DNA from: Octopus vulgaris
Taxonomy: Eukaryota
Assembly (NCBI GenBank): GCA_951406725.2
Contig: OX597820.1
Location: 90,830,001-90,894,000, forward strand
Length of the DNA stretch: 64,000 bases
Reading direction: 5' to 3'
Shown here one piece after another: positions 1 to 64,000 of the stretch; the stretch's first letter is position 1; every line of letters begins with the position of its first letter. The notes below the pieces were generated by a model. That model was not told where the DNA came from. It did no database searches and saw only the letters and a list, made by a program, of their open reading frames with translations. Position numbers and translations under genes: made by a program.

Positions 1-499
1 CACAACCAACATACTACAGAGAGCACTGACGATTACCGCGTCTCAAATCTTTAATATGAATTCGGCTCCACTGACTACAAAGAAGAAAATACAAAACAAA
101 TGATGATGATGATGGTGTTAATTTACTGGTCAATACATTAAAGATAATATAAGAGAATGAAACCCGATATCCAAAAAGTGGGGTGGTTACGTCCTTCAAA
201 TCGAAACCGACAACAATAAGGATATAGCAAAACATAAAAATAGAATTTAGCAAAAATCTTAACAAGAAAATTTACTTTAATAGCGAGACAACTAGGAGGA
301 GCTTCTGCGTCCCTTTGACCTCCATACAATCCCAAAAGAAAATCGACACACAATTGTGTATGGAATTTACACGAAACTATATGTAGTGGAAATGGTGAGA
401 AAATTTAAAAGTAAAGCATAAATACATACTACACAAAATATGAAGTATGTGAATATATGTTTAATGCAGTTCTGATTCAGGAAAGCCTCCAAATAGAAC

Positions 500-840
500 C
501 AGTCAAGATACCGCCCTTTAATTCTTAATGACCTCCATACAAGTTTTGACGAATTCAGTGACAGCAATCACTTCTCGCTCCATCCTCAATTGTTACTTGA
601 GAAAGTCTCAAAGTGTTCGGCTGAAGATGGTGTCAGTCGTCAATCCATTCAGCCTCGCTCATTTGCCTATCTCTTTCACCATAAACATCTGGGTATTAAA
701 GAAGTGTTGTAGAACGATACAAAAGATTCGGCCGTTAAACGTATCCGTCCTATACCTGAGGATAGCTCTTGACTTGGCACAGGGTTATGACTTCCCCATC
801 AGAACCCACCAAAGGTATATAATGAAGGTGTATAAATTAT
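500..840 (-). mobile_element. Decayed Tx1/L1-like LINE, ORF2 C-terminal end
   Basis: Manual minus-strand translation gives ...MVKEIGK*ARLNGLTTDTIFSRTL*DFLK*QLRMEREVIAVTEFVKTC..., which resembles the 'RLxGL...RxERE...F..RW' end of Tx1/L1 ORF2. Multiple stops. Recognised by recall only, no alignment run. Confidence 0.5.
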
Positions 841-959
841 GTAACTAGAATATGGGAAGACCTTGAGGTAATAAGTTACCCCATTGTTCTGGTTCACTGT
901 TCTTAGCTTAAAGAGACAAACATACCCAAAGATGACTGACTTGCGACAGATATGCACTA

Positions 960-1449
960 AAAGTTATTCAAGTACAATGAAATAAGAACAGAAAACCATA
1001 GTACAAACATACTCCAGAGAAAGTCTTCGGAAACAACAAACGTATCATGCTGTGGTATATGTGATTAAACATAGACATCAAATAAGGCTGAACGACAATA
1101 TATTGGTTCCTAAGTTCATTAGGAATAGAAATAGCTTCTAATCAACATGTGTATCTCAAACGAAATTGCTCAAATATAAGTAACTGGAAATAGCTTTAAC
1201 CCAAACTATAGACCTGGAATCACAATCATCACAGTAAAACAAGCTTTGGGAACGAAAAAATGAAATACAGTATGAAAGTCCCTGAACTTACGATTCTCCT
1301 TATATGTATAGCTTACTGTACAAAGCACAGCTAGGTACTACGCATATTACACACAATACTTTCAATATAGCAAACTTAATAAAATCAAAGCAAAACAATA
1401 ATCAAACTCAAGACACAAAGCAGCGCTCGGTATTGCAGTTATAGCACTC
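960..1449 (+). mobile_element. Decayed R4/Dong-like non-LTR retrotransposon 3' end (restriction-like endonuclease region plus 3'UTR)
   Basis: Fragments YKHTPEKVFGNNKRIMLWYM, KLLKYK*LEIALT, ALG, KVPELT and KAQLGTTHI match the R4/Dong C-terminus (WYxHxPEKV..ILWD..KLSKYKDLEIE..GALG..QKxALLGTAHILR). Ends CACTC directly into an (AAT)n array. Confidence 0.75.

Positions 1450-1506
<57 letters not shown>
1450..1506. repeat. (AAT)n microsatellite
   Basis: About 19 perfect AAT units. Confidence 0.98.
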
Positions 1507-2049
1507 TTTGCCATAATGCAACCAATGTTTGGTAATTGGCCTCAATAGTTGGCTGATAGTAATTTTTATGGGCCTCGGAGGTATGAAAAGACCGAAAGAT
1601 GGTAAATTAGTCTCTTTATTTAATGATATGATGATGCAGAATAATTAACTAGCTGGCTGTGATGAAACCTGAGTGTTTGACTAAATTAAATAATTACTTT
1701 ACTTTACTTCAGTAATATAATTCCCACATGGACCATCCTTTTTATTTAATGGAATGATTAGGATAACTATAGTGCACTGTTCATCATAACTTTATACCAT
1801 GAAGACCAGTTATAAACATTAACTACCGAAGTTCTACAGTTCTTGTCCGCTTTATTCAGTTGGAGTTGAAGTTTCGTCTGATGATTGATTTCTATGTAAT
1901 CCTGAAATATACGGCTGCAGTTTTCCGCTACTTACTCCTTATTTGAGAGTAGGGGTTTGTTTGGTTTGCTCATTATATTCCGTTCTGTTACAAACTATGT
2001 GTCGCCTGTATTTAACCCGTACTTTGTAAATAATCATTTGTTGGTAATA

Positions 2050-2248
2050 TTGATTTCCAATTTTGGCAAATTTTGACAGCAAGTTAGTGGAAGGAGTACG
2101 TTGATTACCTCTACAATAGTGCTCAACTGGTTCTCTTATTTATCGATTCTGAAAGGAGTCGACTTCAGTGGAATTTGAAATCAGGGCGTGAAAACGGACG
2201 AAGTATTTTTCCCGGCGGAGTAACAATTCGGCTAAGACGCTGCCTTAC
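2050..2248 (-). mobile_element. tRNA-derived SINE, family A (decayed)
   Basis: Reverse complement of the ttcaaattcc..gtcgac..ctttc..gataaataag..accag core seen at 5168-5380. Confidence 0.7.
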
Positions 2249-2759
2249 TTGTAGATAATTTAAACTTTCGTTCACAATTCTTCACATGACCGCCCTACAA
2301 TGCTTTTCGTAAATTACTGCCTTACTGAAGCATTACTATCATTGAAATTAAGTTCATAATAAATTTTAATAACGCATTGCTCTTAAATATCGAAGCGAAT
2401 GTTACTATATCATTCGCTTGCTTTTTATAAGAAAATTTCTTTCTTATTGTGAGAAATATAGTTTGGTGACTATCCTGCCACCGAAAGTCGTTCAGCGTTT
2501 TTAAATAGTGTCTATTTTACGACCACATTGGAAAGCAGTATTCAAGTGAAGCAGTCCAGGTTCGAATTGGAGTGCCATAAGGGCTTGGAGTACATGAATG
2601 CCCAGAAGATTATTTTTGCTGCGTTTTCTTTTTGGAACCATTGTTTTCTTCTTCTATTGGGACTTTTTATTGAACTGCTTGTTTTTTATTTCTTTCTTCT
2701 TCCCTTTTGTTTTCTTTTGAATTCTCTCTTTCCTTTTTTGTGAATTATTGCTTTAGACA

Positions 2760-3545
2760 TGGCAAAAAAACAAAAATACGGATAAGATTGTTGTGTGGGA
2801 GATTGTCCCACCGAAGCAGTGGTTAAAAGATATGGAGGGGAGGATGGTATTGGTCAGGAAGAAAAGAAAGAAAAAGGGTCATTGCAGGTGGGAGATGATG
2901 TGCTGTCTGCATGTCCCGAAGTTGTGCCACTTACGGTGGAAGAAACGACTCCCATCCTTAAAGATGATGAGTTAATTATCTTTTTCTACGAGGGCGGGGT
3001 GGTGGAAAAATAGTAGAACATAGACAGTAGATATGCCCTTCACACAGGATGCCGAATGGCCGCCGCAGATAACTGTGGAGGTCATAAGGTTTCCCTTGTG
3101 GAGGAGGCTTAAAGGATATGGGGAGGAGTGTTGCATATGGGCGGGTAGCCCTTACACGACTTACACGTTCTACATGAGTGAGGCACAGGAAATGGCGGGA
3201 TACAGGAACTCAAGCGGCATTGAAGATAATGTTGGATATATTGATGGATATATCGATGAGTAGGAGATGAAAAAACCTCGTTAGAGGGTTTGAAACCTAA
3301 TCTTATTGTATTATTTGTAATAGTTTATAACCACAATTGTGTGTTTAAAAAAACATGTTAAGAGGTTTAGTGCCTCCATCTCGTAAGAGGTTTGAAACCT
3401 CATATTGAAAATATGTTTTCGAGAAAAATCCAATCGGCGGGTGTTTGGTTTCGTCTCACATTTATTCATTTTATTTCATTTTCATTAATGTCTTTGTCCA
3501 GCCCGCAAAGCTACCCAATCTTTGTACTGCCTTTATGGCAAATTT
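2760..3545 (+). mobile_element. GC-richer unclassified interspersed repeat with a decayed acidic ORF
   Basis: Compositionally distinct, with broken reading frames (2795-3013, 3033-3263) and three GAGG..CCTC-type hairpins at 3280-3402. No domain recognised. Confidence 0.35.
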
Positions 3546-3734
3546 GATAAAATAAAATATCTATGTAATGTAATTTTTCTGAATCTTCAGAATTTTCAGT
3601 ATGCTAGACCACTGGTTAAACTTGCTATTAATCAAATTAATATTCAAATTTTCACCCTTATTTTAAAAATTTACATAAACAAGTAAAAGAATATATATAT
3701 ATGTGTGTGTGAGTGTGTTTGTGTATGTGTCCTT

Positions 3735-3925
3735 TCACCACCGCTTCACGACTAGTGTTGGTGTGTTTACATCCTTGTAACTTAGCGGGTCTGTGATAGG
3801 GACCGATTGAATAAGTACCAGGCTTAAAAAATGTACTGGTGTTGATTCATTCGACTAAAAAGGTTTTGTAGGCAGTTCCTTTGCATGGCCGCAGTCTGAT
3901 AACAGAGACAATTAAAAGATGAAAG
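3735..3925 (+). mobile_element. SINE family B, 3' half
   Basis: gtgtgtttacatccttgtaacttagcgg...gaataagtaccaggctt...gcatggccgcagtc matches 43350-43533. Confidence 0.8.
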
Positions 3926-4144
3926 CTATTAAAATTATATTTAAGAATCTATTAACCGACTCTATTTCTCCCCTACAAATACTTCTGTAGCACAAATTGA
4001 ACGGCCGCTTCAAAGAAATCCGTATAGAGAAGCACCACTTTCTCTCCGAAAATTAAACCATGTCATATATCCGAGGCACAACACCGGAGGTAAAATTAAC
4101 TCTGCTCCCGAGGTTTTATTTTATTTCAATTACTGCTAACAACT

Positions 4145-4432
4145 GGCGAAGGGTTATGGCTCAGTGGTTAGAGCGTAGAGCTTACGATCGTGAGGTTGTG
4201 AGTTCGATTCTCCGACTTGGGTGTGTGTTGTGTTTTGAGCAAGACACTATATTTCACGTTGCTCCAGTTCAGTCAGCTGTAGAAATGAGTTGCGACATCA
4301 CTGGTGCCAAGCTGTATCGGCCTTTGCCTTTCCCTCGGATAACATCAGTGGTGTGGAGAGGGGAAGCTGGTGTGCATGGGCGACTGCTAGCCTTCCACGA
4401 ACAATCTTGCCCTGATTTGTGCCTCGGAAGGT
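4145..4432 (+). mobile_element. tRNA-derived CORE-like SINE, family C (3'-truncated)
   Basis: A box TGGCTCAGTGG, B box GAGTTCGATTC, CORE-like TTGAGCAAGACACT; closely similar to 15770-16105. Confidence 0.9.
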
Positions 4433-5167
4433 GGTCTCGAAGCTTAGAACTGATCACATTGTTTTCATCGTTTAGCAGAATCTATGAAAGTCGATGCGAG
4501 TGAAAGGTGTGTATATCAATAATATCCTCACTGAAACAGCCAATCTAAAATTGCAATTTGATCGTTACTTTATCATTGAATAATAAATTGATTCGAATTT
4601 TTATCAATAAAATATTATAATTTGATGGTCATCTATCAACGGATCATGATTGTTAAGGTCATTTTTATCTAAAATCGAAATTTGAAAATTACTTTATCAC
4701 CAAATAGTAAATAATAATGGGCCGTTCTATAACAATATCTATAACTTAATGTTAATCTTTTGTTTTCTAATTGACAAGTTTATAATCTCCTGAAAATCTT
4801 TTTCAATTGGACAGCAAATATGAAAACTGTTGCTTTCTCTATTGTAATCGTCGTGATATTATCAATAATATTGACACAAAATAGATACATTAGAGATAAT
4901 TAGAAGTGAGATATGAGATATATGCTCTTGATTGATAAGCTCCATTAATTTATTTATTGATTATCATTATTATTATTATTATTGTTATATCACATTTCGT
5001 TTGTAGCAATTGCTTTATATTTAAAATAAAAGTTCACTTCTGGGACAGAACACGAGAAAATATCAAAATGAGAAACGGATTGAGGGATAAGAACAGGTTA
5101 GATGCTTGTGCCTAAGGCTACGAAGAGAATCAATCGTATCAGTCATAGCAGTAATTTATAATTTATT

Positions 5168-5378
5168 GGCGGCTAGAGGGCAGAATCGTTAGCACGCCGG
5201 ACGATACGCTTCAGAGAATTTCGTCCGTCTTTACGTTCTGAGTTCAAATTCCGTTGACGTCGGCTTCGCCTTTCATCCTTTCGGGGTCGATGAAATAAGT
5301 ACCAGTTATGCATTGAGGTCGCCGTAATTGACTAATCCCACCTCAAAAATTTCAGACCTTGTGCCTATAGTAGAAAGG

Positions 5379-5380
<2 letters not shown>
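5168..5380 (+). mobile_element. tRNA-derived SINE, family A
   Basis: B box GAGTTCAAATTCC; central gcctttcatcctttcggggtcgatgaaataagtaccag; ends in (TTA)n at 5379-5435. Confidence 0.9.
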
Positions 5381-5419
<39 letters not shown>

Positions 5420-5436
5420 TACTACTATTACTATTA

Positions 5437-5645
5437 AGACTACACGATCGCAGAAGCGTTAGCGTGTCGATCATGCTTAGCAGCATTTCTTGCGGCTTTA
5501 CGTCCTCGGTTTAAATGTTTCCGAAGTTGACTTAGCCTTTCATCCTTCCGTGGTCAATGAAATACTTACCAGTTGATCAGTGCCGATAATAAAATCAGCT
5601 TACCCACTCATGTCAAATTGCCGTCCTTATGCCAAAATTTAAAAG
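5437..5645 (+). mobile_element. SINE family A (older, tandem to the previous copy)
   Basis: gcctttcatccttccgtggtcaatgaaatacttaccag core. Confidence 0.75.
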
Positions 5646-6420
5646 ACTTACAATAATTATTAAACAAACCCAAAAAAGAATGTTGAAAAACAAGTCATTT
5701 AAAAGATGTGTTGGTAAAATTTTTGGAAATAAAAAAAGTGATTAAAGAGTTAGGATAAGAAAAGACAGGATAATCGTGAGTTTAATATAGCGAGAAAAAA
5801 ATAATGAAAAGAGAGGAAGATATAATGAAAAGGAAAAATTGTGAAATAGTGAATGGGAGGGGTGATTTCACATAAAGAAGAATACACATGAAAGAAAATA
5901 AAAACAAGAGAGTGGGAGAGGGAACGAGATAGGGTGAGGAGCGAAATAGGCGTGAAGAGATGGAGATTGTGTCTGGAGGCAAAGGTGGCAGGCATATAGT
6001 AGATACAGATAAGACATCAAAGGAAAACGATATGAAGGGGAAGATTGTACATAATGAATAATGGAGACGTTCAGCAGAATAAAATCTTATTAACTACAGA
6101 AAGTGTTCTATATTGTATTTAGTAACGTTTTTGTAGTTTTTGTTCTTCATATCTATTAAAGTAGCCTGTATTGGACACTCAGGATTCCTACAGTGACCAC
6201 CCAGTCATTCTAGGAGTTCCTAGAACTACATCATCCAATGTGTATTTTCTCCTGTCTAAGACAATAGAATTCGGCTGGACCTTTTTTTTTTTAAAGTTGA
6301 GCGAGCGTTGAATAAGTTTTAAGTTGTGACAACATAAGACTATTTAAATGCGATAGGTTGATGAAATCGGTAGAGGATCGTAGAAAATGCACAGTGACAT
6401 CTATTATTATAACTATTATT

Positions 6421-6966
6421 GAGTGAGAGAGCAGTTCATGCCATCAAAGTGACGCGGGTAAAATATACGAAGCCCAGTATATCCATCAAGACTAACTGTC
6501 TGATAAGGGTACACCAGGTACATGCACCATAACCATATGTGCGTGACATGGTGACCTCACATCAAGATAAACAGCACATGACCTTGCAGGTGGGGCCCAG
6601 TTAGAATTTTCTTCTGCTCGAGTAGCCCATCCCGCTCAAAAAGTCCCTGAATAAGGGTTGTTTGAGGATGTTGAACGAAACACCCATGTTTCCTGAGCTG
6701 AATTATTCAAACCCCAAAGAATCCCTCTTAACACATGGCTATGATGCTCCCCCTCTACTTCTGTCCGTGATCAGAGATGCACATATCGTCAGCCACTAAT
6801 GCTCAACTGGTTAAGGTCAAACAACTGACATGCAAATCTGTGGTATTGAGTAGAATATTTTCTGTAGCCGATCTTTTATACTAAGACAAAACAATGTACA
6901 TAACACTTTCAATCAGTTAAGATCAGAAGCCACGAGAGCCACTGCTTGGTACTGCATCAGGGCATT
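6421..6966 (-). mobile_element. About 545 bp non-coding interspersed element embedded in (TTA)n; putative non-autonomous R4/Dong partner
   Basis: Sharp compositional boundaries with TTA repeats on both sides. Minus-strand 3' end CACTC(AAT)n is identical to the end of the R4/Dong-like fragment at 1445. Confidence 0.6.
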
Positions 6967-7089
6967 TATTATTAATATTATTATTATTATTATTATTACT
7001 ACTACTACTACTACTTTCAGAATCCACGTACTGCAGGGGTCACCTGTATCTTCTATCCTGTCGGGTTAATAATCTTTTGCATTATAATC

Positions 7090-7690
7090 ACCGGGCCTGA
7101 AATTTTGTGGCGAGTAGTTAGTCGATTACACCGACCTGAGTGTTCAACTGGTGGTACTTAATTTTTCGACAAATAAAGGAGGAAAGTCAAAGTCAACCTC
7201 CGTGTAATTTGAACTCAGAGCATACAGACAAGCGAAATGCCCCTAAGCATTATTTCCAGTCTTAATGCTACACTCTATATAGGTACACAGTCTATTACAT
7301 TAACTTTAGTATTCCTCTGGTACTTGTTTTATCGACCTTGAAAGGATGAATGGCAAAGTCAACCTCGTCAGAATTTGAACTAGGAACGTAAAGACGGGCG
7401 AAATACCGGTAAGCATTTGTCCGACACACTAACTATTCTGCCAGCTCACTCCCTTAATAATAGTAATACATAAATAAATGAATGAATAAATAAATTTAGA
7501 CACAAGGTTAACAATTTTGAGGGGAATGAGGCAGTCGGTGCTATGAACATCATTACTTGACTGGTACTTATCCAACCCTGGAGGGATGAAAGGTAAAGTT
7601 GGTCTTTGCGGGACGTGAATTCAGAATGTAAAAGACGCTTCTTGACATTTTGTATGAAGTTCTAATGATTCTGCTAATTCACCGCTTAAG
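7090..7690 (-). mobile_element. Cluster of three SINE family A copies (about 7090-7258, 7300-7455, 7495-7690)
   Basis: Three repeats of ctggtactt...aaggatgaa..gcaaagtcaacctc...atttgaactcag. Confidence 0.8.
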
Positions 7691-7719
7691 GGTAGTAATA
7701 ATAATTTCATTTATCAGGA

Positions 7720-7952
7720 ATACACAAGGTACATTAATTACATTATTTACATTTGTCGGATATTTGTCCTCATTTTGTTTGTTGTTAACATAATGTTTCG
7801 GCTGATATACCCCCCCCCCCCGCCTTCATCAGGTGTCTTAGGGAAATTTCGAACCTGGGTTCTCATTCCTAAGGTATTTTTTCGATGTTATTAATATTAT
7901 TATTATTCAGGTCATTGCCTGGAATCGAACTCGGAATCTTGGGATTAGTAGC
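7720..7952 (-). mobile_element. tRNA-headed element with a hammerhead-like 3' region
   Basis: Minus strand: B box GAGTTCGATTCC (7921-7932), short (AAT)n, body, then CTGATGA-AGGC...GCC-GAAACATTATGTT (7785-7832). Confidence 0.65.
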
Positions 7953-8832
7953 TGAACAATGTACATGATTCCTCATTTTTTAAATATAGAACAATACACA
8001 AAGTGTTGGAAACATTACAGAGGCAAATTAAAACAATAAAAAATAATGCTTTGCATTCAGTAAAATAGAGGGACTTTTATGATGAGACGACACTGTAGGG
8101 CGATAGTAGTCTAGAACAGCTAAACATGAACTAGAGCAGGCCATGAAATTCAGAAAACAACCATGCATGATGAATCGGCTAGCAAAGCAAAGGAAGTGTC
8201 CTATCAATAATAAAACGTTCTGACATAGGTACAAAATCACAAACGAAGGAGTAGCTTTTACTCGTTTATATCGACACCAGAAATTGAGTTCTGCGCATTT
8301 TAATGTCATCTGGAAGCATGATATGTAAAATGAATACCGACAAAATTAGGACACGTATTCTATAAGGGAGTAATTAATTCCCCACAAGGCATTTCCTACG
8401 ATTTGAAATGATAATCTAACCTCATAATAACAATAGTATTTGTGAACTTCTATTCAAATTTGAAATAGGATCCCCATGGACACAAATGTTCTTCGGAGAG
8501 GAATGGATGCATGCAACAACGTACCGTTTTCTTCCCACTAATACATTCGAGGCGTCAGGATTATGTAAAAGTATAGGCCCATGTGTATAAGTAGATATAT
8601 TAATAAAGATATGTATGCACATATATACTTATACACACACAAATATAAATAGAGAGAAAGATGAAGCGAAACATAAATTGTTTGCAACTCAGTGTCTCTC
8701 ACTGTCTGTCTCTCTCTAGATGTACATACATACATGCTTACATGCAAACGTATACAGGGCAAGTAAGATATATTAATAAAATATAAGAAATCAGAGTAAG
8801 ATAGAGAAAAAGTGAATCGGGGAAAGAAAGAG

Positions 8833-8872
<40 letters not shown>

Positions 8873-9299
8873 TGAGTAAAAGATGGAAATATCAGATCGG
8901 TAGAGGCGGAATAGAGAGAAATAAAGAGAGTGGTGGGAGGAGAGAAAGAGAAATTATAAGAAGTACAGTGTGGCTGATTTTTCTCTTCAGAATTGAATTG
9001 TGCTTGTTAATGCACAACTGGTTCCTTTTAGTAGTGAATCTCGAAATGATCAGATGTGTGACAGTTATTAGTTACTCTGACATGTTTTCTCCGTGATTTG
9101 TGCAATCGCTTACCCATTTTCCAATTTTGTCATTAATGGCGTCGAAGAAACTTTACCGACGGCTATCATAATATCTTCTTCCGTTTCTGACGACTTTTAA
9201 TATAGAAATAAATATATGTTCAGAACGTATTACTTTCGAACCAAAAATAAGTACTTGGTTTTAATCATGTTATATTACAAATGTATTCGTTGCTTATGT

Positions 9300-9660
9300 A
9301 CATGCGTAACATATAAACACATACACACGCACACACGCAATAAAATATCCATATATATATGAAGAGAGAAAGAGAGAGAGAAAAAGAAAGAGGGAGATAC
9401 AGAGTGAGAGAGATACGCGGATGTAGACCGATAACTGCATCTCTTTCTCTCTCTCTCTCTTTTCCTCTCTCTCTCTCTTTTCCTCTCTCTCTCTATATAT
9501 ATGCATGTATGTTTACATGTGTATGTATATCTATATATGTATATATATATATATATATATATGTATGCACAAACACACAGGCACACACACACACACACAC
9601 GCACACATATATATACGTTTGTACATACAAAGTCATATAGATATATGCGCGCATAAATAC
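9300..9660. repeat. Compound (GA)/(CT)/(TA)/(CA) microsatellite
   Basis: Direct inspection. Confidence 0.95.
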
Positions 9661-10129
9661 ATTCATAAATTCATATATACTTTTTAGTTTGTCAATTTAA
9701 TAGGAGAGCACTCAATACAAAACTATAGAGTTTTCGAATGCTCATTGCCAATGTATTTTATTTATTAAGTATTTTTCTATTGCATTTGTCTTTTAAATTT
9801 TCAATTGTTTGGTTCTGTTTTCCATTTGTCTCCTTTACCGTCGTTTATCTGTTGTTGTTTATCCGTCTATCATTTTTCTGATCCTTTTCTCTCGATGGTC
9901 ATCTATGATTTTTTCAATATTTAACGTCTCCATTGGTAAATTCAGAAACTTTTCTGTTATTTACTTGACTAGTTCGTCATTGCATCTGCTTTTGCTTATC
10001 TTGTCCTTGTTTTCTTGTTTATTGCCTCATTATTTGCCTATTTATTGGTTGTTTCAGTAATTCTCCTACTGTTCCTGTTGATTTCGTCATTCACACCCTG
10101 TTTCATTAGTAATGTTATATCTGTTTCAT

Positions 10130-10870
10130 AAGTTATATAGTATCTAATCTCGTAAGAAATTTCTATATACTCTGGTTATTTTCTCTGGTGTGATACGGTA
10201 ATTTTGTCGTTCCTTTTATGTTGATATAACTTCTCCATCAATATTTACGTATTTGGAAATTTCTCGCATAAATTTATTGTATCTTTTTGCGATGCCCTGT
10301 GGATAGACTTCGGTCACAGTGCTTAATGGTTAGAATTATAATTTTGCTTATGCATTTCAATATTATTTCCCCGTTGACCCAAAATGTGCTTTGAAAGAAT
10401 TTCCTGTTCTGTAAATTGTGCAGAACGAATGAATGTGTGCTGTTTAGCTAGCGTTGCCGATGAAGTCTATGTCGATTGGTCCCACTTGAAATGCTGTCAT
10501 CTTGGATATTGCATCGTTTTTCTTCTTTTTTGTTTCGTACTTTCCATTTAACGAGTTCGACTTTGATTTGTTGCAGTTGCATCTGTTTTCATTTGTTGGC
10601 CGCGAGTTTATATATATGCCATATATCCGGTTTCTGGTGTAACTGTAAATAACTGTTCGACCGTTACTATTGAATAGCTTGTGGTATTTATGGCAACTGG
10701 AAAGTGTTTCGCGATTAGTGTTAGGAAGTTGTTTGCCACATTTGTCGCTACTTTTAAGTTGAAGTCCTGTTTAAACCAGAATTTTTTTTCTTCTTTCGTC
10801 TACTTGATAGTTCGTTCTGTGGCTTTGAGTATTTATTCTAATTTTTCTTTGAACTGAAGAACGGTACTGC
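10130..10870 (-). mobile_element. Decayed Penelope-like element ORF (RT-EN linker plus GIY-YIG region)
   Basis: Minus-strand translation: FWFKQDFNLKVATNVANNFLTLIAKHFP / CHKYHKLFNSNGRTVIYSYTRN ... RCNCNKSK..LNGK ... RTGNSFKAHF ... EISKYV. This matches the PLE motifs WFNPPF..V.TN...FL.LI.KHFP..H..HKIFN....SYS, CNC and FK.R..TELSKY. Frameshifts and stops present. Confidence 0.8.
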
Positions 10871-13688
10871 TTAATTGAATAATGATTTGTTGGATGATAT
10901 GGTGGATTGATACACACATACGAAGACACACGCGCACACATGCACAAACATGCTCACACACATACACACAAACACAAGTGCAGACGCACATACACATATA
11001 CATTTATAGAAATATCCTCCTTTGAAGTGGCGTTTCAGGTCGTATGTTTTACGCAATAGTGGCAGGATGAAACATCTGTACAGTCCATAGAGTAATTTTT
11101 ATATATTCTTTACTATGATTCTGTCTACAGTCTTAACAGAGTACAACTTCTCATATTAGTAGCCTATAGCAACGACGCAAATATTTCCAACTTTCTAAAT
11201 AAACAAAGCAATATTCACGAAGTATTTCATAATAATAACTTTACAAATAACTTTGTTGAGAAGTTGTGGGTTTCTATAAAAGAGAAAATAAAAATATTAA
11301 TTTAATATTCTAATTAATTATAGAGACATTTAATTTCAAGATTTCAGATTTATTTTGTTATTCTACTTAATAGATGTTTAACCTAAAAACTTTGAAAATA
11401 AAATACTATGAAAAAATATGTTTTCATTCTATAGTTAGTCTCTGTAGTATTACAAGATGTAGCAAATTAATGTGCGTGTATTTATTATTATGCAAGAAGT
11501 CTTTTTGAAATCAGTCGCTGTAATTTGTCTTCGCTTCTGTGGCATTAAGCTGTTTCGAGATAGTAATCAATAGCGAAAAAAATATTGGCAAAGAATCAAA
11601 TCATAGACTAAACATAGAATTTTATCGCTAACTTTGGTAAATGTAAATTCTTGTTTAAAATATTGATACTATTTCTCCCGTCTAGAAATGTCTGCCATCG
11701 TCTGTATTTCATAAAGAGAAAGTGAGTATGTTAACAATAAATAGCATTAACGTAGGTGTTTGAAAATTATTTTTGGTGGAGAGGGGCCTTCTAATATAAA
11801 TAAATATTATGGAGTTAAGATTGTCTACTAGGTTAATATGTATGCTTTACAATCGTGAGGGTTTGGATTCGGAATAATTTTGCATTACTCTGGGCAAGTG
11901 CTTTCAACCAAAATCTCCAAACGATCCAAGCATTGTGAAACATTCGGTAGACAGCATTATTCTTAAAGCAAGATGCATATAAGTGTCTGTATGATTGTGT
12001 GGATACATATGTAAATATATGTATAAGGTATAGGAATAAGATATCGGTGTGTGAGAAGCAAATTACATTATAGTATTCTACTTCGTCAATTTTATGCAAC
12101 TTTGTGCCCTTTCAGAATGTTTATACTGTAAATTCAATGTTTCATATATCGCGAACTGGTTCTTGTAAAGGCAGTATTCCAGCATGGGTTCTGTTCACGC
12201 GGTAATATGAATAAAATGATACAATTTAGATTGACATTGTCATAGTATATGTTCGTCTATGCAAATTTTGAGGAAGTCGGAGAAAAATTTAGATTGTCAT
12301 ATTAGTGGTTTGTGATGATAATGTCTTACGCGTATGGTCTGATTTAACAGTAAAAGGTAGCAAAACACTTAGGTTTCCCTCGTGTTGCTGCTCTAACTGC
12401 ATAAACACAGCACTGGGAATCTTTCCAGCATGAAAGAAAATTGCATGTACTTAAAAAGTGTATAGTGATCCATCTGAGATAAATAAAGGCTTTAAACTTT
12501 ACAAATTCAATGGTGAGAAGAGTACATGAAGTTAAGATCAAGTTACTTGATCTTAAGAATTAAGGCATTTATTTACATGGCTTATCGAAGAGCTTATCAT
12601 CAGCTAGTTTTAAATGTGTGCGGATGAGAAATTTTGAGCTTGACAAAATCAAAGTTATCTCCATTTGTAATTATCAGGGATTAAGCAACGGTAGCAACTA
12701 TACGAACCAAACAGTTGAAAATTGACATGATCATTATTGCTGATGTTATCGTTGTTATTGTTGTTGCTGTTGTTATTTACATTATAGGCTGGTCACAGTA
12801 TATGAATGTCCAACGGTAGATATTTCTGTGATACATAAAAGTTACAACTACAAATCATTCTCGCTGAATCCCACACGCACCGCTACTCAATCACATTTCA
12901 AAACCACTGAACATAAAGCATTAACACATGCTAAGATATTCGCTCATATACACATGCTAAAAAATTACACATAAATACCCACAAAAAGACGCACACTCGC
13001 ATTATACAGATAAAATACTCCTCCACACACTTGTACACTAATTAAAAGCATTTTTATGCATAACATTCTTTTTAATTCATTAAGATATGAACACATGTAA
13101 CTAATTGTTTATACGTCATTGAAGAAGCTATTGCTATCTGGAGTGTGTTAAAATGGTAATTTCAAGTCGGCGGAAAACTCGAAGATAAGTATACTTCCGT
13201 GAAGCGATGAATATTCTGTAAATACCATGAAAATTAGAAAAACAAAACTATTTAAAGTTGAAGTTACAGAAGTAGATTGGTGGAATCTATTCGAATTCCG
13301 ACGTCAGTCTGCGTTCAACTCCTACAGAAGTAGAGTCTCTCTTTTATACTTCCCGTGGCAACAAATTAGGATAGTATCCGTCTATACTGAAACTGATAAT
13401 CAACTGTTCCTTTAGGGGACAAAAAGTCAAAAGAGATAATCACACGTTGATGGCTGATTCTGATCATTAAAACATTTATACTTCACTGCAACAGTGCGTT
13501 GATAAATAAATAACAGTTAAGCGAACGTTAGTTAACGTAAGCACTGTTGCAGAATATAAGATAAATGCATGTTTATATAACTAGCTGTCTCTCTCTCCTA
13601 ACACATACAAACTCCTTCACCTATATATATATATATAATACATAATAGTGTGCATCAATTCCGATATAGATTATATAAGTACACACAC

Positions 13689-13689
<1 letters not shown>

Positions 13690-13746
<57 letters not shown>

Positions 13747-13762
13747 ATGTATGTATATATAT
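13690..13762. repeat. (TA)n microsatellite
   Basis: Direct inspection. Confidence 0.95.
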
Positions 13763-15369
13763 AACTAATGTAGGATAAAAATTTTTTTCGGGAAAAAAAT
13801 TTTATCAATGGCCAGCATATCAAAAAATACCTTTAAAGTTTAAATTTATAAATAATTTACAAGATATGTGTGTGCTTATATAATCTAGATCAGAAGTCAT
13901 ACACACAGTTATGTATTATGTATGCAAAAACTGTAAGTTTAACTGTGCGTTTTATTTGCAAAACAGAAAGGCGCGAAGACCAAGTACCAATTTTAGGTAA
14001 ATATTCAAATAAGGGCTAACTAATTTCATCAAATAACGAATGTATTCTAAAGAAAGAAAGAAGTTGTGGAAAGAATATTCACCTTCCTAAAACTTGCTGC
14101 TTGTTACTGACAATGGGATAGCTACGTAGATGTGTCTCTGTTATTAGACATCATCAACGAAATATTCTCTAAACCCACTTTAACCTTAACCTGCAGACTA
14201 AAACGTTTACATGGAGATAAAGAGTTTCGTATAATTCTAGTCGGGATAATTTGCATAATTATTAATCCAATTAAGATTAAGAAGGTTAAATCTAGCCGAT
14301 ATCGAAGTTAATTTGAAATTCATATTTAATTTCTTTGTTCTTAACTGAATGCACGTTTTGTGAAATCCTTTCTACCAAAAGAGTGAAATATCAGATGCTC
14401 CCTAATAAATATAAATTGTATATTATGTAACGATTCCGCTTTTGTTCATTTGCAACAAATCCAATCAGATATCTGTATGTGTGTTTGTGTTTACGAGTGT
14501 CTGTGTATGTGTTTGTGTGAACATAACAGGTTTTTGAATGGTTTTGTGTACGAAATGTGAAACTGAGGTTGCAGCATAAGTTACATAACCAAACTATCTC
14601 TCATTGGGATTGAATAAAGATCCGTGTGAATAAGAATCGAACTTATAGCCATTTCGGCCTGACATATGCCTTATATGAACTCATACCGATTGTTATTACT
14701 TATGTGTTTTCACGTGGCTTTTATTTCCAGAAACTTGCGTTCTGCAATGAATAAATCCCACTTAACTCTTCTCTTGTATATATTTGTCTATGTCAATGAA
14801 ATTATTGTTCAGTTGACGATTTGTGTGATAACAAGAAAAATGCTAATAGTATAATCAGTTCTCTCAAGTCGAAAGATATATATTTATTCTGGGAGATGTA
14901 TCCGAATCATGGTCATTTTTTTTTTATCTTTTATATATTTTTTTATACGGTTATTGAAGGAAACAGTCAATTGGAAACTTTTTATGTATAGAGCAATATT
15001 AAAACTGGAATAGGATTGAATGTTAATATTCCTAAGAGACTTGATAACAAGACTACTTGCTAAGTGAACACAAAAAAAGAGAAGATAATGCTTACACACC
15101 TACGCCCCGAATATTGACAGTTGACACTACATCTATCAGAATATGGTTCTGTGTTCGTTCATATTATTTACTTTGCAAAGTGCCACCAAACACCAGTGTT
15201 CATCAATATATATACATATGTGTGTGTGTATGTGCGTATTTGCTTTCGTGTATAAATATATATATTATATATTATATATGAATACATATCCAACCATCGA
15301 TACCCGTTCCTAAACCCACAACCACACACACACAAGCGCGCGCAGACACACACACGCATATACATACAT

Positions 15370-15416
<47 letters not shown>

Positions 15417-15734
15417 TATACATACGTACATATATATATTTATATTCTAAAGCTCAAAATTGATAAAACAAGACTGAAAGAGACAAGTTTACACAGTAAG
15501 GAAGAAACAGAAAGGAGATTAATATTCCTTCTAAATAATTGAAAGCTGTCGAAGAATGCTATTTATCCGTTGTGTCTTGTGTCTCTCTACTGATGCCCAA
15601 AACATCGAAGGTGTATCCTGTTCTTTCCGCCCGAATAAAGCAAAATACGCTTCAAATAATTTACTCTTCATCTTTGTTTGCCTTACTCATTGGTGGGAGC
15701 TTTTCATACATTGGAGTTAAAACAAGATTCTAGC

Positions 15735-15769
<35 letters not shown>

Positions 15770-15773
<4 letters not shown>

Positions 15774-16101
15774 TGGTTAGAGCGTCGAGCTTACGATCGT
15801 GAGGTTGTGAGCTCGAATCCTGGACCGGGCTGCGTGTTGTGTTTAGAGCAAGGCACTTTATTTCACGTTGCTCCAGTTCACTCAACTGTAGAAATGAGTT
15901 GCGACGTCACAGGTGCCAAGCTGTATCGGCCTTTGTCTTTCCCTTGGATAACACTGGTGGCGTGGAGAGGGGAGGCTGGTATGCATGGGCGACTGCTGGT
16001 CTTCCATAAACAACCTTGCCCGGACTTGTGTCTAGGAGGGTAACTTTCTAGGTGCAATCCCATGGTCATTCATGACCGAAGGGGGTCTTTACCCTTTACC
16101 C

Positions 16102-16105
<4 letters not shown>
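15770..16105 (+). mobile_element. SINE family C, near full length
   Basis: tRNA head, CORE-like segment, 3' tail catggtcattcatgaccgaagggggtc(tttaccc)n, followed by (TACA)n. Confidence 0.9.
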
Positions 16106-16133
<28 letters not shown>

Positions 16134-16182
16134 CATACATACATACATACATACATACATACATACGTACATACATACATAT

Positions 16183-16580
16183 ACAGGAGTGGATATGTGG
16201 AAACAGCTTGCTTACTACCCACATGGTTCCGGGTTCAGTCCCACTGCGTGGGACCTTGGGCAATTGTCTTCTACTATAGCCTCGGGTCGACCAAAACCTT
16301 GTGAGTGGAAACTTACTAGAAGCCCGTCGTATATATGTATGCATATGTATATGTGTGTGTGTGTGTGTGTATTTATGTATGTGTGTATATAAGTTGGTGT
16401 GTCTGTCTTTGACAACCGATGCTGGTGTGTTTACGTTCCGTAACTTAGCGTTCCGGCAAAAGAGACTGATATAATAAGTACTAGGCCTACGAAGAATAAG
16501 TCCTGGGGTCGATTTCCTCGACTAAAGGTGGTGCTCCAGCATAGCCACAGTCAAATGACTTAAACAATTAAAAGATTAAA
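16183..16580 (+). mobile_element. SINE family B with internal (TA)/(TG) microsatellite
   Basis: Collinear with 43079-43533. Confidence 0.9.
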
Positions 16581-16604
16581 AACACTAATATAGGATGTGA
16601 AGTG

Positions 16605-16760
16605 GTGATAGGGGAAAACAAATTCACTCACAAGTGTTTGGTTAACCCCCTTGGCTATGTTAGAAGATGCATGCCCAAGTTTCAATGCAGTGGGACTGAA
16701 CTGGCAACCATGTGGTCGAGAAAACAACCTTCTTACCACACAACCACGCCTGCGCCTATA
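16605..16760 (-). mobile_element. SINE family B, 5' half
   Basis: gcagtgggactgaac...accatgtggt...cttcttaccacaca..cacgcctgcgcc. Confidence 0.75.
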
Positions 16761-17256
16761 TAGGTATATATCTTTTTTCCACTCATGGTAAAGAGGAAAA
16801 TACTTCGGAAATATCTGACAAGCCATTCACTTTGTAGCAGTTTAGTAGCTTTCAAAAATACTTGTTCCTCACTACATGTTTAGGGAGCAAAACCTGATAG
16901 TAATGATGACTGCATAGTGTTAATTGTGTGGATCAATCGTGTGAAAGATCAGTGGATATTATCCTGTTTCTGGACTATGTTCTTAGTTATATAGTCAGCC
17001 ATAGTCATCAAAGGCCTTTGACAATTTGTTTTTGAGGCTAATTTTCTGCAAGGGACTACTCAGCTGGAGATGCTGTTTATTTAAACCTGAGCATACTGGA
17101 CCAGTACAAAACAACATGCCATACCGAAGCACACAATACACTGTCCTGCCCACAAATTAACCCAGCAAATTACAGTCGAGAACGCAAAGGTTCTATTAAT
17201 CAGCGTTATTACTTTTAATCAGCGTTCTTAATAATGTTTGCTAAGTTAATTCATTT

Positions 17257-17771
17257 GTGGAGGCGCGTGGCTTTGCGATTAGGGTGTCAGCACCATGATC
17301 GTAAGATTGTGGTTTCATTTCCTGGACCGGGCAACGCGTTGTGTTCTTAAGCAAAACACTTCATTTCTTGTTGCTCCAGTCCACTCAGGAGGCAAACAAG
17401 AGTAACGCTGCGATGGAATGGCGTCCCGTCCAGCAGGGGTACACATGCGCCATAGAAACCGAGAAACCGGGCCCATTAGCCTGGCTAGGCATTACAAGGG
17501 CGCATTTATGTGGAGGCGCGTGGATTAGTGATTAGGGTCTCAGCATCATGATCGTAACATTGTGGTTTCGATTCCTGGATCGGGCGACGCGTTGTGTTCT
17601 TGAGCAAAACACTTCATTTCATGTTGCTCCAGTCCACTCAGCGGGCAAAAATGAGTAACGCTGCGATGGACTGGCGTTCCGTCCAGCTGGGGAACACATA
17701 CGCCATAGAAACCGGGAAACCGGGCCCATGAGCCTGGCTAGGCTTTAAAAAGGGTGCATTTATTTTTATTT
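17257..17771 (+). mobile_element. Head-to-tail dimer of SINE family D (CORE-like plus V-domain-like) with a 15-bp TSD
   Basis: Units 17257-17509 and 17510-17771. TAAGTTAATTCATTT at 17242-17256 and 17772-17786. GCGATGGACTGGCGT.CCGTCCAG resembles the V-SINE domain. Confidence 0.9.
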
Positions 17772-18077
17772 TAAGTTAATTCATTTAGATGTTAAAATAT
17801 AACAAAGAAATAATGATTATAATTTTGTATAAGTCAACAGCGCTTGAGCCAACAAAGCTGCCGCTAAATAGTCGCACGGTGATCTCGAAATAGGGTCGAA
17901 GACTTCTTCAAATCGTACTGCCAGCTTAATATATTAGTTAATGAAGTTCTTGTTGTCATCATTTTTTTTTTAAATCGTTCATGGTTGTTGCTCTTTCTTA
18001 GTATTTCTGCTTGATCAGATGTGACGTGAGGGCTAACTATGAACAAGAAGAAAAAAAAAAAACTGGGGCACATATAT

Positions 18078-18520
18078 ACCTCTTATCTTTGACTTGTTTC
18101 AGTCATTAGACTGCGGCCATGCTGGGGCAAAACCTTGAGAAATTTTAGTAGAACTCATCGACTGCAGTATTTTTTTGTCTCTTTAAGCCTGGTACTTATT
18201 CTCTCTACCTCTATGAAGCTAAGTCACCGGGACGTAAAGATGCGAACACTGGATGTAAAGCGGTGGTGGAAAATGAGCAGAGTCGAAAACACACGCGCAA
18301 ACACACATACACATACATACATGCATATATATATATATGTACGTATGGGTAGGTAGTGCGGTTAGTTACCATTTGGGCTTCTTTTAGTTTCCATCGCCAA
18401 AATCCACTGACAAGGCTTTGGTCAGCCCGAGGCTATAGTTGGAGACATTTGCCGAAGATACCGCGCATTGGAACTGGAACCGCAACCTTGTAGTTAGGAA
18501 GAGCAAATTTCTCATCACAT
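18078..18520 (-). mobile_element. SINE family B (decayed, both halves)
   Basis: ttgtttcagtcatt.gactgcggccatgctgg at 18093; aaatccactgacaaggctttggtc at 18399. Confidence 0.75.
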
Positions 18521-19327
18521 TCACTGATGAGCAGAAATCTAAGCATGCCTGTAACCAAGTAACGTTTTCAAAACACAAACCATCATTAAGATTAAGATTC
18601 ATGTAGGTTACGCTGTTTGCCATTTGTATAACACGGATGGAAAACAAGGATTGATTGAATATGGTTACAGGAGTCAAACGCTTTCTGAAGCTGCATATAC
18701 CTTTTAATGATAGCAAATACAAAAATCCATTTTTGTTAAATTTGCAATGAACGATAGACCGAAGCTGATATAGGGTGTTAAAATGACAATATATATTAAT
18801 CACCTAAAATGATTGTTAAGTTATTCAACCACGTATATTTTCGTATTATAATTGTATGTGACATATGTATTTACTAGCTTATGTTAATCATCCAATTCCG
18901 TGTTCATTTCCTTTTCAAATTTTATATCCTGAAGACTTATAATCATCCTCTGCAGTAATGGCAATATCTTATTAATGATGTATTATGACATAATGACTGC
19001 TAATTAGAACAGAATATCAATTAGAATATAGTATTAATAAAAATTCCTTCTAGCATTTATTAATTTCTAATAACATCTTCATTGAAAACGCCGATAACAT
19101 TTTACACCAGATCTAAATTTTCGGCTATCTTGATTTTGTTGAGGTACAAAATATTATGTTAACACAAATTACTTACATAATATACGCATTTATTGAGAAA
19201 TTAGGGTGAACAATATATACATACCTACATGCATGCTTGCGCATAATTTTCGGGTTAAGCTCTATGTACAGCTTGAAATATAAATGTTGTTTCACTAAAT
19301 TGACCTGGTTGAAAGTTATAAGCATGT

Positions 19328-19545
19328 GTCAGGTCAAAAACGACGAACATGCGCCGTTACAGCGCTTCGCTGCATTCACTATTTTTCGGTAACTGCTCCA
19401 GTTGTCCCGGGCAATCCTCCCAACAATGCCTCGATCAGTCCCCATCTACTTGAAATACTTCCCCATCCGCCATGATCATCGTTCATATGACCGCACGAGG
19501 CCTCATCACCAGCTAGAGCCTCAGCACAGGATCTAATCCAGTATA
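19328..19545 (-). mobile_element. RTE-clade LINE 3' end
   Basis: Minus strand ...RPR...GRIARDNWSSYRKIVNAAKRCNGACSS followed by a TGACC-type tail, resembling RTE C-termini. Confidence 0.55.
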
Positions 19546-19617
19546 TACTGTTTGGTTTTTATTAGCATCCACTTGCTCTGTGATTGGTCTAAACACCATG
19601 TAATATCTATTATAAAG

Positions 19618-19950
19618 ACGACCTTTGTTCAAAAGTGAACATGGGATTGAACCTAGAAAGTTCACCTCCGAGACACAAGTCCGGGCAAGGTTGCTTGTGG
19701 AAGACCAAAAGTCGCCCTTGGACACCAGTCTCTCGTCTCCACACCACCGATGTTGTCCAAGAGAAAGGCAAAGGCTGATACAACTGGTTACCAGTGGCAT
19801 AGCAACACGTTTCCACAACTAAGTGTACTGGGACCACAAAAAATAAAATACTTTTCTCAAGAACACAACACATAACTCAGTACGAGAATCGAAGTCATAA
19901 CCTCACGATTGTAAGCCCGACGTTCTTGTCACTAAGACGTGCGTCTTCGT
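19618..19950 (-). mobile_element. SINE family C
   Basis: Reverse complement of 15770-16105, more diverged. Confidence 0.85.
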
Positions 19951-21204
19951 AATCTGTTATACGTTGATGTATATTTGATATGTACTAGGAGATAATAACG
20001 AGGGTTGAACTTAATCCATTATAAATGTGCTGCCCCAAATAATGACGGCAGCTAAGTTATTTAAGTGAAAAACGGACGTAGCAGAGAACGCCTGTTCGAG
20101 GGAGCCAGTTGATTCAGCCAATCACAGACTGAGTAGAGCTGTGAACAGACAGTGCCGCTTGAGCCTATTCTGAGATCTAAAAATGCATGTTTTGAACAAA
20201 TGCTAATGCAGAGATGCTTCAGTCCTAAGTTCAGTGGCAGCGTTAATGAAGATGTTACGCGTTAATTTAATGTGTTAAACTTATCTTTATTAACATATAT
20301 TGAATTTTACATAGATATATTTACTCAGATAGAAGTGTCAGAATTTGTGATCCTCCCGCACAAAAACGTTTCCCCGCACTTAGTTTAGAACGAAATGAGT
20401 ATTGCCTTAGAAATTATATTTTCCTGAAGTTTCAATCCTGAGAACTAATACAATATGTATTTATTAAGGATAATCTAAATTTTCTTCACTTCGAGATTTA
20501 GGGTAGTTTTCCACTGGAATTTGCATACGGATGTGTGAGGTAACCTATATCTGGCTCGATTCACAGACAGAATAATAAATCACTAAAACAATCGATTCAA
20601 CGTGACATACGTGATAGATAACACTTTAGTTATTTTTCTATTAATTTCTTATGCACAATGCGTACGATATTACATCTATTTCTAGATATGCCTGTTCCAG
20701 CTGAGTCATCGCATTTAGTCGCATTTAAGTCATATAAATCGAATGTCCTGCATTTCATTGTATGATTATATGCATTTAAATATGTGTGCGTACGTGCGTA
20801 CACTTATATATGCATATATATGTGTGTGTGTATATGTGTACGTACATGTGTGTGCTTGTATCTGTGGGTTTTTCGTTTCTTTATCTAATTTTCTGTGTGT
20901 GTGCATGCATTATGTAACTATGGTCTCTTGGTCGCTTTATGTCCTGTAATTTAGCTTTTCACAAATAGAAAATGCAAGTTGAATTCTAAACAGAGATATC
21001 TACCTAAATTGATTAAATACTTAAATACTGTCCTAGGGTGGGCAAAGTCGAAGGAATGAAATTTAGTAAGAGAATAAAATATTGCAATTTAATTGAAAAT
21101 GAAATGAATATATCATTTAGTTTTATATATATATATAGATGAATGAGATGTATTTAATTTTCAATTACATTACAATATTTCATTCTTTTATTAGGTTTCA
21201 GCCC

Positions 21205-21372
21205 TATGACAGGCTTCTTTCAGTTTTCGTCTACCAATTCCACTTAGAAGGCTTTGGTCGATCCGGTGCTATAGAAAAAAAAACACTTGCCCAATGTGCC
21301 ATGCTGTGGAACCGAATCCGGAACGACGTGGTTTGGAAGCGAGCATCTTACAACACTGCCACTCCTGCGCCT
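21205..21372 (-). mobile_element. SINE family B, 5' half
   Basis: gacaggcttctttcagttttcgtctacc...acacttgccca..gtgcca.gc. Confidence 0.8.
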
Positions 21373-21384
21373 ATATATAGTGAA

Positions 21385-21880
21385 CCCCTGAAACCGCCTC
21401 TTCACAGGAGTTTGATGCTTCAATGGGCCCAAACTGCATGACGTTAGACATGAGTTGTGTTCTATTCACTGTCGAAGCCAGGGCGACCCTTGTCGAACCT
21501 GACTGTCGGGGAAATGGTCGGATCTGTTTTGGAGATGAGCGTCACCTCCGTATACGACTTCAACAACAGGGTGGAGGAAACATGTTGGCTGGTATCATTG
21601 GGGACATACTTATTGGCCCAGTCAGGGTCCCTGAAGATGTTAAAGTGACCGCAACCTCCTACTGCAATCTTCTGAATGAGGTCTTGGATCCCTTGCTAGA
21701 TGACATACTGCTGTTACTTTTTAAGGAATCTCCTTTGCATGCATGACACCACTCCCACCCACTCTGCTAGGACCACTCAAACATTCCGAGGGTCTTACGG
21801 CATAAAAGGTGAAGGGTACATGGTTTTGCCGCTAGCATCTCTGGATCTCAACCCTATGGAAAATCTTATTAAAATCCATT
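21385..21880 (+). mobile_element. Decayed Tc1-like DDE transposase fragment
   Basis: VLFTVEARATLVEPD...QQQGGG.M.AGIIG...GPVRVPEDVK...YC.LL, then frameshift to MHDTTPTHSA...LASLDLNPMENL (compare FTDE, QDNAPxH, SPDLNPIEN). Confidence 0.9.
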
Positions 21881-21919
21881 ATTTAAAAAAATGTTTATGC
21901 CGATGTGCCAGTGATTGTC

Positions 21920-22110
21920 CACCCCACCAACATCCCTTGAAAGACGATGCTGGTGTGTTTACGCCCCCGTAGCTTAGCGGTATAGCAAAAGTCACCGATA
22001 GAATAAGTACTAGGCTTACAAAAATGAGTCATTGGGTCGATTTGCTCGACTAAAGGTGGTGCTCCAGCATAGCCGCAGTCACACGACTGAAATAAATGAT
22101 ACAATGAAAG
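21920..22110 (+). mobile_element. SINE family B, 3' half
   Basis: gatgctggtgtgtttacg.cccgta.cttagcgg...gactaaaggtggtgctccagcat. Confidence 0.85.
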
Positions 22111-22111
22111 A

Positions 22112-23243
<1,132 letters not shown>

Positions 23244-24892
23244 TTGAACATAATTCAGTAGGATAGTTTATTTACTGATAAGTGGAAGAGGTAAATATAA
23301 CGCGGCACTTTGAAGAAGGTGAATGTTTACGAGCTAGAACCAAATTTAGAAACCAAAATTGTTGAAGCGCACGTTCTTCAATTGTGAATATAAAGCTCTT
23401 TATATGTGTGTGTGTGTGTGTGTGTGTGTTGCGCTCGTAAAATATTGAAACATAATCAAGAAGTCACTTGCTAAAGGCTACTGATAGATAAAGGGATATG
23501 CAGATAGAGAATATGAAATAAAGTTCTGAATAAGAAAAAAGATAGAGATTTTATTGAATTAAAGAGTAATATCTAAGGTAAGCACACCTGAGATCAATAG
23601 GCAGCTAGCTAATATTGAAACGATTCTTATAAATCAACGGAATTATCTGCCCTTTCTCGGTAGCGTAAACAGTCGGATTATATGAAAAATCGAAACCTTT
23701 GCTCGGTTATCACATTTGTTCCTATATTTTTTGTTTGGCCTTTATATTATTTGTAGCTTCGTATGCCACACCAATGCACATTGCTCACCAACAAATTGCC
23801 GCATTTTACAGTTATTCTGATCTGTCCCATCCACATTTCAGAGTAAATTTGTCTGACTAAATTTATACATTACATACGACGCAGAAGTATAATAATTCAG
23901 GCTTAGGTTCCAGTGACAGGCATAAAATTCTGAACTGTGTGTAATACAACTTGAAGAATTACTCTTTGAAAGGTTCATAGTTCATTGGATAGCTCTTAAA
24001 ACGATGAAGATGCTGCTTTATTTATTATATTTCTTCTTTGGCAGTGTAGCTCGATCTGTGACTGACAATATTTCTATTTCTTACGTTATATATGCCTGTC
24101 TTCGTGAAATAGTCGATATCTGCAGTTATTAGTTTCCATAACGGTAACTCTTAGTGAAGAAATCATCCACAAAAATATTTCTCGATAACTCATTAATTTA
24201 ACGTTTTTGCTCTAACGCACAGAGAAAAGAATGTGAATAATAAATATAAAAATAAAAGTTGAATTATCATTCTGCTTTTAATATCGATTTATTTTAACTG
24301 AACATAAGATCGACACTTTAAATAGAGAAGCAAAATCTATAGAGTTACTGGTACTTAATCGATTATACCTATATAAATATGAAACCGCTGCCGAGATTAG
24401 CGAGATTTGAACCTAAAACATTTGTATACTAAATTAGTTAAACTCTTGATGTTCTGATGTTACATCCATACAAACTAACTTCATTTATGACCAATGTTAT
24501 ATTCGTAAAATAACTGAACGTTCGAACTCTAAGAAGGGTGTAACAAGTGATTGTATACTGCAACTATACATATCATACATATTAGATATTAATTTTATCG
24601 ATCTCGGAAGAATATAAAGCAGTGTCGTCTCCATTAGAATTTAATTTCGGCAACTCTAATGTATTTAGTCCGTTGCTCCGATATGTATGCCACCTTAGTT
24701 CTGTGGTCCTGATATTCCGAAACTTACAAAGCCAGTCGAGCATGAGAAATATTAAAATCTTCTCAATATTAAAAAATTCCGAATAAACGTAAAACATGAC
24801 ATTTTTTGCACATTCTGTCTCTCTTTCGCTCACACACAGACACACACACATGCATAAATGCACTCACAAAAGCACGTACACACACATATGTA

Positions 24893-24977
<85 letters not shown>

Positions 24978-25041
24978 TGATAAAAATGATAAGACAACAA
25001 AAGAATGAAAGAGACCTCGGTATTATGTAACTAGAGGAATT

Positions 25042-25223
25042 TATCTGTAAAGGTGACAATTATTCGGTAGCCATGATAAAACTTCAAGTTTCGGATACTA
25101 GATAGTATTTTTCCGATGGCCGGATAACTGAAGAGATGGTGGCGTGAATTTCTACCTCGGCATCCGAAACTCGGAGTTTTAGCATGGCTACCGAATAATT
25201 GTCACATATTACATTTACAGATA
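25042..25223 (+). mobile_element. Fold-back PLE-like remnant with inverted arms
   Basis: 25053-25098 is the reverse complement of 25160-25205 (a few mismatches); TA-rich flanks. Confidence 0.75.
25123..25183 (+). ncRNA. Minimal type-I hammerhead ribozyme-like motif
   Basis: GATAA-CTGAAGA-GATG...CATC-CGAA-ACTC-G-GAGT-T-TTAGC. The inverted arm preserves TTATC, complementary to GATAA (stem I). Confidence 0.6.
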
Positions 25224-25369
25224 TATACATATATATATCGAATTAATAAGACTCCCGTGAACATAATAATGTATACTTAACTTGTATTAATTGATGTATC
25301 ACTCATGAAATTGCTCATCGAATGCAAACATGCCAGTCTTGCGGTTTCTGTTATGTTCAAATTTTCCCA

Positions 25370-25528
25370 GAATGGGAGGTCAGTCCTTTGCAGGAATACT
25401 CATTTTTGCCAGCTGATCAGCGTGAACTAAGTGTTTCTCTCAAGAGCGCAACCTATTCCCTTGTCTAGCAATCGAAATCACAATCTTACCATCATGAGTT
25501 CAGCAACCTAACCACTAAGCTACGCGCC
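25370..25528 (-). mobile_element. Decayed CORE-like SINE
   Basis: aagtgtttctctcaagagcgcaac...aatcgaaatcacaatctt...cctaaccactaagctacgcgcc. Confidence 0.65.
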
Positions 25529-28500
25529 CGAACTATCATTGGATAAATATAAATAATTATAATCAGTTCTGAAACGTCATTAGAGTCTAAGATAAGAATA
25601 TAATGGGAGGAAGTATTTTAATATATCCTATTAACTGTGTGATTAATATTACTTCTTTTTACGCTCTTCTCCGCGTAAGAATCTGTTACTGCGCGTGTAT
25701 AGTTGTGTGTTTACTGGATAAATTCTATAAATCCTATAATGGATAGCACTAATATCTAAAATACAATAAAATTATTCTGTTATATCCTTAGGTCCCACCT
25801 CCAACCAGTAGCCAACGGTTATTCATATTCCACGATGTTTCGTGGCTTTGGTTCCTTATTCAGAATGTGGATTATTTCTTTACAAACCTTAGCAGTTTGG
25901 TTCTAACAACACATCGCCCATTTTCCTTTTCTCTTCCTTCCGGTAGCACAGTAGCGAGATTGTTTTCATGTTTTCTTTTTTTATGTTCAGAGATAGAAGT
26001 ACCCAATATACAATGGGAAGCATATGATTTTAACTTCAGCTTGATTTTCATTCAATGCTTCTATTATTGATCATTGGTTAACTTTTGCTCCGAAGAGGAT
26101 AAAAAGGAAGCTACCTACTATCCTTCTGCCGATGGAAAAAGAAATGAAAAGCTGTGTGTATGTGTATATATGTAAGTTAACGGCTATAGTGTATAAAATA
26201 TAAGGTTATATTTGTTGCTTATGAATATATAAATATATAAATAATAATATGAACGTATGCATGTTTCAGCAAGTTACAGGAAAGTGAAAATAATTTGTTC
26301 TTTAACTACAGACTAAATTCTCTTCTGTATGCTTCAATATTTCTAGGCAACTGAAGTGAACGTCAGATCAAATAAATACCAGTTCTCTGCTAGAATTCTT
26401 TACATCGACTACAGAGCTTTTTCAAAGTATGTTGTGTCTTCTCAATTATGATTTAGAATATATTTCACAAAGTTTCACATAATATTCGAAACTTATTTTA
26501 CAGTAAACGTGAGTTACAGCGAATCTATATTATTTCCAAAATCTCTAACATCCATATCCATATAGAACAGGTATTTATTCTACTTTAACAGTGCTAAGTG
26601 GTTCCGAAAGAATTTTAATTTCTGCAACAAAGAAAATCAATTCACTTCTGAAGTCCACATTGTTTACGGTGTATATACATAAGAAATAAAATATTTAGCA
26701 CTACCCAGGCATGAATAGTCCAGACCATTGGAATTAAGAACTTTTGTTCTAAAAAGTCTACTCTTCTTTTAGCCTGCATTGGAATATATCATCGTTTAAA
26801 ATAGTCTGTTCGACCAGGAAATACCAACACATTGTAGAATGTAACAAGCACTTTCGCTACCAGGCCATTTTTACATGCTCAGTTTTGAGAGCTCCTATCT
26901 AAAGCTCAAAGGAAATTTCTGCGAGCTCATTTACAAAGTGATTCTCTTATTATTATCAAAAGTTAGGGAAATACAACGAAAGAAAATTAATGATTTATGG
27001 GCGCAGACGTTCTTGTGAATTTAAGGAGTTTCACTTCCAAACTTCGTGAGCCTGGGTTTGATCCAGCTGCGTGGATCAAACCCAACTTGATCAGCTGTCT
27101 TCTGTTTCAGTCTCGAGGAGATGAGAGCCTTGTGTGTTAAAATTGGTTTAGAAAAAAACTGTGCAAACCCACTCAGATTGATCATTGCAGTTATTCCATT
27201 TAAGTCCTAATCCACGTCCTCGTTGGGACTTGCGAACGTCCGCCCTTATTTTACCAGTCACGGTGTACCTAAAAAAAAAAATGGCGCTTTCCTTCTTCCG
27301 CTTCGAAAGCGGTAAAAAACTTCAACTTCTCTTTGTATATGGGAGTGTGTATATATGTGTGACTGTTATTGCTCTTAACAAACCCCTCATATATTCTACC
27401 AGGGACATGTTAAAACAGTCAGTCTGACGTTTGTGGTAAAGGGGGACATGTGTAGAGCAGATTTAATCTATTCAAATTCAATTATGTTTTACCGCGTATC
27501 TCAGGAGGTTCATTACTAAGTCGATTTGAGCTCGAATTAAAGGAAAAAGTGAAAACTTAAATGTATATAAATTAATTAGCAACCATTTGCAACACTATTT
27601 TTGAATTGTCATCAAATATTTACTTGTACTGATTTAATTTGATAAAATAATGATTCATCGTTATCATGAGGCAATACCAACATGAAGTTCGTAGAAGTGC
27701 TGCATACAGTAGCAAGATAAATTTACTAATGTGTAACTACTAATTGTAAATCCTGATGTTTCTAATCTACCGTACAAAAAAGATTTTCGTCAAAGCATTA
27801 CACATATTAATGACTGCGCCCTGTTTGAACCACGTGAAAATCAGTAAAACAGCAAAAGAACAAGTAATTTACAAAAATCAAAAGCAGACATCCTTTTTTA
27901 TTAATAGCCTTGTGTGTTTTAATATCTATAATTGGCGTTAGTTTCCACATTTGTATATTTCATTATGGTAAATCTATAACTGAATAACAAAAATAATGAA
28001 ATGCAAACATTACAGAAGTGAATTAAAAAACAACAATTATGTTTGAAATATACAGAACAAAAGAAAAAATACAACCAATTTTTACTATTTTAAAATAATA
28101 AGTTTGTACAACTAAAGTCCATAAAGTATGATTTGGATTTTTTTTTACGTTTTGGATTGATTTTCTTTTTCATTGTGTATACGATGTGCACGTGTGAGAC
28201 ATACAAGTGTTGTGAAGGGAAAAAATTATTCCACGAAAATTTTCTTCCATATTTAATATTCTAACAGTATATTTATATAACCTATATATTCTTATCTCTA
28301 TATTCATAATCACATGCTCACACACAGATACATAGACACATACATACACGCACACGCACTTTTATACATAAAAAGATAGAAAAATGCATATATAGATAGA
28401 TGGATGGATAGATAGGCAGATAGAGAAATAGATAGATAAATGTATATTTACAAGGCAACTAACCATTGGTCCTTTTGTACATGGTACTTTTTTTCTCATA

Positions 28501-28546
28501 AATGTATTCAAGTAATAGTAATTCTGTTAACGGATGTATGTGTATG

Positions 28547-28740
<194 letters not shown>

Positions 28741-29500
28741 TAAAGTAATGAGAGGGAGGCGTGGACGAATACAAAGTAACAGAAAGTAAGATATTGATAG
28801 AACCTACTTTGTTTTGTTACACAAACTAACTTCTCTACTCTTAATTGGACAATTGTTTTAACGAATCTATTTTCAATAGCATTTTGCAATCTGTTTTTCT
28901 TATTTCCAGGCAATCCTTTTGTCATACAATAAAGATATGTTTTGGGTGGCATTTTTTCGCACGTGTATCAGTGATTTTTACTCTATCTTTCTTTTTTTGT
29001 GTTAACTTCACTAATTAACACATTTAGATGAACATATTTTTCAAATTTATAATGTAAAAATTCTCTATAGTCTAATCGAATTTTATCACCACAATTATTT
29101 TCAATTCCAATAATTAAAACCCTTTCTTTGTGTAACTTCTGTATTTTTACAGGGAAAAATTATGGACATGATACTTTACGTTCCATTAATTTTTTCCTGT
29201 ATTTTTTTTTTATATCTTCTATTTATTTTTACTAATATTAATCACAGTTATAGTAGTTGCAGCTACTCTGGTATTATAATTGTAAGATTATTAAAAACAA
29301 AGTGGATTCCAGTTTCCGCTTTTGATTTTCTTTCAATTAGAAGTTAGCACTAGATTACATTTAATTTAGATATTTGTAGTTTAAGAAACAGTCACCAAGA
29401 GGTCGCTGGTTCATTAAAAGCCAGTTGCATTAATGTCATATAAAAAACACTAAGACCTCATTTATTTATACATATATATATAAATATACAAGACTGAGAC

Positions 29501-29502
<2 letters not shown>

Positions 29503-29571
<69 letters not shown>

Positions 29572-29862
29572 GTGTATGTATGTATGTATGTGTATGTATA
29601 TGTATGTATGTATGTGTATGTATATGTATGTATGTATATGTATGTATGTATCTATATGTATGTATGTGTATGTATATGTATGTGTATGTATATGTATGTA
29701 TGTATATGTATGTATGTCTATGTATGTATGTGTATGTATATGTATGTATGTATATGTATGTGTATGTATGTATGTATATGTATGTATGTATGTATATGTG
29801 TGTATGTATGTATATGTATCTATGTACATATGTATGTATATATATATATATATGTATATATA
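29503..29862. repeat. (TA)n followed by (TATG/TATGTG)n array
   Basis: Direct inspection. Confidence 0.97.
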
Positions 29863-30252
29863 CTCTTTTACTCTTTTACATCAGTCATTTGACTGTGGCC
29901 ATGCTGGAGCACCGCCGTTAGTCAAGCATATCGACTCCAGGACTCATTCTTTTTAAGCCTAGTACTTATTCTATCGGTCTCTTTTGCCGAACCACTAAGT
30001 TACGGGGACGTAAATACATCAGCATCGGTTGTCAAGCGATGTTGAGGGGACAAACACAGACACACACACTCACACTCACACACACGTAAAAAAATATATA
30101 TATATACATACATATATATGACAGGCTTCTTTCTCTTTATGTCTATCAAATGCACTTACAAGGCTTTGGTCGGCCCGAGGCTATAGTAGAAGACACTTGC
30201 ACTAGGTGCCACGCAGTGGGACTGAACCCAGAAATATGTGGTTCGTAAGCAA
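29862..30252 (-). mobile_element. SINE family B
   Basis: Reverse complement of 43079-43533, including the internal microsatellite. Confidence 0.9.
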
Positions 30253-30261
30253 CTATATATT

Positions 30262-30565
30262 ATAGTGAGGGCACATGTCTTAGTGGTCAGGGTTTTGCAC
30301 TCATGAGCTAGCGATCATGATCTCAATTCCTAGAGCAGGTGGTGCGTTCTGCTCGAGCAAAACACTTCATCTCACGTTGCTCTGCGATCACTTCGGCAAC
30401 TGGCATAGTACAGAATGCACCTATTTAGACAACGCCCATTTCGTAGAAAGAGCTAATGTGCGACACGGGCATTTTATTGTTATAAACAAACGGTTTTTAA
30501 GAAGCAAACGCAAGTGGTTCGCTAAAAGCTGAACTCCAATACGTCATTTTTGACGGGAGAATCCA

Positions 30566-30568
<3 letters not shown>
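30262..30568 (+). mobile_element. Decayed CORE-like tRNA SINE (distinct 3' body)
   Basis: tagtggtcaggg...tcaattcc...gagcaaaacacttcatctcacgttgctc. Confidence 0.65.
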
Positions 30569-30619
<51 letters not shown>

Positions 30620-30625
<6 letters not shown>

Positions 30626-31174
30626 AGTGAATGGAATAAATGGAGTTGAACGAAGATTGTACATAATACCTTTTATTACATTCTACACATGTTTCGAAGG
30701 CCACAAATTTCCAAATTCTGTTTAAATAAGGGTACCATATTGCGGCTTTCTCTTCAGGAAAAAACAGGAATTCCGTTGATAGGACAAAACAAAACAGAGG
30801 CACAGCAATTCGAACGAAGATGCTCCTTAGGAGCCCATGGCTGAGCTGCTTATCAATGTACGTTGAAATCGTGCCTCTGTTTTGTTTCCTGAAGAGAAAG
30901 CCGCAATATGGTACCCTTATTTAAACAGAATTTGGAAATTTGTGGCCTTCGAAACATGTGTAGAATGTAATAAAAGGTATTCTGTACAATCTTCGTTCAA
31001 CTCCATTTATTCCATTCACTAATAATATTAAACTTCAATTATCCGCTCCAACGCACGGTTGCAACACCAAATGGTCTTATCTCCAACCGTGCTGTTTTCC
31101 ACTGTGATTTTTGCTACCCAGGTATCGGTTAAACCTTTGAATATTCTGTTACGAGAAAATTCATCTTTCTATTT

Positions 31175-31181
<7 letters not shown>
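30620..31181 (+). mobile_element. Non-autonomous PLE-like fold-back element, family P1 copy 1
   Basis: Inverted arms 30621-30761 / 30885-31025 (one mismatch by eye), about 155 bp unique tail, (TA)n on both sides. Confidence 0.85.
30886..30965 (+). ncRNA. Minimal type-I hammerhead ribozyme (mirror copy on the - strand at about 30681-30760)
   Basis: TTC-CTGAAGA-GAAAGCCGC...GTGGCCTTC-GAA-ACA-TG-TGT-A-GAA; AATAAA at 30969. Confidence 0.7.
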
Positions 31182-31267
<86 letters not shown>

Positions 31268-31268
<1 letters not shown>

Positions 31269-31470
31269 ACGAGGGGTGCTCAAAAGTTCCTAGATTTACG
31301 GGTGTCACGAAAGGCCTCGTTAGAGGTCCAACATTCGGAGTTCTTTTACAGGGCTTAGACAAACTACAATGTGTGTGAATCTGAGAGGATGATATGTTGA
31401 ATAAAATCATAATTGATACTGCTCTATCTTCTTTTATCAAAAGACAGGAACTTTTCAGCACGCCCTCGTA
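31268..31470. mobile_element. Mariner-derived MITE
   Basis: TA-CGAGGGGTGCTCAAAAGTTCCT ... AGGAACTTTTCAGCACGCCCTCG-TA terminal inverted repeats with TA TSD. Confidence 0.9.
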
Positions 31471-32329
31471 TTTGCGTGCGTTTGTGTGTGTATGTGTGTA
31501 TGTGTGTGTGTGTGTGTGTTTGTGTGTGTATTTGTGTATGTGTGTGTGTGTTTGTTGAATTCTACCACTGTAAGCAATTTTTGTCAACAAATAACATATA
31601 TCTAAGTCGTGTGAGATTTTGTGATTATTTACATGAGCGCGTGTGCGTATGTGTGTTTGTATATGGCTATGTTCTTTGCTAGGACAATACCAATCGACAC
31701 TTTAGTCAGTGAGTAATTAATTATGACTCACTACATTAATTACTTCAGCTGTCACTTAACAGATTGGCTTTCATGATGACATCACTGTGGATATTTCGGG
31801 TTGTGAACTGTCCAAATTCGTAGATCATTATACAAAACACTTTGTGGTACTTATTCCGTCTCTTTATATCGTGGATATTTCCATTGTGGTTCTTTGTCAC
31901 GAATTCAACTTTTATCTATCTTCTTTACTGGTTTCATATAATAAAATACCAACAAAGTATAGGGCGAGAGGGTGGTATAATTTACTAAGCACTTCCACCA
32001 TACTTGAGTTCTTATCCCTATTTTACAAATCATTTTGATTCGCCGTGCTGACCGATACACATTCACGAAAGCCATCTTATGTTTGGTATCTCAGTTATCT
32101 TCTGTTATTGCTAAGACAATATTTTGGTGTCGAGGTAAAACAAAACCAAAACCTACTCGGATTAATCTGAATATATTTATGTATGGTAATAACTAGTTGA
32201 TGTAGCCGGTAATTCCAGGGAAAGCGGGGTTTATCCCTTGGTTCCTTTCTCTTAATTGTTTTGCTAATCCAATAACAACACTACAAAGTATGTAGCCCTT
32301 AAAACGGTTTTTGTGCATTCAGAGAGAAT

Positions 32330-32476
32330 ACCAGCGCGTAACTGTTATTTATTTCAACTACTTCGAAAGGATTAAAGTCGATCTCTTCGGAATTTGAACT
32401 CAGAACATATAAAGAGACGACATACCGCTAAGCATTCATTTCGCCAGGCTTACTGACGATTCTGCCAGCTCGCCAC
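32330..32476 (-). mobile_element. SINE family A (decayed)
   Basis: gaaaggattaaagtcga..ggaatttgaactcagaac...gattctgccagctcgcc. Confidence 0.75.
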
Positions 32477-32513
32477 ATTGCTACTACTACTACTACTATT
32501 ATTATTAGTAGTA

Positions 32514-32547
<34 letters not shown>

Positions 32548-32586
32548 GTAATAATAGTAATAACAGTATATGTATATTCACATATG

Positions 32587-32652
<66 letters not shown>

Positions 32653-32656
32653 CCTA

Positions 32657-32710
<54 letters not shown>
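32477..32710. repeat. (TTA)n plus (TATC)n(TC)n(TA)n arrays
   Basis: Direct inspection. Confidence 0.95.
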
Positions 32711-32713
<3 letters not shown>

Positions 32714-33177
32714 AATATAAGGGCAGGCAACAGGTTGCTTCGCCGCATACCGAAGGAATTAAAAATGGCAGTCAAAGACGGTTTATTTCCATTTTCTACA
32801 AGTGGAGGTTCCATACACGACAAACCCTGCGATTCACATACGTAAAATCGGAGTAGTAAATAAACGAAAACAATTTCTTAACGGTAAGAGATTGTTTTCG
32901 TTTATTTACTACTCCGATTTTGCGTATGTGAATCGCAAGGTTTGTCGTGTATGGAACCTCCACTTGTAGAAAATGGAAATAAACCGTCTTTGACTGCCAA
33001 TTCTAATTCCTTCGGTATGCGGTGAAGCAACCTGTTGCCTGCCCTTTTAATTATATTTACTATATTTACTGAACTCTACAGAAGTTCCTGGCGCTTAAAG
33101 TCATATTTACATACCGAAATTTACCGGTAAATAATTGTTGGTTGTACGAAAAACCACGGATAAATTATTTACCCTTT

Positions 33178-33180
<3 letters not shown>
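32709..33180 (+). mobile_element. Fold-back element, family P2: 160-bp hairpin with 4-nt loop plus about 115 bp tail
   Basis: 32721-32880 vs 32885-33044, six mismatches by eye. Tail ends AATTATTTACCCTTTT next to (TA)n. Confidence 0.8.
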
Positions 33181-33219
<39 letters not shown>

Positions 33220-33223
<4 letters not shown>

Positions 33224-34157
33224 ATTATTGGTGAATTGAAGAAATGGAGCTGAACGCAGATTGAACAGAAATCGTTTTATTTCATTCTACACGTGTTTCA
33301 TTCTACAGGTAATTTATATTGATCCGGCCCTTCCGATGCCATCATTCGGTCATCAGGATAGGGCCGTATATAATAACATTAACATTTTAAGTAAGGACGG
33401 GAGCGCGGCGGATCAAACGGGGCTTGGTTTTTTCACAGCGGGGGTTTCCTTGACAAGGCAGGCTTAGATGAACACACACACATAAAACATAAAATATATA
33501 TTTTTTTTTCTGCCACCCAACGGTTCTCGCGGCAGTAGCCACTGACAGCCGAACGCTCAAACGCACACACGTACACAAAAAATGTTTTCTACCCCTACGC
33601 CAACACACACATATATAGAACAGTATACACACACACACGTCTCTAAGTAGATTTTTTCTCGCCCCTTATAAAACATCCAATATTCCTTAAATAGCCAGAA
33701 CTTTATTCTCGGTCACAAAGAACACCCACACACCCTCACCCACATGATTGACCGATGCCTGACCCGTTAAATTCTTCAGCCACCGGTTCTCAACATACAC
33801 TGATAAACAGTTTCGCCATGGGCTCTTAGGAGCATAGTTCGATTTGTTTTTGCTCCGCCTCTGTTCTGTTTTGTTTTCCATATTTTCTTCCTGAAGAGAA
33901 AGACACAATATGGTCCCATTATTCATATTTTGTATAAACACGTGTAGAATGAAATAAAACGATTTCTGTTCAATCTGCGTTCAGCTCCATTTCTTCAATT
34001 CACCAATAATGTTTTAATTTCAATTATCCGCACCAACGCGGTTGCAACACCATATGGTTGTACCTCCAACCGTGTGTTTACTGCTGTGATTTTTGCTACT
34101 AAGGTATGTTAAACTTTTGATTAATCTACTACAAGATTATTCATCTTTCTATTTCAC

Positions 34158-34160
<3 letters not shown>
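33220..34160 (+). mobile_element. PLE-like fold-back element, family P1 copy 2 (longest)
   Basis: Arms 33220-33298 / 33936-34014 appear identical; about 640 bp spacer; tail homologous to 31028-31181; CTGAAGAG at about 33891 with the 3' side of stem II deleted. Confidence 0.85.
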
Positions 34161-34225
<65 letters not shown>

Positions 34226-34762
34226 CACATACATGTCTTACTCTTTCGTTTTTCTCTCTTCCTTTCTCTTTTCTTCTACCTTCCTTTTCCCCTTCCTGTT
34301 TTTTCTCACTTATCCTATCTCCAAATTTTTCCCTTTTCCCTTCACAGTTCTTCCTGTTTCTTTTACCCTCAGCAAAAACCCAAATTTTATTTAATTTTCT
34401 TTGCGGAGCTTATTGAAAGCGTATCTTACTGTTAAATGCTCAAAATACGACATTACAGAAACAGCCAAAAACTGATGATAGGTCGTTCTTTATGTTGTTT
34501 GTCTTGTTTTCCATTTGTGTCTGTCATTGTTTGAAAACATACTTCATATTCCATGTAGTCGTACTTCGTATCTTTTGTTGTACATGTTTCTTGACGTCCT
34601 GTACCCACATATGCATAAATATATACGTATAAATGTAAGTATGTACATATACGTATGTATATATGCATATATATATTATTTATATTATTATATGATTGAA
34701 CGCCCCGCATCCTCTTCCGAGTATGTTTTATCTATCTATCCATCTATCTACCTGTCTCTCTA

Positions 34763-34808
<46 letters not shown>

Positions 34809-35943
34809 TAAAATGTATATATATGTGTGTGTGTATAAATATATATGTGAGTGTAAGTGTGTATATATTTTTTCAGAGAGAGAGAGAAATGGAGTGAGAA
34901 AGAGATAGGCACTGTAAAAATCTGAGGCAGTTTCTAATGCCTACTGTTTTTAATTAATTTGTGTAAATTTTATATTTTGTTTTCGCGTCCCATGCGCTTT
35001 CTTTCTCTCATTTTTGTAATGATCTGAATTCAACATAAAGCTGTTGATCATTTTCTCCTCACTGCAGATGCAATATGAATGAAATGAAATTTCTTGGCTC
35101 ACTACACTAATACGTTAACTGAACTTGATTACAGCAACGCAGGTTAGTTACACCCACATACACATCCATAGACAGACACACACACACATCCACACACTCA
35201 CACACATTCACATACATACACGTGCACAAACACACACACATGCACCCATACGCAGACAGACGTACACACAAGAATTATGAAGTATCTGGCAACAAGTCTC
35301 CCTTTCTATTATCAGATTATCACACGTTGTAACATATTTTGGAGTTCTCAAATATTCAATTTGAAGGTGTCCACAACCTCAATAAGCAGTCAAACTTCCA
35401 GTTTATGACACCTGACCATACATACGAGAGTCAGTCACAAGTTAGTCCCCTGGTGTATGCGTTCAAACAATAATTTAATGACATTATACTACATTAAATA
35501 ATCATGAGTTTCATAAATCAATGAATTCAGTAACAAGTGATTAGAGAAATCCGCCCTAGTTAAATAACTGAATGGCTCACACACACACACACAGACATAC
35601 ACTCACACACGCACACACAAACACAAACTCACATATATACCAACATATTCATATTCCTGTATATCTTCACTGGTTTCAGCCAGACGGTGGGGCCATGCTG
35701 GGGCACCGACTTTCGGTGTTCTTCTAGGCTTCTTTCAGTGCTGTGTTTTGGTGAAGAAGTGGGTTTGACGGAGCAGCTCTTCTCTGTGACGCTTGCCGCG
35801 ATGTGAGCTCATCTGGGGTTTCCGATAGAAATTTGTCCAGGTGCTCTTTGATTGATAGATAAATATATGCATATATATGTATATACACACACACGCACAT
35901 ACTTTATATTTATATACACACATATACACACTCACACACACAC

Positions 35944-36017
<74 letters not shown>

Positions 36018-36447
36018 ATGTATATGTTTGTGTATGTGTCTGTATGTGTTGGGTACGCTTGTTCTTCAATACACAAAAGAATTCAATATATAAATTTAGA
36101 TGGTGTTATTTGAGTAATCTGTTCTCAAAGTGCGTCATACATTCAAAGATGGCCGTATTATAACAAAAACAGAAAGAGTAAAAAACAATAACACAAGCCT
36201 AAATACTCTTAATTCATCAAGTCTTAAAATTTACGTTAGCAACCTCCTTTTCATACGTATGTTTCATACGTATGGCACGAAACATAAAAATATCAGATAG
36301 TTTTTACGAGAATAGTATTCTGTGCGTGACATTTGGACACGTATATGTATGATGCATTCTGTAACTACGTTGTACAACAGACAAAACTCTATGACTAATT
36401 ACATTTCGATGTCTATGCAGATGATTTTGCTTGTGAAAGTGCTTCTG

Positions 36448-36448
36448 A

Positions 36449-36523
<75 letters not shown>

Positions 36524-36549
36524 CGTGTGTGTGTATATTTATGTATGTT

Positions 36550-36582
<33 letters not shown>

Positions 36583-36755
36583 ATGTGTATATATATATAT
36601 ATATACATATGCATGCATACATATATATATATATACACACATACATAAACATACATAAATATACACACGCATATATATATACACACATATATATTTATGA
36701 ATCTATCTATATATTTAAGTGTATATATATATATAAATATATACGTATGTGTGTG

Positions 36756-36786
<31 letters not shown>

Positions 36787-36970
36787 GTTTATATATTATA
36801 TATATATGTATACAAATACATATGTATTTATTTATGTATATATATATGTATTTATGTATAAATATATATGTATATGTATATATGTATATATATGTATATG
36901 TATATATGTATATATATAATTATGTATATATATAATTATGTATATATATATATATATGTATACATATGTG
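36448..36970. repeat. Compound (TA)/(TG)/(CA) low-complexity array
   Basis: Direct inspection. Confidence 0.95.
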
Positions 36971-37397
36971 TGTAGGCCAAAGTACTTGCAGTTGCAAATG
37001 AACACGTGTATGAGTGTAATATTGTGTTGCAATGTGTGTTTGTCTATCTTTATATCGCACTAAAAGAAAACCAAATGTTTGAGGCAGTGTAATGATTTAT
37101 TATCTCTTGTCTCCAGCCACAATCAAATTAAACGATTTCTGATTAATTTCACTCTATATCCCGGGCAAATACATATGTTGGGAAGGTTGTGTGAGAAACC
37201 CAGGCAACCATAAACAGCGAAATGGAAGATGTATTAAAAATTATCGCTAGCAATAATATTTGTCATATTTACTTATTCTTCTTAATGAAATGCAATGTGT
37301 TTCCATAGATAATGTATCATGTTGTGAATGTTAACGCACAAACACACATAAATGTAACGTGACATATATGTACATATGTATAATGTACATGTAAATA

Positions 37398-37437
<40 letters not shown>

Positions 37438-37443
37438 ATACAC

Positions 37444-37543
<100 letters not shown>

Positions 37544-40500
37544 CATACTACATACATATATATACACAAACACAAATATATAAACACATATATGTGTATA
37601 AATATATATATATATGTATATATAAATATATATATGCACATATATATATTTATATATACATAATGAACAAGCATTAAGGACTCAATATATGACACGTATA
37701 ATTCCATCTGTTCAAATGATGATTCGTGGCTTTACTTCAAATAATACGAATGTTAGTTAATCTTATGGCCGTACTCGTCTATAATGAAAAATATATCGTT
37801 ATTCATATTTGTAACGATCTTACTCATTCATTTGTTAACACAGAGACCATTCGTAGTGCAGTTTTTACAACTGGGAAACAAGCTATTTCCTCTTAATGAG
37901 AAAGAACTGTTTTTGAAATGCGTGTAAGGTTGGGAATTTGGTTTAATTTCTTATTTGATTGATATCTTGTTATATCTACGGCACACAGTGCTCATATGAG
38001 TAACATTTTCTTAAGAGGTATTAGCTATAGGAGACTGGTTTGTAAAAGTCACGACCTTCAACGTAAATTACCCGTTGGTATTCCCTAGCGAATGTTTCTG
38101 TCCCAATTGTCAGCTGTCGGTTCACCTAGATTGCATTTCGAAATCTAGTGTAGCGAAATCCTATTGAATTTTGTATTTCCTTACATAGAGACATAGCATG
38201 GAGGTTTATTCTTTTCTTTTTATGATGTGGCTTGAGTCTAAATTTTCCTGCAATATCTATTTGACAGTGAATAACGTGTCTGATGTATGCCTGTTTCTTT
38301 GTAACAATACCCTGTTCAATCCGGGATGGTGCCGGTTACTTCCTAGTTTTACTTTTATTAATCTAATACAAATTCACAAATTGGTGACAACACATTAATT
38401 TCGTACCTAAGTGCGTAAATGTGATGCATGTTTTTGATCTAATATTCTCGGTTAACACGATGTACGTCTTTATAGTGGATTTTCCAATATATTTATCTGT
38501 CTTCTCTTTCGTCTTAAAAGTACTTGCTATCCAAATTATATGTAGTTCTGCCTCATGATTCGCATTCTGGTTATAGTATCAGTGAATGTGTAAAGATTAT
38601 ATTAATGTGATACCATAAATTACGCATACAGTTACCTCTGGCCTTTTAGAGCTTCTACTTAAGAGTTTGCGCTATATTTGTTAAGCAGAAAATAGCTAAC
38701 TAGTCAGAGTAGGGAAGGTTCAAGTAGCTTTAGTAAAAACGTTAATATGTTGATGCGTAAATATATTTGTGACGAACTACATTTCCTTTAAACTTAGTTT
38801 CATAATCCGTCTATTCTATACCTGTATTATTTTTCAATGTGTATTTTTTTTTTCATATTTCCGTATGGATGATTTAGAGTTTGTTTTCAACTGTTACATA
38901 TCGATATTTGTACATCTCTATGGTCTTACATTTTGGATGAAGTTATTTGTTGTTTAACTACCATCTATTTCAGGTTGATCGTAAAACTTCCTCTGTTAGC
39001 TTCAGATTTCTTTCAGGATTCAAAGGTAAAATTTCGTTTGTTTCTAGAATTTGTTTCTTTTTACCGGAATTCAGTCCTGATTGAACAAAAGGGAACTCTA
39101 AACTAAATGCCAACATCAAAAACACTACAAAGAGAACTTCAAGCTATAGAATGGCTCTGTTTCTAGATGTAAACATTTAGATTGTAAATAGTAGATGCAG
39201 TAAGTCTTCACCACAGATAAAGTATATGTATATACAGTCATAGGCATTGTGAATTTATACATACATAGAAAACATCAGCTGTGAAAGTTCGACCAAGATA
39301 TACTGTCAAATGTTCCTCCACAAATGGAGCACCAGATAAAGAACTCTACATGATGAAGTAAAAAACAAATACCAGCCAACAAAAGTTATACTAAATAATA
39401 GTCAAAGCTCCTGAAACAAACAGTCACAAATGTAATGGAATAAATACATTAGAGACTATGCATATTAAAAATATAAACATCAAATTAAGAAAATATAATT
39501 ACATTACAACAGCCATTTTTGTACTAACTATAAATTAGAGAAAAGTAATAATACCCTCATAGCATACAACTGAAGATGCTTTGTACCAATTACTAAACTA
39601 ACATTAATAATTTATTGCAAAGAAAATAAAATAAAACATCATAACAACGTAAACATACAAGCTTATGAACCATATATTAATGATCAGCGTCATTAACAGA
39701 GCTGATTGCAAACATAGAAGTTACATAAATTTGCATCATATAGAACACCCTCTACCTTACGCCCTCTGCACTTACAATAAATTGCATGTCTACATCTGAT
39801 AACACGTAATTAGGAAAACACGAATAAGCAATACATAACATACAGAGAATTCCGTACACAAACAATAAACGATTAATGATTGAAGTAGTATCCATAAAAC
39901 AGTAAAATGGTTAAAGAAAGAGAAATAAATTACACTAACCAGAAACAAAAATAAACATTCCATGAATGATGACATATAAATCTAGCAGCTAGATATCAGA
40001 ATTCCTGCCGCAATGTTAATACCAAACATACTGGGCCTGACTGCTGTAAAGCAATTGCGAAACACAACATCAGAATGAATATGAAATCGTGAAGGCCTGG
40101 AAATTTACTAATAGGTTTAGGAATTTTATTATTCCAAACAAGCTGCAACTCGTAAGAAAATATGAAGGGAACAAACAAAACGTGACGAAAAGACAGAAGA
40201 CAGTTGTTTTTTTGTTGTTGTTTTTTGTTGGTTTTTTTTTTGGTTTTTCAATACATTTTTTTATACAGGTGTGTTTATGTATTGTTGCTCTTTAAAACAG
40301 TTATTTCGTTCAAATTATGACTGTAGTTCATTTATGATTAATGAATTGACTATTTGTTTAATTAGTCAAAGAGTTACTTCAGCAAATTCTTTCGTCACAC
40401 TACGTCGACCTCGTTACTGAATCACCTTGCCCGCATTTTATCTTAATGCAGGCGAAGGAAGCAGTGAAAGATCACAGAAGCGTTATGAAATACTTTAACA

Positions 40501-41458
40501 GAGCAGAGAGTTAATTGGTTGTTTTATTAATTAGTTGGTTAACTGAAAGCAAAGAAAAGGTGAACTACAAACTGGGCGGGTGTTTCTGTTAACATACTTG
40601 CCCAAAAGAAAGAAACAAACAAAAAAATTTTTAACACATGATTTCACATAATTTCGTAAAGCAAACACAACACTATCTTTCTTTCTCCACACAAATGATC
40701 AGAGACACACACTCACAAACACAAACAAATACACACACTAGACACACACTAAAATTCCATTAATCCGGTGTTCGATATTTCAAAAATCTGATTGTCCGAC
40801 ACATTTTACACTTCACCAACTTCTTCCTAAGTGCCCTCATTGTCCATTAGATTGCATCAACAGAAGTACGTGACAGATACTATATTTCATTCACTCCAGC
40901 CCGACAAAAAGTAAAACTGACCTTGGTAGTTTTTTGCAAAATAATGGGTCGGAACTAAATCCTTTACTGCTACAGACGCAGAGAGAGAAACTTAGAGAAA
41001 GAAGGATAAACGATCACCTCTCTCAACTGCTATTTATTCTATCAACCCACACAAAGTCTATTTCAACTGAACTAGAATAAGAACCGAATATTAGAACATG
41101 TTCCATCCGATGCTTTCAAAACGTTACCAAGCATTTCAAAAATGTAAAATGCATAATAAATTATTTGAGAAAGCTACTAATAATTACTTTAAGACACACA
41201 AGTAAAGGATTTCACAACATAACAACAAATGTGATGACTTATTTACTGGTATATTTATTAAGAAAGATGATTTCATATATATAACGATTACCAAATATAT
41301 ATAGTTATTTAAATACTAACTCAAACACAAGGGACTCATTCATGTTCTCTCATTTCAACTCAATGAACTTTTTTCTACGTCTCTGTGTCTTTTCTTGTCA
41401 CTTCCCACAAGCACACACACGCAGGTACATGTGTGTGTGTGAGTATGTGTCTATATAA

Positions 41459-41862
41459 GGCGTAGGAGAGGCTGTGTGGTAAGCAGTTTGCTTGCCAGCT
41501 ACATGGTTCCGGGTTCAGTTGCACTGCGTAACACTTAGGCATGCTTCTTCAACTATAGCCTCGGGCCGACCAAAGCCTTATGAAGGGCTTTGGTAGACGA
41601 AAACTGAAAGAAGCCCGTCGTATATATATATATGTATATATATATGTGTGTGTGTGTGTCTGTGTTTGTCCGTGTTTGCCCCCCAACATCGCTTGACAAC
41701 CGATGGGGGCGTGTTTACGTACCCGTAACTTTGCGGTTCGGCAAGAGAGACCGATGAAATAAGTACTAGGGTTACAAAGAATAAGTTCTGGGGTCGAGTT
41801 GCTCGACTAAAGGCTGTGCTCCAGCATGGCTGCAGTCAAATGACTGAAACAATTAAAAGAGT
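41459..41862 (+). mobile_element. SINE family B, full length
   Basis: Collinear with 43079-43533. Confidence 0.92.
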
Positions 41863-41881
41863 ATATCTACATATATTGTAG

Positions 41882-41916
<35 letters not shown>

Positions 41917-41921
<5 letters not shown>

Positions 41922-42422
41922 TGAAATAGAAAGATGAATAATCTTGTTGCAGATTAATCAAAAGTTTAACCGATACCTTGGTAGCAAAAATCACAGCAGA
42001 AGACAGCACGGTTGGAGGTACAACCATATGGTGTTGCAACCATGCGTTGGTGCGGATAATTGAATTTTAATATTATTAGTGAATTGAAGAAATGGAGTTG
42101 AACGAAGATTGAACAGAAATCGTTTTATTGCATTCTACACGTGTTTCGAAAGCCACAATTTACCAAATTCCGATTGAATAAGGAGACCATATTGTGTCTT
42201 TCTCTTCAGGAAGAAATAGGAAATCCGTTGGCAAAAACAAAAACAGAACAGAGGCGGAGCAAAACAAATCGAACGAGGCTCCTAAAGAGAAAGACACAAT
42301 ATGGTCTCCTTATTCAATCGGAATTTGGTAAATTGTGGCTTTCGAAACACGTGTAGAATGCAATAAAACGATTTCTGTTCAATCTTCGTTCAACTCCATT
42401 TCTTCAATTCACTAATAATATT
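41917..42422 (-). mobile_element. PLE-like fold-back element, family P1 copy 3
   Basis: Tail 41917-42068 (reverse complement of the P1 tail); arms 42069-42206 / 42285-42422 appear identical; TA flanks. Confidence 0.88.
42133..42212 (-). ncRNA. Minimal type-I hammerhead ribozyme, intact core
   Basis: TTC-CTGAAGA-GAAAGACACAAT...ATTGTGGCTTTC-GAA-ACACGTGT-A-GAA. Stem II 11/12 paired, palindromic stem III, GUA cleavage triplet, AATAAA just downstream. Confidence 0.78.
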
Positions 42423-42438
42423 ATATATATATATATAT

Positions 42439-42660
42439 ACCAATTAAGGACTGAACACGAAAAGTGGACAGTCAACATGCTAGATATAGACGTGAGGAGA
42501 ATGGCGATTTGAGGTCTATATCTAGCATGTTGACTGTCCACTTTTCGTGTTCGTTCCTTAATTGGTATATATAAATATTTTAATCTTCGGTTTCTTTTTA
42601 ATATGCTAGACCACTGGTTTTAATTGACTAAAATCAATTTCTACCCTTAATTAATTTTAT
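42439..42660 (+). mobile_element. Fold-back element, family P3: 53-bp arms plus tail
   Basis: 42439-42491 / 42514-42566. Tail contains ATGCTAGACCACTGGTT...TACCCTTA, also present at about 3600-3660. Confidence 0.75.
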
Positions 42661-43012
42661 ATATATATATATTTATATATACTATCTTTTACCACCAGAA
42701 TAACATCTTTTCCAGGTGGATATCCACATGTTTTCCTTGGGTTAATAGGTAGTAACGTGACCCTATGCAGAGCTGCCACCTTAAATTGGCAAATAGGTTT
42801 TAGTATGCAACTATAGTTATTACTTAGTTCTCATTCAGCTCGTTTTAAATCTCTGAATGAGAACTAAGTAGTAAATATACTGCACAGTAAAATCTATTTT
42901 GCCAACGTATGGTGGCAGTCCTGCATATGCTATGTGATAAAAAGCTGTGTGGTTTCGGGTTCAGTTCCAAACATTTCTGAATGGGTTTGGTAGACGGAAT
43001 CTGAAAGAAACC

Positions 43013-43078
<66 letters not shown>

Positions 43079-43079
<1 letters not shown>

Positions 43080-43248
43080 CGCAGGAGTGGCTGTGTGGTA
43101 AGTAGCTTGCTAACCAACCACATGGTTCCGGGTTCAGTCCCACTGCGTGGCATCTTGGGCAAGTGTCTTCTGCTATAGCCCCGGACCGACCAATGCCTTG
43201 TGAGTGGATTTGGTAGACGGAAACTCAAAGAAGTCTGTCGTGTATATG

Positions 43249-43307
<59 letters not shown>

Positions 43308-43533
43308 ATGTGTGTTTGTGTGTGTGTGTGTTTGTCCCCCTAGCATTGCTTGACAACCGATGCTGGTGTGTTTACGTCCCCGTCACTTAACAGTTCGGCA
43401 AAAGAGACCGATAGGATAAGTACTGGGCTTACAAAGAATAAGTCCCGGGGTCGATTTGCTCGACTAAAGGCGGTGCTCCAGCATGGCCGCAGTCAAATGA
43501 CTGAAAAAAGTAAAAGAGTAAAAGAGTAAAGAG
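43079..43533 (+). mobile_element. SINE family B, full-length reference copy
   Basis: tRNA-like head (TGGCTGTGTGG / GGTTCAGTCCC), CORE-like TTGGGCAAGTGTCTT, internal (TA)n(TG)n, tail (GTAAAAGA)n. Confidence 0.93.
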
Positions 43534-43887
43534 TATATATATATAGAGAGAGATGTATGTATGAATATAGATACATATAACGGTGCCTTGCTGCATTCTC
43601 ATAGTAGGAGCCGCTTGTTAGGATTTGATGCGCATAAAGTCGCTGTTATTTACAAATTCCTGTGCTGAAATATATGAATAGTAAAAGAAGCACCAAAGAA
43701 GTTCAAATTAACGACAAAGCAGCAGTTACGTCACTACTTTCAGCCCGTTCGGCTCAGAGAATGTCACAACACACGGACACTCATACATTCTCTCACAAGT
43801 GTGTTTGTTTCTGCCTGTCTATTTGTATGAGTATGTATATATGATGAAAGCTCACTGTATACAAATTCAGCAAAGAAGAATAGGTAT

Positions 43888-43890
43888 GTT

Positions 43891-43961
<71 letters not shown>

Positions 43962-43980
43962 GTCTGTCTGTCTGTCTGCC

Positions 43981-44015
<35 letters not shown>

Positions 44016-44043
44016 TTGTCTGTCTGTATATATGTATGTATAT

Positions 44044-44086
<43 letters not shown>

Positions 44087-44262
44087 TGTATACATACATA
44101 TATATATATATATTTACATACACACACACATACATATAGGCTTACGTATATATATTTATGTAAGTATGTATGTGTATATATATATATGTATGTATATGTT
44201 TATATATATGTAAACATGTATACATACACATATTTACATACACACACACACATATATATAGG

Positions 44263-44306
<44 letters not shown>

Positions 44307-44315
44307 AACACACAT
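43888..44315. repeat. (TATC)n(TGTC)n plus TA/CA compound array
   Basis: Direct inspection. Confidence 0.95.
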
Positions 44316-44475
44316 AGTCATCTTTGCTGAATTTGTATGCCGTGCAGTTTCATCAGAGATAGTAAGTTGTACTTACGACATTTGTATCAAGTGGAAGTCC
44401 TTACAGCCCATAAGCACAAAACAGTTATATTTGCTTTCACTTCATACTTATTTATCTTTTCCACAAAAATCCCCA

Positions 44476-44616
<141 letters not shown>

Positions 44617-45899
44617 GTGTGATTGATCGTATATCTAAGAAGACCTGCTCACTGACATTTAAACACCTTACTACCATTCAAACATCAACTTTCACATCAC
44701 TTAGTAATATTGAATCACTTTTCCTGGAGATTCAGGACAACTACACTGAAAACTACTTAGTGATATGAATCATTGATCCCCACTTCTGTTCGTCATTTCT
44801 AACATTGTAATTAATATTTATATCTGAGACGACAATGATTTTTTTTAGTGTGTGTGTGTGTGGTTATGTAATGGAAAAGGAAATAGTGATATAAAAAATG
44901 AGGCTTGATCAAGATGGTGGAAACATCTAAAAAAATAGAACAGAGACGATATTAACTAGAACGGCACGCTAGCGATGCTTAGTATTTGTGGACGTGGATC
45001 AGATTGGATAGAAAAACAAAACAAAAAGATGATTCATATTACGACTACTGCTGCAGCGTAAGATGAAATCAAGTTTCTAAGAAGGCTGTTTATAAAATGG
45101 CACTAAGGAATGTGATGGGAAAACAATAACCAGGGAAAGGTTTTGTTGCAAAGGTTTTGTTGCAAAAGAGGTCAAATAAGCTGATAAAGAAATATTGAAA
45201 GATAGCTAGCTAGATAGAGATCAGAAAGAAAAAGGGAAGGATAAAAAGGAATGGAATAAAAATAAGCCAGAGTATCATAGCCAAAATGAGAGAATAAGAA
45301 GAAAAATAACACAAGAATAAAATTAGCCGATATGGAGGTTAAAAGACACTTAGAGAGAATATTAAAATAGTGAGAGAATGTAGAGTCAAGAGATTCATAC
45401 GCATACAGCACCAAATATACGTAACAGAAATATGCATACACACACCTTTAAATAAACACGCACATACACACACACACGCGCACTCACATATAGTATAAAT
45501 AACGCAAATAGGCTGAGGTTTACAACAGCTGTTTCAGACCTGTTTTTACTGACATATATATATTATTTATTTTGTATATATAATATATGCATGTAGATAT
45601 ATTTGCATATACGTAAGTATATGTATGTATGCATGCATGTATGTATGCAAATATTTAACTTCAAACCTCTGTATGTTCTCTTAATGTTGAGTTGTCTCTC
45701 GATAACTCTCTTCTCTAATGTAGTAATGCAACGAAGTGCGCACGAACAAGCACATATATATGAGTGTGCATGTGTGTGATTATGTGTATATGTATATATA
45801 TATATATATATGCACGCACATTTATCCATTTGTATTTATATAGGTGTATATGTGTTTATATATGTGTATATGTATTTGGCATGAAAATTTATGCTAATT

Positions 45900-46170
45900 C
45901 CCGAAGTGATCGTCAGTTCACTGTTTCAAATATCTCAACTATCCCGTCTAGAGCGAGGAACATGTATTTCAGTGGCTTGGGATTCAAGATCCCACAGCTA
46001 ATTTATGCCTTGCCAATATATTTGGGGAAACGTCGCGGAATACAGGTTGAGGTTTACAGGAAATAATTTGATCTCTTACTGCCCAAGGTCCCGGATAAAC
46101 CTGTATTAGGGCAAGAAACTCAAAACAGGGCAATCAAAAGCCAATCCCACAAAATGGCTACTGGAAATGT
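45900..46170 (+). mobile_element. CR1-group LINE ORF2 C-terminal fragment
   Basis: TIPSRARNMYFSGLGFKIPQLIYALP...VEVYRK*FDLLLPKVPDKP...QNRA resembles SLGFRGPQLFNxLP...FKxxLDxxLxxVPDEP...RAA.SNS. Confidence 0.7.
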
Positions 46171-46216
46171 GATTACACTGACCTGATCCTGTATGACGAC
46201 AGTCTTTGTATGTATG

Positions 46217-46267
<51 letters not shown>

Positions 46268-46434
46268 TCAAACTTACATATATTTACCTATATATATATA
46301 TAATAATGTACACACACACATATATATATACCTATACAGACATATTTTATAATATATATGTATATATATGTATACTATGTATATATATATAGTATAAATG
46401 TATATATATATACAGTCAAACTTACATATATTTA

Positions 46435-46476
<42 letters not shown>

Positions 46477-46554
46477 TATATATATACCTATACAGGCATA
46501 TTTTATACTATATATGTATATACATATATACTCTATGTATATATATATATATTG

Positions 46555-46594
<40 letters not shown>

Positions 46595-47340
46595 CACACA
46601 TATATGTATATGTATATATATACATATATATATGCTAGTATGACAATAAGCCACGACATTTTGCAGTTTTAATAACTTGTATAGTAAATGCAATAGAAAA
46701 ACGAGAATATGAAAATTCGAAGTATGGAATAAAACGTAAATTAATAAAATACATCCACGTACAAAACCGAAAGAAGCAAAAAGAAGAAACAAAGCAATAC
46801 AACCATTAATATATCTTTCTGAAGATATATGCTTCAGTTTCCTTTGAAAATAAAATTGAACATTGAATGCGTAATTATCAACACGTGAAAGTATTAGCTG
46901 TTTATTAATATTTTTTCTTCCTTTTATTTCGAATTATATGACGTTATCATGTTTGCCGAAATGGAAAATAACTCAATAATTGCACATATTTGGCGGCAGT
47001 GTGATAAATAACGTTATTATGAAACGTATAAACACTATAACAGTATAAAACTGTGTTTTTGTTGTTGTTTTTTTTTGTTTTATTTTTCGCTTTGCTTCGT
47101 CTCGAATCATTGCAAATGATGTATAGTATCTCTTTTCAGACTATATTTTACGACTACCAGAATTAGTACACATGAAACGAGTATAAATACACACAGGCGT
47201 GCATGAAGCTTTGCATATACATATGCACACATGTATACAATACATCCAACAACCAATGCATTTATATATATATACAGATATGATCATACATATATAAAAT
47301 ATATAACTTGTATATATATATATATATATATATATATGTT

Positions 47341-47648
47341 ATATAAAAGGGCTTAGTAAAATAAATTACTTTGCCGCATACTGAACTCATTAGAAATAGC
47401 AGCTAAAAAACTTTTTTAAAGCTATTTCTTAATACTTAAAGAAAATCTCTCTCATATATATGAGAGAGATTTTCTTTAAGTAAATAGCTTTAAAAAGTTT
47501 TTAGCTATTTCTAATGAGTTCAGTATGCGGCAAAAATTTATTTTACTAACCTAATAATTTGAATTCGCCTTGAATGGTCCCTTTGCATACTGAACAATTG
47601 GTGAAATTGATTAATAATTAATTAATTTTACCCTCAATTGTTGAAAAT
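47341..47648 (+). mobile_element. Fold-back element related to family P2, loop-less palindrome plus tail
   Basis: Arms about 47353-47457 / 47458-47549 centred on CATATATATG (indels present). GCCGCATAC.GAA motif shared with 32742. Tail ends AATTTTACCCT; TA flanks. Confidence 0.78.
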
Positions 47649-47741
47649 ATATATATATATGTATATATATAAAAATATACACATATATATTTATATATAT
47701 GTATGTATATATATATATATAAATATATACATATATATATG

Positions 47742-47802
<61 letters not shown>

Positions 47803-50427
47803 ATATATATGTGCGTGTGTGTATGTGCATTACTTGTAAGTACATGCATATCTGTTTATATGTCTCTGTATATCAACTTCTTTATCTACCTATTTATCAA
47901 TCTATCTACGCACACACATGCACGCTCACACACACACATGTAAAAGTATTTATACATAAGAATAAGGCACAATATGGAGTTAATGATGGTGTGATTTGAG
48001 ACCAACTTATGTGCTACTTTTATCACAAAAACAAAATTGAAAGTGACATCATGGACAGGTATTCACGTTGAGAGCATGTTACTGGCATGTGCTTGCAATG
48101 AAAATGAGGTCACGCTTGAAGACTTATTAACGACCATCATATATTGCTTATGTGGCATGCACTTATAGATCTCGTGAATGTGTGTATAGTAATGTTTTGT
48201 TATTTGACTTATATTGGTATATATTAAGTTCGGTTGGAATAGTACTTGATAAAGAAACGGAATTGATGATAATCAAATATAAACCTTCGTATAACATAGG
48301 CGTGACAGACACGGCGGGTATGTCATTATATAACAGCACACAGCGTTTGTTCTCAATGCGACGGTATATACTCTGAGGCATATGTGTAACTTTTTATATC
48401 CATGTTATATATATATGTGTGTGTGTGTTTATGTATGTGTATAGATGTATACATACATGCATACATACGTACAGGCAGACATTTATATACGTATACATGT
48501 GTTTATCTATGCATAGTAAAGAGTGTTATGCTTGACATCCGTTTTTGTTGTCAAATCGTAATTTTACGCTATCGACTGTTCAGCCGTAATCAAAGGCACG
48601 TTAGAGTTACTGTTACAATTCAAGCAGTTTCAAGTCTAACTAAAATATTTACACTCCATTATATACACTATTTTGCTTGTTTGTAATTACAAACGCGTGC
48701 GAATACCCATATATCCGTGTGCGTAGGAATGTGTATATGTGAGAATGTATACGTTTGCATAAATTCATATATAGTTTTATATATGTATATACATATATCC
48801 ATATGTAAATATAGGTGTCTGCGCGCGCATGCTTGTGAGTATATACCTGTATTTATGTAGGTGTTAATTGCTTGATAAATCAAGAGGTTCTGGTTATTAA
48901 TCGGGCAAAATCTTTATGTGATATGTAATATTATTTACCGGTAATCCGCAGAAATCTTATAGTTTTCTAATGCTTGACTCTAATCATCCAGTGTCCAACT
49001 AATAAATGAGTAGAGATGATTAAATCTATTCTCGTATAAAATTTGTATATATTGTACCAGCTGCAGATCTATAAATGTTTTGTAAATCTCTTTATCTAAT
49101 TAATTTATGACAAAGATATCATCCGCATACAAATAACCATGGCCATGTTCGTCCTAATCTATTTGTTGTAGTGAGGATTAAAGAAAATTGCGTGGTTATG
49201 TAGTTTGCTGAAAGAGAAAACAATTATAAATTCAGCTAATGCTTCTTTTTTTTATTGTTTTTCCTCATCGCATGATTATACCTAATTATGTTTGTTGATG
49301 ATGATGTAAAATATATTGGCATTATGATGGTAGTTTCTACCTGTCATACGCCCTGTCAAAAGGGTATGGAAACTGATTTCTGAGGTTGTGGGCGGTGGGT
49401 TATTCAGGCCTAGGTTTCAAAGTAGGTGTCTGTCTGCGTAATCTTATCCCACTCATTGGAGTAGGAGTTCTGAAAATTCTGGGTGGCTTGAAAATATAAA
49501 TTTGGAAACAAGAAAGCTTAAGGTATTAGTTTGAAGTGGTCTTCTGCTAGGAATCAAATTCCTGATTAATTTTTTCCACTCCCTGATGCCTCTGGCTTTT
49601 TTTTTTTTTTATTAAAGAACATTTCGGTGTAACAGCAAATGTCGATCGTTTAATATGTGTAGTTGTCGCCCTTATCTATCCTAAGTAAGTTTCACAATTG
49701 GTGCAATGTGCACAGCTACGCAATGAAGGGAGAATTTAGACTAATGAAAATTTTGTTGCTCATCACATTAAATGCGTTAACACCAACTTAACTATAAAAG
49801 ACAATGTCGATTCCAGTAAGATGTTATCGTGAAATGTAATAGACTTGAAATAAACAGCCAGGGGAATTATTATGCAACCGCACTGTTCTGTCATAATACA
49901 GAATGAAGATTTCTTAAGTTAGAATATATTTAACGCTATTGTACAGGGACTTCACAGTAGATTCCTGTCAAATACTATTCAAGATTTACAGAAGAAAATA
50001 TCACATATAATATACTACGTCGTAACTGAATGTATATATGTGTGTGTTGGGGTCGTACATATACTTCTATGCATATTCATACGCACACACAGATGTACGT
50101 GCCTATGTAATGTGCAGTACATACATACATGCAATTATACATAGCTATGCATGTATTTATCTCTGTATATATGTATTTATCTATGTGTATGTATGTATGT
50201 ATGTATGTGTGTGTGTATGTATGTACGTGGAGAGTTTCGGCCGTGAGAGAGAGAGGGAGGGAGAAAGAAATAATAATTAGATTGCTATACTGCAATAAAA
50301 TTATAAACTTAAATATTCATTATTTTCTGTCACTGGTTTTTATGCATTTGGAGAGAGCTCGCTTTTAACTCTAAAAAGGTTCACAGCTCAATTTATTACG
50401 TTAGCCAGCATAATCTTAGACAATGAT

Positions 50428-50720
50428 AAATATATATATATATGCATATATGTATTTATATATATACATATATGTATATATATATATATATATGCATATA
50501 TGTATATATATATATGCATATGTGTATATATATATATATATATATGCATATATGTATATGTACGTATATATATATATGCATATATATATATGTATATATA
50601 TATATGTATACATATATATATATGTATATATATAGGTATATATATATATATATGTATATATATGTGTGTATATATATATATTTATATGTGTGTGTGTGTG
50701 TGTATATACACACATGTATA
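50428..50720. repeat. Interrupted (TA)n/(TG)n array
   Basis: Direct inspection. Confidence 0.95.
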
Positions 50721-51079
50721 TGTATACCTTTATATGCATATACGTGGACTTATGGTTATATCATGCGCGTGTGTGTGTGCCTACACTTTTGTATGAGTGT
50801 GCGTGGTTTAGTGGTTATGCCGCTCCCCTCATAATCGTAATATTGTGATTTTGGTTGATGGACTGGAAGATAAGGTGTGTTCGAGAGCAAAGTTATTTAT
50901 TTTAGGTTGGTCCATTCCACTCGACCGGCAAAAATGAGTAGTCCTGAAGCCGGTGAAGGCGGGGATAAAAGATAAAGATGAAAGATAAAGATAAAGATGA
51001 AGGCGGGGATAAAAACGTCAGAGAATAAGGAAAATGGCAAATGAGGCAACGGGTTAGAAAGAAATTTTGATCCTTTACA

Positions 51080-51860
51080 TACATAGTCTAATCAATAAAT
51101 ATCCGGACTGTTGCAATAATAACGAAACTAAAGGACGCAGAGTGAAGCAGCTTGGTCCAGATTCACCTAATTCTTTGATATGCGTGTGCACTAAGTTATA
51201 ACGTTCTAGCTCACTTATGCTGTTTGCAGCGGTGCCTGGAATGAAGGTGTATAGCATGTGGTCGTCGCATTCACCACGACAAAGTTGAGCAAAGAATCTG
51301 CATTAAAGTTTGCCAAAAGCTTGGCAATACCAGCTCAGAGGCCTACGCAAAGATTTCGAAAGGTTTTCATCGTTCTCGGCACAATCAAGGGGATGTTGTG
51401 CAACTGAAATCCCGCATCTCTTACCTATATCTTCAGTGATAATGGACTGAAATGAACCGTAACTAATCTGCACATCCTCTGATATGTCACGGATGGTGAC
51501 TCGACCATTTCCCCTCACAGTTGCACGTTCATCTGCTATATTTTTCTCAGTTCTGCTGCTTGCTGGTCTACCAGAACGTTAGTCAACTTGTGTACGACTG
51601 ATATACTCCTCTCTATACAATTTCTTCAACTTTATGTTAGCCTATGAGCAGAAAACGCTGTCATGGTCAATGCGATGATCACGCACAACACACCTTCCTC
51701 CCAAGCACTGCCGCAATAAGCGGAAGTGAGCTAGAATGTAAAAAATGTGTACGCATGCACAACAGTGTTGAAGGTCAACAGTTGTCAATTAGCTTCATTT
51801 AGCGTGCTTTAGCTTCGTTATCATGGCAACACCGTTGGTACTTATTGATCAGGCCTCGTA
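51080..51860. mobile_element. Mariner-derived non-autonomous element made of two inverted 5' ends
   Basis: About 200 bp imperfect terminal IRs. + strand KVEQRICIKVCQKLGNTSSEAYAKI; - strand RSGRPASSRTEKNI...RVTIRDISEDVQISYGSFQSIITEDIG (mariner N-terminal HTH motifs). Confidence 0.85.
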
Positions 51861-51995
<135 letters not shown>

Positions 51996-52097
51996 GTGTG
52001 CACGTGTGTGTATCTATCTATATATGTGTATGTGTGTATGCACGTTTGTTTGTATATATATCTATAGCTACCTATCTATACATACATACATACATAC

Positions 52098-52646
52098 GGT
52101 GACTGCCCCCTCGTTATCGAGTATGGCCATTGCACGAAGCTTAACCAATGTTGTTATCGTGCAATGCCTGTGCAAGATTTTTTCCAAAGTGAGGAAAGGC
52201 TGTGCACTGAGTCGATCCCACTCACTAAGCAACAGCAGCCATAATCTCAAAAGAAGAACAAGTCAACATCATCGGTAACCACTGAGCCGCAGATTTATGT
52301 CGGAGTTATCCCAGTTACCTAAGTTACCTTCTCCTAGAAGGATGCCCTAACAGAGGCTAGGAGTCCTTCACTCCCAATGGTTTAACCGCGCGATCGGGTA
52401 TTCAGTCCGATTATTTCTATGTCCTCGCGAATGATACAGCCTTAAGGCATTTATTGGATGGCAGGTGACTCTCAAGCGTTCTTCCGCCCTTTGACGGGTT
52501 TTGTTTTTCATCCCACAGGGTGTCCAATAAACACCCTCCTCACCAAGCAAGCTTGGTGGTGTTGCCGGTATAGTCGCCGACGACCCGACCATTCAGCAGG
52601 TTGTACTGGGTTACATGTTACCAGTAGCACTCGAAAGTGACCTGAC
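52098..52646 (-). mobile_element. Non-coding RTE-derived element (5'UTR-like plus 3' tail) inserted in (CATA)n
   Basis: Minus strand GGGCATCCTTCTAGGAGAAGGTAACT resembles an RTE 5'UTR motif; 3' end atggccatactcgataacgagggggcagtcacc(GTAT)n; no ORF recognised. Confidence 0.55.
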
Positions 52647-52994
52647 ATAAACATACATACATATATATATGTTTTTACGTTTAGGCATACATATAAGTAT
52701 ACAAATATATGTAAGGGTATCTAAAATGTTTGCATAATAATTAAAAACTCATGTGTATATATGTGTGTGTATATGTGTGTGTATGTGTGAGGCATGCGTG
52801 TGTGCGTATGTGCCAGCCTGCGTTTAAATGTTGAATGTTCGGGTAAATTTTCTCGATCTCTCCCTCACCAATATATATGATTACTTTTTTCCTTTTTATC
52901 ATCTCCATAGTTATTTGTTAGCTTTTGTTTTATTATTTTAAATTCTTCTTGACGTGTTTATATTTCAGTAGGAGATACTAAAACTCAATTATTC

Positions 52995-53490
52995 AAACAC
53001 TTCTGAGGTCGACCTTGCTGTTCATTATTTCGGGGTCGATTAAATAAGTACCAGTTGAATACTGGGGTCGATGAATTACCCGAAATTGCTGGCAATGTTC
53101 CAGAATTTGAGGCCAATAATTTCTACGTACTTCTTTCCTAATACCCTAGATATATCTAGTCATAGAATTGCTCAGCTGCCTGCATTTTCTGTATGTTATT
53201 CCGTAAGTTTAAAGAAAGAGCAAGAAAGGTAGCTTATCACTAGCAAGGAATGAAGACGTCGAGCTGGCAGAAGTGTTAGCATGTCGGGTAAAGTGCTAAG
53301 CGAAATTTCGCCCGTCTTTCCAATCCCAGTTCAAATTCCACCGAGGTCAACTTTGCCTTCACTCCTTTCGGGGTCAAATTTGCCTGTCATCTTTTCGGGG
53401 ATCGATAAGTACCAGTCAAGCACTGGGGTCGATGTAATCGACTAGCATCCTCCCACAAAATTTCGTGTCTTGTGCATATTGCAGAAAGCT
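52995..53490 (+). mobile_element. Two SINE family A copies (about 52995-53115 and 53258-53490)
   Basis: gaggtcgac..tttcggggtcgattaaataagtaccag; the second copy has an internal duplication of the core. Confidence 0.8.
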
Positions 53491-53981
53491 ATATTTCTGG
53501 CAAGATTCAATGTAAAACTCAACATTGAAATTGGTAGTCAACGCAATACACTAAATACTACGAGAAAAAAATAACTAATTATTAGAAGAAACCTGACGTC
53601 AATGGTTAAAAAAAAAAAAAATCTCTGTTAGTGCGTCAATGAGCAAGAGATAATACAATATTGTCGTGATGTTTGACTACAAAATAATGGACAATACAAA
53701 AACTGCTAAACTAATTTCAGCAGAAAAATAAGACCAGTAAGGTCTTTTAACATCGGCGAACCACGGAAAATTTATAGTTCTAAGCAAGACATTAACAGAA
53801 TACAGATAAATGAAGAAAAGTTTTTAAATAAAAAGTACTTTTTATTCTTATTAAGAAATATTATTACCTACCTATGTATATATATATATATATGAATAGA
53901 TATACACATATATTTTTTTATATACACAGTTATATATATACACACACACACATATATTTTCATATATATTTATGTAAATAT

Positions 53982-54045
<64 letters not shown>

Positions 54046-54704
54046 CGTATATCATATATATGTATGTCTATGCAGTGTTGGCTTTATTAGAGTATACCAT
54101 TGCATGATGTCTAAAACAAACTAAACATATTCGGGTTTGTGTGTGTTTGTGTATGTGTGCGTATGTGTGAAAGAAAGGAGAGAATGAAATGCACGGACAC
54201 ATTGAAATATATAAATTGCATTCACCACTCCAATATTAAATCGTGTGAGACATCTTGGCGGAAAGTAATTTGGATCAACGCAAAAGAGAAACAAAAATAA
54301 AATAAAAAAATATGTACATTTGGAAATGAAACAAAATATACATATAAGTTAGAGATTAATAAATGATAAGATTTCTTCGAAATGAATTTTTCTTATCTGT
54401 AATATGATCATTCTTGTGTCAGACTTTCTTTTATATTACCAATAAAAATCTGATGACTGTTTTCTATATTTTTTCCTTCTGTCATCCTCAACCGAATTAT
54501 CTGCAGTTATAGTTACACATAAACGTCATTTTTCGAAGATGTGTGGTTCTTTATTATTTCTGTATTGCCACGCTGCTAGGAAACACTTTTACTTATATTG
54601 TCAAAGTGTCATAGCTTTATAAATCTCGTACACGAAACTATACTGACGCTCCTACTTGATAGCTACATATGTTCGGACTATCACCCGAAGACCCTACAAA
54701 TTTT

Positions 54705-54739
<35 letters not shown>

Positions 54740-54740
<1 letters not shown>

Positions 54741-55230
54741 GATCCATCTTGCCTGTCCACTATTATCGGCAGAGTGGTAGTGGGTAGAGTCCTAAAGCAC
54801 CTCCTCCATTTTGCTCTACAAGAAGCAATCGTCATCAGGCTGACAGGATTCATGAACATGATGAGCTGATAATATGCATATTATTCAAACATTTCGTTTT
54901 TAGTATACCATTAAGCATCCTGTCAGGAGGCTAGGCTCGAAGAATCTATCTTGCTACTTTTCCTGCGATATTCTTATTCAATGTCCGTAGTACGTAGCTG
55001 TGACCACTCAATTCCGAGAAGAAGCGGTTCGGCCAGGAGAGACACTCTGTTCTCCAAGCTAAGCGTTCTGTCGAGTAACGTTATTCCTGAGATCCGACGA
55101 AACAACCCCCATTTCGGCCACTTGTATTCAAGATAATGTAATCTTTTGGACATTACCCAACATTCACGACCACAGGTTAGGATAGGCACGGAAACTGAAT
55201 GCATAATCGAGTGTATAGTCCTAGACAAAC
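54740..55230 (-). mobile_element. RTE-clade LINE RT C-terminal fragment
   Basis: VPILTCGRECWVM...FRRISGITLLDRTLSLENRVSLLAEPLLLGIEWSQLR matches RTE VPILTYGHExWVMT..AEMxFLRRIxGVTLxD..IRExLxVEPLLLxIERSQLRW. Confidence 0.88.
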
Positions 55231-55941
55231 TCTACTTGTGAGAAAAGAGTGACGCATGGTAAAGGGTCACGCGTCTCTGATACGTCTACTCAATTAGAAA
55301 AAAACAGACCTAGTTCCAAACAGCAGAGACATTAATAACTTATTAGTGATTTGCCGTTTGTGCTGATTTAATGTGTTATGATTGACTTTGTTGCAGACAC
55401 ATTTACTGCTTTCGTTCTATAATACACAGGACTTCTAACACACTAAGACGTATTTTTTATGACTGAGCAGTAGAATCAAAAATCACTTGAAATATGTGTT
55501 ATTCATCTTCTAATGTATAAATGTTATTCCATTGTTTTTTAAACAAAATTACTTCTAAATGTTCTTTTTATGAAAGCCGTATCTTGTTGCATATTTTCTC
55601 TATTCATGTCCATCCGACACAGCCACATCTCTTGTCACTGTCTCCCGCCGATAAACATACACATTCACATAAACACATTCACTTACACTCAAACACACAC
55701 ACAGATGTCTATGAATATATATATATACATAGATATATTACAATATTATGTACATGTGTGTATGTATGTCTATGTGATCAGACAGACTCCAAAGCTAGTG
55801 TTGTTTTGCGTCAACAAGGTATATATATATTGTGTAGCAAAATCAATAATAAAAGAGTAGAGTGTACTCTCCTTTCACCTTTTCCCATGAAGAATGTCTG
55901 TGTCTAAAGCATTGGCTTCTCCACCCCTCACGATATATTCA

Positions 55942-55994
<53 letters not shown>

Positions 55995-56399
55995 TCATAT
56001 GACCATGTAAGCGACCAGGCTATCAGACGTTGCTACACATCTCTGGTCACAATGCGTTTCGCATTGTTTTAGCTTTCAAATGACGCCAACTCGCTGGCTA
56101 AGCGAGCAGGCCAATATATATATAGTCAAATTGAACGTTAAGATAACAAAAGGACAAAAGGACGTGCATACGGAACATATTAGAATGACGTTCAGTAAAG
56201 GTGCTAAAATGTGTGTTTTTTCTGCGGTTCGAGCGTAGCTCTTCGGCAGATAGAGGAGAAAGGAAAGGTCCAAAGAAGGTAAATAAAACAATGTCCAGGA
56301 AAAGCACTATGTGTGAGATTACATGGCTGAGGTGACTGGAAATATACATAATATATATATGTATTATTTACGTACCTTCCATCATGGTTGTCATCGTAT

Positions 56400-57035
56400 C
56401 ATCAAATTCCTATCTCTGAAAGGTCGGGTGGAGGTGGCGAATGCAAACATCGAATCCGAAATATACTACTTCCAGACTGTCGTCCTTTGCCTCGCTTCGT
56501 GGCTGAACCGGCTGGTGCGTTTGTTCTACCACATCATACGGAAGGGAATGGTACCGCTTGTCAGTCATTCCATTTGCTGTCACTACCCACTGCGTGGAGG
56601 ACTGAGCATGCCGTGCCTGAAGATGTGCAGAAATGCGGTGAGGCTGCGGCATCTCCAGCGACACCTTAACGGTGAATAAGTGTAGTCGTCGTTTGTTGAA
56701 CACACTTTTCCGCTGCTCCACTCCTTGACAGAGCAACAGTCCTGGATCAGGCACATACCGAAGCAGGGCAATTGGCACCTAGACTGTCTCCAAGCGCTCA
56801 CAGCCCTCGGCCAGTCGGGCAATGCTGTCGGTGGAAGATCCACCTTGGAGTTCTTTAGGAGATTAGTGGAGACCAAGAGTGATGACGTACACGCAGCGGT
56901 CCAGGGCAGGGATCGAGAGAGATCAACTGGTTGGTCACTTCCAGACGATTTTCGGGCTGGCAACAATGAATAACTTCCAGAAATCCCTTACCTGGCAGTG
57001 CAACCGGGTGGGGGTAGGGCAGTGCCGGTTCGAGA
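56400..57035 (+). mobile_element. Tx1/L1-like LINE ORF2 fragment (post-RT region), decayed
   Basis: LSLKGRVEVAN..I.S.IYY..TVV.C...WL..L.RLF....RKG.VPLV..SICC..P.RGGL.MP is the typical L1/Tx1 'LSLxGR...FLWxG...GGLG' region; stop at 56677-56679. Confidence 0.82.
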
Positions 57036-57039
57036 TAAG

Positions 57040-57155
57040 CTTTGAAACAGACTTCGCCTTTCGTCGATGGAATAAGGTACCAATCAAGTATTAGGATTGC
57101 TGGTTTCGACTATTCACTGAAAATTGCTGGCTTTGTACCTGAGTTAGAAACAATT
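57040..57155 (+). mobile_element. SINE family A fragment
   Basis: gacttcgcctttcgtcgatggaataaggtacca...aaattgctggctttgtacct. Confidence 0.55.
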
Positions 57156-57727
57156 ATTAAAATCATGGTGACGTTATGAATCGACTTAGAACTTCATCCA
57201 TATAATACATAATCATAGCTAGTGATATGCTCCGATCAACTCAATACACCTTCCTCTTTTATTGGAAATGCTTTGCAACTGAAGAACAAAGCCATGTAAA
57301 TCAATGCTTTCGTTTGAAAGAAATAAACTTATATTCAAATATGAGTAAAAAAGAATTTTAAATTATAAAACGTAAATGAATATGTGCAAGTAATAGAAAC
57401 GATAGGTTTTGAAACCCATTGGGAAATTATTTACTGCGAGAATCACTGACCTTTACAGCAAAAGAGCTGAAGCTTGAGAATACTTTCTTGGTTGGAAAGG
57501 GAGAAGATAAGAATAGGGTTTAAGTTTATTTCGGTTAATGTATTTGTATGTATCGACCAAAAGGGTGAAGTGACATATAAATATTGGATTAGTTTTTGAT
57601 ATTTATCAAATATATAAAAATATGTGTATGTATGTTTTTATGTTTCTAATATGAATGTCTATACACACATACATAGTTATATGTATATTTATACATACAT
57701 ATATATATATATTACATACATATATAA

Positions 57728-57728
57728 A

Positions 57729-57820
<92 letters not shown>

Positions 57821-57844
57821 TAATAATAATAATAATAATAATAA
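57728..57844. repeat. (AAT)n microsatellite
   Basis: About 38 units. Confidence 0.98.
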
Positions 57845-60374
57845 GTAGCAGTTGCTTTTCGAAATTGATAAAAGCAGAGAGAATATGGGTTGCATATGAG
57901 TCCATATTACATCTCTTTTAATGTAAATGATTCTGTCGGAAGCAATTTGATAATAAAGTTGCTTGTAAAGGGGAATAAGCAGTCATGCATCTGAATGGGA
58001 TATCGTTGTAACCATACGTCTATTTACTCGATATTTTTTCATTACATACATCTTTTTCTCGCACACATACATGTATATGTATACATATGCGTATGCATAG
58101 ATGTATGTGAATATATGCAGAGAAGTTGCCAAATAAAGTGAAACATCGAGAGCTCGATAACAAAATAGATTGATGGGAAAGGAATGAGGAGAGAAAAAGA
58201 AGGAGAGTGAGATTTTGTATTCTCCTTTCCGTATGGGGATTTGCTTATTTGATTCCCTACAACCACGTGATTTACTCATAATCATTTTAAACTTTCAAAT
58301 CTTATAACAGGGAGTAAGGCGTAAGCTTAAGCGTGCTGTTTAGAAGTTTTCTTTGTAACCAAGTGAATCCGAGTTCGTTTCCATATGGCGAAATCTCCTC
58401 TAGCACAGGCTTGGGCTCGTCATTCATTTTGAAGGAGATTTTCGTCGATGGAAGCTGTGGAGAAACTTGACACAGACACACGCAGACACACACGTATATT
58501 CGTATATACACGTACTCTCTCAGTTCCGTAGATATGTGTGTTTTTATGTATCATGTGTGTTATAATGTTTTGTAAATTAAATACTTTATTATACTTTGCA
58601 AAACTTGTTTTTATACTTAACTACTTAGAGTAATGCACAACACTGCACTACTATGAAACATGTTTATTTGATAACTGATCAGAAATTTATGCTTAAGAAT
58701 CTCCATGAACAACTGGTAATGATTTAATGTTGATGCATGTTTGAAATCATTGTTACACGTTTGAAAACATTGAAGATATTAGAAACTGTGCTAGTTTATT
58801 TGAATTCTAAATCTTGGACTGAACTCAAAAAATAGCGTTTTCATATGAACACCATTTCCTTCTGGTCATTATCCAATACAGAATCGGCTGAAATGCAGCC
58901 AATATTTCTACTTCAGCAGAAATTAAGTAGCCAACAGTCGCGTTGTGGGGAAATTACGGTTAGAATTAGCTATCACTAATACGTGAAGCATTTTATTTGC
59001 ATTATCTTACAGTTGTCAATTTTATTTAATCTTAACTCTATCTACAAACGACAGGTAAAATTTTCTCATTTGTCTGGAATAAAAACGAAAACAAATTATG
59101 TTTAAAGACTATTTTGCGCTATTAAGAAAAAAAATAATGATTTCTCTGTATTAATGTGTCACATACATAATCTCAACGTGTCTTCGTTTATTTCTAAAAC
59201 TGGCTTCTAAAATTTTCAGTGAATGTATTTTCAAATGTATAAGCATTTTTGGTGCTGTTTTGTGTATTTATATGTTTGTTAATGTGGTAATTATTTAGCA
59301 CATGTTACACAAATTTATATATATTTGAACATAAAATATTAAATAAACTTTTATACATATTTATAGTAATTGTATGTTGAGATGAGACGTGATTCTGTAT
59401 ATAGTAATATTTGTGTCACACAGCTTTTTATATCAGTGTATCGAAAATTTTCTCAATATTTTTACTGCAGAATATGAGAATAAAGGAATAATTAAATTTG
59501 CCGCAAACGTTTCTTCTCAAATTTCACGCTAAAAATATTTAGTTGTCGCTATACGGTAAGAAAGTCGCAGTCATCCCCTGCGTATTGTTATTCTAATGAA
59601 TTAAACATCGCAGAGGTTATCACTTCAATTATCTTTTACTCTGTCGTCATAAATACAACATATTTACTGCTGTGATAAATTGATTTTTCTAATACTTTAA
59701 TAAATTAATCGCCCATAATTTTGCCCTCTTTGTCGTTTCTTATTGTCTTTGTCTGGTTTTTATTTGATCGTTTTTCCTTCCTCGTAGTTTCATCTTTTCT
59801 TTCTTTCCTTCCTTCCTATTTTAATTTCAGAAATTATCTTTCTCCCTCCCTCTTTTCCCATGTCTCACGATCATCCCCTCTCCTCATACATATGCTCAAA
59901 TCATAGTTTCTCTCCTATTTCACACAGAATATTCATTCGACTTCTCATTTCCTTGTTTATTATCAATTAAATTCTGTCTCTCTCTCTTTTTATTGTTCAT
60001 TCAGAATAAAACTGATTTACCAATCAGTTATCAAATACTTTGTAGTGAAAATTTTATTCCACAGAAATTGCAAACAGTTACTATTAAGTTGCTTACCCAT
60101 ATAACGGCCTCTTTCACAGGCTGATTAATAGTTTTCACCACTTCATTTTCTCTCTCTCTCTGACTCTCTCTCATAAACGCATAATCACACGATGCGAGCG
60201 AGCAACCGTCGTCAGTGGGGTGGGTTTAAGCGTGCGAATGTATATATATATTTGTACATATATATGGGAATACATATCGAAAATTGTGTGTATATATGCA
60301 TACATAAATATATGTATACATATATACATAAATACTATGTACTCATGTGTGTGTGTGTTTGTGTGTATATATTG

Positions 60375-60592
60375 TTACTCTGTTGCTTATTTCAGTCATT
60401 TGACTGCAGCCATGCTGGAGCAACACATTAAAGGGTTTTAGTCAATGAAATCGATCCCTGGACATGTTCTTCGAAAGCCTAGTACTTGCACTATCTGCCT
60501 CTTTTGCCGAATCGCTAAGTTACGGAGACGAAAACACACCAGCACCAGTTGTCTAGCTGTGGATGGTGGACAAACACACACACAGATATGTA

Positions 60593-60649
<57 letters not shown>

Positions 60650-60950
60650 TAAACCGTTTGTCAAGCGGAGATGGGGGTCAATCACAGACCTAAAGACACA
60701 CACACATATAAATACGCACGCAAGTGCGCACATATATATATGTTTATATATAATAACTTACCATATATGTTTATATATATATATATATATGCAAGGGACT
60801 TATTTCAGTTTACATACAAATCCACTCACAAGACTTTGGTCGGCCGAGGCTATAGTAGAAGACACTTTCCCAAAGTGCCATGCATTGGGATACAAAGCGA
60901 ACAATGTGGTTAGGAAGCAAACTCCTTACCACACAGTCACGCCTGCGTCT
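60375..60950 (-). mobile_element. SINE family B with expanded/duplicated internal microsatellite region
   Basis: 3' half 60375-60580 and 5' half 60795-60950. Confidence 0.8.
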
Positions 60951-60984
60951 GCATAAATATATATATATATATGTGCATGTATGA

Positions 60985-61026
<42 letters not shown>

Positions 61027-61414
61027 TTACATAGATATATATATACATATGTACATGACAGGCTTTTTTCTGTTTCCGTCTACCAAACCCACTCGCAAGG
61101 CTTTGGTCACAATGCATACAATATATATATGTATAGAGGTTTATATGTGCATATGTAAAATATATATCCATATATATACATATATATAATGTGTATATGC
61201 GAATACACATGTACGTATATGTATATATATATATATATATACACACATATATATATAAATGTAAAAAAAAATATATATGCATGTATATGTAGCTTTCTCC
61301 CCTATACATACACACACACACACATATATATGCACATGTACATACTTATAGATTTACATTTATCTTTATATCTCTATTATACTCATATGTAATAGCGAGC
61401 GTATGTAAATGTAC

Positions 61415-61452
<38 letters not shown>

Positions 61453-61517
61453 GTATGTAAATGTACGTATATATATATATATATATATATTTATTTATAC
61501 GCATGTATGTATACACA

Positions 61518-61631
<114 letters not shown>

Positions 61632-62173
61632 CATGTGTACATACACAGACGCACTCGCAGACATACATACATATTTATTAACAAGTGTGTAAGTTTATGT
61701 TACTTTAGTAGTTTGCTCATGAAATTCAATTAGCCACTGGTTTTCTGGGAAGCCACTGAAGCTGCAATGATTTTCAGAGCTATAATGTAAATCCATTAAG
61801 AAAACATGGATGCTGATTGCTACTAAATCCTTATAGCTTTTCTTGATAGTTTACTACTTTCGTTTCCTTTTCTATTTTATTTCACTTTTATTTTTAATTT
61901 ATTCTTTTTATTATAGTTTGATTTTTCATTCGATCTTTCTTCATTGGCATTGTAAACCGAAGTTTGAATTTTTGTTTATCCATCTTTATGGTTGGTTAAT
62001 TATCTGATTAGCTGTCTGGTTCAGAAGTCCACAGTTTAGTTTCCGAACTGTTCGATACGTCAATATTTCGAATCAAATATTCTGTATAATATTCTCGTAG
62101 TTCATGTTCCCTTAAATGAACGTAGTTTCTAACTATTATATTATTTCTCTCTTTTCTATTCTGTCCTTTTTCC

Positions 62174-62211
<38 letters not shown>

Positions 62212-62629
62212 ATATCTTTCTCTTTCTATATCTTTCTCTGTTCTAGCCCCACTTTCTTCTAGATGTTTATTTCTCTCAATATTTTTCTATATTTCTTTCC
62301 CCTGTGATGCATCACCTACATCTCTCCCCATCCCCCTTTTCTCTCCCTCGCTTTTTTTCTCTCCCTCTCTCACATTCTTTCCCTCCTTCCCATTTAAAAT
62401 GAATTCCTTATGTTCATATTCTTGTCAATGAAGTTGAATATCCATTCAATAGACCCCGTCGTCAAATGATTTATATATATTTCTGTACACCACCTTTACA
62501 ACGTTCATATATCTTATTTTCGATGCATTTCACATCTTTCAATATTTTCTTAGAATTATATACATTCATATGTGACTGTGAACGTATGTGTGTATGTGCG
62601 TGTGTTACTTCATACATAGATATATATAC

Positions 62630-62673
<44 letters not shown>

Positions 62674-62797
62674 GAATATGTATGTGTATATATATATATA
62701 TAGGTAGATAGACAGATAGACAGATATAGATATAGCTATAGATAGAATATATATTCATATATATTATATACTTATATTTACAGATATACTTACAGAC

Positions 62798-62852
<55 letters not shown>

Positions 62853-63517
62853 CGTATATATGTATATGTGTATGTGTATATATACATATATATATGTATA
62901 TACATGTAATATGTATGCGTATATGTATGTACGTGCGTGTGTATGTGTGTGTTTGTGTGTATGTGCGGGCGTGTTTGTCTATGATGTATGTGTATGTGTA
63001 CACATACGAGTTGAAAATAGTTTCATTTCTACAACTCAAGGAATGTAATTTCGGAAACATACCTATTTCAATATAAGAAGTAAATTCTAAAATAAGCTTG
63101 ACATTTATTCACTCGGCATCTTTTGAAATGATCATGATATACTCATAATTTTCGGAAATTTATTTAAATCTACAAATAATCTTTAGTGATATATATCGAG
63201 AATTATTTGTATTAGCAAAATACACATATAGTGTCAGAGACAAAATTTTCTGGTAGATTTGGAATTATGTATAGGACCATTAGTAAGCTTTACCTGTTTA
63301 AAGAATTTATAGTCATACATACATATAAACATATTTCTTGAAATACAAGTATAAAACCAACAAGGGGAGGATGCTGTCACAAAGTTGCACGCGTATTTGT
63401 AAATTCGTGTGTATTTCTTTACGAGTATATGTATTTGTGTTTCTATAGACAAAACAAAAATTCAAATTTATATATACATATCAGCAATAGTATGTGCAAC
63501 TTACACTAAATTTTCCG

Positions 63518-63552
<35 letters not shown>

Positions 63553-63929
63553 AATATTCAGATGTACTATATACTATGCATGATATATATATATGTGTAT
63601 ATATCATACGTATATCATACATATATTATAAATATATATATATATGGGTGGGGTGTTTAATATAGCAATATAAATACTCGCTGGACCCGTGAAAACTTCA
63701 CGAAAAATATAAAAAGTGTAAGCATCTGTAAATTGTGTGCTAGTGCTATGAGAAATGTTTCTATATTGTGAAACAGTAATATCCAATTTTGGCTGAGGAC
63801 CCAGTATATAGAGTACGGTAACTAATTGTATTGTAGGAGAGTAAAAGTAAAATCGAATATCTGCTGCGGTTATGTATCTGTCTACACGGAAATACTGATA
63901 AACTTTTAAAAATATAACAGGAAGGCCAC

Positions 63930-63990
63930 CTTCCTTTCAGTCATCATTCACTTTCTGTCCCTTCTCTCTCTCTCTCTCTCGCTTTACAGG
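63930..63990 (+). promoter_or_regulatory. Candidate 3' splice acceptor
   Basis: Long pyrimidine tract ending TTTACAG|G at 63988-63990. The window ends 11 nt later, so no exon can be evaluated. Confidence 0.3.
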
Positions 63991-64000
63991 TCACTTCATG

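Follow-up and report, generated by a model that had tools for sequence, protein, structure and literature searches.

The three copies of a hammerhead-bearing repeat family described here are probably young, 5'-truncated insertions of a likely Penelope-like element (PLE), the two arms of each copy likely stemming from two separate priming events on the RNA of one source copy. That the arms originate at insertion, be it by dual priming or by fold-back of a cDNA, is, both routes taken together, highly probable. A self-search of the window (the whole stretch of 64 kb that was analysed) located the copies at about 30618-31181 (copy 1), 33220-34161 (copy 2) and 41917-42423 (copy 3). Read in the sense of the element, all three have the same order of parts, i.e., (TA)n, an inverted tail-less arm, a junction, the sense arm, a tail and again (TA)n.

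30618-30866, minus strand: copy 1, inverted tail-less arm, the longer of its two; intact hammerhead motif with CUGA at 30757 and a predicted cut after 30684
30871-31028, plus strand: copy 1, sense arm, lacking 28 nt immediately ahead of CUGA; intact hammerhead motif with CUGA at 30889 and a predicted cut after 30962
31029-31181, plus strand: copy 1, tail of 153 nt, then (TA)n
33181-33220, no strand: (TA)n to the left of copy 2, its likely target; also the end of the adjacent fold-back element 32703-33180
33220-33299, minus strand: copy 2, inverted tail-less arm, its inner end being the hammerhead GAAA box; 79/79 against 33936-34014
33300-33306, no strand: copy 2, junction filler of 7 nt
33307-33890, plus strand: copy 2, sense copy, 5'-truncated at 33307, without a long ORF; high-copy family sequence upstream of the ribozyme
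33891-33949, plus strand: copy 2, hammerhead remnant with CUGAAGA at 33891 and a GUA site; predicted cut after 33946
33936-34014, plus strand: copy 2, sense arm, up to the arm/tail boundary
34015-34161, plus strand: copy 2, one-sided tail of 147 nt, then (TA)n
41917-42067, minus strand: copy 3, tail of 151 nt, then (TA)n
42068-42284, minus strand: copy 3, sense arm; intact hammerhead motif with CUGA at 42209 and a predicted cut after 42136
42280-42289, no strand: copy 3, junction, where the CUGA box shares a 9-of-10 inverted microhomology with an upstream segment of the element
42285-42423, plus strand: copy 3, inverted tail-less arm, 139/139 against its partner, then a TA run

In each of the three copies a head-to-head inverted, 5'-truncated copy adjoins the 5' end, a one-sided 3' tail of 147-153 nt has fixed ends, and TA runs adjoin both sides. 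The outer ends of the tail-less arms coincide to within 2 nt before (TA)n begins, in agreement with the first-pass annotation, which had described them as nearly fixed at the arm/tail boundary. The tail ends are also aligned across copies, 147-153 nt beyond this boundary. The 5' truncation is variable: in the window copies and in contigs of public runs the sense copies begin anywhere between 33307 and 34133. None of the three copies contains a long ORF, and at all three a target-site duplication is unreadable within (TA)n. At the filler of copy 2, ATTCTACA at 33300 duplicates the arm positions 33284-33291, a templated duplication which presumably arose by slippage or end-joining. Between 33820 and 34160 the sense copy of copy 2 lacks nucleotides in at least 6 small deletions when compared with copy 3 and long family contigs; the deletions are either genuine or were introduced by the assembly.

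Within each copy the arms are near-identical, as had been claimed from the letters alone. The arms of copy 2 (33220-33298 and 33936-34014) agree in 79 of 79 positions and those of copy 1 (30618-30759 and 30887-31028) in 141 of 142. In copy 3 (42068-42211 and 42280-42423) 143 of 144 positions are identical, the sole mismatch being located in the junction microhomology, i.e., 139 of 139 without the junction. The earlier by-eye counts of about one difference in copy 1 and none in copy 3 were essentially right (1 of 142; 0 of 139). The pooled arm-arm divergence amounts to 1 in 360 paired nt with a 95% upper limit of 1.5%, and such divergence may date insertions, as it does for paired LTRs. The 77 nt common to all six arms contain 13 variable columns, of which 12 sort by locus and one is a singleton of copy 1. 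Over these 77 nt the differences are 1, 0 and 0 within the loci versus 5-13 between them (Fisher p=4e-7), and the statement that the copies differ from one another at many sites holds. The pairing of arms by locus rests on three loci with both arms; short Logan contigs cannot pair arms. The variants of copy 2 which had been called private are indeed the same in both of its arms (79/79), yet the one at 33257 is not private. Here the base of copies 1 and 3 accounts for only 27-58% of contig depth in runs X1-X4, thus the base of copy 2 is a common subfamily variant; 33257 is the only diagnostic site which the contig depth table resolved.

Arms of different sources, or old and diverged ones, might have been homogenised after insertion by intra-hairpin gene conversion, the second route which the first-pass annotation had offered. 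Conversion of short inverted repeats is possible, and the sense copy of copy 2 carries several deletions against copy 3 outside of the paired arm and none inside. However, a run of 79 nt free of indels is expected by chance with a probability of roughly 0.2 (a rough estimate), the unpaired interior of copy 2 matches abundant family contigs (75 nt, 0 differences, depth 2453), and the arms of the adjacent fold-back at 32703-33068 differ by 7 mismatches and a 6-nt gap, which demonstrates that arms in this region do decay. Copy 2 looks young because its unpaired interior is near-identical to abundant family sequence; homogenisation is not needed, and we consider it very improbable.

The junctions were surveyed in contigs of four of the 24 listed public runs (X1-X4; organisms A and B among the sources) which were aligned to 33211-34172. 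Depth is high in 30 of 30 bins and in 4 of 4 runs, thus the interior of copy 2 is family sequence. Upstream of 33307 the family extends with other letters, and loose ends before 33307 are present in X2 and X4. The contigs contain at least 19 different fold-back junctions (19 readable of 28 reported), each from one run. All 19 readable junctions join an inverted arm to a sense copy, and the sense-copy starts of these other copies scatter over 33460-34133. Family-wide fixed breakpoints, which had been named as an observation that would speak against an inversion formed at each insertion, are not what is seen: the 19 junctions are distinct among those listed. For 15 joints details are available. 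Four have microhomologies of 3-6 nt, ten have none, and several contain 1-8 nt of filler. The reference arm of 79 nt censors this list; the self-complementarity of stem II may have produced at least one joint (33299 to 33898) as an artefact of the alignment, and a cluster of joints at 34074-34080 coincides with an indel in the reference. A pile-up of joints at 33299 was dropped as evidence because the reference arm ends there. As a separate observation, five 5' ends are located at 33790-33830 (copies 1 and 3 and three contig joints), possibly a transcription start or a stall site of reverse transcriptase (RT).

The depth of the joints bears on the possibility that a pre-formed hairpin is moved as a whole, either as a read-through RNA or as a MITE-like DNA element, with the arm identity inherited from the source locus. 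Five of the 15 detailed joints have depths of 78-272 compared with about 35-50 for the rest, which indicates that some junctions are multi-copy. Yet three of these five have 4-6 nt of microhomology, permitting recurrence. The depth of these three (78-272) exceeds the median of about 39 for the other 12 (p=0.009, post hoc and with runs pooled; across all 15 joints depth and microhomology correlate with Spearman p=0.055), and this higher depth suggests that microhomology junctions form recurrently. Further, the three window copies have three different junctions, among the 19 listed junctions none occurs in more than one of the four runs, and a one-sided tail with unequal arms is unlike the terminal repeats of MITEs. 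A hairpin moved whole is, in our view, quite improbable.

Still more improbable is an artefact of assembly or polishing, in which chimeric palindromic long reads create the fold-back or a consensus equalises the arms. Nanopore sequencing reportedly makes errors at inverted duplicates, and many small deletions are present in copy 2 and in a fold-back at 47353. Parts of copy 2 are present in 20 of the 24 listed runs (organisms A-D and one metagenome), with a share of its words that reaches 0.63 in the best run, and no listed contig (32 of 12,580 pieces listed) bridges the junction of copy 2 itself. However, fold-back junctions of this family occur in independent public-run contigs from organisms A and B. 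Chimeras would neither stop at a fixed boundary beside (TA)n nor leave a one-sided tail, and polishing would draw the arms towards the family majority and not towards three separate subtypes.

The inner ends vary, as the first-pass annotation had stated; its placement of these ends in or right beside the hammerhead core is overstated as a general link. Pairing between the arms of copy 2 stops at the GAAA box, that of copy 3 within the CUGA box. The partner arm of copy 2 has its 5' end at 33307, about 585 nt upstream of CUGA. What looks like the inner end of copy 1 at 30887 is the edge of the 28-nt deletion in the tailed arm and not a 5' end; the true 5' ends are at about 30871 in the tailed arm and about 30866 in the tail-less arm. 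The tail-less arm is longer by about 60 nt and keeps the 28 nt which are deleted from its partner, thus it cannot be a plain copy of the tailed arm.

This asymmetry bears on fold-back self-priming, in which a first cDNA primed at the tail end would fold on an internal inverted microhomology and copy itself, while an endonuclease cut at the arm/tail boundary would fix the outer end. Self-priming on an antisense template has been proposed for head-to-head repeats (PMC3846280, in its available part), the junction of copy 3 lies inside a 9-of-10 inverted microhomology, and in copies 2 and 3 the tailed copy contains the whole of the inverted arm; these two copies fit a cDNA fold-back equally well. 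In copy 1, however, the tail-less arm outreaches its tailed partner and holds 28 nt absent there, which would require a later deletion; indeed, the asymmetry could come from a deletion after insertion. Further, 10 of the 15 detailed joints are without microhomology, and the fixed outer end needs a separate step. We regard self-priming as unlikely, though a reading to be taken seriously.

Dual priming is the reading which we favour, on account of the aligned outer ends, the variable joints, the way in which PAc, a Poseidon element of Anolis, behaves in vitro, and the asymmetry of copy 1, which speaks for two independent primings rather than for fold-back or conversion. All of its enzymatic steps are inferred. 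The reverse transcriptase/endonuclease of the PLE would nick both strands of a TA run. Synthesis of cDNA would be primed at the tail end by one nick and at the arm/tail boundary by the other, comparable to the two start sites of PAc in vitro. The stopping point of each cDNA would vary and in some cases coincide with the ribozyme fold, and the free ends of the two cDNAs would be joined by microhomology or filler; both being antisense, the product would be a head-to-head repeat. Because the arms overlap, in contrast to L1 twin priming, the template would have to be of one of three kinds: a tandem transcript carrying two pLTRs, a pair of sibling RNAs, or a single RNA which is read twice with strand displacement. 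Differences between loci would then be differences between source subfamilies and not mutations that were homogenised later. The proposal of the first-pass annotation that the inversion is made anew at each insertion is supported, since arms pair by locus in 3 of 3 cases and the 19 distinct junctions display microhomology or filler. It had named a second priming or a template switch as the cause; a second priming fits better, and a template switch on the cDNA fits less well because the tail-less arm of copy 1 holds sequence which its tailed arm lacks.

A motif scan of both strands of the window identified three type I hammerheads, all from this family: two in copy 1, one per arm, and one in the sense arm of copy 3. 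Each intact motif consists of CUGAAGA, a long stem II, GAAA, a short palindromic helix III and a GUA site, from which self-cleavage is predicted. The helix III loop is ACGU, and AUGU in copy 1. The ribozyme in the sense arm of copy 2 is broken, the 3' strand of stem II and G12 being deleted. Rfam reported no hammerhead at the gathering threshold, nor among 137 matches at E<=5. On the minus strand at 33327-33366 an antisense hammerhead-like core is present (CUGAUGA, a short stem and GAA), which is non-canonical and was not scored as a hammerhead by the motif scan; by eye, the loose ends of family contigs could supply stems III and I to this core in longer copies.

Five of the 19 readable sense copies start at 33945-33951, i.e., no more than 4 nt from the predicted cut after 33946. 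The binomial p for this clustering is 2e-4 to 3e-3 depending on the assumed span, and 0.02 for a cluster anywhere. Two starts at 33951 are explicable by a GAAA(T) microhomology; the other three by themselves yield p=0.005-0.02. Starts near the cut are a possible footprint of self-cleaved template RNA, a lead and not a result, and a similar pattern would arise if RT stalled just 3' of the hammerhead fold. The cut site is traversed in copies 1 and 3 and in the inverted arm of copy 2, thus their templates were uncleaved. A more specific version, in which a dimeric RT/endonuclease primes both strands on sibling templates at the two ends of the tail and some of the copies are made from hammerhead-cleaved RNA, is put forward tentatively and may well be wrong. 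If true, it would amount to genomic evidence that the ribozyme of an animal PLE cleaves in vivo and sets the 5' ends of insertions.

Since no ORF for RT or GIY-YIG is linked to the family, we infer its membership in the PLEs from the non-coding parts. Such an ORF was found neither in the three truncated copies nor among 16 ORFs of the window, for which Pfam gave one sub-threshold DUF match. In its workings the element resembles a PLE, and these non-coding hallmarks of EN+ PLEs are present: an inverted copy, a one-sided tail, a type I hammerhead motif of predicted activity, variable truncation and TA targets. The layout is real, well above chance, already known for PLEs and largely explained by known PLE biology; it differs from published cases by a tail about four times longer and, possibly, by ends at the cut site. 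The available parts of PMC8557442 and PMC3846280 present an inverted pLTR, 5'-truncated and without a tail, as typical of PLEs, and the EN+ PLEs (Penelope/Poseidon, Neptune, Nematis, Hydra) share with our family the 5'-truncated copy with an adjoining head-to-head copy, the one-sided tail and the hammerhead in the repeat. Targeting of (TA)n is shared with Hydra and Naiad, and Neptune has a microsatellite bias; the tail of EN+ PLEs is given as 30-40 nt, compared with 147-153 nt here (PMC8557442, PMC3846280, same parts). The Naiad clade was rejected because the hammerhead core is canonical here, whereas Naiads are without a canonical hammerhead according to the available part of PMC8557442; a comparison of four short family motifs with the supplement of that paper gave no relevant match.

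The PLE hammerheads in the accessible portion of PMC4209133 likewise have a type I core, a short helix I, a small palindromic helix III and an enlarged helix II, and pairs of motifs on opposite strands are reported there at distances of 100-700 bp. Different from these, helix II is here a hairpin of about 55 nt without an extra base before G10.1, and the motifs are missed by Rfam. For PAc, the portion of PMC11167929 at hand reports two RT start sites downstream of the hammerhead which bound the tail, cutting and extension of both target strands, and a predicted dimer. AT-rich targets and, as proposed here, start sites which match the tail bounds and the cutting and extension of both target strands are shared with our family. 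In contrast, the inverted arm is not derived from the second start site in that portion, and reads ending at the ribozyme cut were sought in Anolis and not found, while here some tailed arms begin at or beside the predicted cut. L1 twin or dual priming, as far as the available part of PMC2837659 describes it, shares the second target strand which primes a second cDNA and the joining of an inverted segment by microhomology or filler. The fragments from twin priming do not overlap, an internal segment is deleted and the second site varies, whereas here the overlap is 79-142 nt and the second site is fixed; overlap and fixed site place the family closer to dual than to twin priming.

In the accessible literature we found no published account of per-locus arm identity or of twin priming in PLEs, a subject which early Penelope reviews may cover. 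The available parts of bioRxiv 10.64898/2026.07.22.740005, PMC13282606 and bioRxiv 10.1101/2024.12.14.628481 do not describe this family, and scans with DNA patterns returned 0 loci, both in metagenome and in viral contigs. Two other element types were considered and rejected, a MITE or DNA transposon (the arms of 79-142 nt are not of fixed length and about 150 nt more of the element lie beyond one arm) and a non-LTR retrozyme (all three copies are head-to-head, and the window contains no tandem array). Copies of this kind can be mislabelled as MITEs or as hairpin RNA genes; the region has many sub-threshold microRNA matches in Rfam (E<=5). How the inverted arm of PLEs forms and what role their hammerheads have are open questions according to the available part of PMC8557442, and a young, very high-copy, long-tailed family makes both countable in one assembly. 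Dual priming and fold-back can be told apart by how frequently the tail-less arm is the longer one, and the positions of 5' ends can be compared with the ribozyme cut. Direct or partial-tandem pLTRs around the ORF and a retained spliceosomal intron are further marks of EN+ PLEs. Within the tail, at 34100-34110 and at the matching sites of copies 1 and 3, a splice-donor-like AG|GTAT motif is recognised by eye, and the short reading frame ahead of it is open in copies 1 and 3; together they may represent a first exon and a retained intron. The 50-aa tail frame was compared with longer proteins, and none of 8 candidates was significant.

The window contains further repeats. The neighbour of copy 2 at 32703-33180 is a second fold-back element with (TA)n, inverted arms of about 180 nt (170 identities, 7 mismatches, a 6-nt gap), a one-sided tail of 113 nt and again (TA)n. 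The motif scan detected no hammerhead in it, thus the layout, shared by this second family, seems independent of the ribozyme. It has its right TA run in common with copy 2, suggesting that insertions into TA runs occurred serially. A relative of this element is located at 47353-47646 (76% over 85 nt); its arms align with 85 identities, no mismatch and 13 gap bases, every one of them absent from the right arm, after which about 98 nt lead to a TA run. Sequencing errors or slippage may account for the gaps. Two short hairpins adjoin copy 3 (42417-42657 and 42764-42927), the first of which shares the TA run of copy 3, with about 70 nt before the next TA run. By eye, TACCCT is present near the tail end of the 32703, 42417 and 47353 elements. 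Older, more diverged inverted repeats are located at 21057-21200, 25046-25213 and 51088-51852. The self-search of the window further uncovered two dispersed repeat families, one at 4162-4432, 15771-16091 and 19613-19926, the other at 16123-16592, 29811-30252, 41444-41916 and 43018-43579, both of which we take to be SINE-like by their size of 270-500 nt.
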